This document shows, one piece after another, positions 1 through 64,000 of a DNA stretch of 64,000 nt; the first letter of the stretch is position 1; each line of letters begins with the position of its first letter. The notes beneath the pieces were generated by a model. It was not told where the DNA came from. It searched no databases and saw only the letters and a list, made by a program, of their open reading frames with translations. The stretch lies in assembly GCA_003152075.1 (NCBI GenBank), contig PLZG01000093.1, positions 15,445-79,444 on the forward strand, written 5' to 3'. The stretch comes from a candidate division FCPU426 bacterium (GTDB taxonomy: Bacteria; Oederibacteriota; Muellerivitia; Muellerivitales; Muellerivitaceae). A program made the translations under genes and the position numbers.

Positions 1-270
1 ATAATACTCGTCCTCGTGCATGGTCAAGACCACAACCGCCAAGTGGGGCCGGTCCTTGAAGACCTCCACGGCCACGCGGGGCCCGGGAATATCAGGAAGG
101 CTGATATCCAGCAAAAGCACGTCCAGGGGCATTTGGGCGGCGGCCTTGATGGTTTCCAGGCCCGTGCCCGTTTCCCCAACGACGATAATATCAGTTTCCT
201 TCTCAAGCAAAACCTTAAGGCCGCTGCGAAACACGGCGTGGTCGTCGGCGATCAGGACGCGGATAGACAT
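1..270 (-). CDS. NarL/FixJ-family response regulator, receiver domain only (C-terminal HTH lies beyond the window start; partial)
   Basis: Reverse translation from the ATG at 268-270 reads MSIRVLIADDHAVFRSGLKVLLEKETDIIVVGETGTGLETIKAAAQMPLDVLLLDISLPDIPGPRVAVEV..., a typical REC domain with acidic pocket. It sits immediately downstream of, and overlaps the stop of, the HisKA_3 kinase, which is the classic NarXL-type pairing. It runs off the window edge, so no ORF was called in the track. Confidence 0.7.
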   Translation of the reverse strand, partial: MSIRVLIADDHAVFRSGLKVLLEKETDIIVVGETGTGLETIKAAAQMPLDVLLLDISLPDIPGPRVAVEVFKDRPHLAVVVLTMHEDEYY

Positions 271-1850
271 GAACCCACCTCCTGTACCAGGGGTATTTGA
301 ATTCTTACCACCGTTCCCTTCCCGGGTTCGGACTCCACGATGCAGGTTCCACCCACCAACCCGGCCCGTTCCTTCATTCCGGTGATCCCTAGGAAATGGA
401 ATCCGCCTTGGTTGACGCCGGCCGTGTTGAAACCACGGCCGTTGTCCTCAACTAAAAGCGTCATGTTGTCCGGCTGGTAAATGATGACGATGCTGGCCCG
501 GGTGGCGGTCGCGTGTCTCACGACGTTGGTGACGGCTTCCTGGGCAATACGGTAAAAGGTGGTTTCCACCTGTCCTGGAAGCCTGGGGCGCCCGGGCGGC
601 CCCAGGTACTGATAGTCGATGCTGACCCCCGATTGCAGTGACATTTCCTCCGCGTAGCGGGCCAGCGCCGAATCCAGCCCGTAGTCGTCCAAGATGGAGG
701 GCCGCATGTTCCAAGCCAACCGGCGCACCTGATCGATCAGTTCCCGGAGTTTCCCTTCCAAGAGCTGGCACCGGCTTCGGGGTTTCGACCTATAAAGGCA
801 ATCCGATTGGAGGTTCAGAAGGATTGCCGAGAGGGATTGGCCCATTTGATCATGAAGTTCCCGGGAAATGCTCCGGCGTTCCTCCTCCTGAGCCCGAACG
901 ATTTTGTCCAATAAAGAAAGGCGACTTTTTTCCTTCTCCAGAATTTCCTGTCGGTACTTTTGAAGATTGGCGGTCATTTGGTTGAATGTGGCGGCCAAGC
1001 GCCCGATTTCGTCCTCATAAAACACTTCCGCTTTGGCGGATAATTCCCCCTCACTCACCGTTTGGGCGGCCTTGTCCAATAAATGGATGGGATAGGTCAA
1101 GAAGTGCGCCAGAACCCAAGCCAAGCCTGTTCCCACTACCGCGCAAAAAAGAAGAATCCAAATAACGGAACGACTCAAAACAGATAATTCCCCCACCACC
1201 GTTTGGTTCGCGAGCGCCAATTCTACTTGGCCCCCCCGGCTTCCCAGAATGGGATAGACCGCGTCGAACAAAAGACCTCCTTGAGTAGGGAAAACCCGCA
1301 GGAGACCCCCTTGCCCGACGGTAACAGAATCGGTCCCGCGAAGGTTTTCCGGAAAGGACTCGTTGAAGGTATCGCCTGCCACCCGGCCCTTTGAATTCCT
1401 GACCACGATATACCGAAGATCGGGGAAGATTTTCAAATAACGGGCTAACAGCTGGTCGAGGGACGACCGGGAGTCCATCGAAGGGGTTCGTTCCAGTTGG
1501 AGGGAAAGGGAATGGGCCAATTCAAGAGTCCGTTGTTCGAGGTTACGGTGAAGGATACGGGCCGTGATGGTTTGAGTTTGCCAAAGGGTTACTGTCCCGA
1601 ATAAAACTGCCACAAGGACCCCGATCCCCAATACCTTCCAAAAAATGGGGACGGACAAAAGCCTGCGAAAAAATCGATGCATTGGGCGGCTTTTACCGGA
1701 AGGAATGAAAAACGCGGTTAGGCGGGCCAAATCTGGAAAAAAAGCTTTGGTGCCGACCGGAAAATCGGATGCCGATAACTTCACTGGTGGGGCGGATGGT
1801 TTCATTTTCACCGGCTTTTTTGGTATTCGGTAAGCGAATGATTCATGCAA
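252..1850 (-). CDS. Sensor histidine kinase (2 TM, periplasmic sensor, HAMP, HisKA_3, HATPase_c)
   Basis: The translation contains ELHDQMGQSLSAILLNLQ (HisKA_3 H-box) and N/G1/G2 ATPase boxes (EAVTNVVRHA, DNGRGF, GLGITGMKERAGLVGG). Hydrophobic segments flank a periplasmic domain of about 150 aa. The true start may be the internal Met MHRFFRR at about 1682. Confidence 0.8.
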   Translation of the reverse strand: MHESFAYRIPKKPVKMKPSAPPVKLSASDFPVGTKAFFPDLARLTAFFIPSGKSRPMHRFFRRLLSVPIFWKVLGIGVLVAVLFGTVTLWQTQTITARILHRNLEQRTLELAHSLSLQLERTPSMDSRSSLDQLLARYLKIFPDLRYIVVRNSKGRVAGDTFNESFPENLRGTDSVTVGQGGLLRVFPTQGGLLFDAVYPILGSRGGQVELALANQTVVGELSVLSRSVIWILLFCAVVGTGLAWVLAHFLTYPIHLLDKAAQTVSEGELSAKAEVFYEDEIGRLAATFNQMTANLQKYRQEILEKEKSRLSLLDKIVRAQEEERRSISRELHDQMGQSLSAILLNLQSDCLYRSKPRSRCQLLEGKLRELIDQVRRLAWNMRPSILDDYGLDSALARYAEEMSLQSGVSIDYQYLGPPGRPRLPGQVETTFYRIAQEAVTNVVRHATATRASIVIIYQPDNMTLLVEDNGRGFNTAGVNQGGFHFLGITGMKERAGLVGGTCIVESEPGKGTVVRIQIPLVQEVGSCLSAS

Positions 1851-1984
1851 AATCGCATTTCGAGAAGTTCCGTGGGCATGACGTCATCCGGAAACCGGGT
1901 AGTTCCCACTGGCAATTTTCCGAGGCCTTTTTTCATATATAACGAGCCTTGCAGCTATAGGAAACCACAATTCCCCGGCTGTTA

Positions 1985-2002
1985 TTATGACAAGGATCAT
2001 AA
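1985..2002. promoter_or_regulatory. CRP/FNR-type palindrome TTATGAC-aagg-ATCATAA about 215 bp upstream of the cyc2-like gene
   Basis: Near-perfect inverted repeat with 5-N4-5 architecture (TGAC-N4-ATCA core). It is closely related to the site upstream of the cox operon (TTATGAG-ataa-ATCATAA). Confidence 0.35.
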
Positions 2003-2218
2003 AAAGATTTTGACCAATGAAAAGAGGGCGTTTTCGAGTGGGGGCGAGGTGATTTTTGATCCCTCCGTATTTTTTACTGATCCTCCCGTCATTAAATCGG
2101 CATTTCCCACGGACGAATTCTTTTTTCTACGTAAGTAAAATCCTCCTGAAATTGCGAAAAGCTTCTCAACTGAGCGGATCGCATATTTTGTCGAAGAAAT
2201 CTTGGGAGGAGAGAATCG

Positions 2219-3487
2219 ATGATGAAAACCCTGAAGTGGCTGGCCTTAGGAATCGTTTTAACTCTGTTTTGTTCGCAGGGGGCAATGGCCGTACCGATGT
2301 TCGCGAGGATGTACAGTTACAATTGCACCATGTGCCACGATCCGGGTTATGGCCAATTGAATAAGTTCGGGTACAATTTCCGCGCGGCCGGTTACCGAAT
2401 CCCCGCTGACATAGGGAAGGACATGAACGGCGGGAAGTTCGACATGACCAATTACATCGCCGCCCGATATTCCGCCGGTGGCAGCCTTAAAACCACTTCT
2501 AACGCCAATGGTGCTCCCACACCCGACAACGCCAGTTTCACCTTGGGGGGTGCCAGCATCTTTCTCGGAGGGGGAATCAGCAAGAATTTTTTCTCCTACA
2601 GTGAATTGGGCTTGGGAAACGGAACCAACATTTTCTCGGGAACAGCCCCCAATTTAAACAACGCTAAGATTGGATTTGTCACCGGAAGCGAAAACCAATT
2701 CTTTACGGTGAGAATCGGTAAATTCGGCGCCGATGGTTTCGGCGGATCGGACAGAGGTCCAGTGGGAAACTCGACCATCTCTTCTGCGATAAAGCCCACC
2801 GGAACCGGCTTGGAGTTGGGATATACCTACCAGGATACCCGAATCACGTTGGGTTTCTTTGACGGGATTCAAAATCCTCAAGTCACCGGTCTCGTGACTA
2901 GCAATTCAAAAGCGGTTACTTCCAGCAGCGTCCAAGGCCCCACCGCCGACTCCAATAACTCGAAGGACATCCAGCTGTTCGTCAATCAATTCATCGGTGA
3001 TGACGGGCTGGCTGTGAACGCAGTTTATTACAATGGGTTCAACGCCTCGGTTGGCGCGACCGCCGCGGCGGGCGGAACCGGTGACGCGGTTGGCCAAGAG
3101 TACTTCAACACGGCCATCTTCATCTCTTCTCCCATCGTTAAGAAGCTGGGCATCAAGGTAGGCGCGGAAATGGGCGCGACCAATATAGGAATTTTCCCAA
3201 CCACCGGAATTGTCGGCCCCACTAACGGCGGCTTTTTCGGCGAATTGGATTACGCGATGGACGACCTTACCCCCTTGGTCTTCCGTTACGACTATACAAC
3301 AACCGACTTCAACACTTTGTACACGGACACGCAGAAATTCACCCTGGGTGCCCTTTTACCCTTCGTCGAACAGGTTTACATGAACCCAACCTTCGCTTTG
3401 ACGATGAACAACGCCGGGTTAGTCAACGGTGCAGATGCTTACAACAACATCTATACGTTTACTGATTCATTAGCCGTATTCTTTTAA
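2219..3487 (+). CDS. cyc2: Cyc2-like fused monohaem c-type cytochrome / outer-membrane beta-barrel porin
   Basis: Signal peptide (MMKTLKWLALGIVLTLFCSQGAMA). A single CxxCH (CTMCH) lies within 20 aa of the mature N-terminus. The remaining ~380 aa is G/T/N/Y/F-rich with alternating amphipathic strands and ends in an aromatic residue (..AVFF), which is typical of beta-barrel OMPs. The N-terminal motif is paralogous to ORF 47633..49012. Acidithiobacillus Cyc2 and Leptospirillum Cyt572 have this architecture. Confidence 0.6.
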   Translation: MMKTLKWLALGIVLTLFCSQGAMAVPMFARMYSYNCTMCHDPGYGQLNKFGYNFRAAGYRIPADIGKDMNGGKFDMTNYIAARYSAGGSLKTTSNANGAPTPDNASFTLGGASIFLGGGISKNFFSYSELGLGNGTNIFSGTAPNLNNAKIGFVTGSENQFFTVRIGKFGADGFGGSDRGPVGNSTISSAIKPTGTGLELGYTYQDTRITLGFFDGIQNPQVTGLVTSNSKAVTSSSVQGPTADSNNSKDIQLFVNQFIGDDGLAVNAVYYNGFNASVGATAAAGGTGDAVGQEYFNTAIFISSPIVKKLGIKVGAEMGATNIGIFPTTGIVGPTNGGFFGELDYAMDDLTPLVFRYDYTTTDFNTLYTDTQKFTLGALLPFVEQVYMNPTFALTMNNAGLVNGADAYNNIYTFTDSLAVFF

Positions 3488-3564
3488 GAAGAGGGCATAC
3501 GGTGAGCCACTATAAAAGTGGCCCACTAAAAAATCTTAGATTCAAACTAACCAAGGAGTCGTTT

Positions 3565-3957
3565 ATGAAAAATCATCTCAGAGAACATGCAGGATTCGCC
3601 GCGATATTCTTTTCGCTGGCCCTATTCCTCCTGGCCTTTTCTGTGGCCCGGAGCGAGGATTTGGCCGCCGGCAAGAAAATCTTCGAGGGAAAATGTGCCC
3701 AATGCCATGGCAAGGACGCCAAGGGCGTGGTCAAAATGGCCAAGGTTCTAAAAGTGGAACCTGTGCTGATTGACCTTACCCGTGACGAGGCGGTCAAGCT
3801 ATCCAATGCGGACAAGGTAAAAACCGTAACCGAAGGCAATAAAAAGATGCCGAAATACAAAGGAAAACTCACAGATGAACAGATTGGACAGGTAGTCCAA
3901 TATCTGGAATCATTGCAAGGGGCTGGAAAAAAAACTAATAAAACAAAAGCTCGATAA
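3565..3957 (+). CDS. Periplasmic monohaem class-I cytochrome c (paralogue 1 of 3)
   Basis: RBS AAGGAG precedes the ATG at 3565. Signal peptide is followed by CAQCHGKDAKG (CxxCH) and a downstream Met ligand (KKMPKY). It is about 60% identical to ORF 4247..4603. An intrinsic terminator follows. Confidence 0.85.
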   Translation: MKNHLREHAGFAAIFFSLALFLLAFSVARSEDLAAGKKIFEGKCAQCHGKDAKGVVKMAKVLKVEPVLIDLTRDEAVKLSNADKVKTVTEGNKKMPKYKGKLTDEQIGQVVQYLESLQGAGKKTNKTKAR

Positions 3958-4016
3958 GGGCGGAGAAAAGAAAAAATAATAGGGGTTCACTCATCTCTCT
4001 CCTTAAAGCTTCACGA

Positions 4017-4048
4017 AAAGGGTCGGCCCCAAACCGGCCCTTTTCTTA
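4017..4048 (+). terminator. Rho-independent terminator after cytochrome c paralogue 1
   Basis: aaaaGGGTCGGCCCCaaaCCGGCCCttttctt: a GC hairpin followed by a T-run. Confidence 0.6.
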
Positions 4049-4246
4049 ATCGGGAGGTCATTTTTAGCAAGTATTCCAACAGGAGCGGATCACCCCAAGG
4101 CCAGGAAAAAGGGGTTTTGTTTAGTGTCAAGGAAAAGGCGGAGATTTAATTCCACTTTTTCTTAGGTTAAATGGGCAGAGTCTTGAAAATCCATGGGCAT
4201 CAAGCGATGATGACCCAGATTTTGAAAAGACAAACAGGGAGGACTT

Positions 4247-4603
4247 ATGCGCTGGTTTTTATTACTGGTTGGCGGCTTGATTCTTATTGCAGGAAACAAT
4301 GTTTGGGGCGCGGAAACCGCTGATCCCGGCAAGAAGCTTTTCGAGTCCAAGTGCGCCCAGTGTCACGGGAAAGACGCAAAAGGCCAACCCAAGATGGCAC
4401 CCGTCCTCATGGTAGAGCCGGCATTGATCGACTTAACGAGGGCCGACGCAGCCAAACTTTCCTTTGCCGAAAAAGTCAAAATTGTGACCAACGGGAAAAA
4501 TAAAATGTTGAAGTTCAAGAAAAAACTGACGGACGAACAGATTCAACAAGTGGTTAAATACGTGGAATCACTTCAAGGAGTTAGTGCCGGAAAGAAAAAA
4601 TAA
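4247..4603 (+). CDS. Periplasmic monohaem cytochrome c (paralogue 2)
   Basis: Signal peptide, CAQCHGKDAKG, Met ligand (NKMLKF). RBS GGGAGG sits upstream and a terminator downstream. Confidence 0.85.
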   Translation: MRWFLLLVGGLILIAGNNVWGAETADPGKKLFESKCAQCHGKDAKGQPKMAPVLMVEPALIDLTRADAAKLSFAEKVKIVTNGKNKMLKFKKKLTDEQIQQVVKYVESLQGVSAGKKK

Positions 4604-4633
4604 TTTTTTCGCCAACCTCTTTCCATCCAACAG

Positions 4634-4666
4634 AAAGACCGGTCCCGGACCGGCTTTTTGTTTTTA
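4634..4666 (+). terminator. Rho-independent terminator after cytochrome c paralogue 2
   Basis: GACCGGTCCcGGACCGGC hairpin followed by TTTTTGTTTTT. Confidence 0.6.
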
Positions 4667-4836
4667 GCCAACCGTTTAAAATATTGTTTAGTTCGTCGTT
4701 TATATGTGCTGCGTCATATTGAACATCTGGTGGACATTTTAAAATTTCTTAACTTAGGCGGGGTTTCGACCCGTTTGATTTTAAACACAACGAGCGGAAA
4801 ATTTTATTCTGTTCGGCCATTATCAAGGAGGTTCGC

Positions 4837-5229
4837 GTGATGAATTTCAGGATAAAACACGCTTGTGTTTTTTCAGTTTTCACTCTCTTGTCTTTTTTAA
4901 TCCCCGCCCTTTCCCGGGCTCAGGGAAGCAACATGGAGTTTGGAAAAAAATATTTCGATGGGAAATGCGCCCGTTGCCATGGAAAAGACGGGGCAGGAAA
5001 CCCCAAGATGACCCAATTATTAAATACCGATTTGAAAAAAATAAATCTTCATCGAGACGAGATCCGCCATATGTCTGTCATCCAAATCGAGGCGATAATC
5101 GACAGCGGCAAGCATCGGATGCCGAAATACGGTGGAAAATTAACGGATTCACAAATCCATGATATAGCCTCCTACGTTAAATTTTTGATCAGAAACGAAG
5201 CCAAGAAGGAAGAAAAGACATCTAACTAA
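4837..5229 (+). CDS. Periplasmic monohaem cytochrome c (paralogue 3, more divergent)
   Basis: Signal peptide, CARCHGKDGAG, Met ligand (HRMPKY). It has its own AT-rich promoter region and RBS AAGGAGG. It is followed after 10 bp by the Rieske gene, so it is probably co-transcribed with the bc complex. Confidence 0.8.
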   Translation: MMNFRIKHACVFSVFTLLSFLIPALSRAQGSNMEFGKKYFDGKCARCHGKDGAGNPKMTQLLNTDLKKINLHRDEIRHMSVIQIEAIIDSGKHRMPKYGGKLTDSQIHDIASYVKFLIRNEAKKEEKTSN

Positions 5230-5239
5230 GGAGAGATTA

Positions 5240-5743
5240 ATGTGCCCGTCCGATAATAAACCGAATCAACCCGAAAACCCCCAACGCCGGACGTTTCTCA
5301 TCGCCCTCATCACGGCTATGGGTGGATTCATCAGCTTTGTTTTGGGCGGTTCCGGCCTTTTTTATTTCCTCTCCCCCGCCTGGCGGAGCAAAAAGGAAGA
5401 TTGGGTGGAAGTAGGTCCGGTGGACAGCGTAAAAGAGGGCGACCCGGTTAAACTGGATTACGTCAAACGCAAGATGGACGGCTGGAATGTTATCGAGAGC
5501 CCCAGTTCCGTATGGGTAGTCCAACAAAAAGGAGAGTGGGTTGCCTATGACCCCCACTGCACCCATTTGGGCTGTCCTTACCGCTGGGATGCTTCCAAAC
5601 AGGCTTTTCTCTGCCCCTGTCACGGTGGGGTTTTCACTAAAGATGGCAATGTAGTCTCCGGGCCCCCTCCCAAACCCCTGAATCGCTTCCCCGTGAAGGT
5701 CGAGGGCGGGACCATTTACGTCCTGCCGGAGGGGATCGCCTAA
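5240..5743 (+). CDS. Rieske [2Fe-2S] iron-sulfur subunit of a cytochrome bc/b6f-type complex
   Basis: N-terminal TM anchor. Rieske boxes CTHLGCP and CPCHGGVF. RBS AAGGAGAG. The stop overlaps the start of the cytochrome b gene (ATGA). Confidence 0.85.
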   Translation: MCPSDNKPNQPENPQRRTFLIALITAMGGFISFVLGGSGLFYFLSPAWRSKKEDWVEVGPVDSVKEGDPVKLDYVKRKMDGWNVIESPSSVWVVQQKGEWVAYDPHCTHLGCPYRWDASKQAFLCPCHGGVFTKDGNVVSGPPPKPLNRFPVKVEGGTIYVLPEGIA

Positions 5744-7374
5744 TGAAAACTATTCTCGATTGGCTCGACGAACGCACCGGCTGGCGCAAAATCAAGGAAG
5801 TCATCCTGGACCGGCATATCCCCAAGGGTGTGGACTGGCGTTACACCCTAGGAAGCGTCACTCTTTTCTTCTTCGTTCTACAAGTAGTCACCGGCATCCT
5901 TTTGGCCATGCATTACTCCCCCTCCCCCGATCATGCCTATGACTCGGTAAAGTACCTTTCGAAGGAAGTCCCAATGGGGGGCTTCTTGAGGAGTTTACAC
6001 AAATGGGGCGCCACAGGAATGGTGGTGACGGTGTTCCTGCATATGCTTCGGGTGTTTTTCATGGGGGCCTATAAGTATCCCCGGGAAGTCACATGGCTCT
6101 CCGGAATCCTTCTCTTTTTCTTTGTGATCGGTTTTGGGTTTACCGGTTATCTTCTCCCCTGGGACCAGAAAGCCTATTGGGCCACCACCGTGGGCGCCCA
6201 TATGGTGGAACAAGTTCCTTATTTTGGCGCTGGCCTGGCGAAAATCATGAAAGGCGGCCAGGATTTGGGCGCCGTCACCTTGGCGCGGTTTTATGCCATC
6301 CACGTGCTGGTTTTCCCCGCCTTGACTCTCCTCTTCATGGTTATCCATCTTTTCCTGGTGGTTTGGCACGGAATCTCCGCTCCACCGGAGCGCGAAACTC
6401 CTTCGACCGATCGCAGGGATCCGAACTGGAAAACCCGCCTTCAGGCCCGCTACCTGGAACTCAAGTCCCAGGGAAAATCTTTCTGGCCCTATATCATCTT
6501 TAAGGACACCGTGGCGGTTACCTTGGTCTTCCTCATTGTCCTAGGCGTAGCCCTGTGGAAAGGTGCGGAGCTGGAGGATTTGGCCAACCCCACCGACACT
6601 ACCTATAACCCCCGGCCCGAGTGGTATTTCCTTTCGGTATTCCAATTGCTGAAATATTTCCCCGGCAAACTGGAAGCTTTCGCCATCGTCCTGTTGCCGC
6701 TGATTGTCGTCACACTATTGTTCGCCCTCCCCTTCCTGGATAAAGGGCCCCGGAGGCACCCGGCCGACCGCAAATGGCTGGTGGCGGCCGGTTGGATGGC
6801 CGTATTGGGTTTAATCGTTTTGACAGTCCAAGGCGCCTACACGCCCTTGACCAATCCCGTCGGCGAAAAAAACCCAATGGTCATGGAAGGAAAGCGTCTT
6901 TACGGAGACCTCCACTGCGAGTATTGCCACACCTTGCACGGCCACGGAGGAACAGTTGGCCCGGTCCTGGATGAAGTCGGCATACGCCGCAACCAGGATT
7001 GGCTGGCCAACCACTTCCGAAACCCCAAAAAAGTAACGCCTGGAACCAAGATGCCCAACTTCAATCTTTTGGATGGCGAGGTGGAATCCCTGGTGGCTTA
7101 CATGAGCACCTTGGGGGCGGGAACATTCACGGCGAAGGCCCCAGGGCTCTTCGAGGAAAACTGCGCTACCTGTCATAAATTCCATGGGGTAGGCGAGGAA
7201 ATCGCTACCGATTTGACCCATATCGCGGGAGTTCGGGACGCCGATTACATCGCGGCTTATATCAAGGATCCTATCAAGTTGAATCCCGATGCCGCCATGC
7301 AGGGCTTTTCCGACCAATTGACCGCGGACCAGATTAAGGACTTGGCCAATTACCTGTACCAGCAGGGTAAATAA
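5743..7374 (+). CDS. Cytochrome b (b6 plus subunit-IV-like) with fused C-terminal dihaem cytochrome c domain
   Basis: Eight predicted TM helices with paired His ligands in helices B/D (..HYSP.., ..LHMLRVFF.., ..HVLVFPAL.., ..HLFLVVWHG). The C-terminal ~170 aa carries two CxxCH motifs (CEYCH, CATCH). This domain is paralogous to the stand-alone dihaem cytochrome 49136..49798. Confidence 0.85.
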   Translation: MKTILDWLDERTGWRKIKEVILDRHIPKGVDWRYTLGSVTLFFFVLQVVTGILLAMHYSPSPDHAYDSVKYLSKEVPMGGFLRSLHKWGATGMVVTVFLHMLRVFFMGAYKYPREVTWLSGILLFFFVIGFGFTGYLLPWDQKAYWATTVGAHMVEQVPYFGAGLAKIMKGGQDLGAVTLARFYAIHVLVFPALTLLFMVIHLFLVVWHGISAPPERETPSTDRRDPNWKTRLQARYLELKSQGKSFWPYIIFKDTVAVTLVFLIVLGVALWKGAELEDLANPTDTTYNPRPEWYFLSVFQLLKYFPGKLEAFAIVLLPLIVVTLLFALPFLDKGPRRHPADRKWLVAAGWMAVLGLIVLTVQGAYTPLTNPVGEKNPMVMEGKRLYGDLHCEYCHTLHGHGGTVGPVLDEVGIRRNQDWLANHFRNPKKVTPGTKMPNFNLLDGEVESLVAYMSTLGAGTFTAKAPGLFEENCATCHKFHGVGEEIATDLTHIAGVRDADYIAAYIKDPIKLNPDAAMQGFSDQLTADQIKDLANYLYQQGK

Positions 7375-7429
7375 ACCAGGCCGTTTTCAAAATTCAGCCC
7401 AAGAGATTAAATTGCCTTACAATGGGCTT

Positions 7430-8014
7430 ATGGGAAAACACCTTACCATCTTTTTGCTTGGCGCGGCCTTCATGGCCTGTATCCCACTTTCCTCTTTCGC
7501 CGGCCAGGGTGGCGACCCCGTCACCCTAACCTTCCAGGAAAAACAGGGACATTTCGATATCATTGGCCATTTTAGTGTCCAAGCCGATTCAAAAGTGGTT
7601 TGGGATACCCTTACCGATTTTGAAAATTATCCCCATTTCTCACATGAGTTGAAAAAAGTAAACGTAACCAATCCGTCCCCAAATCATCTAACCGCGGAAG
7701 AAATGGCGGAAAGCGGAGTGTTGTTTTTTACTCAAAAGGTTTATTTCACTTTAGACATCCATTTGGAACCTGAAAAATCTATCCTTTCGAAGGACACAGG
7801 CCATAAAAGTTTCGTTTCCTACCAAAGCGAATGGAATCTCGAACCCGGCAATGGCAGAAAAACCATGGAATTGACTTATCATTTATTAGCGGAAGGGCAC
7901 TTCGGTGGACCCGCCTTCATGGTCAACGACACTTTCAAAGGTGGCATCAAGAACTTCCTGGAATCCATGCGCAAGGAAATCCTGCGGCGTCAGGAGAATA
8001 AATTTCAGAAATAG
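7430..8014 (+). CDS. Secreted SRPBCC (polyketide-cyclase/Bet v1-like) superfamily protein, hypothetical
   Basis: Signal peptide; mixed alpha/beta ~170 aa mature domain. Clear paralogue of 57293..57943 (shared ..W..LTD[FY].[NH][FY]..F.. core). Fold assignment is tentative. Confidence 0.45.
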   Translation: MGKHLTIFLLGAAFMACIPLSSFAGQGGDPVTLTFQEKQGHFDIIGHFSVQADSKVVWDTLTDFENYPHFSHELKKVNVTNPSPNHLTAEEMAESGVLFFTQKVYFTLDIHLEPEKSILSKDTGHKSFVSYQSEWNLEPGNGRKTMELTYHLLAEGHFGGPAFMVNDTFKGGIKNFLESMRKEILRRQENKFQK

Positions 8015-8066
8015 TTATTCTGGAGTTTTAATTTTATTCCACGATTTTGATTTCGGGATTTTCATT

Positions 8067-8249
8067 TCACGAAAAAATACGGATGACCCTTTTCGAATCA
8101 GGTCCCTCCCCCATGTATTTCCTGATTGTCGACCACGCAATGGCCCAAGCCCGCTTCCGGGCATAACCTTTCTTCTCATAAGTCTGTTCGATATGTTCCG
8201 CCATACGGTGCTGTTTCGGAGTGTATCTCGCCTTGCTTTTCGTTGTCAT
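8067..8249 (-). CDS. Small basic hypothetical protein (60 aa)
   Basis: ORF only. No recognisable motif; Lys/Arg-rich. Confidence 0.3.
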   Translation of the reverse strand: MTTKSKARYTPKQHRMAEHIEQTYEKKGYARKRAWAIAWSTIRKYMGEGPDSKRVIRIFS

Positions 8250-8434
8250 TTTCCCTCCTGAAAAACAGGGGATTCTCTTAATTTATTATCCCTTTTGAAC
8301 TAAAAGCTCATTATGAGTTGAGTCATAAAAAAGACCTCGGCCCTGCCCTATGATGAAAATGAACGGAAGAAAGATTGGATTCGAAACGAATTGAAATCGC
8401 TTGCAGCCTTCCGGATTTTTTCAACAAGGAGCAC

Positions 8435-8941
8435 AACATGACCCTGTCACAGCCCAAAAGCCTTTTGGAATTGAACGAGATTCACCGCGAAATTGAGGAT
8501 ATGTTTTATTGGCACCAAGCTGCCCTGTTGAAGGCCGACTTTACCGCCGCAAAAAATCTCTTGAAGGAGTATGAAGAAGTCGTCCTCAACCACATGAAAG
8601 AGGAGGAGGATATCTTACTTCCTCTCTACCGGGAGCGCGCCGGCAATATCCGGGGAGGGGACGCCGATATTTTTGTGCTGGAGCATAAAAAAATCTTGGA
8701 ATGGTTGGGCCGGTTGAAATTACGCCTCTCACGTTTAAACCCACCCAACGTGGACACGAAAAACCTGATCGCCCTGCTGGACGACGAAGCCCATTTTAAG
8801 AAATTCATCGAACACCATACGTTACGGGAGAATCGGATTTTTTATCCCGAGATTGAAAGAATTGTAAACGAAAAAGAGAAGGGTTATCTTTTGCGGCTTT
8901 TAACTTTCTCCCCGGAGGAAAAACCGCCCACCAAAGCATGA
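8435..8941 (+). CDS. Hemerythrin HHE cation-binding domain protein
   Basis: Spaced His/Glu ligand pattern (H..E, HxxxE, FIEHH..E) typical of hemerythrin-like O2/NO-binding domains. The start was moved to the Met 6 nt after RBS AAGGAG. Confidence 0.6.
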   Translation, partial: NMTLSQPKSLLELNEIHREIEDMFYWHQAALLKADFTAAKNLLKEYEEVVLNHMKEEEDILLPLYRERAGNIRGGDADIFVLEHKKILEWLGRLKLRLSRLNPPNVDTKNLIALLDDEAHFKKFIEHHTLRENRIFYPEIERIVNEKEKGYLLRLLTFSPEEKPPTKA

Positions 8942-9010
8942 AAAGCGCCTCTTCCCCCGGTCCCATTTCCTCTTTCGGCTCTCGGGACATAGAATGGGAA
9001 GGGAGGGTTT

Positions 9011-9802
9011 ATGAAAAAGTCTTATTTCTTCGCCCTAGTCGGCCTGGCCCTCGGGGCCGGCGCCCCCGTTGGTGCCTTTTTATTGCGGTGCGTCACCCCT
9101 ACTTTTCCTTTTTCCCTTTTCTACCGTCAGGAGATGGTGGAACATGGTTTCTTTTACATCTATATGCTGGTGGGCACTTGCCTGGTTTTCTCCATTTTCG
9201 GTTTTTTCATCGGTCGCAGCGAGGATTTGCTTATCCACAAGGACGTAATTCTATCCAAAGAGGTATTGACCGATCCCTTGACGGGCCTGGGCAACCACCG
9301 TTTTCTCCACGATACCTTCAAAGTCGAATTCCGCCGGCATGTCACCAGCCGCCAGCCTATTTCCTGCCTAATGTTGGACCTGGATCACTTCAAAGTAATC
9401 AATGACACCTACGGCCATCCCTTCGGTGATTATGTGCTGAAACAATTCGCCGGTCTGGTGAAAAGATCCATTCGGGTGGACGACGTGGCGGCCAGGTACG
9501 GCGGCGAGGAATTCTTATGTATCCTGCCCAATTGCGACCAGGACCAGGCCAGGACGGTGGCGGAAAGGATTCGCCGGGAGACGGAAAGACATTCCTTTTC
9601 CCATGGAGGGAAGAAGGTGAAAGTGACCGTCAGTCTTGGCGCCGTTACCAGTTACGAGAGCTCGGGGTTGAATTACCGCCAGCTCATCGCCTTGTCAGAC
9701 CAGGCCCTCTACGAGGCAAAGAAAAAAGGCCGAAACCAGGTGGTTCAAACAACCCTTCAGATGATGAAAAAATACGCGAGGCGTAAATCTTCAAAAAGCT
9801 GA
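9011..9802 (+). CDS. Membrane-anchored GGDEF diguanylate cyclase
   Basis: Two N-terminal TM helices. GGDEF domain with active-site RYGGEEF and an upstream I-site-like RxxD. Confidence 0.8.
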   Translation: MKKSYFFALVGLALGAGAPVGAFLLRCVTPTFPFSLFYRQEMVEHGFFYIYMLVGTCLVFSIFGFFIGRSEDLLIHKDVILSKEVLTDPLTGLGNHRFLHDTFKVEFRRHVTSRQPISCLMLDLDHFKVINDTYGHPFGDYVLKQFAGLVKRSIRVDDVAARYGGEEFLCILPNCDQDQARTVAERIRRETERHSFSHGGKKVKVTVSLGAVTSYESSGLNYRQLIALSDQALYEAKKKGRNQVVQTTLQMMKKYARRKSSKS

Positions 9803-11071
9803 GGCCAGCCGGTTCCGGACATCGGAAAGGATCGCTTCCACGTTCAAGGATTGGAAGCACCCCCCCGCGTCACAAACCTTGGCCATCTTATGCATGCAGG
9901 TGATGTTCCGGCAGGAACTTTCGGATTGATGGACACGGGCCCAGGCCTTTTGCTCGGCCTCCAGGAAATCCCACCGGAACGAATCATAGCCCGACAACCG
10001 GGGTGGGGTTGCCCCAAAAACCCCTAGAACGGAGGTCCGGTTTCGAAAGGCGCGCTTTCCCATTCGGTCTTTTTTCCATGCCGCGGCCAAATGAAGGGGT
10101 CCCGTATCGCCGGAAATGAAAACATCACTTCGGTCGATGAGTGCCGCGTAGGCGTCAAGGGACAAAGACGAGGGCACCAAAACAACTCGGTCCCGCTTCC
10201 ACAATGGAATTGTAAACAGAAGTCTTTCAGCCAACTCCTTATCCGCCCTCGCTTCGCCCAGCCAGACACGGCAAGGCAACTTCACCAAGCGGTTCAATAT
10301 TTCCGCCTGGTACTGAAAGGGTATTTGGGTAAAGGGCGAGGCCGTTTCAGGGTTGAGGAAAACTACGGGCTCACTTCCCTGTCGGAATCTTTCCTCAAAC
10401 CGGCGCGCCTCCTCGGTGGCTTCCGGAGAAAGGATCAAACAAGGGCCCTCGAAGACGCGGGATCTTCGGACAGGAAAAAAAGGATGCAAAATATCATATA
10501 TGAACCTGTGGGCCTGGTAAGAAATATGATTTAGAGTGTTTCCTTTCCACTCGTTGCGGGCGAAGGCAGATGTTTGGGTCATGATATTAAATACCTTTTC
10601 AGGTTCCGGAAACTGATCGGTTTTTATAAACGGACAAAGGTTGAATATAGCGTCATATTTGGTCGACACTTCCATGACGCTTAAGATATCACGCTCGTTA
10701 GGAAATTGGCCGCCCGTGAAGGCAGGCAAAAGCTTTGAAACGTCTTGGTGCCCCTCCAACAAACAGGCAACAGATTTTTTTACCATGTAATCGATCTGCG
10801 CTTCCGGAAAAAAATCCCGGATGGCCGACACCGCTGTCTGCGCGAGTACCGCGTCGCCGATATGGATGTCCGAAATGACGAGAATGTTTTTGAAGTCCAA
10901 AAGCCGCTTTATTTTCCGGTAGTTCCATTCCCGGAAAAAGTTCACCAGAAACTGGTTTCCCAAAAGGGGATAAAAAAAACCGTCCATCGCCTTCGCCCCT
11001 GCCTTGGGAAACAAACGCGTAACCCCACTGGTAAACTTAAAAAATCCTTCAAAAAACCGGTCAGATTCCAT
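9791..11071 (-). CDS. Glycosyltransferase family 9 (ADP-heptose:LPS heptosyltransferase-like) with Cys-containing C-terminal extension
   Basis: N-terminal ILVISDIHIGDAVLAQTAV and C-terminal SGDTGPLHLAAA motifs match the GT9 fold. The start is set at the internal Met so that it does not overlap the desaturase. Confidence 0.5.
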   Translation of the reverse strand: MESDRFFEGFFKFTSGVTRLFPKAGAKAMDGFFYPLLGNQFLVNFFREWNYRKIKRLLDFKNILVISDIHIGDAVLAQTAVSAIRDFFPEAQIDYMVKKSVACLLEGHQDVSKLLPAFTGGQFPNERDILSVMEVSTKYDAIFNLCPFIKTDQFPEPEKVFNIMTQTSAFARNEWKGNTLNHISYQAHRFIYDILHPFFPVRRSRVFEGPCLILSPEATEEARRFEERFRQGSEPVVFLNPETASPFTQIPFQYQAEILNRLVKLPCRVWLGEARADKELAERLLFTIPLWKRDRVVLVPSSLSLDAYAALIDRSDVFISGDTGPLHLAAAWKKDRMGKRAFRNRTSVLGVFGATPPRLSGYDSFRWDFLEAEQKAWARVHQSESSCRNITCMHKMAKVCDAGGCFQSLNVEAILSDVRNRLASAF

Positions 11072-12002
11072 CAGTCCCTCCGCGGCTTGCCGATTCAAGC
11101 GCTTCCGGGGAAATCGTTTGAATGTCCCAAACAATTCCCAACCAGGACAAGAATTTCAATAAATAATGTGAGCCATCCACCTCCCACCAATAGATGCCCT
11201 GTGGCTCGGCGTAAGGGAAGCGGTGATGGTTGTTGTGCCAGCCCTCCCCCATTGTGATGAGCGCCAGGATAAAACTGTTCTTGCTGTAATCGTTGGTCCT
11301 GAACCTTTGACGGCCGACCATATGAGTCAAGGAATTGATGAGGAATGTCCCGTGATAAAGCAGAACGGTGCTGGTGAAGAAACCCCATGCGATCATTTGA
11401 ATGCCGTTGGTATGAAGGCCGGGAGCGTATAGCCGAAGCACCTCGCCGAACCCAAAGATGGCCGCGGCCAGGAGGAATGGAGCCAAACCATAATGCTTGT
11501 TCAGCCAGCGCAATTCGGGATAGACGGCCAAATCCTTCACGCTTTCCTCCCTTGTGGCCTGGTATTTTTGACAAACCACCCAACCCATATGGGCCCACCA
11601 AAAGCCCCTAAGAATAGGGGAATGGATGTCATCCTTCGTGTCGGAGTATTTATGATGATGCCGGTGGTGGGCGGCCCACCAAAGGATTCCCTTCTGGCCA
11701 CTGGAGGAAGCCCAAAGGGCCAGGACGAGTTGAAAAAACCGGCTGGTTTTGAAACTGCGATGGGAAAAATAGCGGTGGTACCCAGCGGTCACGGCGAACA
11801 TGCGAAAAAAATACATGAAAAAGCACATGGCAAGGGCTGTCCAGCTAAAACCCGTCAAAAAAGCGAACAGGCCCGCCAAGTGAACTAGGAAAAAGCCAGC
11901 GCTTTTGACCCAGTCTATCTTTTCATCTTGGGCCATACCGTGAATCCGTTCCAAAGCTGGTGGGCCAATCGGTTCCCTTTTATTCTCGGCCTTTAAAAGC
12001 AC
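11061..12002 (-). CDS. Membrane acyl-CoA (stearoyl-CoA-type) delta-9 fatty acid desaturase
   Basis: Three His boxes HRYFSH, HHRHHHKYSDT and HNNHH in a 4-TM protein, the hallmark of delta-9 acyl-CoA desaturases. Confidence 0.85.
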   Translation of the reverse strand: MLLKAENKREPIGPPALERIHGMAQDEKIDWVKSAGFFLVHLAGLFAFLTGFSWTALAMCFFMYFFRMFAVTAGYHRYFSHRSFKTSRFFQLVLALWASSSGQKGILWWAAHHRHHHKYSDTKDDIHSPILRGFWWAHMGWVVCQKYQATREESVKDLAVYPELRWLNKHYGLAPFLLAAAIFGFGEVLRLYAPGLHTNGIQMIAWGFFTSTVLLYHGTFLINSLTHMVGRQRFRTNDYSKNSFILALITMGEGWHNNHHRFPYAEPQGIYWWEVDGSHYLLKFLSWLGIVWDIQTISPEALESASRGGTDGI

Positions 12003-12003
12003 G

Positions 12004-12837
12004 TTATTCCTTCTCCGCCAAAAAAAACCGGGCTAGATCAAAATCGAGGAACTTTTGTTTGAATTCCCCCATCTCGGCCATCTTGGCAAAAGACTTTCGG
12101 AGGATATATTCGGGGTCCATTCCTACCTGATCCCCATAAGGTTTCAAGTTACGAACTTCACGCACGGCCAATTTCACGAATAATTTCCACCAGGCTTTCA
12201 GTATCCACGTCTTTACCGGCCCGCAATGGTCCATCAAGGTCTGGATGCCTAGCTTGGTACCGGCGATGTGGCGGGATTCGTCCTTCAACTGCCAACGGAT
12301 CATTTCTTTTCCAGTGGGGTCGATGGCGGGGAGCTCCAGGGTCTTCTGGAAAATGGCGCCGGCCATGGTCTCCGTGAAAAAAGTTCCTAAAATCCATCGT
12401 TCCACCGGCATGGGCCCTGTGGTGGCCAGCCAAACCAACGGATCAAAAACCTTTTGCTTGGAGGGAGGCGAGTTGAGCTTGTTCAAATAGCGCCGGAAGA
12501 CAAACAGATGCTTGGCCTCGTCACTGCACTGGGTGGAATAATAGGTCACCATCTCAGGATTCTTGAACAAATGGGCGGCCTTGTTCATGAGGCGTTGGAT
12601 GATCTCCAGTCCTTGCCATTCCCCCTCGTAAAAATAATGTAGGATGTTGATCCAACCCTCCCTCACTTGGCCCAGTTCGATAGGCAGGTTCCAATTAATG
12701 GCCCCTTCCGGGTCCCAGTTAGCGGCGAAAGCCATGCGTGAAAGCCCGTCCCAAGTTTTGGCGCTGGCCTTTTCCAGCTCGTCATTGTTGTCTTTAGTTT
12801 TACTCGGCGCTACTTTTGCCTTTGGGGCTATCATCAC
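12004..12837 (-). CDS. Ferritin-like diiron-carboxylate protein of unknown function
   Basis: Two E...ExxH half-sites (..EGEWQGLE..CSDEAKH.. and ..TETMAG..DESRHIAG..). The stop abuts the desaturase start, so the two are probably co-transcribed. Confidence 0.5.
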   Translation of the reverse strand: MMIAPKAKVAPSKTKDNNDELEKASAKTWDGLSRMAFAANWDPEGAINWNLPIELGQVREGWINILHYFYEGEWQGLEIIQRLMNKAAHLFKNPEMVTYYSTQCSDEAKHLFVFRRYLNKLNSPPSKQKVFDPLVWLATTGPMPVERWILGTFFTETMAGAIFQKTLELPAIDPTGKEMIRWQLKDESRHIAGTKLGIQTLMDHCGPVKTWILKAWWKLFVKLAVREVRNLKPYGDQVGMDPEYILRKSFAKMAEMGEFKQKFLDFDLARFFLAEKE

Positions 12838-12924
12838 GACTCCTTTTTAATAGTTAATGGGCAGCTATGGCGCCACCCTTTTAGAAATTCAGACCGAACA
12901 AAATTATTTTTCTTTGTTGGTTTT

Positions 12925-13224
12925 TCAAAAAACCCGCGGGAAATAAACTTTTACATGGGCGACGTCGGGCATCAACAGGATCACCATAATGGCGAACAGA
13001 ACCAAGGGGAAGACGAAGATGATAATCACCACGGGCCCCTCCATTCGAAGACCCATATATTGGGCGACCACCAGTCCCGCCAGGACGAAAGCGACCCCAA
13101 AAATCACTAGGTTGTTCCACAAGGCCGGAAGGTGAAGTAACGCCTTTTCGACCGAGAAAAGCGCCAGGATAACCAAAAGGGTAAAAACCATCCCATGCTT
13201 CATGGAGACGGTTTTCGATTCCAT
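12925..13224 (-). CDS. Cytochrome c oxidase subunit IV (prokaryotic COX4 family), paralogue 2
   Basis: Three-TM small protein, paralogous to 14312..14614 (shared ..LHLP...NN..IF..AFV.AGLV..QYM.L..EG.. pattern). It is the last gene of the cox operon. Confidence 0.6.
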   Translation of the reverse strand: MESKTVSMKHGMVFTLLVILALFSVEKALLHLPALWNNLVIFGVAFVLAGLVVAQYMGLRMEGPVVIIIFVFPLVLFAIMVILLMPDVAHVKVYFPRVF

Positions 13225-13451
13225 TTTCCATCCTTTTAAAGCTGGTTTTAAAGGGCCTCTCCACCCCCAGGTTGAGGCCAAGCAACCACAGTATAAAAAC
13301 AGGGGAATAGGCCCAATATGACGCGGCTCATATAAGGGGGAACGGCAAATTTCACATTTAAGGGTTTTCGGGGGAAAGGCGGAACTAAAAGGAAAGAACG
13401 AGGATCGGCGAAAGAGAATTTTCAGGGTGGACGGGGTTTAAAAAATCTGGG

Positions 13452-13691
13452 TTATTCCTGATCCGACGGTAAATGACGGCGGACCCACCAGATCAAAGTT
13501 CCCGCCAAGACAAAAGGAACAGGCAAGAGAAACGCGACTGCCCACTGCAAACCATGCTTATAAGGTGTGGAATCCACGCACAAGGGACAAGCCCCCGCCA
13601 CCTTTGGCAGCAACAGCGCGATCATCCCTAAAGCGGGAAGGAGAGCGAGTTTAATTTTCCCGGTTTTTTTCAATTCAATCGTTGTTTTCAT
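13452..13691 (-). CDS. Small two-TM membrane protein with CPLC motif (possible Cu/haem assembly factor), hypothetical
   Basis: 79 aa. TM, CPLCVD, TM. Embedded between coxC2 and coxD2. Confidence 0.4.
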   Translation of the reverse strand: MKTTIELKKTGKIKLALLPALGMIALLLPKVAGACPLCVDSTPYKHGLQWAVAFLLPVPFVLAGTLIWWVRRHLPSDQE

Positions 13692-13707
13692 CAGATTCCA
13701 ATTTTCC

Positions 13708-14310
13708 TTAAATTAAATAGACCAAAAAGAAAAGAATGGGCCAAAGGCCGACCACGAAAAACCAATACATCCGGCAAAGCTCCACTCCCAGCGTGTTTTG
13801 GGCACTGTACTTCTCCTTCCATGCCTTATTCAAGACCCAAAGCAAGGCGATAAGGCCGCCCGTCACATGGACCGCGTGGATTCCCACCAGGCAATAGAAA
13901 AAACCGCCGAAGATGCTGGCGTGGACGGTGAGCCCGAAATGAAGAAGGCGGACCCATTCCGCCCCTTGGACAGCCAGGAAGATAAATCCCAAAACCGCCG
14001 TGGCTGTCAACAACCCCTTGAACAATTGGCTATTGGAGGCCTTGAGGGGTTTGAGGGCCAGAAAAAACGTGAGCCCGCTTAAAAGAAGGATCAATGTGTT
14101 CGCGGAGGTGACTTCCAGGGGGAGGCGAGGTTGGCCCGGTGGGGGCCAGGGCACGGGGCTGAAACGGAACATCACAAAGGAACTGATGAGCCCTGAGAAG
14201 AACATGATTTCGGCGATGATAAATAGGATGATTCCAAGCCTGGCTGGTTCCATGCGGCGATCGGAGGCTGGCCCGGCGGAAGGCCCCGAGCCGGAAACCG
14301 GCCCGTCCAT
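13708..14310 (-). CDS. Cytochrome c oxidase subunit III, paralogue 2
   Basis: Five or more TM segments. Subunit III signatures (..FF..GIHAVHVT.GLIALL..). The start was moved to an internal Met to avoid overlapping the upstream coxD. Confidence 0.75.
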   Translation of the reverse strand: MDGPVSGSGPSAGPASDRRMEPARLGIILFIIAEIMFFSGLISSFVMFRFSPVPWPPPGQPRLPLEVTSANTLILLLSGLTFFLALKPLKASNSQLFKGLLTATAVLGFIFLAVQGAEWVRLLHFGLTVHASIFGGFFYCLVGIHAVHVTGGLIALLWVLNKAWKEKYSAQNTLGVELCRMYWFFVVGLWPILFFLVYLI

Positions 14311-14311
14311 A

Positions 14312-14614
14312 TTAGAAGAACCTTCGAAGGAAATTGATCGAGAAGTGACAGACGTCGGGAATAAACAAGACAAGAAGGATGCCGAACAAGATGAAGGGGA
14401 TGATCATAATCCAATAGATGAGTTTTCCCTCCGATTTCAGGTCCATGTACTGGAAAAAGACCAGCCCAGCCATCACGAAGGCAATTGCGAAGATAGCAAC
14501 GTTGTTGGTCACGATGGGCAAATGGAGGAAAGTCACCCCTACCGCCGAAAGAGCCATCACCACAAGCACTGAAAATATCATCGTATGGTTATTGGAAGCC
14601 GTGGTTGAGTTCAT
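14312..14614 (-). CDS. Cytochrome c oxidase subunit IV, paralogue 1
   Basis: Three-TM 100-aa protein, paralogous to 12925..13224. Confidence 0.65.
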   Translation of the reverse strand: MNSTTASNNHTMIFSVLVVMALSAVGVTFLHLPIVTNNVAIFAIAFVMAGLVFFQYMDLKSEGKLIYWIMIIPFILFGILLVLFIPDVCHFSINFLRRFF

Positions 14615-14629
14615 TGATTCCTCCTGGGG

Positions 14630-15256
14630 TTAAGCTAAAAGATAAAGCATCGGGAACAGGAAAATCCAGACTACTTCAACGAAAGACCAGTAAATACCCG
14701 TAATGGCCACCCGGCCTTTCCAATTCCCCATCGATCCCGTTAAAGCCCTATTCAAGAGCAGGCCCAGAGCAACCAATCCACCCAGAATGTGGGTAGCGTG
14801 GATTCCTGTCATCAGGAAATAAAAGGACCAGAAACCACCGCTAGTGGGAAATTCACCATGAGCGAACTCAGCTGTGTACTCGAAAGCCTTAACGCCTAGA
14901 AAAAGCACACCCATGGCCATGGTCAGGACTAGGTACTTCTTGACGTTATCGTTGTTTTCCGCCCCTGCCGCACCAGAGGCTTTCATCATGAAAAAATTGC
15001 TGACGAGAAGAACCAACGAGTTAAGAGTGCCGGCGACCAGGTTCAGGTGTCGAGCCTCTTCGGACCACTCGGGATGAATCATGCGCATGAGGATGAAGGA
15101 ACCAAAGAGCCCCGCGAAAAGGACAATTTCGGAGGCGATCAGTGCCCAAATACCCAGCCGGCCCGCGGTCAATCCCGCCGGCGCCGAATTGTAACCTTCA
15201 GGACCCTCATTCTCGGGATAGTGGGGTGTCAATGGCAGGTTGGCGCTTTTATCCAT
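14630..15256 (-). CDS. Cytochrome c oxidase subunit III, paralogue 1
   Basis: Subunit III signatures (..FFMTGIHATHILGGLVAL..). Start set at MDKSANLP (ATG 15254-15256), just after the coxA stop. Confidence 0.8.
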   Translation of the reverse strand: MDKSANLPLTPHYPENEGPEGYNSAPAGLTAGRLGIWALIASEIVLFAGLFGSFILMRMIHPEWSEEARHLNLVAGTLNSLVLLVSNFFMMKASGAAGAENNDNVKKYLVLTMAMGVLFLGVKAFEYTAEFAHGEFPTSGGFWSFYFLMTGIHATHILGGLVALGLLLNRALTGSMGNWKGRVAITGIYWSFVEVVWIFLFPMLYLLA

Positions 15257-16943
15257 GGACCGTTTCTCCTTTGATGTTACTAGCTTGGGAATGCCAATCC
15301 TCGGATTCCCCGGGCTTGCTGTACTCGTAAGGACCACTCGTCACCACCGGAAGAACCGGTCCCCAGTTGCCATGGGGCGGGGGCGAATCGGCAAGCCATT
15401 CCAGGGTGTTGGATTGGTAGGGATTTTTCCCCGCTTTCGGACCGTGGTTCATGCTGAGGACGAGGTTCCAAAGGAAGACGGATTGCGAGGCAATCAGTGA
15501 AATGGCGCAAATCGTGGCGAATATATTCCAATTGGCGAACTGGTGGTACTGGGGATAAAAGGACGGATCAGCTATACGGCGGATCATGCCGCCGATACCC
15601 ACCCTGAATAAAGGCCAGAATGTGCCGTTGAAGAAGATGAAAGTAAGCGCCAAGTGCAACAGGCCCAGCTTCTCGTTGAGCTTGCGGCCGTACATCTTGG
15701 GGAACCAATAGTAAACCGCCGAAAAGCCCCCGAAGAAAACCGAGGGGAATAGGGTGTAGTGGAAGTGAGCCACCACGAAATAGGTGCCATGAAGGTAGAT
15801 ATCGACGGAGGCCGAACCCAAGAAGATGCCGGTCAATCCCCCGACCAGGAAGGTGGCAAGGAACCCTAGCATCCAAAGCATGGGCACCTCCAGGCGGATG
15901 GACCCGTGCCGAAGAGTGGCTAACATACAGAAAATGATGATGGCGAAGGGAATTGAAATGAGGATAGTGGTGATCGAGAAGGGCGTGGCCAGGATCGGGT
16001 TCAAGCCCGACAGGAACATATGATGGGCCCAAACGATGAAGCTCAGAAGGATGGCAGAAACCGTGCTCCACAGGATGAGTTTATAGCCAAAAATGGGCTT
16101 GCGGGTGAAGGTGGCCATTATGTCCAACCCCATCCCCAGGGCCGGGAAGAAAAGTACGTAAACCTCCGGATGGCCGAAGAACCAGAAAAGATGTTCCCAC
16201 AACATCGGCTCACCACCTTTGGCGGGCAGGAAGAAACCGGTGCCGAACATGTTGTCCATGATGAGCATAAAATCGCCAGCGATGAGCGGTCCCACCGAGA
16301 AAAAGAAAGTTACGGCGGAGGCTAGGAGAAACCAAACAGTCATGGGAATACGGGAATAGGTCATGCCCTTCGCGCGAAGGGTAATGGCCGTAACCAGGTA
16401 GTTCAAGCCGCCCAGGCTCGAGGAGAAAAAGGCCATAGCAAGAGCAAGCAGCCACAGGCACGCCCCCCACTTGACACCGGCGAATTCGGAGCTGGCGGAC
16501 AAGGGCGGATAACCTACCCAGCCTCCGGCCACCGGACCGCCCGGGACGAAAAAGGATGCAACCAATAACACGGCTCCGGCGAAAGTTAACCAGAAAGAAG
16601 CCATGTTCAGCTTCGGAAAAGCCATATCCCGCGCACCGATCATCAAGGGAATAAAAAAATTGGAGGGAAATGCCGACAAGAAAGGCATTCCCACGAAGAA
16701 GATCATAATGGTACCGTGCAAGGTGATGATGGCGTTGAACTTGTCCGGCGAAACCAGCCCAAAGAAAGGCGCCGGGACGTTGGGAAATGCCACTTCCCAA
16801 CGGATCAGGTAGGCCATGAACCCGCCCAAACAGGCCATGATAGTGGAGAGCAAAAGAAACTGCTTGCCGATCATCTTATGGTCGGTCGAAAAAATATAGT
16901 GGCTGATGAAACTCTGCTTGTGTTCGTGGGCGTCTTGGCTCAT
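15249..16943 (-). CDS. ctaD: Cytochrome c oxidase subunit I (haem-copper oxidase, A-family)
   Basis: 564 aa, 12 TM. Conserved WFFGHPEVY, the HH pair and other haem a / CuB ligand motifs. The start overlaps the coxB stop (ATGA). Confidence 0.95.
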   Translation of the reverse strand: MSQDAHEHKQSFISHYIFSTDHKMIGKQFLLLSTIMACLGGFMAYLIRWEVAFPNVPAPFFGLVSPDKFNAIITLHGTIMIFFVGMPFLSAFPSNFFIPLMIGARDMAFPKLNMASFWLTFAGAVLLVASFFVPGGPVAGGWVGYPPLSASSEFAGVKWGACLWLLALAMAFFSSSLGGLNYLVTAITLRAKGMTYSRIPMTVWFLLASAVTFFFSVGPLIAGDFMLIMDNMFGTGFFLPAKGGEPMLWEHLFWFFGHPEVYVLFFPALGMGLDIMATFTRKPIFGYKLILWSTVSAILLSFIVWAHHMFLSGLNPILATPFSITTILISIPFAIIIFCMLATLRHGSIRLEVPMLWMLGFLATFLVGGLTGIFLGSASVDIYLHGTYFVVAHFHYTLFPSVFFGGFSAVYYWFPKMYGRKLNEKLGLLHLALTFIFFNGTFWPLFRVGIGGMIRRIADPSFYPQYHQFANWNIFATICAISLIASQSVFLWNLVLSMNHGPKAGKNPYQSNTLEWLADSPPPHGNWGPVLPVVTSGPYEYSKPGESEDWHSQASNIKGETVHG

Positions 16944-17626
16944 TGGGCTCCTCCATGTTCTTCTTTATCTTTTGCGGCAAGCCAATCATCAAAAGTTTTT
17001 TGGTCGTCCACCTGCAAAACTCCTGTCATACGGGTATGGCCGAAACCACAGATTTCGTCGCAAACCAAATGAAAAGTTCCCACTTGGTTTGTGTCAAACC
17101 AGCCATTGATCAGCCGAAGGGGCATGACATCCTGCTTCAAGCGCACCTCGGGCAGGAAAAAATCATGAATGACATCCAGGGAAGTCATGATGATGTGGAT
17201 TTTCTTACCGACCGGCACATGCAATTCGCGGTAGGAGGAAATCGCCGCAGGAGTATCGAACTTACCATCCTTATCGGGATAAAAGAAAGTCCAGTCAAAC
17301 TGCTTGGCTTGCACCTTTACCGTAATATCACAGGGCGGCAGGTCTTCTTTAACATCAGCCCAAGTCTTGCCTCCCCGGAAGTCGAGGAACAGATCAATTC
17401 CCAGGATGATGACGGAAAAAACGATGATCCATTGGATTTGGACCCAAGTATCACCCGTCTCATACTTAGCGGTTGTCCCCTTCTTTTGGCGGTATCTGAC
17501 CACCAAGAAAACAAGATAACCTTCCATTACAACGAAGAAGAACCCAGTGATGTAATAAATCAGTTTTAGCATATTGTCGATATCAGGAGCGAATGACGAG
17601 AGTGACAGGGGCAGGGCATCAAGCAT
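16940..17626 (-). CDS. ctaC: Cytochrome c oxidase subunit II (CuA, no fused cytochrome c)
   Basis: Two N-terminal TM helices. Cupredoxin domain with CuA motif H...CDEICGFGHTRM (C-x3-C-G-x2-H-x2-M). First gene of the operon coxB-coxA-coxC-coxD-coxC'-orf-coxD'. Confidence 0.9.
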   Translation of the reverse strand: MLDALPLSLSSFAPDIDNMLKLIYYITGFFFVVMEGYLVFLVVRYRQKKGTTAKYETGDTWVQIQWIIVFSVIILGIDLFLDFRGGKTWADVKEDLPPCDITVKVQAKQFDWTFFYPDKDGKFDTPAAISSYRELHVPVGKKIHIIMTSLDVIHDFFLPEVRLKQDVMPLRLINGWFDTNQVGTFHLVCDEICGFGHTRMTGVLQVDDQKTFDDWLAAKDKEEHGGAQ

Positions 17627-17774
17627 GGAAAATTTCCTTTCAATGTTTTAAAAGAACGGAAAAGGGGCCCGGACCCGCAGGCCATTCAGCAGTAGGTGTC
17701 GAAATCACTCGAAGCCTTGATAGCCTCGATTCGTTTTAAGGCAGCGGAAAGCCGGGCTCAGAAACCGGGGTATT

Positions 17775-17792
17775 TTATGAGATAAATCATAA
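17775..17792. promoter_or_regulatory. CRP/FNR-type palindrome TTATGAG-ataa-ATCATAA upstream of the cox operon
   Basis: Inverted repeat about 150 bp upstream of the coxB start in an AT-rich promoter region. Same architecture as the sites at 1985 and 43213. Confidence 0.35.
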
Positions 17793-18026
17793 AAGAACCA
17801 TAATAAAAAATAATCCCCGCCAACCAATAATTGGTTCGGTTTATTTATCGCGGAGAGTTAAGTCACATCTTTCTTGGCCTTTTAAGGGCAATATAAAGTT
17901 GTTGATCACCCGAAGGATGGTCAAGAACAACTATTAAATTTATAAAGGAATTTGATGATTAGGTGGTTCGGCTCCCGGCCAGGAATCTTTCAGGGCCGCT
18001 TTAGCGAAAAACCAAAGCCTGCCGAA

Positions 18027-19478
18027 TTAAGCGAGGCCCGGCGCTGGAAAGCTCAGGGTATTTAAAAGGTAGTTTATGACATCCGCCGCGGAATAGGAAA
18101 GCTTGCTTCCTTTAAGAAAGGAAACGATCCGGGCCAAGTCATCGCCTGAAGTGACGAGGGGTTTTTCCAAGTAGCCGTTTTTTTGAGCTTGGGCCAATTT
18201 AATGCTCGCCATAAGCCCATTGCAAACGCATTTACGTCCTATGGTATCCTCCAACTTGCCTTCCTTTTGTAGATAGGACTCCACAGGCTCACCGGGGCAG
18301 CGGTAACCCACCGAACCGCCTTTTCTTTTAAAAGCGGTGCGCAGGTAACCTAAATCGCAAAGGCGTGGCCGGTCTTTATATTCCTGTGATTCGGACTGGG
18401 TGCCCTCCAAGCGCACGACCTTAAAGGGAAAGCCGGTGGGCGAGGCCACGGGGTCGGTGAAAACCTCTTCTCTTCCCCTGAGAGCTTTGGCGAAAACCCT
18501 TCGCTTGATCCGGTCCATCAGTCCAGATTCCTCGCAATAAGCAAACACGGTTCCTACTTGGATTCCCGTCGCGCCTTCGGCAAGCGCTTCTTTTAGTTTA
18601 TTTGGATCGGCATAGGAACCCGCAAGCCAGAAAGGCAATCCTAATTTCCGGAAAGCCGCCGTATCCACCTTATCTTTGGGGCCATAAACCGGCTCCCCTT
18701 TTTCATTAACGTGAAGCGGGCCTCTTGGCGGGGCATTGTGCCCTCCGGCGGTGGGGCCCTCGATGACGAACCCGTCCACGTGCCCAGCGGATTTTCGGGC
18801 CAGCGTGATCGCCAAAACTTCGGAAGAAACAATGGCGATGAACTTGGGGCGCCGCAAGGGGGGCAAGGTTTTTTCCAGGATATCCCTTGGATTAAAAGTC
18901 ATTTGAAAATCGTCCTCCGGCGCGGCTCCATGGACATTGAGCTTCAGCGAGACCTTCTGGTGCAACACCAGATGATCCAGTACCGAGGGAATGGCGCGGG
19001 GAATACCGGCTCCCATGAGGACATAATCAACCCCCGCCAACAGGGCACCGTAAAACGAAGGAAGGGTGGGAAGCTGGATTTTCTCCAGGTAATTGATCCC
19101 TACCAGCCCATCGTTTCCTTCTTTGGCAAGGAAAACCTCCACGAAATTAGCGGCAACGGTCAGTTCCAAAAGTTCCCGTGGTGGGTTCAAGGAAAACATG
19201 GGCGGATTCTTGAAGGGGATTTGTGAGGCTTTTCCACCGGGAATGTAGTAACGGTCTAAAATTCTCCCAACAATGGACGGATCGGGAAAATGCTCTAGGG
19301 CCCGCCGGACGGAGCCATCCAAGTCTCCCGCTTGTAGGCGCCGGGACATGACATTGTCCAGCGCTGTTCCCGAAACGACTCCCAATTGCCCTGTTTGGGC
19401 GACAGCCTTAGCCAGCTTCCAATTGGAAACGGCCACTCCCATTCCACCCTGTATGATGACGGGTTCGATCATATTCAC
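18027..19478 (-). CDS. Nitronate monooxygenase (NMO/2-nitropropane dioxygenase, FabK-like) family flavoprotein, long form
   Basis: N-terminal IIQGGMGVAVSNWKLAKAV (TIM-barrel FMN motif). 483 aa. Paralogous to 40735..42210. Confidence 0.75.
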   Translation of the reverse strand: MNMIEPVIIQGGMGVAVSNWKLAKAVAQTGQLGVVSGTALDNVMSRRLQAGDLDGSVRRALEHFPDPSIVGRILDRYYIPGGKASQIPFKNPPMFSLNPPRELLELTVAANFVEVFLAKEGNDGLVGINYLEKIQLPTLPSFYGALLAGVDYVLMGAGIPRAIPSVLDHLVLHQKVSLKLNVHGAAPEDDFQMTFNPRDILEKTLPPLRRPKFIAIVSSEVLAITLARKSAGHVDGFVIEGPTAGGHNAPPRGPLHVNEKGEPVYGPKDKVDTAAFRKLGLPFWLAGSYADPNKLKEALAEGATGIQVGTVFAYCEESGLMDRIKRRVFAKALRGREEVFTDPVASPTGFPFKVVRLEGTQSESQEYKDRPRLCDLGYLRTAFKRKGGSVGYRCPGEPVESYLQKEGKLEDTIGRKCVCNGLMASIKLAQAQKNGYLEKPLVTSGDDLARIVSFLKGSKLSYSAADVINYLLNTLSFPAPGLA

Positions 19479-19534
19479 TTCCCCTTGAACTGATAAATTG
19501 CTTTAACGTTACCATTTTTAAACTTCGTCCCTCT

Positions 19535-19548
19535 ATGATCCACATCAT
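19535..19548. promoter_or_regulatory. FNR-box-like palindrome ATGAT-ccac-ATCAT upstream of the nitronate-monooxygenase-family gene
   Basis: TGAT-N4-ATCA core about 70 bp upstream of the start at 19478. Confidence 0.35.
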
Positions 19549-19677
19549 GTTGGACTCGCAATCAACCAGGAGGGTTGTGGTGGAACCCCCCCGGGTAAGG
19601 CTGTGGATTTCAAATCGACGACTTTAAAACCCGGTAGTGGGACAATTTGGTCGTCCAATGATTAGGACCTTAAATCA

Positions 19678-19824
19678 CCCCTCACCCTACCCTCTCCCGC
19701 AAGGGACGAGGGTGTTTAGAAAAGGCCTTTTCTAGATTCCCCTCTCCCTTTGCGTCGTGGTTTTGATGGGTACATAGGGGTTATTCCCTATGAGTGCTTT
19801 TGGGGAGAGGGTAGGGTGAGGGGG
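19678..19824. repeat. 147-bp intergenic element with perfect 21-bp terminal inverted repeats (CCCCTCACCCTACCCTCTCCC) and nested internal palindromes
   Basis: Left end at 19678-19698; the reverse complement sits at 19803-19824. There is an internal 18-bp perfect palindrome TAGAAAAGGCCTTTTCTA (19717-19734). A GGGTAGGGTGAGGGG motif is shared with 27927-27941. Confidence 0.6.
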
Positions 19825-19854
19825 AAACAAAAATCATTCAAATTGACCCACTGC

Positions 19855-20523
19855 CTAAAACCCGTATCCCATCCCCACATGGCCATGTAACGCCAAATTG
19901 GTGACTTCCGAATAACCCCCGGCCGTAGGCGCCCACCAGGCCCAACCCGCCGTGGCCGCAACTTCCAAGACGACAAATAGGTTTGGGTTAAGAGGAAGGT
20001 TCTTACCAACCGCTCCCTGGATCCCGATCCCTGAAACGTAATAGCCCGCGTCAAAAAGTCCACCATGGTCCGAATCCTGGACTTGGCCCCTTATGATGGA
20101 TTGGGGGTGGGTGACAATGGGTCCTATTCCCAAGTGAAAAACGAGTTCCGCCCTTTTCCATGCGTGTCCAAGAAAAAAATAGTTAAACCCATGACACATC
20201 TCCAAATCCTGAATTTCCGCCGTTGTATTGGAAAGGTAAAGCTTGTGATGGATATGCTGGATTTCCCACGCCTCATCGCCATTCCAAAGCCCAACCCTCC
20301 AAGAGTAATAAGGGGCCTCGTCACCAAAGGGATTGGTGTCGTAATTAGCCGTTAATTGAAGGTCGGGCTGTCCGGATTGATGGACTGTAAGGCCGGTCGG
20401 AAAGTTAAAGGCGGTTCCTGTCATCAGCTCAACCGAAACGGTTTGGGCCTCGGCGGCGATTCCTCCTCCAAGCGCCAATGCCCCTAAGACGAAAATAACG
20501 ATTTTGAGTTTGTTAAAAAGCAA
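19855..20523 (-). CDS. Outer-membrane beta-barrel protein (OmpA-like 8-strand barrel?), hypothetical
   Basis: Probable TTG start giving signal peptide LFNKLKIVIFVLGALALGGGIAAEAQ. The mature part has alternating aromatic/glycine strands and ends ..GMGYGF. Confidence 0.45.
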   Translation of the reverse strand: MLFNKLKIVIFVLGALALGGGIAAEAQTVSVELMTGTAFNFPTGLTVHQSGQPDLQLTANYDTNPFGDEAPYYSWRVGLWNGDEAWEIQHIHHKLYLSNTTAEIQDLEMCHGFNYFFLGHAWKRAELVFHLGIGPIVTHPQSIIRGQVQDSDHGGLFDAGYYVSGIGIQGAVGKNLPLNPNLFVVLEVAATAGWAWWAPTAGGYSEVTNLALHGHVGMGYGF

Positions 20524-20542
20524 TGGATTCCCCTTTACAATT

Positions 20543-20731
20543 TTATTTTTCGGGCCAGGGTGTGTTCTTATCCCTCCCGCTTTCCCGCGATGGATTGGAA
20601 AGGCTTTCCTCGTCGTCGGCAAAACGAACTTTTCCCCGTAGGACGCACCCTTTCATTCCGGGGACACAATCCCTGTTTGCCCTTTGGCAAAAATAATCCC
20701 CCGTTTGATAGGGGCATGACCAACTGGACAT
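20543..20731 (-). CDS. Small Cys4 protein (62 aa), paralogue A
   Basis: WSCPYQTGDYFCQRANRDCVPGMKGCVLRGKVRF: a C-x8-C-x6-C-x5-C core conserved with 53834..54043 (WSCRYQSGESYCDRVRVGCIPGMLGCALRGKVRF). Divergent from the Crp/Fnr gene. Confidence 0.45.
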   Translation of the reverse strand: MSSWSCPYQTGDYFCQRANRDCVPGMKGCVLRGKVRFADDEESLSNPSRESGRDKNTPWPEK

Positions 20732-20805
20732 GGATTCCGTTCCTTAAGCGCGGGCTTTTAAGTCACCCGACAGTGACATTCTTGAGCGAATCGGTTTCGG
20801 CCTAT

Positions 20806-21486
20806 ATGATGGGCATCATGAACAAGATCGATGCCCTGAGAAAAACGGAGATGTTCGGCTCCCTTTCGGGCGAGGAATTAAAAGTTGTCGCCAAATCCTG
20901 TGTGGAAAAACCCTTGAAAAAGGGCGAAACACTCTTTTGCGCGGGGGACGAGGCCCGGGGCCTTTACGTGATCGCGAAAGGTTCCTTGCGGGCTTTCCGG
21001 ACAAACGAGGACGGCCGGGAACAAGTCATCCACGTGGAGCGGGCCGGCACCACCATGGCCGAGGTCCCCGTTTTCGATGACCGGCCCTATCCCTCCACGG
21101 TGGTGGCGGAGGAGGACAGCGACGTCCTTTTCATTTCAAAAGCGGACGTGAAACGGCTATGCCTCCAACACCCGGCCATCGCCTTGTCGGCTTTGAAACT
21201 CCTGGCAGCTCGCCTCAGAAAAACGGCTGCCCTGGTTGAATCACTCTCCCTTCGTGAAGTCGACCAACGCCTGGCTGCTTTCCTCCTCCAGGAATTCAAG
21301 GAAAAGCGTTTGAAAAAACTCCAACTGCCGACCAATTCGGACATCGCAACCCGCCTAGGCTCGGTTCGGGAAGTGGTTTCCCGCGCCTTCGCCAAACTGG
21401 AATCCGAAAAACTGATCTCGGTCGACAAGCACCGCAACGCCGAACTGTTGAACGAGAAAGGTCTAGGCAGTTACTCCGGAAGTTGA
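20806..21486 (+). CDS. Crp/Fnr-family transcriptional regulator (no N-terminal Fe-S Cys cluster; Dnr/NnrR-like)
   Basis: cNMP-binding beta-roll (..GETLFCAGDEARGLYVIAKGSLRAF..) and C-terminal HTH (..TNSDIATRLGSVREVVSRAFAKL..). The start was chosen at MMGIMNK because the upstream GTG-initiated extension of the track ORF overlaps gene 20543..20731. Confidence 0.85.
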   Translation: MMGIMNKIDALRKTEMFGSLSGEELKVVAKSCVEKPLKKGETLFCAGDEARGLYVIAKGSLRAFRTNEDGREQVIHVERAGTTMAEVPVFDDRPYPSTVVAEEDSDVLFISKADVKRLCLQHPAIALSALKLLAARLRKTAALVESLSLREVDQRLAAFLLQEFKEKRLKKLQLPTNSDIATRLGSVREVVSRAFAKLESEKLISVDKHRNAELLNEKGLGSYSGS

Positions 21487-22206
21487 CCTTTCCCCAGCCA
21501 ATTTTTCCGCCATCGGAAAAAGTACGTTGTTTTCCAAATGGATGTGGTGATGCAGGTCCTCTTCCAGTTCAATGAAAGCCTGGTAAAAAGACCGGAAAGT
21601 GACGCAAGCGTCATCGGGCGGTGTAAAGTTCCCTGTCAATCGGCGCGCTTCCCTCAATTGTTCCCCTACCGTCTCGTGGTCAGCCATGAGAACAGCCCGG
21701 GGCCCCGCTTGGAATCCCTCAAAGGGGAAGAAAAGGCCTTCGTCACCTTCACCTTTTACCGATTTCTCCAAGGCCAAAAGATAGGGGAAGGCGATCTGTT
21801 CTTCTTTTAACATGTGGTGTTCCAATTCGTCGGCCATTTGGATGAAAACCTTTCGAACCGCCAAGAGGTCAGGATGGTTTTGTCCGTGAACCCGGGCCAC
21901 CTTTTCGGACAGTTTGTCGAGTAGGGCCAATTGCTTGCGGGTATAAACATGATGTTTTTCCAGAAGAAACTCCACCAACTCGGAAAGTTTTCGCTCGCTC
22001 CAGTCTTGTTCTCTCGAAGGGGATACAGGAAGACTCTCCAAGGAACGGACCACCTTTTCCACCGAAGCCCCCGCCTTGTCGCAAGCGTCCTTTAACGTCT
22101 TATTCCCCCCACAGCAGTAATCGATTTTCAAGCCTTCGAACAAAGGAATGGCGGACGGGTACTGAATCACGATACTGGCCACTGTTTGGTTGACTTCAGC
22201 TTTCAT
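21463..22206 (-). CDS. ytfE: Iron-sulfur cluster repair di-iron protein (RIC / YtfE / ScdA family)
   Basis: N-terminal ScdA_N motif (..FEGLKIDYCCGG..) followed by a hemerythrin-like di-iron domain (H..E/HxxxE ligands). Paralogous to 50710..51444. Convergent with the Crp/Fnr gene. Confidence 0.8.
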   Translation of the reverse strand: MKAEVNQTVASIVIQYPSAIPLFEGLKIDYCCGGNKTLKDACDKAGASVEKVVRSLESLPVSPSREQDWSERKLSELVEFLLEKHHVYTRKQLALLDKLSEKVARVHGQNHPDLLAVRKVFIQMADELEHHMLKEEQIAFPYLLALEKSVKGEGDEGLFFPFEGFQAGPRAVLMADHETVGEQLREARRLTGNFTPPDDACVTFRSFYQAFIELEEDLHHHIHLENNVLFPMAEKLAGERSTSGVTA

Positions 22207-22268
22207 AAAAGCCTCCTAAGGGATTTCTTTAGCTGGTTTCAGCTTATGAGGAAGGGCCAGGGAATGCC

Positions 22269-22282
22269 GTGACTTAAGTCAC
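22269..22282. promoter_or_regulatory. Perfect 14-bp palindrome GTGAC-ttaa-GTCAC about 65 bp upstream of ytfE-like gene A
   Basis: 5-N4-5 inverted repeat. The same TGAC-N4-GTCA core recurs upstream of RIC paralogue B (51520), pirin (55372) and the cupredoxin operon (43213). Confidence 0.45.
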
Positions 22283-22565
22283 CTTTCAGGTGATTGTCCC
22301 AACCTTCTAAGGGCGGGTCATTTGACAAAGGAAAGAACGCCCCACTATCCTTCATAAGGGGTAAAATCGAGTCAATTTCAGGAAATGATTTGTCCACGAC
22401 GGGGACCGTCGTGGACAGTTGACTGTTGAGACAGCCGCTCGGTTTTACCAGATTTAGAAAAAACCGTCCTGGTCCTTTCTCAAAATTTTATTAAACCCCA
22501 AAAACTGGCCTCTTGGAATCGTGATAAGCTATTGCCGTATTGGCTTTCCAATCACCCGTCCATCC

Positions 22566-24125
22566 ATGGGGAATATTTTGAAGAATCTAACGATCGTATT
22601 AGGGGCTCTTTTCCTCCTGGATTCCGCGCCCAGTGTGGTTCTTTCCCAATCCTGTTGCGTAGACCGTAATTCCATCATCAACACCTTCGCAGGAACAGGA
22701 GTCAGCGGTTATACGGGGGATGGGGGGCCCGCCACTTCAGCCACCTTGGGCCAGGTTTTCGGCGTTTGCTCGGACGCGGTAGGAAACGTCTATATCTGCG
22801 TCAGCGACCCGGGAAACTCGGTCATCCGCAAAGTTTCCATCTCGGGCATCATCACCACCTACGCCGGAAACGGGACCGCCGGTTATTCGGGGGATGGGGG
22901 GCCCGCGACCTTGGCCCAGATGAACCGGCCCAGCCACGCGGCTCTGGACGCCGCGGGAAACCTTTACGTCACCGAATTCCAAAATAATGTCGTTCGAAAA
23001 ATCACCCCGGGTGGGATCATCAGCACCTTCGCCGGAACGGGCACCGCCGGTTACAGCGGGGACGGCGGTCCCGCCAACCTGGCTACCTTGAACGAACCCT
23101 TCGGCGTGACGGTGGATTTTTCGGGAAACGTCATTGTCGCCGATACCTGGAACAGTGTGCTGCGCAAAATCAACATTTCAGGAATCATCAGTACCATTGC
23201 CGGAAATGGGACCGTTGGTTATTCCGGGGATGGAGGTCCCGCCACTTCGGCGTTGATTGGTTTCCCAGAGGCCGTATCGGTGGATCCCTACACGGGGGCC
23301 ATTTATTTCTTCGACGACGGCTATGGAAGGATCCGCATGATCGATACCTGCGGCATCATTACGACGGTGGCGGGAAACGGGGCGCTCGGGGGGACCGGTA
23401 ATGGCGGGCCCGCGACCTTGGCCGAGTTGGATGACGTCCATGGATTTGCTTTTTGCGGGAACAACATTTATTTCAATGACCTCAACAATGGTCTCCGGGA
23501 AATCGATAACTGTGGCATCGTCCATCTTCTCGCGGGACCGAGCAGCAGTACGGGTGACGGGGGGCCGGTGACTCTGGCTGCCGTCAATTTTCCCGTGGGA
23601 TTGACCACGGATGGGCAGGGAAATCTCTATGTGGGGGAACAGGGCGGTTATCGAGTGCGTAAAATCAGTTATGACTGTTCACCCACGCCCACCCCTGCCT
23701 GCAATACCCCGACCCCAGCTTGCACAGTACCTCCGACGTCCACCTTCACCTTCACGCCGACCGCCACTTTCACCCCAACCCCGACATTTACGGCAACCTC
23801 AACCCCCACCATCACCAACACCCCGACCGTGACTTTTACCCCGACCCCTCTTTGTGCCGTCCAGGTTTGGCCTGATCCTTATAATCCAAATTACGCGAAT
23901 GGTGGATTTCTCAAAGTGGATTGCCTGCCGCCGCGGGCCGTAGTTTCCCTCTATACAGTTTCAGGGGAATTGGTCCGAATCCTGTACGAAAATGGCGGGC
24001 TGGCGCAATGGGATGGCCACAACCAATCGAGCGCCTGGGTTTCCCCGGGCATTTACTATTACGTGATCCAGCAAGACACCCGGGTTTTGGGAACGGGGAA
24101 GTTCCTCGTGATTAACAACCGCTGA
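22566..24125 (+). CDS. Secreted NHL-repeat beta-propeller protein with Pro/Thr-rich linker and T9SS-type (Por_Secre_tail / FlgD-Ig-like) C-terminal domain
   Basis: At least eight tandem repeats of AGxGxxGYSGDGGPAT...N.P.GV..D..GN.Y..D..N..IRKI (NHL). A (TPTP/TFTP)n linker. The C-terminal 85 aa reads VWPDPYNPNYANGGFLKV....VVSLYTVSGELV....GLAQWDGHNQSSAWVSPGIYYYVIQ...LGTGKFLV, matching the T9SS C-terminal sorting-domain pattern. Confidence 0.7.
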   Translation: MGNILKNLTIVLGALFLLDSAPSVVLSQSCCVDRNSIINTFAGTGVSGYTGDGGPATSATLGQVFGVCSDAVGNVYICVSDPGNSVIRKVSISGIITTYAGNGTAGYSGDGGPATLAQMNRPSHAALDAAGNLYVTEFQNNVVRKITPGGIISTFAGTGTAGYSGDGGPANLATLNEPFGVTVDFSGNVIVADTWNSVLRKINISGIISTIAGNGTVGYSGDGGPATSALIGFPEAVSVDPYTGAIYFFDDGYGRIRMIDTCGIITTVAGNGALGGTGNGGPATLAELDDVHGFAFCGNNIYFNDLNNGLREIDNCGIVHLLAGPSSSTGDGGPVTLAAVNFPVGLTTDGQGNLYVGEQGGYRVRKISYDCSPTPTPACNTPTPACTVPPTSTFTFTPTATFTPTPTFTATSTPTITNTPTVTFTPTPLCAVQVWPDPYNPNYANGGFLKVDCLPPRAVVSLYTVSGELVRILYENGGLAQWDGHNQSSAWVSPGIYYYVIQQDTRVLGTGKFLVINNR

Positions 24126-24218
24126 GGTGTGGAAAAAGCGACGAATGAAAATACTTGTCCACGACGGGGACCCACATTGGACAAAGGCGGAAACGAGAAA
24201 GAAGCCGGTGTAGCTTCC

Positions 24219-27200
24219 TTAACCTTTTTCTATCACTGAGGGCGGGGCGGTTTGGGCCACGGCGGCAACGCCCGCGGTAAAGGCTTTGGGGTCCAGCTTG
24301 GAGAGGTACTGGTAATAGTTCCACCGTTGTTGGGCCTCAGCCTGGGCCTGCTCGAAATACTTTTGGGCCTCCTCGGGCTTGGTTAATGTGAGCGATTTGA
24401 AACGGTTTTCCTGCATTTCGTATTCCTTCACCGAAATCTTCAGGGGGCCCGAATCAACCGTAAGGGGATTAACCCCAACTGCCATCTTTTCTGGGTTATA
24501 TCGATAGAGAACCCACTGGCCCGAATCCACGGCGCCTTTCTGTTGTTTAAGGCCATTCACCAAATCATACCCGTGGGCAATGCAATGGGAATAGGCGATC
24601 ACGATGGAAGGTCCGTCGAAAGCTTCCGCCTCCCTCAGGGCCTTAAGGACTTGGCCGTCGTTGGCGCCCAAAGCTACCCGGGCCACATAAACATTGCCAT
24701 AGGTCATGGCCATGAGCCCCAAGTCCTTTTTAGCCTGGGCCTTTCCCCCGGCGGCGAATTTGGCTACCGCTCCCTTGGGGGTTGACTTGGAAGCCTGTCC
24801 CCCCGTGTTTGAATAGACCTCCGTGTCCAGCACCAGGATATTCACATTGCGCCCGGTAGAAATCACATGGTCCAACCCGCCATAGCCGATGTCGTAAGCC
24901 CATCCGTCGCCGCCCATGATCCAAACCGATTTTTTTACCAGGTTGTCGGCAAGGCGAAGCAGCTCCATCGCCTCGGGCTTAGGAATCCCCTTGAGAATTT
25001 CCTTCAACTGGGAAACCCGGGCCCTCTGGGCCTCGATGTCCGCGTCTGTCTTTTGAACGGCCTTTAGGAGTGATTCCACCAATTCCTTCCCCACTTCCTT
25101 TTCCAGCCGATTCAGGAGAGAGGTCGCGGTCTTTGTCTGGTGGTCCAGGGAAATTCGGAAACCCAACCCAAACTCGGCGTTGTCCTCGAAAAGGGAGTTG
25201 CACCAGGTGGGTCCCCTTCCCTGCCCGTTCACGGCCCAGGGGGTGGTGGGCAGGTTGCCGCCATAGATAGAGGAACAACCCGTGGCGTTGGCCACCAGCA
25301 TTCGGTCCCCGAATAACTGGGAGACTATCTTGATGTAGGGCGTCTCACCGCAACCAGCGCAGGCCCCAGAAAACTCGAAGAGGGGCTGTTGGAACTGTTG
25401 TTGGCTAAGCATGTCCAGGTTGATCTTGGACCGGTCCACCTCAGGCAGGGTCAGGAAGAAATCCCAATTCTTGATTTCCTTCTCCACCAAAGAAGCCTGG
25501 ACCTTCATGTTGACGGCCTTATGGGTGGAATCGGTCTTGGATTTAACCGGGCAGACGTCCACGCAAAGCGCGCATCCCGTGCAATCCTCCGGGGCCACCT
25601 GCAGGGTATAGTTCATGCCCTTCCAATCCCGATGCTTGGCCACGGCCGTCTTGAAGCTCTCTGGAGCCTGGGCCAAAAGGGAGGGTTCGTAAACTTTGGG
25701 ACGAATGACGGCGTGGGGGCAGACCGCCACGCACTTGTTGCATTGGATGCAGATTTGCTCGTCCCAAACGGGAATCTCCAGGGCGATGTCGCGCTTCTCG
25801 AAATGGGCTGTTGCCGTGGGATAGGTGCCATCCTCAGGGAAAGCCGAGACGGGCAAGCTGTCACCCTCGCCCCGGATGATGGCAGCCACAACCTTTTGCA
25901 CGAAACTGGGGGCGTTGTCTGGAACGGCTTTGCGGAAAGGCGTGACGCCCGCTTTGCGGCCTGCCAGGCTGACCTCGTGAAGATGGGCCAGGGTGGTGTC
26001 CACGGCCTGGAGGTTGGCGTTAACAATTTTTTCTCCCTTGCGCTTGTAAGTCTTCTCGATGGATTTCTTGATGGCCTTGATGGCCTCTTCCCGGGGCAGA
26101 ACCCCCGACAGGGCGAAATAACAGACCTGCATGATGGTATTGATCCGGTTCCCCATACCCGCCTGCTTGGCCACCGTATCGGCGTCGATCACGAAGAACT
26201 TGGCCTTTTTGGCCAACAGGTGTCCCTGGACAATTTGGGGCAGGGATTCCCAAACCGCTTCAAAGGGAGAGGCACTGTTCAAAAGAAAGGACCCGCCCGG
26301 CTGCAAATCCTTGAGCATATCGATGCGGTTGAGAAACACGGGCTGGTGGCAGGCTACGAAGTCTGCCTGCTGAACCAGGTAGGTGGAGCGGATGGATTTT
26401 GGACCGAACCTCAGATGGGAGGTGGTCATAGAGCCGGATTTTTTCGAGTCATACACGAAAAATCCCTGGGCCCACAGATCGGTGTTCTCGCCGATGATCT
26501 TGATGGTGTTTTTGTTGGCGCCCACCGTGCCGTCCGAACCCAGACCGAAGAAGAGGGCCCGTTTCACTTCCGGTGGCTCGATCGAAAGATGTTCGTCGTA
26601 GGGCAGGCTGGTGTGGGTTACGTCGTCATTGATCCCCAGGGTGAAGTGGCCTTTCAGGGACTTCTCTTTGAGATGATCGAAGAGTCCCAGGACCATGGCC
26701 GGAGTAAATTCCTTTGAGGAAAGGCCGTACCGGCCCCCGATAATGCGGGGCATGGACTTCATCGGGGCTTTGCCCGCCGTGATGGTTTCGCTTAAGGCCG
26801 TCAGGACATCCAAGTAAAGGGGCTCACCCATGCTTCCCGATTCCTTGGTGCGGTCCAGCACGGCGATGGATTTCACGCCCAGCGGCAGGGCCGAGACGAA
26901 ACTCAAGGCGTCAAAGGGCCGGTAAAGCCGCACCTTCAGCAAACCCACCTTTTCGCCCTCAGCCTGAAGATAATCCACCGTCTCATGGGCCGTCTCCGCG
27001 CCCGATCCCATCATGACAATCACCCGCTCGGCGTCAGGGGCTCCGTGGTACTCATAAATTTTATAGGCCCGCCCGGTCAACCGGGCGAATTGGTCCATGG
27101 CCTTTTGGATGATGCCGGGAACTGCCAGGTAAAAGGAATTGGCCCTCTCCCGGCCCTGGAAAAAAACGTCCGGGTTCTGGGTGGAACCGCGAAGGACGGG

Positions 27201-27839
27201 GTGGTCCGGATTCATCGCCCTTAAGCGGGAGGGAGCTGTTCTTTCTGGACCCACCATGGCCTGTAGAACCTCATCTCCAATAAGCTTCACTTTTGTTACT
27301 TCGTGGGAAGTGCGAAAACCATCGAAGAAATGGATGAAAGGAAGGCGTGACTCCAGGGTGGCGGCCTGGGCGATCAGCGCGAAGTCCCCGGCCTCCTGGC
27401 CTGAATTGGAACAAAGCATGCCGAATCCCGTGCCCCGGCAGGCCATGACATCGCTATGGTCGCCAAAAATGGAAAGGGCCTGGTAGGCCAGGGACCGGGC
27501 CGTGACGTGGAAAACCGCGGGGGTCAACTCGGCGGCAATCTTGAAAAGGTTTGGGATCATCAGGAGCAGGCCCTGGGAAGCCGTAAAGGTGGTGGTAAAG
27601 GCCCCGGTTTGAAGGGCCCCATGGGCGGCGCCCGCCGCGCCTCCCTCGGATTGCATTTCCATGATCGTCGGGACAACGCCCCAAAAGTTCAAACGGCCCC
27701 CGGCGGCCCATTCATCGCAATATTCCGCCATGCCCGAGGAAGGGGTGATAGGATAGATGGATATCACTTCGTTCAAGCGGTAAGCCACATTGGCCACAGC
27801 CTCGTTTCCATCGATCGTCGTGAATAAGGAATCCTCCAT
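24219..27839 (-). CDS. nifJ: Pyruvate:ferredoxin (flavodoxin) oxidoreductase, single-polypeptide form
   Basis: About 1200 aa. Two ferredoxin-type CxxCxxCxxxCP motifs (CIQCNKCVAVCPHAV, CTGCALCVDVCPVKS). C-terminal TPP-binding GGDGWAYDIG. RBS AGGAGA sits before the Met at 27839, and the start was trimmed from the track ORF accordingly. Confidence 0.95.
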   Translation of the reverse strand: MEDSLFTTIDGNEAVANVAYRLNEVISIYPITPSSGMAEYCDEWAAGGRLNFWGVVPTIMEMQSEGGAAGAAHGALQTGAFTTTFTASQGLLLMIPNLFKIAAELTPAVFHVTARSLAYQALSIFGDHSDVMACRGTGFGMLCSNSGQEAGDFALIAQAATLESRLPFIHFFDGFRTSHEVTKVKLIGDEVLQAMVGPERTAPSRLRAMNPDHPVLRGSTQNPDVFFQGRERANSFYLAVPGIIQKAMDQFARLTGRAYKIYEYHGAPDAERVIVMMGSGAETAHETVDYLQAEGEKVGLLKVRLYRPFDALSFVSALPLGVKSIAVLDRTKESGSMGEPLYLDVLTALSETITAGKAPMKSMPRIIGGRYGLSSKEFTPAMVLGLFDHLKEKSLKGHFTLGINDDVTHTSLPYDEHLSIEPPEVKRALFFGLGSDGTVGANKNTIKIIGENTDLWAQGFFVYDSKKSGSMTTSHLRFGPKSIRSTYLVQQADFVACHQPVFLNRIDMLKDLQPGGSFLLNSASPFEAVWESLPQIVQGHLLAKKAKFFVIDADTVAKQAGMGNRINTIMQVCYFALSGVLPREEAIKAIKKSIEKTYKRKGEKIVNANLQAVDTTLAHLHEVSLAGRKAGVTPFRKAVPDNAPSFVQKVVAAIIRGEGDSLPVSAFPEDGTYPTATAHFEKRDIALEIPVWDEQICIQCNKCVAVCPHAVIRPKVYEPSLLAQAPESFKTAVAKHRDWKGMNYTLQVAPEDCTGCALCVDVCPVKSKTDSTHKAVNMKVQASLVEKEIKNWDFFLTLPEVDRSKINLDMLSQQQFQQPLFEFSGACAGCGETPYIKIVSQLFGDRMLVANATGCSSIYGGNLPTTPWAVNGQGRGPTWCNSLFEDNAEFGLGFRISLDHQTKTATSLLNRLEKEVGKELVESLLKAVQKTDADIEAQRARVSQLKEILKGIPKPEAMELLRLADNLVKKSVWIMGGDGWAYDIGYGGLDHVISTGRNVNILVLDTEVYSNTGGQASKSTPKGAVAKFAAGGKAQAKKDLGLMAMTYGNVYVARVALGANDGQVLKALREAEAFDGPSIVIAYSHCIAHGYDLVNGLKQQKGAVDSGQWVLYRYNPEKMAVGVNPLTVDSGPLKISVKEYEMQENRFKSLTLTKPEEAQKYFEQAQAEAQQRWNYYQYLSKLDPKAFTAGVAAVAQTAPPSVIEKG

Positions 27840-27884
27840 GAACTCTCCTAAAAATAAACCCTCGCCCATTGGCCTTGGTTTTGC

Positions 27885-28000
27885 GGGTACACAGGGGATT
27901 TTCCCTGTGAGAGCCGTTGGGGCGATGGGTAGGGTGAGGGGTGTGACTTCTCGCTATTTCCACCCTCATACCATCCTTCTCCCGTCAAGGGAGAAGGTGA
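27885..28000. repeat. Three consecutive hairpins, including a copy of the GGGTAGGGTGAGGGG repeat family
   Basis: Perfect hairpins CACAGGGGAtttTCCCTGTG (27889-27908) and CTTCTCCCgtcaAGGGAGAAG (27976-27996). Between them GGGTAGGGTGAGGGG ... CCACCCTCATACCATCC can pair imperfectly. The segment is related to both ends of the 19678-19824 element. It lies between the hppA 3' end and the PFOR promoter. Confidence 0.5.
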
Positions 28001-28009
28001 AAACACCAA

Positions 28010-30343
28010 TCAATAACTTTCCGCTTCCTTGCCCAACCTGGCCGAAACAGGCTTCTTGCTTTGACGGTAGCTCCAGATGAGGGCCGCGACCAATAAAACC
28101 ACTATCGACCAACCGACCATTCCCAAAGTTGGATACTGCACCACAATGGGCGCGATGATGACCGAGATCAGGTTGACCACTTTGATCATGGGGTTCAAGG
28201 CTGGACCGGCCGTATCCTTCAAGGGATCCCCTACCGTATCGCCCACCACGCTGGCTTTGTGACGGTCCGAGCCCTTGCCGGTATTACGGGCCGGGTTTCT
28301 CGCCTCATCCTCGATAGCTTTCTTGGCATTGTCCCAGGCCCCGCCCGCGTTTGACATGAAGACCGCTAAAAGCTGGCCGGACAAGATGACGCCCGCCAGG
28401 AATCCGCCTAGGGCTTCCACCTGCAGGAGTAACCCCACCAAAATAGGGGTCAACACACCGAGCAATGCCATGCTGATCAACTCATGCTGGGCCGCGTAGG
28501 TACAAATGGTAACCACATGGTGATAATTGGGCTTCACCTTGCGGGTGAGAACTCCCGCTTTAAACTGTTTACGGACCTCATCCACGATCAAGGCCGCCGC
28601 CCGGCCAACGGCTTTAAGGGCAAAAGCGGAAAAGAGCCAGGGCAGTCCCCCGCCGATGAGCATCCCGATCAAAACCTGCGGATTGGAAACCCGAATACCG
28701 ATCGACACCAATTGTTCCGAGAGGGGCACCTTCATCATTTCCTGGACCGCGCTGACGTTCACGATAAAAGAACCGAAAAGCGCAACCGCCGCGATGACGG
28801 CCGACCCGATGGCCACCCCCTTGGTAACGGCCTTGGTGGAATTGCCTGCCTGATCTAAACCCGTCAAGACCTTGCGGGCTTCCACGGTGACCTTGTCCTT
28901 GCGGTCGCCCCAGGCCATTTCGCCGATGCCGCTGGCGTTATCCGAGATGGGCCCGAAGGAATCCATGGCCACGTTATCGCCGGTGAGGGTCAACATGCCG
29001 ATACCGGTGAGGGCCACACCATATAAGATATAAGTTAGGCGTTCGGCCGCCAGCATTCCCGGGATGGTACCAAAGATGGCCACCGAAACCATGAGGGTGA
29101 CGGCGATAAGGATAATGGCCCAAAAGGTGGATTCAAAACCCACCGACAACCCCGTAATAATTGTCGTCGCCGCTCCGGTATGGGTGGCATCCTTGATCTC
29201 GTTGACCGGGCCCCGCTCCACCTCGGTGAAATAGCTGGTCAGGAAGAAAAGACCAACAGCCAAAGCCACACCCAGGGCGGTCGCCAGCACCGGCCTCCAC
29301 CAGCCGAAGGGCACACTTTGAAGATAGAAGTAGCCAATCAAGCCAAAAAAGAAGACCGAGTTCACGGCGGATATCAGGAAGCCCCGAAGGATAGGGATCA
29401 TGGCGTTGCCCTTGTCCGAGGGACTCGCCTTGACCAAATAGGTTCCTAAAATGGAGGACATGACGCCTACGGCCCGCACCATCAGGGGGAATACCACCCA
29501 CTCCATGCGGCCCGTCAACTGATACAGCGCCAGCCCCAAGATCAATCCTGAAACAATGGTCACCTCATAAGACTCAAAAATATCAGCCGCCATACCGGCG
29601 CAGTCTCCCACATTGTCCCCCACCAGGTCGGCGATAACCGCTGGGTTTCTTGGATCGTCCTCGGGTATACCCGCCTCGATTTTACCCACCAAGTCCGCCC
29701 CAACGTCAGCGGCCTTCGTATAGATACCCCCGCCCACCCTCATGAAAAGGGCAATCAGCGTGCCGCCGAACCCAAAACCCAAAAGCGCGTCAGGGGCCGC
29801 CACTCCCAAAACCATGAAAATAACCGTGCCGCCCAAGAGGCCCAAACCATCGGTGAGCATTCCCGTGAAGGTCCCAGCCCGATAGGCGATGCGCAACGCT
29901 CCGGGAAAGCCTTTGCGGGAAGCCTCGGCCACCCGGACGTTGGCCTGCACCGCCATGCGCATACCCAACTGGCCCACCGCCAGGGAAAAGCCGGCGCCTA
30001 GGAGGAAAGCGAAGGCGCGGGCCAGTCCGATATAAAGCCGGATGTCCTCGGGACTCAAATGGGGAAAACGTAAGAGGGCGTCCTTGGAGGGGGGAACGAT
30101 ATAGACGGAATAAAAAAGGGCAAAAGTTAAGAGGACCATCAAGGGGAGGATGCTTTTCAATTGGCGGCTCAAATAAGCCTTTGCTCCCTCCTCGATAGCC
30201 GCCCAGACTTTCCGCATATCCCCGTCACCCGTGGGTTCCAAAAGAACGTGGCTTCGAAGGTAATAGGCGTAGGCAAGGCCTAAGAGGGAAACCCCCAGGA
30301 TGATCCAAAGGGAGTACTGCTCGAGAAGTGTAAGGCCTTGCAT
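28010..30343 (-). CDS. hppA: Membrane-bound proton (or sodium)-translocating pyrophosphatase
   Basis: 777 aa, about 16 TM. Conserved [20 protein letters not shown] and [11 protein letters not shown] motifs of V-type H+-PPases. Confidence 0.95.
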
Positions 30344-30476
30344 GGAACCGCTCCTTAAAGTAATGATATGAGGCAGAGTCCAGTCGCGAATTTATGGTAC
30401 GGTTTTTCGTTGCCTCATTCTCAAGACAATGGAGAAAGGCGAGCATGACGGCAATCATATTGTTAGCAGGTTGTTG

Positions 30477-30503
30477 AAAAAGTCCGAGAAACGGACTTTT
30501 TCC
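30477..30503. terminator. Bidirectional intrinsic terminator between radical SAM gene and hppA
   Basis: aaaaaGTCCGagaaaCGGACttttt: a GC stem flanked by an A-run and a T-run. Two further hairpins lie at 30510-30552 and 30571-30601. Confidence 0.5.
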
Positions 30504-30656
30504 CATTTACGAACGAGCCACGGATAAAAAATCCAGTTTTAGCGGCTCGTTCTATCCCATGGCTGTCGACAAGGAGCTGAAAAAAATTTCAGCTCCTTGT
30601 TAAGAAGATTCGGTTCTTAAGCGGTGATCCTATTTCACTTAGAAAATCTTTATGGA

Positions 30657-32291
30657 TTAATGAATCGGCGTTGGGCTTAAGAAAGGAAACAAGGCTGGCG
30701 TTTGGCTGAGACGGTGGCGCGGATCCCCTTCCTTTTCTAAGACTGACATCTCATTATCCAACCGATCCAAGACAAAATCCCGGAACGTCCCGAAGTGAAG
30801 ATAAAGGGCCATCAGGGAAACGGCGTTCCGCAAGGCCCGGGGATTCCGGAACAGACAGGTGATCAGCACTTTCCAGAATTGAACCCGGGTTTCTTTGGCC
30901 ATACCAAGTTTAAGAATTAAGCGGTAGAGTGAACGAATATCCCGCAAATGATGGCGCAACGGAATTTTTAACCGTTTTTTGGAGCAGTCCTGCATCAGAG
31001 CCAACCGCAAGACCCTTCCAAAATATTTCTCAGGAAGCAGTGCTTCCTTCACGACCCGCCGGAAATCCTTGAGGATGTTGAACCTGGGCCGTAGGGTGGT
31101 GAAGTTCAACCCCGCAACGCATTGGCAGGCGGTTTTATCAGGTGGGACTTCGAAATCCGCGTCCAATCTGCCTTCCCTTTCAAGCCGCCGGGTGAGCTGG
31201 GTTTTAGGGAGCGCGAAAAGAAGGCCCACCATGTTGACGGGTATGGAAGTGGCTTCGATATTGTCCAGGATGGCCTGGGCCACATCGCCCTTTTCCCCGT
31301 CGAACCCCATGATGTAGCCGGCGTTCACGATCATGCCGTGCCGCATGATCTTGTGGATACTGCCGGCGATGGACCGGTGGGTGTTCTGCCTTTTCTGGGT
31401 GGCCTTCAGGGTCTCCTCGTCCGGGTTCTCGATACCTACAAACAACCAGTTGAACCCCGCCTCCTGCATGAGGTTCATCAACTCCTCGTCGTCGGCCAGG
31501 TTCATGGAGGCCTCGGTGCTGAACTCAAAGGGCCAGTCGTGGTCCTTGAGCCACTGGATGATCTGGGGCAATAGAAGTTTCACTTCTTTTTTATTGCCGA
31601 TGAAATTGTCGTCCACGATGTCAATATGTCCCCGGTAGCCCAGGTCATAAAGGTTTTGAAGTTCGGCCATGACTTGATGGGCGGGTTTGCCCCGGGGAAC
31701 CCGGCCGAAAAGCTCAATGATGTCGCAGAACTCGCACATAAAGGGACATCCCCGGTTCCATTGAATGCCGACGTGCAAATAGTTATCGAACTTGAGCAGG
31801 TCGAATCGCGGCGTGGGACTCTCAGCCATGGCGGCCCTTGTTTCCCCCGCTTTGTAAAGATGCTGGGCTTCACCCTTGGCAAAATCGCTGAGGAACTGGG
31901 GCATGGTCACTTCGGCCTCGCCGAGAATCAGATAGTCGGCTTTGTCGTAAAGATGGGGGCTGGAAGTGGCGTCCGGGCCACCCACAACAACGGTCTTTCC
32001 TTGTGAATGAAAATAGTCAATGAGATGCAAATGGTCCGGCTGTTGGGCGATCATCCCTCCCAGGAATATCATGTCGGCCCATTCCACGTCCCGGCCGTCC
32101 AGTTCCTCGGCGTTAAGGTCGGCCAGCCTGACTTCCCATTCGGGCGGAAGCATGGCGGCAACGGTTATAAGGCCCAGGGGGGCGGCCGGATATTTGGCTC
32201 CCACCACCTCGCAGGTGGCCCGGTAATTCCAGAAGGATTGGGAAGTGAAATGGGGATAAACAAACAAGCATCGGGGCGGACTTCTCATCAT
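30657..32291 (-). CDS. Class B (B12-binding) radical SAM protein with DUF4070-like C-terminal region
   Basis: N-terminal cobalamin-binding Rossmann region. CxxxCxxC radical SAM motif (CPFMCEFC). The length is typical of HpnP/BchE-like methyltransferases, but the specific function cannot be assigned. Confidence 0.75.
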   Translation of the reverse strand: MMRSPPRCLFVYPHFTSQSFWNYRATCEVVGAKYPAAPLGLITVAAMLPPEWEVRLADLNAEELDGRDVEWADMIFLGGMIAQQPDHLHLIDYFHSQGKTVVVGGPDATSSPHLYDKADYLILGEAEVTMPQFLSDFAKGEAQHLYKAGETRAAMAESPTPRFDLLKFDNYLHVGIQWNRGCPFMCEFCDIIELFGRVPRGKPAHQVMAELQNLYDLGYRGHIDIVDDNFIGNKKEVKLLLPQIIQWLKDHDWPFEFSTEASMNLADDEELMNLMQEAGFNWLFVGIENPDEETLKATQKRQNTHRSIAGSIHKIMRHGMIVNAGYIMGFDGEKGDVAQAILDNIEATSIPVNMVGLLFALPKTQLTRRLEREGRLDADFEVPPDKTACQCVAGLNFTTLRPRFNILKDFRRVVKEALLPEKYFGRVLRLALMQDCSKKRLKIPLRHHLRDIRSLYRLILKLGMAKETRVQFWKVLITCLFRNPRALRNAVSLMALYLHFGTFRDFVLDRLDNEMSVLEKEGDPRHRLSQTPALFPFLSPTPIH

Positions 32292-32425
32292 AACGTTTCC
32301 TTTCAAATCTCGGGCATAACTTTGGAAAAACACAATGTCCGCGGATATTGAAACACGATCGGACGATCATCGAACATGATATGAATCACTTACGCTATTT
32401 TGCACAGGGTGGGGCGGTCGGAATT

Positions 32426-33088
32426 TCAGGCTTTTTCCGGTAACACGTAAACCAATATAGCGAAATAATGAAAAAGACTTCCCGCCAGGACGAACAGGTG
32501 CCAAATAGCGTGGCTGTAATAAAACCTTTCCCGGTGGTAAAAGACAGTTCCGAAGGTGTAACTGATTCCCCCTAAAACCAGCAGGACCATTCCCCCCAAT
32601 GGAAGGTTTGCCACGAGGGGCTTGAAAGCCAACAGCGCCATCCAACCCAGCCCGATATAGAGAAAGGTGGAAAATATCCGGTGGCGTCCGGTAAAAAATA
32701 ATTTGTAAACAATTCCAAGTATCCCCAGTCCCCATACCACACCAAAGAGGGACCATCCCCAGGGGCCCCTTAAAGTCACCAGAGTAAAGGGGGTATAGGT
32801 TCCCGCAATGAGAAGGAAAATAGCCGAATGGTCCAGAGTCTCAAAAAACCGCTTGGCCCCAGGCGACCGGAAACTGTGGTAAAGGGTGGCAATCAAATAC
32901 AGAAAAAAAAGCGTCCCACCGTAAACGCTGAAACTGACAATGTGCCAGGCATTCCCTTTGAGGCAGGCCAGGACGATCAACAAGGCAGTTCCAACCCCCA
33001 CCAAGACCGCACCCGCGCCCGCCGTTAAGCGATTAGCCATCTCCTGCTTGCGTGTATATATGTGAGTAAAAGCAGTCGCGGTCGTCAT
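32426..33088 (-). CDS. Hemolysin III / PAQR family 7-TM membrane protein
   Basis: Seven TM helices. HSAIFLLIAGTYTPF and C-terminal HxxxH (..HAIWHLFV..) motifs of the HlyIII/YqfA family. Confidence 0.8.
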   Translation of the reverse strand: MTTATAFTHIYTRKQEMANRLTAGAGAVLVGVGTALLIVLACLKGNAWHIVSFSVYGGTLFFLYLIATLYHSFRSPGAKRFFETLDHSAIFLLIAGTYTPFTLVTLRGPWGWSLFGVVWGLGILGIVYKLFFTGRHRIFSTFLYIGLGWMALLAFKPLVANLPLGGMVLLVLGGISYTFGTVFYHRERFYYSHAIWHLFVLAGSLFHYFAILVYVLPEKA

Positions 33089-33103
33089 GAGTGGTTTTTA
33101 TCC

Positions 33104-34471
33104 TTATTCCTTCGGGGTTAGCCGGACAATAACGCCCGACTTATAGGGCGTGATCGTGTGCTTATTGGGGATGGAGGCATAGTTGGTCCAGACGTTGCCC
33201 TTCCCGTCAAAGACCATGGTTCGGGTATAAGCTCCGGCCCTGGGGAGACGGAAAACAGTGAATTTGTAGGTCTTAGGATCGATGCGGTAAAGACTGTCCG
33301 AACCACAGCCGGTGGCCCAAAGATTGCCAGTGAACCGGTCTCGGCGGATGCAATAAACGTAATCCCCCGGAATGGGCAATGGCAGCTGTTTCACTATTTT
33401 CTTTTGATGGGTGTCGTAGAGGGTAATTTCACCCGAGCCCAATTGGGGAATCCAAAGGCGATCCTCCTCGTCAATGGCCAAACGTTTGGGACCGGCCCAG
33501 GGTTCGAAGATGTCGAGCAATTCGGATTTGCCGGTCTGGGGGTCCAACCAACCCAGGCGGTTGCCGTGGGTTTCGGTAAACCAAATCAACCCGGTTGAAT
33601 CAGCCACAGCCGCGTAGGTATGGACGGCAGCCTCCTCCATCCCCTCCCGGTGCTGAACCGGGAAAACCGTGACCTTTCCGGTTTTGGGGTTGGTTCGGCA
33701 GAGGATTTCCTTATTAAAGTGCGTGGTCCAGAAGCATCCGTCCTTGTCGTGGTAAATGAACCGGTTTTTATCCAACACGAAATACTGGACGCTTCCCCCC
33801 TTGGGATATCCGGAAAAAATCTTAAAGGTTTTTTTTGCGGGGTCAAACCGCGCGACCTTTTCGGCTTTGGTCAGGCAGATCCAAAGCATTCCTTCCTCAT
33901 CCACGTCAATGGCGTGGGCTCCGGCAGGTTTGCCCTTGGCCACACCGGCAGGTATGGGGTATTGCTCAATGGCCCCCGTTTCGGGGTCTATTCCGTAGAG
34001 AATATTGCCGAAGTAATCGGCAATCCAGGCCCTTCCCCCAGCCAGGGCCATGTCATGGTAAAAACCCTCGAAGGCGCCCAAGGGATATTCCTTAATATCC
34101 GCCTTGGCGGTGTGGATTCGAAAACCCTCCTCAGGAAGCTTGGAATGTTCCCCCAACCAATTGGGTAATTCCATGTCGTAGTTGAAGGGGATTAGTTTCA
34201 GTTCCAAATCATCGTCGAGTTTTTTCATCTTTAGATAGGCTTGGTTCCAAGCCTCGGCAGTCGGGGCATAGGCCGCGGGAAGGCCCAAGGGGTGGCAGGC
34301 GGTACAACAGACCACCACTTTACGCCTCATTTCGGTGTTAGGAATACTGGCGATCCAGTCACAGGAACGGGGAATTTCTCTCATGCCACAGCCGGATGTA
34401 AACAGGAATAAGAGGCTTATCAACCCCAATAATCCAACTCCGCCTCGCCCCAACCGCTGTCCCTGGATCAA
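33104..34471 (-). CDS. Lipoprotein with N-terminal monohaem cytochrome c motif fused to a Vgb/NHL-like beta-propeller
   Basis: Signal peptide with lipobox (LFLFTSGC). CxxCH (CTACH) about 30 aa into the mature protein. The remaining ~380 aa has repeated ..G.IW.T.....L.R.DP.TG.. blades resembling virginiamycin-B-lyase / streptogramin-lyase-type propellers. Confidence 0.55.
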   Translation of the reverse strand: MIQGQRLGRGGVGLLGLISLLFLFTSGCGMREIPRSCDWIASIPNTEMRRKVVVCCTACHPLGLPAAYAPTAEAWNQAYLKMKKLDDDLELKLIPFNYDMELPNWLGEHSKLPEEGFRIHTAKADIKEYPLGAFEGFYHDMALAGGRAWIADYFGNILYGIDPETGAIEQYPIPAGVAKGKPAGAHAIDVDEEGMLWICLTKAEKVARFDPAKKTFKIFSGYPKGGSVQYFVLDKNRFIYHDKDGCFWTTHFNKEILCRTNPKTGKVTVFPVQHREGMEEAAVHTYAAVADSTGLIWFTETHGNRLGWLDPQTGKSELLDIFEPWAGPKRLAIDEEDRLWIPQLGSGEITLYDTHQKKIVKQLPLPIPGDYVYCIRRDRFTGNLWATGCGSDSLYRIDPKTYKFTVFRLPRAGAYTRTMVFDGKGNVWTNYASIPNKHTITPYKSGVIVRLTPKE

Positions 34472-34728
34472 AAAAGCCTCCTGTTTGCGGGCCGCAAAAA
34501 TAAATTAAGCTTCAAAGCGGCCCTGCGACCCCTAAAATTCCGCAGGAATTTGGGGATTACTTTGAATGTTTTCGGAAAAAGCCCAACGCGGTTGGACTTT
34601 TTCAATTTACAAATAGACCCCCCAGGCTGATATACATCATATTTCTCGGGAGCCATTTAACCTTTAATACGGCAGGGTTAATTGTCCTTGGAAGGGGACG
34701 GGCCCACAATCAACCCCGGGGGTGGAAA

Positions 34729-35235
34729 ATGATCACTTGGTTCCAGGAAGCATTGAGGAAAAGTCACACCAGCATTTGTTTGCTGAGGAAGGGCAACAAG
34801 GTCTTCTATCAAAATTCAGTTTGTAAAAAACTTTGTGGGAATTTTTCAGGAAAGGATTGCCCCCAAACTTGCGTCTCCTCTTGCGAGAAAAGTCTGGGAC
34901 GGCCCTTGGGCGAGGATGGCATCGAACACTTCTCCAACAACAAGGTCGGCAACGAGTTTTTTGACGCTCTTTTCTTCAATGCTCTTCCCTATCGAATGGT
35001 CCTTTTGTATCCTCTTCAGCAAAAATACGACGCTTGGCTCAAACGGTTCAAAGACAAGAACCTAAGCCGGAGGGAATTGGAAATCGCGAACCTTTGCATT
35101 CAGGGATTCACCAACTCCCGGATTATCAAAAGACTTTCGATTTCAAAAGCCACGTTGAAAACCCACTTGAACAACATCTACAAAAAAATGCCCGAGGCCC
35201 GTTCTGAATCCTGGCGCAGGTATACAGCGGCCTGA
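34729..35235 (+). CDS. LuxR/GerE-family transcriptional regulator with Cys-rich N-terminal domain
   Basis: C-terminal HTH (..LSRRELEIANLCIQGFTNSRIIKRLSISKATLKTHLNNIYKKM..). N-terminal C-x14-C-x3-C-x7-C-x3-C-x3-C cluster (CLL..CKKLCGNFSGKDCPQTCVSSC). Confidence 0.65.
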   Translation: MITWFQEALRKSHTSICLLRKGNKVFYQNSVCKKLCGNFSGKDCPQTCVSSCEKSLGRPLGEDGIEHFSNNKVGNEFFDALFFNALPYRMVLLYPLQQKYDAWLKRFKDKNLSRRELEIANLCIQGFTNSRIIKRLSISKATLKTHLNNIYKKMPEARSESWRRYTAA

Positions 35236-35259
35236 CAGCGAAAAATTAAGGGAGGTTGT

Positions 35260-36303
35260 TTGAAAGAGACCGTAATCACCGTGCTACCCATGGCCACGGC
35301 CAAAAGGATTGTGCAAGACCTGTTCAAGCCGAATCCGCTCCTCTATTGGTCGGATTTTTTATTCTTCGACCTTTTGGGTTGGGCCGCTTTCATCTTAGCC
35401 GTAAGGGCGAATAACTTTTCCCCTTTACAGTTGTCCGCCTTGATCGTGGCGGGCTTTGCCTTCTATCGGTCCGTCCTTTTCGTGCATGAGTTGTCCCATT
35501 TTAAAAAGGGGACGTTCCGGCTTTTCCATTTCGTTTGGAACCTCCTTTGTGGTTTCCCGCTCACGATTCCATCTTTTATTTACATAGGAGTCCACACCGA
35601 GCATCACAAACAGTCGGTTTATGGGACGAAGGACGATCCCGAGTATTTCGCCTTCGCTTTGGCGAAGCCCTACCGGATTCCCCTCTTCCCCCTGACCATG
35701 TTGGTGGCACCCGCTTTCTTTCTCCTCCGGTTCCTGATCCTGACCCCGCTCTCCTATGTTTTCTATCCCCTCCGTAAGCCCCTATGGGTTTTTGCTTCCC
35801 ACCTAGCGGCGGGAGGCACTTACCGGCGGCCCCTACCCAACCCAAAGGAAAAATGGGAAGCTGCCATCCAGGAATTCATGACTTTCGCCTACCTGGCCAC
35901 TGCTTTCACTTTGATGGTGAAGGGAATCCTTCCCTGGAAGGTGCTGGGCGTTTGGTACTTCATGGCTGGATTCATATTGGTCTTCAACTCCCTGAGAAGC
36001 CTTGCCGCCCATTGCGACAGGAACCCCCCCGACCATGTGATGACTTTCGAAGAGCAAATCCGGGATTCCACCGATATTCCCGGCAATCCCCTCACCACGC
36101 CCCTTTGGGCTCCGGTGGGACTTCGGTTCCATGCAACCCATCACCTGTTCACCGGTATTCCTTATCATTCCCTTGGCGAGGCCCATCGGAGGTTGATGCG
36201 GGAGCTTCCCAAAAACAGCGTCTATTCCCAGACCTTCCGTAAAAGTTTATGGAGTGCCGTGGGTCAATTGTGGAAGGAAGCCAGCCTAAACAGCGTGAAA
36301 TAA
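35260..36303 (+). CDS. Membrane fatty-acid desaturase / hydroxylase family di-iron enzyme
   Basis: His boxes HELSH, HTEHH and HATHH with 4-6 TM helices. Distinct from the delta-9 enzyme at 11061. Confidence 0.75.
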   Translation: MKETVITVLPMATAKRIVQDLFKPNPLLYWSDFLFFDLLGWAAFILAVRANNFSPLQLSALIVAGFAFYRSVLFVHELSHFKKGTFRLFHFVWNLLCGFPLTIPSFIYIGVHTEHHKQSVYGTKDDPEYFAFALAKPYRIPLFPLTMLVAPAFFLLRFLILTPLSYVFYPLRKPLWVFASHLAAGGTYRRPLPNPKEKWEAAIQEFMTFAYLATAFTLMVKGILPWKVLGVWYFMAGFILVFNSLRSLAAHCDRNPPDHVMTFEEQIRDSTDIPGNPLTTPLWAPVGLRFHATHHLFTGIPYHSLGEAHRRLMRELPKNSVYSQTFRKSLWSAVGQLWKEASLNSVK

Positions 36304-36316
36304 ACTTCGGTTGTTT

Positions 36317-37231
36317 TCAGCCTTTGAAGAACCGGCTCGCCTCATCCAGTTCCTCGACTTGGGCTTGTGCCAAACGCCAGCCCATCGCGCCAGCGTTTTC
36401 CCTTACCTGGGCGGCCGTCTTGGCGCCGGGTATGGGAAGTGCCCCCTTGCATAAGAGCCAGTTCAGGGCGACCTGATTCACCGTTTTTCCACCGTGGGTC
36501 GCCCCCAATGCATTAAGTTTCCCGACCAGGGTTTGGATTCGACCCAATTGGCCGAAGTAAAAAAGCCGCCGGGGACCCGAAGGCGGATTTTGGGGCGAGT
36601 ACTTACCCGAAAGCATTCCCATCCCCAAGGGGCTGTAGGCAATGAAGCGCACATTGGTTTTTTTACATTCTTCCAATAGGCCATTCAGCTCATTCTTACG
36701 GCGAACCAAACTGTATTGCATTTGGTTGGAGGCCAGGGGCACACCGTGGGCCGCTAAAGCCTCCTGGGCCCGCAACATCTGTCCTCGGGTGAAATTGGAA
36801 ACGCCCACTTCCTTCGCTAACCCTTCCTTGACCGCTTCGGCCATGGGCTCCATCCAGGACTTAACGGTACGAGGAGGGCTTGCCCAGTGCATCTGATATA
36901 GGTCCACGGATTTCAAACCCAGGCGGGTCAGGCTGGCCTTCAAGGCTTTCAACAATTGGGACGTGGAAACCCGCCAGGGATAGGGCGCGAACTTAGTGGC
37001 AACGTAACTTTTCTTGGGCTTTATCTCCTTGAGAAATTGGCCCAGAAAGCTTTCCGATTCGCCCTCGCCGTAAACTTCCGCCGTGTCAAACAGTTGGATG
37101 CCCGAATCCAAGGCCGCCCGGAAGGTTTCCCTCAGATCCTGGTCGTTGTAACCTTTGCCGTACCCCCAAACCTGGCCCTTGCCCCATGCCCAGGTGCCAA
37201 GTCCCATCTCACATTCGGTTAAAAAGCTCAT
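36317..37231 (-). CDS. Aldo/keto reductase
   Basis: AKR (beta/alpha)8 signature (..GTWAWG.., ..FDTAEVYG.., ..LDLYQMHW.., C-terminal ..GAMGW..). Paralogous to 56262..57248. Confidence 0.9.
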   Translation of the reverse strand: MSFLTECEMGLGTWAWGKGQVWGYGKGYNDQDLRETFRAALDSGIQLFDTAEVYGEGESESFLGQFLKEIKPKKSYVATKFAPYPWRVSTSQLLKALKASLTRLGLKSVDLYQMHWASPPRTVKSWMEPMAEAVKEGLAKEVGVSNFTRGQMLRAQEALAAHGVPLASNQMQYSLVRRKNELNGLLEECKKTNVRFIAYSPLGMGMLSGKYSPQNPPSGPRRLFYFGQLGRIQTLVGKLNALGATHGGKTVNQVALNWLLCKGALPIPGAKTAAQVRENAGAMGWRLAQAQVEELDEASRFFKG

Positions 37232-37277
37232 GACAGTTCCTTTCGCAATTCATTACTTATAAAAAATCTGTCTTTGT

Positions 37278-37441
37278 GTTGTCATTGCGAGGAACGAATT
37301 TTGTGACGAAGCAACCCCAGTTCACGGCTTGTTTTCGTCTTAAAAGGAACAGGCAGACGAACTTCAAAGTCGTATTAATACCCAAAAACTGTGGTTGCTT
37401 CGTCGCTGAAACTAAGGAATGACGCTCTTCGCAATGACAAC
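37278..37441. repeat. Low-GC (~42%) 164-bp element with ~40-bp imperfect terminal inverted repeats and internal hairpin (MITE-like or structured RNA)
   Basis: Left arm GTTGTCATTGCGA...GACGAAGCAACC (37278-37316). Right arm GGTTGCTTCGTC...TCGCAATGACAAC (37393-37441). Internal hairpin CGTCTtaaaaggaacaggcAGACG. The GC content is well below that of the flanking genes. Confidence 0.5.
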
Positions 37442-37492
37442 TTCCGACATTCACTATATATCATTTCTCTATTCGAAATTTAATGCGCCGAA

Positions 37493-38542
37493 TCATAAAG
37501 GAGGCTCTTCCGCTTGAGCCTTTAAGAATGACCTAATGGTATCTAAATATAGGGCGGTGGAAATCGCCAGGGGAATCAGAAAAAAAACAAGCCGGTAGAT
37601 CAGGGCCGCCACCAGGGTTTTCTCAAAACTCACTCCCATGTTCTTGAAGGTAAGAGCTACCAAGGACTCGCTGACTCCCAGCCCGGCGGGCACCGGATTG
37701 ACATTGGACGAAAGAAACATCACCGCGAAACCCACCAGCAGAAGACCCAGGGGCAAGTCCACCCCCACGGCGTGAAAACAGAAATAAAAGGTCAAAGGCA
37801 TCAGGCACCAATCCAGGGCAATCCAGAAAAAGACCAGCAGGAGATAAACCCGGCCCTTATGCAAAAGGGCCACGGTGGTTTCCAACTTAGCGCGGATTAT
37901 CACCAATCCCCGGGGGTCCTTTTTCCTACGCAGAATTTTATGACTGATCCAATGGCTCGTGCGAAGGATTTGGCGCAAAACCCAGCGGCGAAAGGCGCGG
38001 TGGAGAAAGATCATCATCATCGCCCCCATGACAACCAAAAGCCCCGCCATAAAAACCAAGACCAAGGCTTGTTTTGGTCCGCCTGTGAATTCGGGGTGTC
38101 CATGAAGATAAAACAGGGCCCCAAAGCAGACGCAGGACAGTACCAGGTTGAAAATCATGTTTTGGGCCAGCGACAGCGGAATCGTGACCGAAAAGGGAAC
38201 TTTTTCATGTTTGAGGAGGAAAGCCCGGTTCGCGATACTGGACATGCCGCCGGAAGAAACGATGATGTTGATCGTGTCGGAGATGAACATGATGGAAAAA
38301 AATTTAGGGAAGGGGACCCGGTAGGGTGTCATTTTAAAAAGCGCGTTAAAGGAGAGCGCGGAGGCCAAATAGGCACCCACGGTGGAAAAGAGCGCGAAAG
38401 CCAAGGGGCCGATGGCCAAATGGCGAAAGACGTCCTTGAGCTTGGAAAAGTCGCTCGTGAGGGCAGTGGCCAAGGCCAACACCATAAGGCCCGCCACGAT
38501 CAGGAAAACAACCATGAGTGATTTAGGTTTGGATGGATTCAC
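37493..38542 (-). CDS. UPF0104 (lysylphosphatidylglycerol-synthase TM-region-like / flippase-like) integral membrane protein
   Basis: Eight TM helices. The N-terminal region matches the family pattern by eye. The gene is flanked by ~50-bp direct repeats (37449-37500 and 38736-38790). Confidence 0.55.
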   Translation of the reverse strand: MNPSKPKSLMVVFLIVAGLMVLALATALTSDFSKLKDVFRHLAIGPLAFALFSTVGAYLASALSFNALFKMTPYRVPFPKFFSIMFISDTINIIVSSGGMSSIANRAFLLKHEKVPFSVTIPLSLAQNMIFNLVLSCVCFGALFYLHGHPEFTGGPKQALVLVFMAGLLVVMGAMMMIFLHRAFRRWVLRQILRTSHWISHKILRRKKDPRGLVIIRAKLETTVALLHKGRVYLLLVFFWIALDWCLMPLTFYFCFHAVGVDLPLGLLLVGFAVMFLSSNVNPVPAGLGVSESLVALTFKNMGVSFEKTLVAALIYRLVFFLIPLAISTALYLDTIRSFLKAQAEEPPL

Positions 38543-38636
38543 AAAACTTTCTTTGGGAAACCGGGTTTTATCCCAGCCTTAGCCGGGAAAGACAAACTGT
38601 AACCTCTGAAAACTCATCAATCCGTGTTTTTTGCGG

Positions 38637-38716
38637 TTGTAGGAGCGGGATTCATCCCGCCCGGCCTTTGTTTTCATTCGTTTCCGCCTCGGACGCGATA
38701 AATCGCGCCCCTACAA
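38637..38716. other. Structured palindromic element (outer stem TTGTAGG/CCTACAA enclosing two hairpins) in a divergent promoter region
   Basis: Hairpins GCGGGAttcaTCCCGC (38645-38660) and GCGCGATaaATCGCGC (38694-38709), enclosed by a 7-bp outer stem. It lies between the divergent genes 38542(-) and 38817(+). Confidence 0.4.
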
Positions 38717-38816
38717 AAACCAGTTATTCAGAAGTTACAAACTATATCATTTCCCTATTCGGCCCTAAGTGACCCGGATCATAAAACCCTATGTTATTCC
38801 ACCCTAGTATCACCCG

Positions 38817-39761
38817 ATGAAATCCAACCACCTAAAATTCAAAAAATTTATCCTTGGATTGGACATCGGCGGGACCAAATGCGCGGTCGTCCTGGGCGAT
38901 AAAAAGATGAGGATTTACGACCGACTTTCCTTTTCCACCCGACCCCAAAGGGGTTGGAAACGGATATGGAAACAATTGTTCGCATCCATCGATGAAATCA
39001 TCCTCCGCAACCACCTCAAGCCTGCTTCTATTTACAAAGCGGGCATCAGCTGCGGCGGTCCCTTGGATAGCCGCCGGGGGCTCATCCTCTCACCACCGAA
39101 CCTACCGGGTTGGGATAAAGTCCCTATCGTCAAAATGCTCCAAAAGAAGCTCCACTGCCCTGTCCGTCTCGAAAACGACGCTAACGCTTGCGCGGTAGCG
39201 GAGTGGAAATTTGGGGCGGGCCGGGGATGCCGCAACCTCGTTTTTCTCACCTTTGGCACGGGCTTGGGCGCGGGCCTTATCCTCAATGGCCGTCTTTACC
39301 GTGGCGCCAATGACATGGCGGGTGAAGCCGGTCATATCCGCCTGGCGATGGACGGGCCGATGGGTTATGGGAAAAAAGGATCTTTCGAGGGTTTCTGCAG
39401 CGGGGGCGGCATTGCCCGTATGGCTAAAAGGGATGGGGGCCAGACCATTTCGGCCAAAGAACTTTTCGAAGCCGCAAGCAGGGGAGATAAAGTTTCGCGC
39501 CGAATCCTCGAGAAAAGCGTTGGTTACCTGGGACTAGGCCTATCCATCCTCATAGACCTCTTAAATCCAGAACGGATCATCTTGGGCGGTATCTATTACA
39601 GGAACGAGAAATTTTTCCGCTCGGCTGCCCTTAAAGTTATCCGACAGGAGGCCCTTGCTCGCTCCCGGTCCGTTTGCCAGATTCTTCCTTCGGGCCTGGG
39701 CGAGAAAATAGGCGACATCGCTAGCCTTTCGGTCGCGCTCATGGATGAGCTGGATGTTTAA
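38817..39761 (+). CDS. ROK-family sugar kinase (glucokinase / N-acetylglucosamine kinase-like)
   Basis: N-terminal LGLDIGGTKCAVVLG phosphate-1 motif. ROK signature region with CGGPLD and a Cys/His zinc motif (..GH..C..G..C..G..). Confidence 0.85.
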   Translation: MKSNHLKFKKFILGLDIGGTKCAVVLGDKKMRIYDRLSFSTRPQRGWKRIWKQLFASIDEIILRNHLKPASIYKAGISCGGPLDSRRGLILSPPNLPGWDKVPIVKMLQKKLHCPVRLENDANACAVAEWKFGAGRGCRNLVFLTFGTGLGAGLILNGRLYRGANDMAGEAGHIRLAMDGPMGYGKKGSFEGFCSGGGIARMAKRDGGQTISAKELFEAASRGDKVSRRILEKSVGYLGLGLSILIDLLNPERIILGGIYYRNEKFFRSAALKVIRQEALARSRSVCQILPSGLGEKIGDIASLSVALMDELDV

Positions 39762-39805
39762 TTAAAAATATCCACAATCTAGCCCGCCCAACTCAGAATC
39801 TTCTG

Positions 39806-40723
39806 TTAGAAAGTTTGCTCGATTTGGAAAATAACCAAAGCTGGCCCAGAAAAATCCGACCGACCGTTCAAGGTGCCATTCAGGGAAAGGCGTGTTTGTT
39901 TGGCCACCCAGTAATTGATCCCAGCTCCCAATAGCTGATAATTTTGCGAAGCACCCATCAGCCCCAACTCACCCCAAGCCAAGGGCTCCAGATCCCCGGA
40001 CCGGTAAGAGGTCTGAACCAAATAAGCGTTCTTGCCCAAGGGAGCCCATATCCCTTCCGCCCGGGCATCAAAACCTCCCGAGGAATAACGGGCATGGGCG
40101 CCAAACCAACTTTGATAGGTGATGAACCCGGTGGTGTTTCCCGTCCCTCCATAATAAGAACCACCAATCAACCATTCACCCGTTTTCCATTCTAACCGGG
40201 TGGAGATATCCTTGAAGTTGTCATTGTCTTTCAAGACATTTGGCCCGGCGCCTTGGATTACATCGGCCAAAACCGTGAAATCGCCAAAAACTTTTTTAAC
40301 CTTGAAGCCCATGTCCCAGGGATTGCCTGGAAAGGCGAACTTATCCATCTTGGCGTAATCCACCCGCTTCAACTGGTCAGGAAAAAGGACGCGGTCGTCG
40401 CCAAAGGCAAACTTAAATTGTCCTCCCGTGAGCGTCCAATCGTTACCCAAGTCCCTTTGGACAAAAGCATCTAATAAAGTGAAATTGGTGTTGGTGCCCA
40501 GAACCGGCATGACCAAAACTTTCGTTTGTGGATCGACGAGGGCGGTCGCTTTTAACCGGACATAATGGAAGGTCTGGTCCCATTTATTATCCGAGACCTG
40601 GTTCCAAAATTGGAGCAATCCACTCCATTTCACCGCGGGGATGAACGTTTCTTCGGCCACCGGGGCGGCGTCTTTTCCCTCCGCAGACCTCAGCGCCAAT
40701 ACCGACAGGATGAACAAGACAAT
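39806..40723 (-). CDS. Outer-membrane porin-like beta-barrel protein, hypothetical (start codon uncertain)
   Basis: Signal-peptide-like RLKIRKRWIVLFILSVLALRSAEG, then an amphipathic strand pattern ending ..VIFQIEQTF. The track ORF's 5' extension to 40936 overlaps the upstream nitronate-monooxygenase-like gene. No canonical ATG/GTG is present in frame near the signal peptide. Confidence 0.4.
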   Translation of the reverse strand: MVLFILSVLALRSAEGKDAAPVAEETFIPAVKWSGLLQFWNQVSDNKWDQTFHYVRLKATALVDPQTKVLVMPVLGTNTNFTLLDAFVQRDLGNDWTLTGGQFKFAFGDDRVLFPDQLKRVDYAKMDKFAFPGNPWDMGFKVKKVFGDFTVLADVIQGAGPNVLKDNDNFKDISTRLEWKTGEWLIGGSYYGGTGNTTGFITYQSWFGAHARYSSGGFDARAEGIWAPLGKNAYLVQTSYRSGDLEPLAWGELGLMGASQNYQLLGAGINYWVAKQTRLSLNGTLNGRSDFSGPALVIFQIEQTF

Positions 40724-40734
40724 CCATCGTTTTC

Positions 40735-42210
40735 TTATTTTGAGCCTAACCCCGCCGGGAATGCCCCCAAAAGATATTGAATGACATCCGCCGCGGAGTA
40801 CGAACTTTTGCCGCCCTTTAGAAACAAGGCGATTCGAGGCAGGTCGTCGCCTGAAGTAACCAGGGACTTTTCCGTATATCCACCCTTTTGTTCCTGTTCC
40901 AATCCCACAGCGGCCACCAGGCCGTTGCAAATGCATTTCTTCCCCTTTGTCTCTTCCTCTTTCCCTTCTTTTTGGAGGAAAACCTCCAAGGGTTCACCGC
41001 CACAACGATAACCTACCGAACCGTCTTTTCTTTTAAAGGTGGTCCTTAACAATCCCAGGTCGCAGGTGCGGGGTCGCGCCTGATATTCCTCCGCCTCGGA
41101 CAGGGTTCCTTCGAGTTGGGCCACCTTGAAGGGAAAACCCGTGGGCGAAGCGAGCGGGTCGGTAAATACCTCCGCGTGACCAGCCAAGGCCGCCTTAAAC
41201 GCTTTCTGTTTGACGCTGTCGGTAAAACCAGATTCCTCGCAATAAGCGAAGATGGTTCCCACCTGAACACCCGTCGCGCCCTGAGCCAGGGCCTCTTTTA
41301 ATTTATGGGGTTCGCCATATTGGCCGGCCAGCCAGAAAGGCAGTCCCAACTCACGGAAGGCGCCCAAATCCACCTCGTCCTTGGGGCCGTAAATCGGTTC
41401 GCCCTTTTCATTCAACTGTTGAGGACCCCGGGGTGGGGCGTTATGGCCCCCCGCAGTGGGAGCTTCGATGACGAATCCGTCCACGTGGCCGGAGGCTTTT
41501 TTAGCCAAGTTGACCGCCAAAATTTCCGATGAAACAATGGCAAGGAATTTGGGCCTTTTTAATTTAAAGGGACTTGGATTGAGAATGCTGAGCGGATTAA
41601 AGGATGTGTGGAAATCATCCTCCGAGGCGGCTCCGCGCACGTTGAGTTTGAGCGAAACTTCCTCATGTAAGGCGAGCTTGTCGAGGATCGCGGGGATGGC
41701 CCGTGGGATGCCCGCCCCCATGAGAACGTAATCTACCCCCGCCAGGAGAGCCCCATAAATGGAAGGCAAGGTGGGAAGCTGGATCTTTTCCAAATAGTTG
41801 ATCCCCACCAGGCCAGGGTGGCCTTCCTTGGCCAGGTACACCTCAACGAAATTGGCCGCCACCGTCAGTTCTAAAAGCTCCTGGGGAGGATTGGTCGAGT
41901 ACATCGTCACACTCTTAAAGGGGACACCCTTGGGCTTGCCGCCCGGGATGAAATAACGGTTTAAAATTCGTTGGGCGATATCGGGATTGGGGAAATGGGC
42001 CAGCGCCCGCCGCATATGGCCTTCCGGGTCCCCCTGTTGAAGGCGCCTGGCCAGTATGGTTTCCAGTATGGTTCCCGATACCACGCCCAATTGCCCTGCG
42101 AGGGATACGGCCCGGGCCAGCCTCCAATTGGAAACCGCGATTCCCATGCCTCCTTGAATAATTACCGGTTCAGTCATCCCACACTCCTTGTTTTTTTCGG
42201 GGCATTCCAC
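40735..42210 (-). CDS. Nitronate monooxygenase family flavoprotein, long form (paralogue 2)
   Basis: 491 aa. N-terminal MTEPVIIQGGMGIAVSNWRLARAV. Collinear similarity to 18027..19478 over the full length. Confidence 0.75.
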   Translation of the reverse strand: MECPEKNKECGMTEPVIIQGGMGIAVSNWRLARAVSLAGQLGVVSGTILETILARRLQQGDPEGHMRRALAHFPNPDIAQRILNRYFIPGGKPKGVPFKSVTMYSTNPPQELLELTVAANFVEVYLAKEGHPGLVGINYLEKIQLPTLPSIYGALLAGVDYVLMGAGIPRAIPAILDKLALHEEVSLKLNVRGAASEDDFHTSFNPLSILNPSPFKLKRPKFLAIVSSEILAVNLAKKASGHVDGFVIEAPTAGGHNAPPRGPQQLNEKGEPIYGPKDEVDLGAFRELGLPFWLAGQYGEPHKLKEALAQGATGVQVGTIFAYCEESGFTDSVKQKAFKAALAGHAEVFTDPLASPTGFPFKVAQLEGTLSEAEEYQARPRTCDLGLLRTTFKRKDGSVGYRCGGEPLEVFLQKEGKEEETKGKKCICNGLVAAVGLEQEQKGGYTEKSLVTSGDDLPRIALFLKGGKSSYSAADVIQYLLGAFPAGLGSK

Positions 42211-42407
42211 CCCCTCGGTCGATACTGATTGATCGTATTAAATGTACCAACAAGGAAAGATGTTCCCGGTCATATTCAATCCAAGTCATGGCATTTCCAC
42301 CCGAGGGGTTGATGGCGGCCCTTTTTCCCTTCAACAACAATGTTGCGCGCGGCAAATGCCGCTCATAGGATTCGTCTTCCAACCAAAACTTCCCCAGGGA
42401 CTCCACC

Positions 42408-43025
42408 ATGGCTTCCTTTCCGAAAATCCGTTTCCTCACCACCTGGTTCGTCAACCTCTATTGGCGCACGAAAGTTTATGGAATTGAAAACATCCCCCCG
42501 ACCGGGCCCTTCGTTGTCGTGGCCAACCATGCCAGCATTCTCGACCCCTATTTAATTGATTGGGCCAGCAAGGAAAGGGAACTTTACTTTTTGGCCAAGG
42601 AAGAACTCTTTCGAAACCCCTTCATTGGTTATTTCTTGGCCCAATGCAATGCCATTCCGGTCAGGAGGGGTGTTATCGACGAGGCGGCCATTAACAAATT
42701 TCATGAAATTCTAGGCAGTGGTAAACCTATGGGTATTTTCCCAGAGGGAACAAGGACCTTAACCGGTGAAATCCAGCAGGGGAAAAAAGGCGCCGGAATG
42801 CTGGTTTATAACGCCGGAGTGCCGGTCTTGGCGGCCTACATCGCGGGTACCTTCGAGTGTTTTCCCAAGGGAAAAACCTGGCCCCGGCCCGGCAAAACAT
42901 CCATCACTTTTGGTCCGGTCATTCCAATGGAGGATCTTTACGGGGAAAAAGCGGAGAAAGCCACTTACCGAAAAATCACCGACCGGTTAATGGAAAATAT
43001 TGCCCGGCTCCGGCCGAAAGTCTGA
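42408..43025 (+). CDS. plsC: 1-acyl-sn-glycerol-3-phosphate acyltransferase
   Basis: HX4D motif (VANHASILDP) and FPEGTR motif of lysophospholipid acyltransferases. Confidence 0.85.
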   Translation: MASFPKIRFLTTWFVNLYWRTKVYGIENIPPTGPFVVVANHASILDPYLIDWASKERELYFLAKEELFRNPFIGYFLAQCNAIPVRRGVIDEAAINKFHEILGSGKPMGIFPEGTRTLTGEIQQGKKGAGMLVYNAGVPVLAAYIAGTFECFPKGKTWPRPGKTSITFGPVIPMEDLYGEKAEKATYRKITDRLMENIARLRPKV

Positions 43026-43089
43026 CGGACACCATCAAAGTTGCTTGGCTTTGTCCGTCCCACCCCGCTATGGCGTCCACGCCATAGCG
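43024..43089 (+). terminator. Two hairpins downstream of plsC, including the perfect palindrome CGCTATGGCG-tcca-CGCCATAGCG
   Basis: GACGGACAC...GTCCGTC (43024-43059) and the 10-bp perfect stem at 43066-43089. No strong T-run, so this is a weak terminator or a protein-binding site. Confidence 0.35.
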
Positions 43090-43212
43090 CCCAAACCCCA
43101 TTTCTGTTTTCCTCCCCCTTCTTCCATTCCCAAAAATGCTTTTTCAAAGCTTTTTTCATTGGCACTTCCCTTGCTTTAACCAATGACGACTGTCCAAAGA
43201 CCCCGCGCCTTG

Positions 43213-43232
43213 TATATGACATCTGTCATATA
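43213..43232. promoter_or_regulatory. Perfect 20-bp palindrome TATATGAC-atct-GTCATATA about 67 bp upstream of the cupredoxin operon
   Basis: 8-N4-8 inverted repeat with TGAC-N4-GTCA core. It is the best-conserved instance of the motif found upstream of both RIC genes and pirin. Confidence 0.5.
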
Positions 43233-43298
43233 GAGATAAATGAAGCGGGGATATCTTTCTGGCAGCCGAACTCAGTTTTTAATAAAAGGAGATTTCCA

Positions 43299-43997
43299 AT
43301 GAAGCTTAAAAAAAGTTTAATAAAAGCCGGAAGCAAAAAAACTCTTCGGACTTTATTCGGCGAGCTGTCCATCGGATTGGGGCTGAGCCTCTTCCTGGCC
43401 TCTTTCGCTTTCGCTGGGGAAGGTGCCACAGTATCCGGAAACATCCAAGTGAAGAAAGCCTACGTGGAAACCACCGGGGCCAAGAGCGACAAGGACGTGG
43501 TGGTTTACCTGGTGTCGGCTGAGAAAGGCGCTTCAGCGGCCCCCGTCGAACACGCCAAAATGAACCAAAAAAACCTCGTTTTCGTACCTCACGTTCTGGC
43601 AGTTCAAAAGGGCACCACCGTCGATTTCCTCAACGAGGACGCCGTCAACCATAACGTCTCTTCCCCCGCCGCCTGCTGTTCCTTCGACCTGGGCCAATGG
43701 GGCAAGGGAGTGACAAAAAGCTATAAGTTCGACTCGACGGGCGTGGCTCCCCTCCTTTGCAGCCTGCATCCAGAAATGGCCGCCTCGGTAGTGGTTGTCG
43801 ACACCCCCTATTACACGACGGCCTCCCTTATCACCAACAACGCGGAAAAAAAGCAATCGGCCAAGTACTCCATCAAGGGCGTTCCAGCGGGTGATTACAC
43901 CTTGAAGGTATGGAATGGCAAGTTGGTAGCCGCCGATCAAAAGGTGACCGTCACCGCGACCGGCGCCAAGGCTGATATCGACATCCACAAGAAGTAA
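43299..43997 (+). CDS. Periplasmic type-1 (blue) copper cupredoxin with C-terminal carboxypeptidase-regulatory-like (Ig-like) domain
   Basis: RBS AAAGGAG 7 nt before the ATG. Signal peptide. T1Cu ligand set: His (..NEDAVNHNV..) then C-x2-H-x2-M (CSLHPEM, amicyanin/pseudoazurin-like spacing). The C-terminus has a GDYTLKVWNG beta-sandwich motif. Confidence 0.6.
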   Translation: MKLKKSLIKAGSKKTLRTLFGELSIGLGLSLFLASFAFAGEGATVSGNIQVKKAYVETTGAKSDKDVVVYLVSAEKGASAAPVEHAKMNQKNLVFVPHVLAVQKGTTVDFLNEDAVNHNVSSPAACCSFDLGQWGKGVTKSYKFDSTGVAPLLCSLHPEMAASVVVVDTPYYTTASLITNNAEKKQSAKYSIKGVPAGDYTLKVWNGKLVAADQKVTVTATGAKADIDIHKK

Positions 43998-44024
43998 TCG
44001 GGAAAACCGTAAAGGAGAGCGGCC

Positions 44025-44564
44025 ATGGACTTCACGAATAAAGGCAAATGGATTTCGGCGGTGCTGGTGGTGGTGGCAGGGCTGACCCTGCCGGCCTTCA
44101 CCACGCCGGCCGCTCCCAAACCCGAGCGCCGCGACTTCAGCATCGTGGCCCGCAAGTACGCCTACGACCCCCCGATCATCAAGGTCAACCAGGGGGACGA
44201 GGTGCACGTAAAATTCGCTTCTCGGGACGTGACCCACGGATTTTTCATGGAAGGCTACGATGTCGAAGCCCTTTCCGAGGCCGGCAAATCCACCATCCTC
44301 TTCCGGCACCCTTCGATGACGGGTAACTTCACCCCCGCCGACGAGATCATCTTCACTGCCGATAAGCGCGGTAAATTTCGTTATCGCTGTTCCATGACTT
44401 GCGGCTATATGCACCCCTTCATGTTGGGAGTAATGATCGTGCAGCCCAATTCCCTTTTCGGCCAGGCCCTGGGGCTCATGACCGGAATCCTGCTGGCTGG
44501 CTTCATCCTGGTTTGGCCCGCGGGTAAGATCACCCCGAAAGCGCCGGAAGGAGCCCGCTCATGA
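44025..44564 (+). CDS. Membrane-anchored stand-alone CuA-type cupredoxin (COX2-like copper centre, no haem)
   Basis: N-terminal TM. Cupredoxin domain with His (VTHGF) and CSMTCGYMHPFM, which matches the binuclear CuA signature C-x3-C-G-x2-H-x2-M exactly. C-terminal TM. The stop overlaps the next start (ATGA). Confidence 0.55.
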   Translation: MDFTNKGKWISAVLVVVAGLTLPAFTTPAAPKPERRDFSIVARKYAYDPPIIKVNQGDEVHVKFASRDVTHGFFMEGYDVEALSEAGKSTILFRHPSMTGNFTPADEIIFTADKRGKFRYRCSMTCGYMHPFMLGVMIVQPNSLFGQALGLMTGILLAGFILVWPAGKITPKAPEGARS

Positions 44565-45028
44565 CCCGCAAACTTGAGGAACTCTCCCCTAAGGAAATGC
44601 TGGCCCTGGCCATTTCCATCGAGCAGTCCAACCAAAAGGCCCTGCATAACTTCTCCGAGATGTTCAACGGATATGACGATCAGGTTTCCAAGAATTTCGC
44701 GGAAATGTCCGTGGAGGAAGGCCGCCACGAGCAGATCTTACTGGAAAAATTCAAGAACATGTTCAAGGGGCCTGTTCCGGAAATAAGTAACTTCGACGTT
44801 GAGGAAGTGGTTGAAGCCATTGACTTTGACGACTCCGAGCACTTGATCTTCGACAGCTTGAAGGCCAAGCAAGTTTACCAATTGGCTTACGAGGCCGAAA
44901 AAAGGGCCAAGAGTTTTTACGAGAAGGCCATGAAAACCGTGAAAAACAAGGAATTGGCAGTGCTATTCAAGGAACTGGCCGCAATGGAAGGCGATCACGC
45001 GAATTGGCTGGAAAACAAAATCAAGTAG
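44561..45028 (+). CDS. Rubrerythrin/ferritin-like diiron protein (cytoplasmic)
   Basis: Two E...ExxH half-sites (..IEQ..EEGRH.. and ..EAEKRAK..EGDH..) in a ~150-aa four-helix-bundle-sized protein. No signal peptide. Confidence 0.6.
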   Translation: MTRKLEELSPKEMLALAISIEQSNQKALHNFSEMFNGYDDQVSKNFAEMSVEEGRHEQILLEKFKNMFKGPVPEISNFDVEEVVEAIDFDDSEHLIFDSLKAKQVYQLAYEAEKRAKSFYEKAMKTVKNKELAVLFKELAAMEGDHANWLENKIK

Positions 45029-45038
45029 GAGTGAAACC

Positions 45039-46568
45039 ATGAGTGAAGCCATCAACCCCAATCTAACTCCCCAATCCGTTCCAAGCCCGGTTCCCATACC
45101 CGCTGTCGTCCGGTCGGCCCCAACGCCGCTGACCCCTCCACCCGCCCGAGAGGGTTGGCGCATTGACCTTTTAAAGATGTTCCCCTTGCTCAAGTGGGTG
45201 GTGAAACAACGCTGGTTCCAGTTCGTGGTAATCCTTCCCAACCTATTCCTTTTCCTGGTCTTCTTGGCCGCCGGAATTTGGGGCACCCCGGTGGGCAACC
45301 GTAATATCTTGATCGTCTTCGTTTGGATTTTTTGGTGGTTCCTCCTCATCAGTGCCATGGTGCCCTTCCTTTCTCGCATTTGGTGCACCGTTTGTCCCTT
45401 CCCCTTCTTTGGAGAATGGATCCAACGTGGTTCCCTAACCACCCCCAAAATGGCCACTCCCGGCGCCAAAGGCACCAAGATTGGTATCAATCGCTATTTC
45501 GGTCTGAACCTGCGGTGGCCCAAGGCTCTTTCCAATATTTGGATGCAGAACATCGGTTTCCTCGGCCTTTGCACCTTCAGCGCCTTTTATCTCACCCGGC
45601 CCATCGTCAGCGTGATCGTCCTGGGCAGCTTGATCGTGGTGGCTACCGTGCTCCACGTGATTTATCGCCAAAGGGCCTTCTGCAATTACGTCTGTCCTGT
45701 CAGCGGTTTCTTAAGCCTTTATGCCATGAGTTCCATGACCGAGGTTCGTTCCAAGGATGCCGATGTCTGCCTGAAGTGCCACGACAAGAGCTGTCTGGTG
45801 GGAAGCGAGAGGGGTTGGGGATGTCCCTGGTTCAACTTCCCCAGCAAGATGGAACGAAATAACTATTGCGGCATGTGCATGGAATGCATTAAGTCCTGTC
45901 CCCATGACAACATGACTGTGAATCTGCGGCCCTTCGCCGCCGACACCAAACTCAAAGGCTACGATGAGGCCTGGAAGGCCTTTATCATGCTGGCCCTAGC
46001 CCTGGCCTACAGCGTCATTTACCTGGGCCCTTGGGCTTTTTTCAAAAACCTGGCCAACTACACCGAAAGCGGTGTGGGTCTTCCCGCCTTTATCGGCTAC
46101 GCCCTGGCCCTTTGGGCATTGCCTATGGTAATCATTCCGAGCATCTTCTCGGCATTCCACTGGATCGCGCGCAAGGTTGCTGGAGCCGAGCCGAAACCTT
46201 GGAAAGAATCTTTCCTACTCATGGCCTATCCCCTGGTTCCGCTGGGACTCTTGGCTTGGATCGCCTTCAGCGTACCCCTCATCTTTATCAACGGCAGCTA
46301 CATCCTGGTCACCATGTCCGATCCCTTTGGCTGGGGCTGGGACCTTTTCCATACAGCTCACACGGCCTGGTCGCCCGTCGTGCCTCAGTTGATGCCCACC
46401 ATCCAGGTCTTCATTATGGCCCTGGGGCTGATCCTCACCTTGAAATCGACTTTCAAACAAGCCGGGAAGGTTTATGAGGACGCCAAAGCCAAGGTGCGGT
46501 TCGCCGCCCCCATGGCGATTTTTTACACCGCCATCGTGCTGTTATTCATCCAGCTTTACGTGAACTGA
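45039..46568 (+). CDS. NapH/MauN/CcoG/NosR-C-like polytopic membrane protein with two [4Fe-4S] ferredoxin motifs
   Basis: Two membrane CxxCP motifs (IWCTVCPFP, FCNYVCPVSG), the hallmark of the NapH family. A soluble loop carries CLKCHDKSC...CPW and CGMCMECIKSCP cluster-binding motifs. About 10 TM helices. Pro-rich N-terminus. Confidence 0.65.
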   Translation: MSEAINPNLTPQSVPSPVPIPAVVRSAPTPLTPPPAREGWRIDLLKMFPLLKWVVKQRWFQFVVILPNLFLFLVFLAAGIWGTPVGNRNILIVFVWIFWWFLLISAMVPFLSRIWCTVCPFPFFGEWIQRGSLTTPKMATPGAKGTKIGINRYFGLNLRWPKALSNIWMQNIGFLGLCTFSAFYLTRPIVSVIVLGSLIVVATVLHVIYRQRAFCNYVCPVSGFLSLYAMSSMTEVRSKDADVCLKCHDKSCLVGSERGWGCPWFNFPSKMERNNYCGMCMECIKSCPHDNMTVNLRPFAADTKLKGYDEAWKAFIMLALALAYSVIYLGPWAFFKNLANYTESGVGLPAFIGYALALWALPMVIIPSIFSAFHWIARKVAGAEPKPWKESFLLMAYPLVPLGLLAWIAFSVPLIFINGSYILVTMSDPFGWGWDLFHTAHTAWSPVVPQLMPTIQVFIMALGLILTLKSTFKQAGKVYEDAKAKVRFAAPMAIFYTAIVLLFIQLYVN

Positions 46569-46583
46569 AAAGGGAGGATCAAC

Positions 46584-47552
46584 ATGAAATTCAGGGAAAT
46601 TATCTCCAGCGTCCTCGCGGTAGTGGCCGTGGTCGGGGCCTTCGCCATCCCCTTTGCTTACCAGAAGCAAAGAATGACCAGTGACCATAATGTGCGGACA
46701 ATCACCTTGACCGGTTTGGCCCCGCAAGGCATTTGGACCCAGGATGAGGTTAACGGCGGCAACTATTGGAAAGCCCATTTCAAACCCGCCGAGCTCAACC
46801 TTAAGGCGGGCGAACAGATCCGTCTGATCCTTCGCAGTGCCGACGTAGTCCACCGCTTTTACATGCCCCAATTGGGAATCGGCCCTATTGAGCTTGTTCC
46901 CGGCCATACCGAGGTGGTCAATTTCAAAGCCGACAAGGAGGGAATCTATCCTTACTACTGTACAGCTGTCTGCGGAGATTGCCATTTCCACATGCTAAAC
47001 ATGAGGGGATTGGTTGCCATCGGGAAAGAGATCGACACCAAAACCGCCCCCATCATCAATGAGCCTCTTTGCATGGTGAATATTACTTCGGACCTGCCTT
47101 CCTTCACGGACATCACCCAAAAGGGACATTTCCTGTTCCAAACCAGGGGTTGCGTCACTTGCCACGGGGTCGATGGCGCGGGAGGAATCCCCAACTTCAA
47201 TTACGTACGTGGTACCGTTCCGGCTTTGAACACCTTGGCCTCCAAGATGTCCCTGGGTAGCAAGGATGAAGTGGAGGCCTTTACTAAAGCCCTGGAAATA
47301 AAAGAAGGGCCCGCGAAGGACAAACCCGAACCAGGGCTCTCCAATTGGCCGCTTTCTTTCGCCCAGTATCAGTCGGTTGTAAAAACCATTGAGGGTGGCA
47401 GTCCGCCCTTGAAGGCTGACCCGAATGGGCCCGAACCTCCCCTTTTTATGCCGAGCTGGAAGGAAAACCTCGACCACGAACAGATCAATTCGATAATCGC
47501 CTTTCTTATCTCAGAGCAGAAGTTCGAGGAACACACGGGCTGGGGAAACTAG
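46584..47552 (+). CDS. Cytochrome oxidase subunit II-like CuA protein with fused C-terminal monohaem cytochrome c (caa3-type subunit II architecture, orphan)
   Basis: Single N-terminal TM. CuA signature H(RFYMP)...CTAVCGDCHFHM. C-terminal CVTCH plus Met ligand (LFMPSW). No subunit I gene is adjacent. Confidence 0.7.
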   Translation: MKFREIISSVLAVVAVVGAFAIPFAYQKQRMTSDHNVRTITLTGLAPQGIWTQDEVNGGNYWKAHFKPAELNLKAGEQIRLILRSADVVHRFYMPQLGIGPIELVPGHTEVVNFKADKEGIYPYYCTAVCGDCHFHMLNMRGLVAIGKEIDTKTAPIINEPLCMVNITSDLPSFTDITQKGHFLFQTRGCVTCHGVDGAGGIPNFNYVRGTVPALNTLASKMSLGSKDEVEAFTKALEIKEGPAKDKPEPGLSNWPLSFAQYQSVVKTIEGGSPPLKADPNGPEPPLFMPSWKENLDHEQINSIIAFLISEQKFEEHTGWGN

Positions 47553-47632
47553 TAGAATCTCGTCGGTAACCGGGCGCGGGTGGCGCGCTAATTAAAGCTG
47601 AACAGTAAATTTGTAACCTTGGGAGGGTGTAA

Positions 47633-49012
47633 ATGAGTAATCGTTCAATAAAAGCGATCCTGATCGGGATTTTAGGATGTATTGGTTTGATTGTCTGCGC
47701 GGCTCCCGCCCAGGCATTGCCAACCTTTGCCCGGCAGACAGGCATGTCCTGCGCGGCCTGCCACACGGTTTATCCCGAACTGACGACTTACGGGAGAACC
47801 TTCAAGCTCAACGGCTACACCACCAACAATTCCGATTCACTCAAGGACGGTGCGGATGAGACGGGGTACCGGTTGAATATCAGCAACACTCCCCCGATCG
47901 CGGCCATGCTTCAGGTTGCCGACGTATTTACCCATGCTCCTCAAACAGGCGGTTTAGTGGCCGCCAACTCGGATAACAACGGCACTTTGGAGTTTCCCAG
48001 TCAGTTCAGTCTTTTCTACGCGGGAGCCATCTCCCCGAAGATGGGGGCCTTCGTCCAGTTTACTTACGACTCTGGCTCAGGCTCTTTTGGCATGGACAAT
48101 ACGGACATCCGTATTGCCGACCGTTTTCAAGTGGCCAACACCGATCTGGTCTTGGGCTTAACCCTCAATAACAATCCCACCGTACAGGATATTTTTAACA
48201 ACATTCCGGCTTGGGGCTTCCCCTATGCGACAGGCAAATCGGCCATTACTCCCGCAACCGCCAGCATGATCGAGAGTCTGGGTGGTAGTGTCGGAGGATT
48301 GGGTCTTTACGCCTTTTGGAACCAGCTTTTATACGCTGAAATTTCAGCATACCGCACGGCTCCCCAAGGCATGGAAGCCGTGGGTGCCCCAGACATCCAG
48401 GGTTACGCTCCTTATTGGAGGGTGGCTTTGACCAAGGATTTCGAGACCAATTCCTTTGAAATCGGCGCTTTCGGGATGAACGCTAATACTTATCCAAACA
48501 GCGGGGATCCCACTCTGTTCACTCAAAATAATGTGGACGATATTGGGGTAGACGGTCAGTTCCAGTTCGTGGGCAAGGAACATCAATTGACGGTCAAAGG
48601 AAGTTGCATTTGGGAAAACCAGAAATTGGGCTATTCCAGTCCTGTAACGGTTATCGACCCCAGCGGACCGACGACCACCATCAGCTCAGTCGCGGCCAAT
48701 GCTACCGACACCTTCACGACCGCCAAGGCGGATATCACCTATTATTACGACCGTAAAGTCGGGGCAACGGTGGGCTATTTCACCAACTATGGTTCCGGCG
48801 ACACGGGCCTTTATTCCACCGCCAGCGGAACACCCGATAGCGCCGGCTGGGTGATCGAGGTGAATTACGTGCCTTGGTATAACACGAAATTCTCCTTGCA
48901 ATACACTATGTACGATAAGTTCAACGGTTCCGTGAATAATTACGATACCGTCCCTGGCCGTAACGCTTCGGATAACAACACCCTAATGGCAATGGCTTGG
49001 TTGATGTACTAA
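47633..49012 (+). CDS. cyc2: Cyc2-like fused monohaem cytochrome / outer-membrane beta-barrel porin (paralogue 2)
   Basis: Signal peptide. CxxCH (CAACH) within ~15 aa of the mature N-terminus. The N-terminal motif LPTFARQTGMSCAACH..TYGRTFKLNGY parallels VPMFARMYSYNCTMCH..KFGYNFRAAGY of the gene at 2219. The ~400-aa G/T/N/Y-rich barrel ends ..AWLMY. Confidence 0.6.
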   Translation: MSNRSIKAILIGILGCIGLIVCAAPAQALPTFARQTGMSCAACHTVYPELTTYGRTFKLNGYTTNNSDSLKDGADETGYRLNISNTPPIAAMLQVADVFTHAPQTGGLVAANSDNNGTLEFPSQFSLFYAGAISPKMGAFVQFTYDSGSGSFGMDNTDIRIADRFQVANTDLVLGLTLNNNPTVQDIFNNIPAWGFPYATGKSAITPATASMIESLGGSVGGLGLYAFWNQLLYAEISAYRTAPQGMEAVGAPDIQGYAPYWRVALTKDFETNSFEIGAFGMNANTYPNSGDPTLFTQNNVDDIGVDGQFQFVGKEHQLTVKGSCIWENQKLGYSSPVTVIDPSGPTTTISSVAANATDTFTTAKADITYYYDRKVGATVGYFTNYGSGDTGLYSTASGTPDSAGWVIEVNYVPWYNTKFSLQYTMYDKFNGSVNNYDTVPGRNASDNNTLMAMAWLMY

Positions 49013-49037
49013 TCTCTCTTTCAATTTTTCAGGAGAG

Positions 49038-49072
49038 AAGGCCGGGTTCCATTGGAATCCGGCCTTTTTTAT
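49038..49072 (+). terminator. Rho-independent terminator after cyc2-like paralogue 2
   Basis: AAGGCCGGGTTCCattgGGAATCCGGCCTTTTTT. Confidence 0.65.
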
Positions 49073-49135
49073 TATGACCGCTATCATCTTTTCCCTTACC
49101 TTTCAGACTAAAATGGATCTATCAGGGAGAGTTCA

Positions 49136-49798
49136 ATGGCACTAAACAAGATGACTGTCCCAAATGAAAAAAAGCGGTTCTTCACACCCTTATTAATAGA
49201 ATGGCTGGGGGCCTTGGTTTTATTCTCCTTACTCGCCCCTTCCTTAGCCTTGCCCCCGGCCCAAACTACCCCGGTAAATTCAGTCCACAAAAAAGACCCC
49301 CTTGTCTTGAAAGGCAAACAGCTTTACGCCGACTTGAGGTGCTTTTACTGCCACAAACTCAAGGGTCGGGGTGGTACGGTCGGCCCAGCCCTGGACAACG
49401 TGGGTTTCAGGCGCACCCAGGAATGGATGGCCCACCACTTCCGTGATCCCAAGGAAGTCTCTCAGGGAACCAAAATGATCAACCTCAAGCTGAAAGACAG
49501 CCAGGTTCAGGCCCTGGTGGCTTACATGAATAGCCTGGGAGGCTATACCTTCACCCCCCAAGCTCCGGATCTTTATAAAGCTAACTGTGCCGCTTGTCAT
49601 TCCCTCAACGGCGAGAGCGCGAATGCCACCGACTTGTCCAAGGAAGGAAAATTCCGGGATGTGGACTTCCTCATGGATTACATCCGGGATCCCGCCAACG
49701 TGAACTCGGAGGCCAAAATGATAAAATTTGAGGGTGTTTTGACCGAAGCCCAAATCAAGGATATCGCCGCTTACCTTTACAAGCAGAGCCGCAAATAA
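49136..49798 (+). CDS. Periplasmic dihaem cytochrome c (c4-like)
   Basis: Signal peptide; CFYCH and CAACH. About 45% identical over its length to the C-terminal domain of the cytochrome b at 5743..7374 (shared ..KGRGGTVGPALDNVGFRRTQEWMAHHFRDPKEVSQGTKM..). Confidence 0.8.
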   Translation: MALNKMTVPNEKKRFFTPLLIEWLGALVLFSLLAPSLALPPAQTTPVNSVHKKDPLVLKGKQLYADLRCFYCHKLKGRGGTVGPALDNVGFRRTQEWMAHHFRDPKEVSQGTKMINLKLKDSQVQALVAYMNSLGGYTFTPQAPDLYKANCAACHSLNGESANATDLSKEGKFRDVDFLMDYIRDPANVNSEAKMIKFEGVLTEAQIKDIAAYLYKQSRK

Positions 49799-49974
49799 AG
49801 GCGGTTTTCAATCCGCTAAATGATCTGGATCATATTCCCCTTTTCCGCGAAACATTAGGATACAACCTGTATTGCAGTTCGGGACCAAAACCCCGAGCTT
49901 GAACGGCGGAAAAGTATCAAATAAAAAAGGAGGCGGTCTTAACCAAAGTTAAAATCGACTCTGTTGGAATTTGG

Positions 49975-50015
49975 AAAACAAGGCCGGACCTGGCAAGGCT
50001 CCGGCCTTTTCTTTT
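49975..50015. terminator. Bidirectional intrinsic terminator
   Basis: aaaacaAGGCCGGAcctggcaaggcTCCGGCCttttctttt, flanked by an A-run upstream and a T-run downstream. Confidence 0.6.
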
Positions 50016-50121
50016 AAGGAGCCTTTCTTTTACTTTTATACCTTTTGGGAAGCCTTGGAATTTTTCAATATTTGAATCACTTCCCAATCACTGACCGGTC
50101 GGAAGTCCTCGAAGAATTCCC

Positions 50122-50700
50122 CTACCGCGCCGAAGTTGGATTCAACCCTGAGGACGGCCACCTCATCGGCTTCCTTGTGGAGGGATCCATGGCTTCCGGG
50201 GGTGCCACAGCGGCGACCACTACCACCTTCAGGGGCCCTTTTCGGCGAACCTCCCGGATAGCCGCCATCATGGTGGAAGCCGTGGCGATCCCGTCATCCA
50301 CCAGGATGACGATTCTCTTATCGACGCGCGACTTGGCGCCTAACCCGTAAAGCTTGCGTTTCTCCTTCAAGGCCTTTACCTGCCGCTGGATTTCGGTTTG
50401 TATCTTTTCCTCGGGATAACCCATTGAACGGGCATAGTGTCCCTCGTAATATTCACCGCTCTCGTTCACCGCTCCCAGGGCCAACTCAAGATTGCCGGGC
50501 GCGCCCACCTTGTGCACCAGGACCACATCCAGCTCCCCCTTCAGCTCGTCAGCGATAATCCTCCCTATGGGAACGGCCCCGTGGGGAATGGCCAGCACCA
50601 GTGGGTTTTCCCCCTTGTAGTCCACCAGCCTGCCAGCCAGCAATTGGGCCGCTTCCTCACGGTTTTTAAAAAAAGGTTTTTCCCAAGCGAAATGGTCCAC
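50122..50700 (-). CDS. Phosphoribosyltransferase-domain protein
   Basis: PRPP-binding motif VILVDDGIATASTM in a ~190-aa protein. Confidence 0.7.
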   Translation of the reverse strand: MDHFAWEKPFFKNREEAAQLLAGRLVDYKGENPLVLAIPHGAVPIGRIIADELKGELDVVLVHKVGAPGNLELALGAVNESGEYYEGHYARSMGYPEEKIQTEIQRQVKALKEKRKLYGLGAKSRVDKRIVILVDDGIATASTMMAAIREVRRKGPLKVVVVAAVAPPEAMDPSTRKPMRWPSSGLNPTSAR

Positions 50701-50709
50701 AGCATCCTC

Positions 50710-51444
50710 CTAATCTAAAAAACCCATCTGATTGGCCCGCTTCAAGAGAATGTTATTCTCCAAGTGGAGATGTTGAATGTTGTCTTTTTCCAGTTCCAGG
50801 AGGGCATCATAAAGGGGCTGGAGCATCATCCGCCTGGATTCGGGCGCGCGAAAATGGTCGGTGAGCCGGTCGATTTCCTTCCATTCCCTGTCCGTCATTC
50901 CATGCTCCCACTCCAACACGCGCAAGGGATGGTTGAAGGAGTCGTATTTACTGAAAGTTTGGGGAAGGGGCCGGTCGTGCAGAAGGCACTGTTCTGCTTC
51001 AATTAAGTAAGGAAAGACCACCTCTTCTTCGCGCCTCAAGTGGTTCTCCATTTCATCGGCCATAGTGTTGAAAAGACTATGGATGGTGGCTAGTTCGGGG
51101 GGCGGCCCCCCGGGACCCGTAACCACCTTATACATCAGACCTTTGACACGCCTCATTTGGGACCGAGCGTAGGTGTGGTGTTTCTTGAGGATGTAACCGA
51201 TCAGCTCAGCTAGTGGTTCCTGTCGCCAGTCCCGCTCCTTATACCATTCCTTTGGGGCAGGCTCGATTTTTTCCAGGGCCTCGGTAACCTCCTCCAATGG
51301 GATGCCGACGTAATAACAAGCGTCTTTCAAAGTCCGACCGCCCTCACAGCAATAGTCGATCCCGAATTTCTCGAATAGGGGGATGGACTCCTTCATTTCC
51401 ACCGCAATTTCAGCGACGCTTTGGGATGGATTAATCTTCGCCAT
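50710..51444 (-). CDS. ytfE: Iron-sulfur cluster repair di-iron protein (RIC/YtfE family), paralogue B
   Basis: N-terminal ..FEKFGIDYCCEGG.. ScdA_N motif plus a hemerythrin-like domain. Collinear with 21463..22206. Confidence 0.8.
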   Translation of the reverse strand: MAKINPSQSVAEIAVEMKESIPLFEKFGIDYCCEGGRTLKDACYYVGIPLEEVTEALEKIEPAPKEWYKERDWRQEPLAELIGYILKKHHTYARSQMRRVKGLMYKVVTGPGGPPPELATIHSLFNTMADEMENHLRREEEVVFPYLIEAEQCLLHDRPLPQTFSKYDSFNHPLRVLEWEHGMTDREWKEIDRLTDHFRAPESRRMMLQPLYDALLELEKDNIQHLHLENNILLKRANQMGFLD

Positions 51445-51519
51445 TTTGTGCCCCCGATGGTGGATTTGATTTTCTCTCTCTTGGAGTTTTTTTCACATGA
51501 CATGGATCACATTCAACTT

Positions 51520-51533
51520 ATGACTTTGGTCAT
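51520..51533. promoter_or_regulatory. Palindrome ATGAC-tttg-GTCAT about 80 bp upstream of RIC paralogue B
   Basis: TGAC-N4-GTCA core. Same architecture and distance as the site upstream of RIC paralogue A. Confidence 0.4.
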
Positions 51534-51611
51534 AAGTACTTAACCACCCACGCCGTAAACTTAAATAACGTTCCTCCGGACTATAAAGGATGAGCGAAAA
51601 AGGGGAATAAT

Positions 51612-51989
51612 ATGAAACACCATAAAAAAATTTTAGTGGGAACTGTCGTGTTGGGCATCTTTTCTTTGTCCATGTGGGCTTTTGAAAACAACAACACTCA
51701 ACTACAAAAGGATGTCGAAACCAAGGTGGCCGACCTTCACCAGGTTTACAACCAGTTCTCCGGGGATCGCAGGGATATGGCCGCGGCCCAAGAAAACTTG
51801 AAATCACCCACACTCACCCTTGACCAAAGGCAGGCCCTTCGGGAAAAGATCGATAAAGACCGGGATGTCATCCAGGCGGAAAGCTCGACCATTCTGGGGG
51901 ACATTAGTTATCTTCAAAACAATTGGGGGGTCTTAACCCAGGCGGAAAAGGATTTTGTGGGTCAGGTGCAAAAGGACCTGCAAACCTAA
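51612..51989 (+). CDS. Periplasmic LTXXQ-motif protein (Spy/CpxP/ZraP-like chaperone family), hypothetical
   Basis: Signal peptide. Predicted all-helical. LTLDQRQALREK matches the LTxxQ motif of the CpxP/Spy family. Confidence 0.45.
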   Translation: MKHHKKILVGTVVLGIFSLSMWAFENNNTQLQKDVETKVADLHQVYNQFSGDRRDMAAAQENLKSPTLTLDQRQALREKIDKDRDVIQAESSTILGDISYLQNNWGVLTQAEKDFVGQVQKDLQT

Positions 51990-52111
51990 CCGAGGGGCAA
52001 AGGTAACCAAAAGTTAACGTTCAAAAAAACCAGTTTCCTTCCCTTGATATCCGTCCCCTCTTTTCACATGATGTGCCCCTATTCAAGCAATCCAAAAACA
52101 AGGGGTTCACG

Positions 52112-52966
52112 ATGATCCTGGTGATTGGCGGCACGGGAAAAGTTGGAATTGAAGTAGTCAAACAACTCGCGGAAAAGAAAGTGAACGCCCGGATTTTGGT
52201 TCGCAACGCCCAAAAGGAAGCCGAGATCAAAAAACTGGGTTTTGAGACGGCCTTGGGCGACGTCACCCAAATCGGCACTATCGAGCCGGCCTTGAAGGGC
52301 GTGAACAAACTTTTCCTCCTTACCCTCGCCAGCCCCCAGCAGTCATCTCAGGAAATCGCCATCATGGACGCGGCCAAGAAGTCGGGGGTAAAGCAGGTGG
52401 TTCTGGTTTCAGCAATGGGCGTTAACTCCGCTTCCCCTCTCACCTTGGCCCGCAACCATGGCCAGAGCGAGGACTACCTGAAAAAATCCGGTCTCTCCTG
52501 GACCATCCTCCAGCCCCATTCCTTCATGCAGAACATCCTGAACCAGGCTGGGGCCATTAAAAGCCAAGGCGCGATTTACGGCAATTTCAAGGACGGCAAG
52601 ATCGCCATGGTGGATGTCCGGGATATCGCGGCTGTAGCCGTGACAGCACTGACCGAACCGGGCCACGAGGGAAAAACCTACGTCATCACCGGGGGCGAAG
52701 CGGTCACTTACACACAGGTGGCGGACAAGCTTTCGGCGGTCGCGGGCAAAAAAGTGAATTACGTGGACGTTCCCTCCGCCGGACTCGTTCAATCCATGAC
52801 TTCCATGGGCTTGCCCGATTGGCTGGCGAGCGACCTAGCCAAACTGGGCGAGGTCTTCGCGGCTGGCCATGGCGCCGCAACAACGGAAGTGGTGGAAAAG
52901 GTAGCGAAGAAAAAGCCCGTGACGGTGGACCAGTTCCTGAAGGATAATGCCTCAGCTTTTAAATAA
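52112..52966 (+). CDS. NmrA-like / atypical SDR NAD(P)-binding protein
   Basis: N-terminal Rossmann motif MILVIGGTGKVG. ~285 aa with the NmrA-family layout. The start was trimmed from the track ORF. Confidence 0.75.
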   Translation: MILVIGGTGKVGIEVVKQLAEKKVNARILVRNAQKEAEIKKLGFETALGDVTQIGTIEPALKGVNKLFLLTLASPQQSSQEIAIMDAAKKSGVKQVVLVSAMGVNSASPLTLARNHGQSEDYLKKSGLSWTILQPHSFMQNILNQAGAIKSQGAIYGNFKDGKIAMVDVRDIAAVAVTALTEPGHEGKTYVITGGEAVTYTQVADKLSAVAGKKVNYVDVPSAGLVQSMTSMGLPDWLASDLAKLGEVFAAGHGAATTEVVEKVAKKKPVTVDQFLKDNASAFK

Positions 52967-52977
52967 GGAGGGTAGGC

Positions 52978-53703
52978 ATGAAAAAGTTCTCAGGAATTTT
53001 GTGTTTAGTCTGTCTTTCCGCCATCGGTTTCGTCGCGACCGCGTACGCACAAGTCAATGTCGGGGTCCGGATCGGAGCCAATGGTGGCCTTGACGCCTTT
53101 CACGTGGCCATCGGGGATTATTTCAAGGTGTCCGACCAACAGGTGGAAACTTGCCAGGACAGCAATATCTCCGATGAGGATCAACCGGTGGTTTTTTTCA
53201 TGGCCCAGCGGGCCAACGTTCCCCCCGAATCGGTAATTCTGCTCCGTTCCCGCGGGTGGAGCTGGATGCAAATCGCCCTTCACTTCCGCCTCAATCCCCG
53301 CATTTTCTATACCCCCGGCACTTACGAGGGGACGCCCTATGAGAACGGCCACAGGGCCTTTCACGGAAGGGGCCGGATCCGGCTTTCCGACGCGGACATC
53401 GTCAATTTCGTTAACTTGAAATTCGCGTCCGAGCATTATGGGCATGACCCGCGGGAAATCGCCCAGATGCGGGCCCAAGGCCGGAGCTTCCGTGAAATCC
53501 ACGACGGCTTCGCTCAAAAAGAGGAAAGGATCGAGTGGGACGCCAAGGAAGAACCTCGCCACCGGGATAACAGGAGAATGAGACAGGATGACCGGCCTCA
53601 CCCGGACCAAAATGGGCGGAATAGGGATAATAATGGGGATCAAAACGGAAGGGGCGGGAACGACCACAAAGACCGTAACGACCGGCATGACGACAACCAA
53701 TAA
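52978..53703 (+). CDS. Secreted hypothetical protein with highly charged R/D/N/H-rich low-complexity C-terminal tail
   Basis: Classic signal peptide (MKKFSGILCLVCLSAIGFVATAYAQ). The tail reads RDNRRMRQDDRPHPDQNGRNRDNNGDQNGRGGNDHKDRNDRHDDNQ. The antisense ORF of similar length lacks any such features. Confidence 0.5.
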   Translation: MKKFSGILCLVCLSAIGFVATAYAQVNVGVRIGANGGLDAFHVAIGDYFKVSDQQVETCQDSNISDEDQPVVFFMAQRANVPPESVILLRSRGWSWMQIALHFRLNPRIFYTPGTYEGTPYENGHRAFHGRGRIRLSDADIVNFVNLKFASEHYGHDPREIAQMRAQGRSFREIHDGFAQKEERIEWDAKEEPRHRDNRRMRQDDRPHPDQNGRNRDNNGDQNGRGGNDHKDRNDRHDDNQ

Positions 53704-53742
53704 ACAAACTCAAGCCTAACCACACCAAGCCGATTAAAACAC

Positions 53743-53778
53743 AAAAGCCGGGAATCTTTGGTTCCCGGCTTTTTCATT
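53743..53778 (+). terminator. Rho-independent terminator
   Basis: aaaaGCCGGGAAtctttgGTTCCCGGCttttt. Confidence 0.65.
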
Positions 53779-53833
53779 TAATCCAAGCCTTGCGATGAAA
53801 CGATGACAGGGTGTGCTTTTGAGTTTCCGTGGA

Positions 53834-54043
53834 CTAAACCTGGCTTTTCCTGGCCCGCCGGGGACTGTCCTTTTTCCCCCCCCAATCCGACGGCGGGACT
53901 AGTTTTCCTTCTTCATCATAGGTAAAGCGCACTTTCCCGCGCAGGGCGCACCCTAACATGCCGGGGATACAACCCACTCTCACCCTATCGCAATAGGATT
54001 CCCCACTTTGATAACGGCAAGACCATCCGGGCATGAATCCCAC
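53834..54043 (-). CDS. Small Cys4 protein (69 aa), paralogue B (GTG start)
   Basis: WSCRYQSGESYCDRVRVGCIPGMLGCALRGKVRF core, about 60% identical to ORF 20543..20731 over 34 aa. Preceded by a long structured leader. Confidence 0.45.
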   Translation of the reverse strand: MGFMPGWSCRYQSGESYCDRVRVGCIPGMLGCALRGKVRFTYDEEGKLVPPSDWGGKKDSPRRARKSQV

Positions 54044-54080
54044 TCCTTGTCAGTTGAAGGTGGATATTGTAAAAGGGCTT

Positions 54081-54116
54081 AAAAAAAGCCCCGGACCGCT
54101 TGGTTCCGGGGCTTCC
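54081..54116 (-). terminator. Intrinsic terminator (minus strand) located 40 nt upstream of the small Cys4 ORF start
   Basis: On the minus strand: GAAGCCCCGGAAccaagcGGTCCGGGGCTTTTTTTAAG. It either ends a long pirin 3' UTR or an sRNA, or acts as an attenuator in the leader of the Cys4 ORF. Confidence 0.55.
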
Positions 54117-54326
54117 AGCAACATCTTCAGCAAGATTCATTGATGGTTATGGGCCTTTGCCCAGCGTCATTGAAACGCAACCCTTGAACCTTTCCAACGA
54201 TTGTACCGACCAACCTCCTACTAACATCTGAAGGACCCGACCTTCGGGGCCTCACCAACAACAACTCAGCAACAAACATCAACAACCTAACTGAACTCAC
54301 CGGCTTCGCCAGGCTGGATTCCTTGA

Positions 54327-54470
54327 CGGTTCGGGACCGCAGTCCCCGCAACACCCTTAAGGGCGCTTCAACCGGAACCCTTACCAGTTCCACCGCTCTC
54401 GACGGCCGTGTTCCTCATCGGTTTGGGACCTCAGTCCCCGCTGCACCTCTAAGGTGCCTTGATTTGGAAC
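54327..54470. repeat. Two ~52-bp imperfect direct repeats (about 80% identical), each containing a GGGAC-N4-GTCCC hairpin, in a 530-bp noncoding region
   Basis: R1 is at 54327-54378 and R2 at 54419-54470 (cggtTYgggaccKcagtccccgcWRcacc.YtaaggK.cc...). An AAC-rich tract lies at 54255-54292. No plausible ORF on either strand. Confidence 0.45.
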
Positions 54471-54577
54471 AGTTCCTACGGTTCTATTAATACAACTCTT
54501 TTTAATAAAACTTTATGATTTGAATCAGGTTGGTTTTTTTAAGGTAATTCATGCTGGGATGCTTTTTTACCCCGATT

Positions 54578-55279
54578 TTATCCAGGCAGGTCAAAGTAAA
54601 GAAAGTGGGAATCCTTCTCAGCTAGAACGTTAAAGGAGTTTTCCTCCCAAATGGCAAGTCCGTCACCTTCGGAAAGCTTCTGGTCGCCGACCTTCAATTC
54701 GCCGCTGGCCAATTGAATCCAGCCTTTGCGATCCCAATGCAGGGTCAGGTCCAGCTTCGTCCCGGCCGTGGGCCGAGCCAAGTATAAATTAGCGTCCTGA
54801 TTGAGGGTAATGGACCCTTCCCGACCGTCCTTGGAGGCCGCCAGAAAGAGATTTCCTGTAGCTAATTCCTTCGAAAAATCCTTTTGTGCGTAGCCGGGCT
54901 TCAGACCGTCCTCCGCCGGCATGATCCAAATCTGAAAAAAGTGCGTTTCCTGGTCCTTCAAGTGGTTATGCTCCGAATGCCTTACCCCCGTTCCGGCGCT
55001 CATGCGCTGTACTTCCCCAGGCAAAATGGTTGATGCCGTTCCCATGGAATCCTTGTGATCCAGGGCCCCGTTTAAGACGTAAGAGATGATTTCCATGTCC
55101 CGATGACCGTGGGTGGGGAAGCCCGTCCCCCCCTGGATACGGTCCTCATTGATCACCCGCAAATCGCCGAATCCCATTTCGGTTTTGTCAAAGTACTCGC
55201 CAAATGAAAAGGTATGCCGGGACTTGAGCCATCCCATGTCGGTCAAACCGCGTTTGTCGGACTGCCTGAGTGTCATCAT
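54578..55279 (-). CDS. Pirin-family bicupin protein
   Basis: N-terminal cupin metal site ..GFPTHGHRDMEIISYVLNGALDHKDSMG.. (HxH...E...H). Both cupin domains are present. Start set at MMTLRQ. Confidence 0.85.
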   Translation of the reverse strand: MMTLRQSDKRGLTDMGWLKSRHTFSFGEYFDKTEMGFGDLRVINEDRIQGGTGFPTHGHRDMEIISYVLNGALDHKDSMGTASTILPGEVQRMSAGTGVRHSEHNHLKDQETHFFQIWIMPAEDGLKPGYAQKDFSKELATGNLFLAASKDGREGSITLNQDANLYLARPTAGTKLDLTLHWDRKGWIQLASGELKVGDQKLSEGDGLAIWEENSFNVLAEKDSHFLYFDLPG

Positions 55280-55371
55280 ATCGGTCTCCTTTGGCCCTAG
55301 GATTAAGGAGCAGGCCACCCTATTGCAAGCCCTGGAACAGAATGAAGGCGATGATAAATAATGACCTCCCC

Positions 55372-55385
55372 ATGACAGCCGTCAT
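55372..55385. promoter_or_regulatory. Palindrome ATGAC-agcc-GTCAT about 90 bp upstream of pirin
   Basis: TGAC-N4-GTCA core. An extra half-site ATGAC lies 11 nt upstream. Confidence 0.4.
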
Positions 55386-55498
55386 AGAGCCAATGCCTTC
55401 CCTAAAGCAATATAAACCTAAGGCTCTTGGAGTACCTTGAATAGGGGCATAAGGTTTCCTAGATTCCCCTTAACAAGTACCTACACAGGAGGTGGGCC

Positions 55499-55684
55499 AT
55501 GACGAATACAATCGAAACCGCAACCACTGTCCTTTTTGACGACAAAAGTGCCGTCGAGGCCTTTATCAAGAATGGCTGGCTGAAGAAGGTCGCAGACGGG
55601 AAGAAACCGGATGAATTCTTGTGCCGTTACACCCCCAAAGGGATGGAATTCCGTAGGATCATCAGCCGCTTCGAAGCTAACTAA
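55499..55684 (+). CDS. Small hypothetical protein (61 aa)
   Basis: ORF with a plausible RBS (ACAGGAGG) 7 nt before the ATG. No recognisable motif. Confidence 0.35.
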   Translation: MTNTIETATTVLFDDKSAVEAFIKNGWLKKVADGKKPDEFLCRYTPKGMEFRRIISRFEAN

Positions 55685-55727
55685 TCACAAAGTAATTCAC
55701 ATTTTAGTATTTACTATTCCACGGTGA

Positions 55728-55811
55728 CCATTTTCGCCATCATTTCCACATAGCCGGCACCTGCCACGCGGAACCTCGACGGGATATGGTTGATCTCCGC
55801 CTAATCATTGA
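55728..55811 (-). pseudogene. 3'-terminal remnant (~28 codons) of an aldo/keto reductase paralogue
   Basis: The minus-strand translation EINHIPSRFRVAGAGYVEMMAKMVTVE* aligns with the C-terminus of the AKR at 56262 (EITHILSKFRVAGNRYSEAMAKMVSAE*). DNA identity is about 75% over ~85 bp. It begins immediately after the DoxX stop. Confidence 0.5.
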
Positions 55812-55814
55812 AGT

Positions 55815-56237
55815 TTACCCGCGTTTGCGTCCGACCAGCGCGTCCAAACTCCAATCACCGGCTCCCTGCGCGGCCATAAACAGGAAAATGAAACAAAAAA
55901 GGACCGCGGGCTCGCCGCGGTTCAGGATGGGCCAAGCGCCATGCGGCGCGTGAAACTGCCAATAGGCCACCGCCATCTCACCGGACAAGATAAATGCGAC
56001 GGGTCGGGTGAAGAGGCCCAGTATGATCAAAGCCCCACCAAAGGTTTCGAGCATGCCGCCAATCCAGAGTTGGGACATAAAAGGCATTGCCGTATTCCCC
56101 ATTCCACCGAACCACCCGAACAACTTAATCGTCCCCACTTGAAAGAACATCCATCCCGGCACGACTCGAAGCAAAAAGTAGGATACCTGCAAGGCCCTTT
56201 TCCTGTTCATCCACAGCCTCCCGTATTTAGTATCCAT
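55815..56237 (-). CDS. DoxX-family membrane protein
   Basis: Four-TM ~140-aa protein with the DoxX pattern (..LLRVVPGWMFFQVGTIKLFGWFGG..). Confidence 0.75.
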   Translation of the reverse strand: MDTKYGRLWMNRKRALQVSYFLLRVVPGWMFFQVGTIKLFGWFGGMGNTAMPFMSQLWIGGMLETFGGALIILGLFTRPVAFILSGEMAVAYWQFHAPHGAWPILNRGEPAVLFCFIFLFMAAQGAGDWSLDALVGRKRG

Positions 56238-56261
56238 AGCAAGACTTCCAACAAAGATAAT

Positions 56262-57248
<987 letters not shown>

Positions 57249-57292
57249 AAGAGACCTCCGCCTTAAGAACTAATTATTGGTGTGAGGAAATA

Positions 57293-57943
57293 CTAACGAG
57301 CAGCCAACCCACTTGCTTGAACCATGGAACCGACCGGCTCTTTTTTCCCCCGTGGGACAGCAGCCCGAATTTTCGCTTCTCGACGCTCAATTTCCTTTTT
57401 CATCTCGACCATCAGGTCTTCCGAGCTCTGGCGGAAAAGGTCCGCTGTAACGAAATGGGGCGTGCGGAGGTTCTTCTGCGCCTCAAGGTCATAGGTGATT
57501 TTCATGGTTTTCGCGGTGGGGTCGGGTTGGATTTTCCAAACCCCCTGGTAAACCTGGAAGTGCTTTTGGCTGACTTCCCGGAGGGAAAGGACGCTCAAGG
57601 GTTCCTCATGGACCTTTAAAAGCCCTTTGACTTCCTCCCGGATGAAAAGAAACCCTCCCCCCACAGTCTGTTCCACCAGAAGGTCGTTGCCATCCTGCTG
57701 GCGGACATGGCAGTTCATATTGGAGATGAATTTCGAGAAATGGTTGTAATCGGTCAAAACGTTCCAGGCGGTTTGTTGGTCCGAGTCTACGGCGAAGGTT
57801 CCATTGAAGTTATATTGGTCGCCTTCCTGGCGAAAGGTGAATTGGACCTTGTCGCGGGGATGGCTAATTCCGTTGGATGGAAGGGCCATTAACCCGGCGA
57901 GGAAAAAAACGGCCAACAATGAGTTGAAAAAATATTTTTTCAC
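57293..57943 (-). CDS. Secreted SRPBCC-like protein, paralogue of 7430..8014
   Basis: Signal peptide. Shared core with 7430..8014 (..F.GTFAVDSDQQTAWNVLTDYNHFSKFISN..). Confidence 0.45.
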   Translation of the reverse strand: MKKYFFNSLLAVFFLAGLMALPSNGISHPRDKVQFTFRQEGDQYNFNGTFAVDSDQQTAWNVLTDYNHFSKFISNMNCHVRQQDGNDLLVEQTVGGGFLFIREEVKGLLKVHEEPLSVLSLREVSQKHFQVYQGVWKIQPDPTAKTMKITYDLEAQKNLRTPHFVTADLFRQSSEDLMVEMKKEIERREAKIRAAVPRGKKEPVGSMVQASGLAAR

Positions 57944-57992
57944 GTATTTAGTTTAAGCCTCGTTCTTGCCCAAATCCAGGTCCGAACTCCCT

Positions 57993-58688
57993 TTAATATC
58001 GCTGTTTCTTTTTGGAAAATAGGCGTGTCAAAAACCCCAAAATGAAACTTCTAAAAAAAGCGCCTAAACCAACAAGAACTATCCCCGCAAGAATCAGGTA
58101 AAGCGCCGTTGGGCCCAACCAAGCTTGCAGAAGCAGCCACTTCTTCCCGAAAAAATAACCGATCAGGATATAACTGCAGGAATAAACCACCGAACCCGTG
58201 AGATCGTAAAAAAGAAAGACCCGCCAGGGCATTTTCGCCATGCCCGCCAATAAATTCGCCAGGATGGGCGGAAGCAGGGCGATGAACCGCGCGATAAAGA
58301 CCGCCTTGGGACCATGGCGTTTGAAAAAGCCTTCAACCCTTCCCACCCTTTCGGGCGTGAGATGGAGCCATCGGATTTTCTTCAACCCGCTATTGCCCAA
58401 CCGCCTCCCCAGCCAAAAAGCCACAATGCCGCCCAGGAAACAGGCCGCCGTCCCTGCGATCATGGGTGGCCACAACGAAAACCCGTGTTTTCCTAGGATG
58501 AATCCCGCCGCTAAAAGGGTCGTGTCACCCGGCAGGGGAATCCCAATGTTGTTCAAAAACTCGATGAGAAAGACGAGCACATACCCGTAATGGGGGAAAT
58601 GAGGCAGTAAAGAATGGAGCCATTGGACCATAGTCCCCCCAGGATAAGCCCATCGGCGGTTAAAAACATGACCAGAGTCATAAGTCAT
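57993..58688 (-). CDS. DedA / SNARE-associated-domain family membrane protein
   Basis: ..FLIEFLNNIGIPLPGDTTLLAAGFILGKHG.. re-entrant loop motif typical of DedA. Confidence 0.8.
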   Translation of the reverse strand: MTYDSGHVFNRRWAYPGGTMVQWLHSLLPHFPHYGYVLVFLIEFLNNIGIPLPGDTTLLAAGFILGKHGFSLWPPMIAGTAACFLGGIVAFWLGRRLGNSGLKKIRWLHLTPERVGRVEGFFKRHGPKAVFIARFIALLPPILANLLAGMAKMPWRVFLFYDLTGSVVYSCSYILIGYFFGKKWLLLQAWLGPTALYLILAGIVLVGLGAFFRSFILGFLTRLFSKKKQRY

Positions 58689-58696
58689 CCCTGGGC

Positions 58697-61414
58697 TTGA
58701 ACCTATCCTCGCTTTCGGGGAAGATCGTTCCGGAAACGCGGGTCCAATCTATGCCATTTTTAAAAAACCATTTTTACCGTCTGCTCCAACCGGAAAGGCC
58801 GAAGGGCGAAACCGTCAAGGCTCAGGCGGCCGCTTCCCTCGCCTCCTTGTTGGAAATGGCCAAGGCCGACACCCCCACGCTGCTCAAGCAGCTGCACAGC
58901 TCCCCGGAAGGCCTTACCGAAAGCCAGGCCCGCCATCGACTCACGCTGCACGGGCCCAACCTTGTCGTGCACGAAAAACCCGACTCCTGGTACCAGCAGC
59001 TATTTCGTAATTTCCGCACCCCCTTCACCTTGCTTTTGGGTGTCCTTTCCCTTATTTCTTTTCTCACCCACGATGTCGCGGGAGGGACAGTAATCACCGC
59101 AATGGCCCTTATCAGCGTGACCCTCGGCTTTTTCCAGGAATACCGCTCCAGCCAGGCCGCCGAAAAACTCAAGGCCATGGTGACCAACCGGGCCACGGTC
59201 ATGCGCCGCAAAGAGGGTGCCCCACCTGAATATCTTGAGGAACCCATGCAGAACCTGGTGCCGGGCGACATCCTCCACCTGGCCGCCGGGGACATGGTTC
59301 CCGCCGACCTTCGCCTGCTTTCGGCCAAGGACCTTTTCGTGAGCCAAGCGGCCCTCACGGGAGAATCCCTGCCCGTGGAAAAATTAGCGGTCCCACCCGA
59401 ATCCGCAGCCGCCAATCCCTTGGAGATGCCCATTCTATGCTTCATGGGAAGCAACGTCTTGAGCGGCACCGCCACCGCCGTGGTACTGCGCACCGGCGCG
59501 GGAACTTACCTGGGCACATTGGCCGAAACCGTGGTGGGCCGCAGGGTCCTGACTTCATTCGAGCAGGGAGTAAACCGCTTCACCCTGCTCATGTTGTACT
59601 TCATGCTGGTAATGGTTCCCCTTGTCTTCCTGATCAACGGTTTGCTCAAGCATAACTGGTTCGAGGCCTTCATGTTCGCCATCGCGGTGGCGGTAGGGCT
59701 GACCCCCGAGATGCTCCCCATGATCGTGACCGTCAACCTGGCAAAAGGGGCCCTCATGATGTCCCGCAAGAAGGTCATCGTGAAGCGCCTCAATTCCATA
59801 CAGAACTTCGGCGCCATGGACGTTCTTTGCACGGACAAGACCGGTACCCTGACCCAGAACAAGGTGGCCCTGCTGAAATACGAGGACGCGCACGGCTCCA
59901 AGAGCCCCAAAACCCTGGAGTATGCCTACCTGAATAGCTTTTACCAGACCGGCTTGAAGAACCTCCTGGACGTAGCGGTTCTAGCCTTCGCGGACTTGGA
60001 AAAAACCTTGAAACCCCAAGCCAACTACAAGAAAGTCGATGAGATCCCATTTGATTTCGTCCGGCGGCGCATGTCGGTGGTGGTGGAGGAGGAAGGTAAA
60101 AGGGACCTCCTTATCTGCAAGGGAGCCCAGGAAGAGATTTTCAGCGCCTGTGACCAGGTGGAAATTGACGGTGCCCGGACACCCCTGAACGAGGAAACGA
60201 GAAAGGGCCTCACGGGGGTGCTGGAGAATTTGAACGGGGATGGACTACGGGTCATCGCCGTGGCTTATAAGGAAATGCCCACCGACCACGCCGGATATTC
60301 GGTAAAGGACGAATGTAACCTGGTTTTATTGGGATACCTGGCGTTCCTAGACCCGCCGAAGGAAAGCACCAAGCAGGCCGTGGCTCTTTTGAAGGATCAC
60401 GGTGTGACCGTAAAAGTCCTGACCGGGGACAACGATACGGTAACCCGGATGGTTTGCAACCAGGTAGGCATCAGCACGGAAAAAATATTATTGGGCGGGC
60501 AAATCGAAACCATGAGCGACGGGGACCTGGCCGGGGCCGTCGAGGGCTGTCACGTGTTCGCCAAGCTTTCCCCCTCTCAAAAAGAACGTATTATCAAAGC
60601 CCTGCACCAGAAAAATCACGTAGTGGGCTTTTTGGGCGACGGTATCAACGACGCCCCGGCCCTTCGGTCCGCCGACGTGGGCATCTCGGTGGATAACGCC
60701 GTAGACATCGCCAAGGAATCTGCCGATATCATCCTGCTGGAACAAAGCCTGCTGGTGCTGGCAGACGGAGTGCTGGAAGGCCGCAAGGTTTTCGGCAATA
60801 TCATCAAATACATCAAGATGGGCGCAAGTTCCAACTTCGGCAACATGTTCTCAGTGCTGGGGGCCAGCGCCATGCTGCCTTTCCTGCCTATGAAGCCGGT
60901 ACAGATCCTCATCCAGAACCTTTTATACGATATCTCCCAAACCGCCATTCCCCTGGACCGGGTGGACGATGAATACCTGGCCCTTCCCCGCAAATGGGAG
61001 ATCGCCGATATCGCGCGCTTCATGCTTTTCATCGGCCCCATCAGCTCTATTTTCGATTACACCACCTTCGCTTTGATGTGGTTTTTTTTCCACGCTAACA
61101 ACCCCAATCACCAGGGACTGTTCCAGTCCGGCTGGTTCGTGGAGGGGCTCCTGACCCAGACTCTCATCGTCCACGTGATACGGACCAACAAGATTCCTTT
61201 CATTCAAAGCATGGCGGCTCCGGCCCTGGTATTAACCACCCTGTGTGTCATGGCCATAGGAATCTATATCCCCTTCTCCCCCCTGGCTTCCCATGTTGGC
61301 TTCTCGCGCCTGCCCCTTTCCTATTTCGGCTATCTCGCCCTGACCCTATTGAGTTACTGCGTCTTGACCCAGCTGATGAAGGCCTGGTTTATTAAGAAAT
61401 TCGGAATTAAATAA
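58697..61414 (+). CDS. mgtA: Magnesium-importing P-type ATPase (MgtA/MgtB type)
   Basis: P-type motifs CTDKTGTLT, TGES, GDGINDAPAL. Ten TM helices. N-terminal ..SPEGLTESQARHRLTLHGPN.. is typical of MgtA. The true start may be an internal Met (58751 or 58856), because the annotated start lies 8 bp from the divergent DedA gene. Confidence 0.9.
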   Translation: MNLSSLSGKIVPETRVQSMPFLKNHFYRLLQPERPKGETVKAQAAASLASLLEMAKADTPTLLKQLHSSPEGLTESQARHRLTLHGPNLVVHEKPDSWYQQLFRNFRTPFTLLLGVLSLISFLTHDVAGGTVITAMALISVTLGFFQEYRSSQAAEKLKAMVTNRATVMRRKEGAPPEYLEEPMQNLVPGDILHLAAGDMVPADLRLLSAKDLFVSQAALTGESLPVEKLAVPPESAAANPLEMPILCFMGSNVLSGTATAVVLRTGAGTYLGTLAETVVGRRVLTSFEQGVNRFTLLMLYFMLVMVPLVFLINGLLKHNWFEAFMFAIAVAVGLTPEMLPMIVTVNLAKGALMMSRKKVIVKRLNSIQNFGAMDVLCTDKTGTLTQNKVALLKYEDAHGSKSPKTLEYAYLNSFYQTGLKNLLDVAVLAFADLEKTLKPQANYKKVDEIPFDFVRRRMSVVVEEEGKRDLLICKGAQEEIFSACDQVEIDGARTPLNEETRKGLTGVLENLNGDGLRVIAVAYKEMPTDHAGYSVKDECNLVLLGYLAFLDPPKESTKQAVALLKDHGVTVKVLTGDNDTVTRMVCNQVGISTEKILLGGQIETMSDGDLAGAVEGCHVFAKLSPSQKERIIKALHQKNHVVGFLGDGINDAPALRSADVGISVDNAVDIAKESADIILLEQSLLVLADGVLEGRKVFGNIIKYIKMGASSNFGNMFSVLGASAMLPFLPMKPVQILIQNLLYDISQTAIPLDRVDDEYLALPRKWEIADIARFMLFIGPISSIFDYTTFALMWFFFHANNPNHQGLFQSGWFVEGLLTQTLIVHVIRTNKIPFIQSMAAPALVLTTLCVMAIGIYIPFSPLASHVGFSRLPLSYFGYLALTLLSYCVLTQLMKAWFIKKFGIK

Positions 61415-61439
61415 GGGAAGGGATTTCTCTTTTCGGAGA

Positions 61440-63299
61440 CTAGGGATCGTAAGGCTCGAAGTCGGGAGTACCTTCCGGCTCCCACCGTTCAGGGGATTTC
61501 CAAAGGGCCGATAGCATCAGTTCCCGCATCAGGAAAAGTTCCCGGGGCAATCGGTCATACAGCTTCTCGAAGTGGGATTCCTGGGAAAGCAATTCGGCCT
61601 TCCATTCCTCCCGGTGCACTTGTGTCATTTCCGAAAAATGGGCCGGTGTCACCGATTCCAGCCCCTTCCAATCCATATCCTCGTAGCGGGGCGTCCAGCC
61701 AACTGGGCTTTCGATGGCGAAGGCCCGGCCATGCACCCGGGCCAGAATCCACTTCAGAACCCGGGCGTTCTGGCTAAAACCGGGCCAGAGGTATTTCTTG
61801 TCCGCGCTTTTCCGGAACCAGTTCACCCCGAAAATGCGGGGGGGGTTCTTGAGCCGCCGCCCGATTTCCAGCCAATGCTTAAAATAGTCCCCCATGTGGT
61901 AACCGCAGAAGGGCAACATGGCGAAGGGATCACGCCGCACCTGCCCCACCGCCCCCTCCGCCGCCGCAGTGGTTTCCGAGCCCAAGGTGGCGGCCAGGAA
62001 AACCCCAAAGTTCCAGTTGAAGGCCTGGTACACAAGTGGTACGGTTGTGGGACGCCTTCCCCCGAAAATGAAAGCGCTAATAGGCACTCCAGCCGGGTTT
62101 TCCGCGTTGGCGTCCAAGCTGGGAACCTGGGACAGGGGAGCGGTGAAGCGGGCATTTGCGTGAGCGGCAGGTCGGCCCGAGGTGGGCGTCCAATCCTTTC
62201 CCTGCCAGTCGGTGAGCTTTTGGGGTGGAATGGCTGTCATGCCTTCCCACCAGACGTCTCCCTCAATGGTCAGGGCTACGTTAGTAAAAATGGTGTTTTG
62301 CCTGATCGCCGCCATGGCGTTGGGATTGGTTTCCTCGGAAGTGCCCGGCGCAACGCCGAAGAGTCCCGCTTCCGGGTTAATGGCGTAAAGCCGCCCGTCC
62401 TCACTGGGTTTTAACCAAGCGATGTCGTCTCCCAAGGTGGTCAGTTTGAGGCCTTCCAGGCCTGCCGGGGCGGACATCATGGCGAAGTTAGTCTTCCCGC
62501 ATTGGCTGGGGAAGGCCGCGCAGACGTAGGTTTTGGCCATGTCAGGCCCCTCGGCCCCCAGAATCAGCATGTGTTCCGCCAGCCATCCCTCATCCCGGCC
62601 CTGCACTGAGGCGATACGAAGGGCGAAGCACTTCTTCCCCAACAAGGCATTCCCGCCATAGCCGCTTCCGTAGGACCAGATAGCCCTCTCCTCGGGGAAA
62701 TGCACGATGTACCTATCCTTCGGATTGCAGGGCCAGGAGCCGTCCTTCTCGCCCGGCACCAGGGGCTTCCCCACCGAATGGAGGCATTTGACGAAATCGC
62801 CATGGCCCAGGACTTCCCAGGCCCGGCGCCCCATCCGTGTCATGATCCTCATGCTGGCGGTGACATAGGGGGAGTCGGTAAGCTCGATGCCGATCTTGGA
62901 AAGGGGCGACCCCAAGGGGCCCATAGAGAAGGCGACCACGAAAAGCTTCCGCCCTGTCATACAACCGGTAAAAAGTTTTTCCAGTTTTCCCTTCATTTCC
63001 GTCGGGCTCATCCAGTTGTTGGTGGGTCCCGCCTCTTCCCTCCGGGTACTACAGATAAAGGTGCGTTCCTCGGTACGGGCAACATCCTGGGGGTCCGACA
63101 GGGCCAGGTAGCTTCCAGGGCGCAACCGGGGGTTCAACTTACGCAGCATTCCCGATTCCACCATTTGGGCGCAAAGGCTTTCGTATTCCTCTTGCGACCC
63201 GTCGCACCAATGGATGTCCTCGGCGTCGCACATTTTGGCGACCTCGTGAACCCAGTCGATGGCGGGCTGGTGAGTAACGAAGGCGGGTATCTTTTTCAT
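61440..63299 (-). CDS. pckG: Phosphoenolpyruvate carboxykinase (GTP)
   Basis: 619 aa. Conserved PEPCK-GTP kinase-1a/P-loop regions (..[31 protein letters not shown].., ..[13 protein letters not shown]..) and the C-terminal nucleotide-binding region. Confidence 0.95.
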
Positions 63300-63376
63300 C
63301 AGCGAACTCCTTGATGATTTCTTCCATCACGGTACCTTTTGAACCAAGGTGTCCATATGAGGATAGTCATAGAAAC

Positions 63377-64000
63377 CTATTCGTACCGGAGGGCCAGGAT
63401 AGGGCTTAGCTTGGAGGCCTTAATGGCCGGCCAGAGACCGAAAGCGATTCCAACAAAAGCCGAGAAAAGTGAGGATAGAATCACGGAAAAGGGCGTGATG
63501 ATGGTCTGCCATCCGGCGAAGAAAGAAATGGCAAGGGAAACGCCCCAACCCATCAGGATTCCCGCCAGTCCCCCCATCAGGCTAATCGTCATGGCTTCGA
63601 TCAGGAATTGGGAAAGGATGTCCAGTCGCCGTGCTCCGATAGCCTTGCGCAGGCCGATTTCCTTGGTCCGTTCCGTTACCGAGACCAGCATGATGTTCAT
63701 GATACCGATGCCGCCCACCAGGAGGGAAATGGCCGCCACCGAGCCCAGAAGCAGGGTCATGAGCCGGGTTATGCTGTTGAAGGTGGCCTGGATGTCGGCC
63801 ATGTTGCGCACCATGTAGGCGTTCTCGTTGCCCTGGGTGTTGGGGACACGCATTTGCTTCCTCATGAAGGCCTGCACCGAGTTCGTCACCAGGTCGGTGT
63901 CGCCGGGGTCCTCCACCTCGATGTCCACCATGTTCACATACTCACGGCCGAAGAGCCGGTACATGGCGGTGGTGACGGGCACGATAATCCGGTCATCCCG
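63377..64000 (-). CDS. ABC transporter permease, FtsX/MacB-LolE family (C-terminal 4-TM domain; N-terminus beyond window end)
   Basis: FtsX-domain pattern ..TERTKEIGLRKAIGARRLDILSQFLIEAM... The ORF is open to the window edge, so it is partial. Confidence 0.75.
   Translation of the reverse strand, partial: RDDRIIVPVTTAMYRLFGREYVNMVDIEVEDPGDTDLVTNSVQAFMRKQMRVPNTQGNENAYMVRNMADIQATFNSITRLMTLLLGSVAAISLLVGGIGIMNIMLVSVTERTKEIGLRKAIGARRLDILSQFLIEAMTISLMGGLAGILMGWGVSLAISFFAGWQTIITPFSVILSSLFSAFVGIAFGLWPAIKASKLSPILALRYE

Follow-up and report, generated by a model that had tools for sequence, protein, structure and literature searches.

A putative stand-alone structured RNA gene with three tandem three-way-junction modules and a CRP/FNR-type promoter motif in an uncultured soil bacterium

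Background

Bacterial structured RNAs that run to several hundred nucleotides and have conserved nucleotides at their junctions are rare; unexpected biochemistry has been found in some of them. FnrS is a lightly structured RNA of approximately 120 nt which acts by pairing, and AniS represents another FNR-dependent small RNA (sRNA). GcvB pairs through its R1 region with C/A-rich stretches close to the ribosome-binding sites on several mRNAs, and the GacA-dependent rsm genes are preceded by an upstream palindrome. Riboswitch aptamers are found in tandem in the glycine riboswitch and in the triple glnA/glutamine arrays.

An ORF-free region at positions 54578-54043 of the window, here meaning the whole 64,000-nt stretch of DNA that was analysed, shares features with all of these systems. 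On balance, we favour the interpretation that it constitutes a stand-alone gene for a structured minus-strand non-coding RNA (ncRNA) of approximately 400 nt, predicted from its sequence to have its own promoter-like element and three modules. As in FnrS and AniS, the ncRNA gene is located behind a CRP/FNR-type palindrome in the class II position, so that it probably belongs to an oxygen/redox regulon; unlike FnrS, the RNA reaches a length of approximately 400 nt, contains three conserved junction modules and has no Rfam match. With CsrB/CsrC and RsmX/Y/Z it has in common the stand-alone gene, the upstream palindromic activator site and the Rho-independent terminator, as well as repeated structured units suggesting that several copies of one partner are bound. 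These units are, however, three-way junctions of approximately 65 nt rather than simple hairpins, and GGA-in-loop motifs are lacking, the GGA sequences being paired and covarying. A G/U-rich tract that contains GUUG repeats and appears to be single-stranded is reminiscent of GcvB and could pair with C/A-rich mRNA sites, but this tract is the least conserved part of the RNA, the size and architecture are unrelated to those of GcvB, and there is no Rfam match. Two or three homologous junction modules in series, followed by a terminator and carrying invariant junction and loop nucleotides, recall the tandem aptamers. In contrast to the latter, the RNA is not followed by a conserved gene, in one homologue (L094) it runs antiparallel to the genes on either side, and no riboswitch model is matched even at E ≤ 10. 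Finally, the RNA resembles OLE, GOLLD, ROOL and raiA in being long, elaborately structured and confined to one lineage, with conserved unpaired nucleotides, and in having been found by comparative analysis without a known function; it differs in the lack of an Rfam 15 match and in the distinctive internal triplication of one module.

Boundaries of the putative RNA gene and its homologues

The predicted gene and its two neighbours are laid out as follows, with positions counted within the window:

54578 to 55279, minus strand: pirin (YhaK-type bicupin; Pfam Pirin and Pirin_C_2), a neighbour outside the RNA
54516 to 54527, no strand assigned: palindrome TGATTCAAATCA (TGAY-N4-RTCA, with the CRP/FNR-type core TGA-N6-TCA), conserved in L096 and L094
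54487 to 54492, minus strand: -10-like hexamer TATTAA, 23 nt after the palindrome
54472 to 54485, minus strand: 5′ leader AGAACCGUAGGAAC, read by hand from the homologue sequences
54079 to 54484, minus strand: predicted RNA transcript of approximately 400 nt, delimited by alignments, with an approximate 5′ end and the 3′ end at the U-tract
53834 to 54034, minus strand: 66-aa Cys4 small protein as predicted by gene callers, a neighbour outside the RNA

The sequence-only reading of this DNA had seen no credible ORF between the pirin and Cys4 genes, and this observation stands, as the longest ORFs comprise 88 aa (minus strand) and 55 aa (plus strand) and lack Pfam matches. It had placed the start of the Cys4 ORF at a GTG codon (54043); the ATG at 54034 is the more likely start, with an AAGGAG Shine-Dalgarno sequence at 54043-54048 and a 66-aa product given by the gene callers. 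An 80%-identical ortholog of the Cys4 protein exists, and its family comprises approximately 20 cluster representatives in which C6, C15, C22 and C29 are invariant; the AlphaFold model of the protein is unusable (mean pLDDT: 55). No tRNA or tmRNA genes are found in the window.

The minus strand was taken as the RNA strand because many of the G-U helix pairs fit this strand only, and both the terminator U-tracts and the promoter orientation agree with this assignment. Four full-length or partial homologues of the RNA, sharing 94-75% identity, were found in soil and peat metagenome contigs. The comparison set comprised five homologues, one of which is partial, while a sixth fragment (L086) covers only the 3′ end. 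Over 272 nt, the RNA segments of the window and L085 share 93.75% identity; in the flanks, the values are 82.6% for the Cys4 ORF, 88.7% for the NmrA gene and approximately 60% (judged by eye) for the spacer following the terminator. Homology of the window to L094, L095 and L096 is limited to 54493-54112. Scans of viral contigs yielded nothing except one chance match in coding DNA (L097). Taxonomically, cluster look-ups and a search for PEPCK homologues gave, at approximately 70% identity, a mixture of Bacteroidota and Acidobacteriota.

Modular architecture and secondary structure

The following elements are predicted along the RNA, from 5′ to 3′:

54408 to 54472, minus strand: module A, a three-way junction with P1 UGUUCC/GGAACA, P2 GCACC/GGUGC and P3 GGGAC-UGAG-GUCCC
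54381 to 54407, minus strand: A-B intermodule segment with the conserved loop (C/U)CGUCGA(G/A)AG and UGGUAAGG
54316 to 54380, minus strand: module B, a three-way junction with P1 GGGUUCC/GGAAUCC, P1b GGUU/AACC, P2 GCGCCC/GGGUGU and P3 GGGAC-UGCG-GUCCC
54296 to 54313, minus strand: hairpin CUGGC-GAA-GCCGG, 92% paired, followed by an invariant UGAG
54251 to 54295, minus strand: G/U-rich linker with GUUG repeats (the AAC tract of the plus strand), between modules B and C
54233 to 54251, minus strand: variable hairpin GGCCCC-GAAGGU-CGGGUCC, which includes CCCGA-AGG-UCGGG, between modules B and C
54123 to 54202, minus strand: module C (3′ domain), a diverged third copy with an outer helix, to which the unit model R1 aligns end to end
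54081 to 54115, minus strand: Rho-independent terminator GCCCCGGA...UCCGGGGC followed by U7, with a perfect 10-bp stem

Comparison of the homologues shows the predicted RNA to consist of three tandem homologous three-way-junction modules, A and B corresponding to the two direct repeats noticed at first and C to the 3′ domain. These repeats, each with a GGGAC-N4-GTCCC hairpin, are located at 54312-54378 and 54404-54470. They are 72% identical and 92 nt apart, and each measures 67 nt rather than the 52 bp originally proposed; the 92-nt period between A and B is kept in 4/4 full-length homologues. Against the unit model R1, module A scores 66.1 bits (E-value: 7e-19) and module B 60.6 bits (E-value: 4e-17), while module C ranks third among the hits of this model in the window (54193-54131; 15 bits; E-value: 0.05). 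The equivalents of module C in L094 and L095 score 26 bits (E-value: 1e-4) and 19 bits (E-value: 0.018), respectively, and in L096 no third module is reported by R1 at E ≤ 1. The helices of module C are the outer AAUCGUUGG...GCUGAAGAU, P1 AGGUUC/GAAUCU and P1b GGUU/AACC, along with two hairpins, GCGUU/GACGC and UGGGC/GCCCA. This module is 100% identical to its L085 counterpart over more than 100 nt. It borders directly on the terminator in the window and L085, while a variable insert of 25-40 nt separates the two in L094, L095 and L096.

The compensatory base changes that a covariation analysis of the homologous regions might reveal were found in both the modules and the terminator. In the hand-aligned modules 97.2% of the positions proposed to pair do so and five pairs are changed on both sides, counts which are biased towards the proposed structure, as the alignment was made by hand, N-padded and fitted to that structure. 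The hand alignment was used because MAFFT had shifted L094 and L095 out of register; when applied to the raw MAFFT output, RNAalifold partnered P3 of module A wrongly and missed its P1. None of 500 shuffles reached the module covariation score, and controls slid along the alignment were at most 63% paired. For the 3′ domain and terminator, 94.7% pairing and seven double-sided pair changes were counted, again with a score reached in 0/500 shuffles. The fold of the RNA has a z-score of -2.84. No covariation support can come from P3, because it never varies: in all eight copies of modules A and B that were compared, the hairpin reads G-GGGAC-UGNG-GUCCC, and the junction AAACCG is likewise invariant. 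A hammerhead-like reading of the junction CCGAUGA was rejected, with the other core elements absent and no Rfam match.

The terminator is strong, as had been suspected from the sequence, with 10/10 complementary arms (54086-54095 and 54105-54114), a 9-nt loop and U7. It is kept in 5/5 homologues, among which three of its pairs have changed on both sides, and went undetected in the terminator scan solely through the loop limit of 8 applied there. At the other end of the RNA, the 5′ leader could, tentatively, engage the 5′ strand of the module A helix P1, through GAAC/GUUC in the window, AGAG/CUCU in L095 and GGGG/CUCC in L094; these candidate pairings and P1 itself are mutually exclusive.

The GUCGUCGAAAGC sequence of the A-B segment is invariant across L094, L095 and L096, while a short stem in this segment is weakly supported. 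The apical pair of the CUGGC-GAA-GCCGG hairpin changes on both sides (C-G, U-A and G-U). The CCCGA-AGG-UCGGG hairpin described earlier is present at approximately 54236-54248, but it is part of a variable region and lacks conservation; its stem carries a C-to-A change in L085, and the variable hairpin that contains it gives way to another hairpin in L094 and L096 and is absent from L095. The AAC-rich tract is confirmed by five CAAC motifs in 54254-54283 of the plus strand, which are GUUG-rich on the minus strand. The resulting linker contains seven GUUG motifs in the window and three to seven across all homologues (G+U: 67-73%), and is largely unpaired by prediction, while its length and exact sequence vary among the homologues.

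The linker raises the alternative that the RNA is a base-pairing sRNA, in which the GUUG repeats would pair with C/A-rich sites near the ribosome-binding sites of several mRNAs and the modules would provide only stability or chaperone binding. The retention of an apparently unpaired G/U tract in every homologue is consistent with this, as are the promoter and terminator typical of trans-acting sRNAs. However, seeds are normally the best conserved part of such RNAs, whereas the linker is the least conserved in both sequence and length, and the invariant positions are located in the junctions and P3. Furthermore, the RNA is three to four times the typical length, no GcvB match was obtained in Rfam, and only two other CAAC-dense C/A-rich segments occur in the 64-kb window, both within coding regions. 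We therefore regard the pairing alternative as unlikely.

Promoter-like element and a putative CRP/FNR-type regulon

The palindrome upstream of the RNA (TGAT-N4-ATCA in the window) is centred approximately 41.5 nt upstream of the presumed transcription start, assuming that this lies 7 nt after the -10 box. This corresponds to the layout of class II CRP/FNR promoters, with the palindrome near -41.5 replacing the -35 box and lying 23 nt before TATTAA. An equivalent palindrome with the same spacing to the RNA is found in L096 (1937-1948) and L094 (1808-1819), while that of L095 is degenerate, with no good copy upstream of the RNA. In L096 and L094 the position of the TATTAA hexamer is taken by TATAAG, and in L095 by TAAAAT; the copy in the window is without the usual final T of a -10 hexamer.

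The palindrome occurs 18 times in the window against an expected count of 2.5, approximately seven times chance. By hand mapping onto the ORF list, 14 of these sites fall between genes, and another overlaps the start codon of a CRP/FNR-family gene. A TAnnnT sequence is located 22-24 nt downstream of the palindrome in 10/36 orientations, compared to a background of 2.25%, with a window-wide mode of 23 nt. The palindrome with this spacing to a -10-like box is found upstream of many respiratory and redox genes of the window, among them two RIC/ScdA genes and the cytochrome c, pyrophosphatase, pirin and MgtA genes, the pirin promoter region bearing it at 55373. The CRP/FNR-family gene (20818-21486) encodes cNMP_binding and HTH_Crp_2 domains with the recognition-helix sequence REVVSR, and is a candidate for the regulator that would activate transcription of the RNA. 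The palindrome and its presumed CRP/FNR control suggest that the RNA probably rises and falls with the redox/respiration regulon, and as such it probably belongs to an oxygen/redox-type regulatory circuit of this uncultured soil bacterium.

Genomic neighbourhood

The terminator lies 44 nt before the ATG of the Cys4 ORF, and the element could thus be read as a cis-acting leader, attenuator or riboswitch of this gene, with tandem aptamer-like modules controlling the terminator. The spacer lacks a convincing separate Cys4 promoter, the RNA-Cys4-NmrA order is retained in L085 and L086, and the tandem three-way junctions resemble tandem aptamers. In the more distant L094, L095 and L096, however, the neighbourhoods all differ, and the RNA is accompanied by neither a Cys4 gene nor a common co-directional downstream gene; in L094 it is situated antiparallel between two plus-strand genes, its terminator abutting a convergent LysR gene. 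Conversely, the Cys4-family homologues L102 (59% identity) and L103 (52% identity) have upstream gaps of 72 and 130 nt, respectively, without the RNA. A conserved aptamer-terminator switch is not visible, because of the 25-40 nt insert in L094, L095 and L096. No conserved alternative terminator/antiterminator pairing was seen in a non-exhaustive inspection, and no riboswitch family is matched in Rfam. The leader role first envisaged for the element is thus unsupported as its function. We consider it improbable for the element as a whole, and at the family level the distribution of the RNA leaves it disfavoured.

The remaining neighbour, pirin, is encoded on the same strand directly upstream of the RNA, with no terminator to separate the end of its coding sequence from the RNA promoter, and its promoter region shares the palindrome. 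A long structured pirin 3′ UTR, or an sRNA processed from one and lacking its own promoter, has accordingly been entertained. This reading is not supported where pirin and the RNA are compared across contigs: the RNA is absent beside 7/7 metagenomic pirin relatives looked up (72-83% identity), the RNAs of L094 and L096 have no adjacent pirin gene, and that of L095 has a pirin-like ORF, itself without a family match, 2.8 kb downstream. Synteny anchored on pirin found relatives of at most 58% identity among the genome-collection matches listed. Together with the conservation of the palindrome and -10 element immediately upstream of the RNA, these observations make a pirin 3′ UTR very improbable. 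They argue instead for the stand-alone sRNA that the sequence-only reading had offered as an alternative, although at approximately 400 nt the RNA is large and highly structured.

Database comparisons and coding potential

The RNA matches no described RNA family in Rfam 15. A search of the whole window with the 4227 covariance models of this release, the comparison advised for the region at the outset, returned no match at the gathering threshold, and at E ≤ 10 only terminator look-alikes and CsrC (16.2 bits; threshold: 61) were reported for 53600-54800. Similarly, no match was found at E ≤ 1 over the RNA of L085, L094, L095 and L096, and a full-text literature search for the invariant sequence strings retrieved nothing relevant.

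The weak CsrC match (54280-54485, minus strand; E-value: 0.025), the many GGA and AGGA motifs on the minus strand, and the tandem repeats with an upstream palindrome, as in the GacA-dependent rsm genes, would be expected of an RNA of the CsrB/CsrC/RsmZ type that sequesters CsrA/RsmA through GGA motifs on its repeats. The score is, however, far under the 61-bit gathering threshold, and the conserved AGGAA is the 3′ strand of P1, which covaries with its partner (GGAAC to GGAGC in L095 and L094), while the GGA of module B is lost altogether in L094 (GGAAUCC to AAAACCC). The CsrB-type reading was rejected because the conserved GGA motifs are base-paired, and we attach only slight credence to it.

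A protein-coding gene or pseudogene on either strand, suggested by plus-strand open frames of approximately 100 codons and by long stop-free stretches on the antisense strand of every homologue, can be dismissed as extremely unlikely: indels of a single base, or of other lengths that are not multiples of three, break all reading frames between homologues, it is base pairing that the substitutions maintain, Pfam matches are lacking, no ORF covering the RNA in any of the homologues occurs in a collection of 15 billion proteins, and gene callers called no ORF in the RNA region of the contigs looked up.

Putative function and significance

The stand-alone RNA would act in trans. Judging from its architecture, its likeliest mode of action would be that of a platform for several copies of a protein or, possibly, for a small ligand. 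The invariance of the P3 hairpin and of the junction AAACCG looks like recognition of the sequence itself and not mere upkeep of the helix. A second site of contact could be the G/U-rich linker, to which an RNA-binding protein or C/A-rich segments of mRNAs might bind. At this locus only, read-through of the terminator may also supply Cys4 transcripts; such read-through would be conceivable in L085 and L086 as well.

A bolder and more tentative proposal, which we put forward as possible rather than probable, is that a whole class of large modular RNAs, not described so far, has its first member in this RNA from an uncultured bacterial lineage of soil and peat. The three three-way-junction modules, the invariant junction and loop nucleotides and the predicted membership of a redox regulon might then reflect a sophisticated biochemical task, such as the cooperative binding of a metabolite or multi-subunit protein, higher-order assembly or catalysis, and not that of an ordinary antisense-type sRNA.

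The design of the RNA, in which one three-way-junction module is triplicated and combined with a GUUG-repeat linker, is unusual, and recognising it puts right what could plausibly have been misannotated as a leader or attenuator. A family-wide search can now start from the coordinates, the secondary-structure model and the seed alignment obtained here. Furthermore, the density of the CRP/FNR-type promoter motif provides a concrete and testable hypothesis on when the RNA is made. Should a protein or ligand bind to its modules, it would represent a new type of redox-linked regulator, with several copies of its partner bound.

Features of the gap between the pirin and Cys4 genes

The gap between the pirin gene and the small Cys4 ORF contains no credible ORF, as a sequence-only reading had held. 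The longest frames, of 88 aa (minus strand) and 55 aa (plus strand), lack a Pfam match, gene callers predicted nothing in the gap on two identical contigs, and ORFs overlapping the RNA element of the window and its homologues are absent among 15 billion predicted proteins. The two direct repeats described in the same reading are real and longer than reported (67 nt each), the copies being 72% identical, 92 nt apart and each harboring a GGGAC-N4-GTCCC element. The AAC tract is likewise present, consisting of five CAAC on the plus strand and a G/U-rich GUUG run on the minus strand, as is the terminator, a perfect 10-bp stem followed by U7 on the minus strand, which a consensus terminator scan missed only because its loop is 9 nt long. 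The reported CCCGA-AGG-UCGGG hairpin does occur, in a variable hairpin located after the linker between modules B and C, and is not conserved.

Features of the gap and the predicted RNA
54578-54580 (minus strand): pirin stop codon, upstream border of the gap
54079-54484 (minus strand): predicted RNA, ~400 nt
54404-54470 and 54312-54378: direct repeats
54408-54472 (minus strand): module A
54316-54380 (minus strand): module B
54254-54283 (plus strand): CAAC tract
54123-54202 (minus strand): module C
54086-54095 with 54105-54114 (minus strand): terminator stem
53834-54034 (minus strand): Cys4 gene

A 20-nt imperfect inverted repeat (54019-54038 and 54547-54566; 80% complementary) brackets the RNA gene, one arm being located just past the pirin stop codon, the second overlapping the start codon of Cys4. 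The repeat may have arisen by chance or be left over from the insertion of the RNA gene.

Conservation of the predicted RNA

For the Cys4 protein, a single orthologue (80% identity) is encoded on the metagenome contigs L085 and L086; upstream of its gene, both contigs include the 3′ portion of the gap. The gap aligns with L085 at 93.75% identity over 272 nt, reaching the terminator U-tract, past which identity falls sharply in the 45-nt spacer. As the Cys4 ORF and the NmrA gene beyond it share 82.6% and 88.7% nucleotide identity, respectively, the non-coding stretch is the best-conserved sequence of the neighbourhood. When the metagenome collection was scanned for the motif common to both repeats, GCGGGGACTGNGGTCCCRAACC, full-length homologues were identified on at least three further contigs, namely L096 (78% identity), L095 (75%) and L094 (75%). 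The comparison set comprises five homologues, of which one is partial, together with a sixth fragment in L086 (3′ end only). The source bacterium is uncultured and comes from metagenomes of soil and peat. Homology to L094, L095 and L096 is confined to window positions 54493-54112, from the -10 region to just ahead of the terminator; the terminators are all present and have diverged in sequence. All reading frames are shifted between the homologues by indels of one base or other non-multiples of three.

Structure of the three modules

By hand reading, each repeat is predicted to form a three-way junction.

Elements of modules A and B
P1: GGGYUCC...GGARCCC
P2: hairpin of variable sequence
P3: invariant hairpin, GGGAC-UGNG-GUCCC
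Junctions: P2-P3, AGCG or similar; P3-P1, AAACCG-N4

In the 5′ half, the MAFFT alignment had L094 and L095 misregistered and the RNAalifold fold was unconvincing; pairs were counted in an N-padded hand alignment of eight A/B modules from four homologues. In this alignment, built by hand around the proposed structure and with eight rows that are not independent, standard pairs account for 97.2% of cells; with the partners shifted 1-3 columns, the share does not exceed 63%. Two-sided changes affect five pairs (e.g., a U-A pair replaced by C-G in P1, and A-U by G-C in P2). The check for structural covariation among homologues proposed in the sequence-only reading favors the structure, with 0/500 shuffles reaching the A/B covariation score of the hand-fitted alignment. 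The P3 stem and loop do not vary in any of the eight copies, which points to recognition of the P3 sequence itself. The period from A to B is 92 nt in all four full-length homologues, and an inner helix, GGU(U)/(A)ACC, is formable by hand reading, without covariation support, in 6/8 modules. In P1, the conserved AGGAA motifs provide the 3′ strand, covarying with their 5′ partner; being paired in this way, they no longer provide a basis for a CsrA sponge. Copies resembling P3 (AGCGGGGACGGCGGUCCC) at 23055-23072 (plus strand) and in the viral contig L097 (256-274) are chance matches in coding regions and not extra modules.

The 3′ domain (module C), identical to L085 across more than 100 nt, is predicted to form a junction that carries two hairpins and is closed by a long outer helix. 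Together with the terminator it has 94.7% of cells paired and seven two-sided changes, three of them in the terminator, a result matched by none of 500 shuffles. Its layout mirrors that of the repeats, with P1 (AGGUUC/GAAUCU) and an inner helix P1b (GGUU/AACC) followed by two hairpins. This correspondence is supported by the covariance model of one repeat unit (R1), built from modules A and B alone: its third-best match in the 64-kb window covers this 3′ domain end to end (54193-54131; E 0.05; 15 bits). Corresponding matches were obtained for L094 (E 1e-4; 26 bits) and for L095 (E 0.018; 19 bits), but L096 gave none for a third module at E ≤ 1. We conclude that the predicted RNA is a triplication of one module. 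The linker joining B to C is 67-73% G+U, with three to seven GUUG in every homologue, and is variable in length and sequence. Many helix G-U pairs would be A-C mismatches on the plus strand, which marks the minus strand as the functional one, and the whole RNA folds better than its shuffled versions (z = -2.84).

A stand-alone gene

The gene neighbourhoods of L094, L095 and L096 have nothing in common with the window or with one another. In L094, the RNA is divergent from a gene for an NADPH-dependent reductase and convergent with a LysR-family gene, the stop codon of which touches the RNA terminator; being antiparallel to both neighbours, it cannot serve as a 5′ leader or a 3′ UTR there. These loci bear out a stand-alone RNA, which had been listed as an alternative to the favored attenuator leader of the Cys4 ORF. 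Near the RNA of L094, L095 and L096 there is no Cys4 homologue, nor do these contigs have a common small ORF after their terminators, and the gaps preceding the Cys4 members of contigs L102 and L103, of 72 and 130 nt, lack the RNA. A long pirin 3′ UTR had also been considered, and all seven pirin relatives examined (72-83% identity) have short downstream gaps with no trace of the RNA. Both the leader and the 3′ UTR readings therefore fail at the family level; terminator read-through into the Cys4 ORF may still occur at the locus in the window.

L094 also carries a tRNA gene (3179-3265, minus strand; 62 bits) 1.4 kb from the RNA homologue. Weak Rfam matches to sX4 and a plastid 3′ UTR motif in this contig are artefacts of the overlapping tRNA gene.

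Predicted promoter and candidate CRP/FNR-type regulon

A 12-bp palindrome is located upstream of the conserved RNA start in the window (TGATTCAAATCA), L096 (TGATCTAGATCA) and L094 (TGACTTAAGTCA), 23-24 nt ahead of a -10-like hexamer (TATTAA or TATAAG), and is degenerate in L095. Assuming a start 7 nt past the -10 box, its centre falls at -41.5, the class II position of CRP/FNR-family activators, and its core, TGA-N6-TCA, is the hallmark of this family. The comparison shows that a CRP/FNR-type promoter layout is conserved ahead of the predicted RNA. The window contains 18 copies of the pattern TGAY-N4-RTCA (mostly ATGAY-N4-RTCAT), ~7-fold over the expectation of 2.5; 0/100 shuffles reached this count.

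Palindrome sites in the window
1988, 6701, 19536, 20807, 22270, 28159, 30446, 32377, 34628
38770, 43217, 49075, 49821, 51498, 51521, 54516, 55373, 58669

When mapped on the ORF list, 14/18 sites are intergenic, three are coding and one lies over the start codon of a CRP/FNR-family gene. Of 36 orientations, 10 have a TAnnnT at a downstream distance of 22-24 nt (background, 2.25%), with a sharp peak at 23 nt. Genes flanking the sites include both RIC/ScdA paralogues and those for cytochrome c, membrane pyrophosphatase, a radical-SAM enzyme, pirin and MgtA. The palindromes have the appearance of operator sites for a large CRP/FNR-type regulon of respiratory, redox and Fe-S-repair genes, of which we infer the RNA to be a member. 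The CRP/FNR-family regulator (20818-21486, plus strand; 222 aa) contains cNMP_binding and HTH_Crp_2 domains and a recognition helix ...VREVVSR..., without an N-terminal cysteine cluster. The palindrome over its start codon (20807-20818) suggests autoregulation.

The RIC/ScdA paralogues (ScdA_N plus hemerythrin; iron-sulfur repair) are encoded at 21463-22206 and 50710-51444 (both minus strand), each with a palindrome upstream. The window further encodes PFOR, a membrane pyrophosphatase, cytochrome oxidase subunits and GTP-PEPCK. A candidate second small RNA (49821-50016, plus strand) is located between convergent cytochrome c and phosphoribosyltransferase genes. It lacks an ORF and has a palindrome (49821-49832) followed 23 nt on by a -10-like TAGGAT, as well as a strong terminator (GGCCGGA...UCCGGCC plus U-tract); the ~150-nt stretch folds with z = -3.56.

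The Cys4 family and neighbouring elements

The Cys4 ORF stands as a real gene, with its start most likely not at 54043, as first read, but at the ATG at 54034, which is preceded by an AAGGAG Shine-Dalgarno and gives a product of 66 aa. This product is a member of a previously undescribed small-protein family (~20 cluster representatives) in which C6, C15, C22, P24, G28, C29, L31, G33 and F37 are invariant; the family consensus is M-SGWSC..Q...C.R...C.PG..GCVLRGKV.F plus a basic tail. Members occur in L102 (2001-2201; 59% identity) and L103 (500-712; 52%), the latter directly upstream of a RIC/ScdA gene. The protein matches no Pfam or NCBIfam family, and its AlphaFold model (mean pLDDT 55) is unusable.

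A 241-aa ORF (52978-53703, plus strand) has a signal-peptide-like N-terminus and a low-complexity D/N/R/G-rich tail and lacks a family match. It is missing from the otherwise syntenic L085 and L086, where Cys4 lies almost directly before NmrA, and so represents a lineage-specific insertion. A perfect 12-bp inverted repeat at 53743-53773 (AAAAGCCGGGAA/TTCCCGGCTTTT), with A and T runs on its flanks, is probably a bidirectional terminator common to the convergent 241-aa and Cys4 genes. Thr_leader and sraA Rfam matches arising from this repeat are spurious.

Comparison with known RNAs and proposed function

No Rfam 15 family matches the window or the homologues, and a literature search for the invariant sequence strings returned nothing relevant. 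CsrB/Rsm RNAs are likewise stand-alone with repeated modules, but their defining GGA-loop feature is missing here. FnrS is similar in its likely regulation and differs in size and structure, while tandem riboswitches resemble the RNA in module design but not in genomic logic. OLE, GOLLD and ROOL-type RNAs are similarly large, lineage-restricted and of unknown function. Sequence comparison shows a conserved, independently placed, terminator-ended and highly structured three-module RNA, and this predicted transcript is a new family of stand-alone structured bacterial RNA.

We tentatively propose that the RNA may bind several copies of one partner, either protein or ligand, which best fits the recurrence of the invariant P3 and junction nucleotides two or three times per molecule. 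The main rival mechanism, pairing of the GUUG-rich linker with C/A-rich mRNA sites in the manner of the R1 region of GcvB, seems rather unlikely; the linker is less conserved than any other part of the molecule, which speaks against a role as seed, but it keeps its composition. In an RNA that would act in trans, partner binding and linker pairing are nevertheless compatible and not mutually exclusive.
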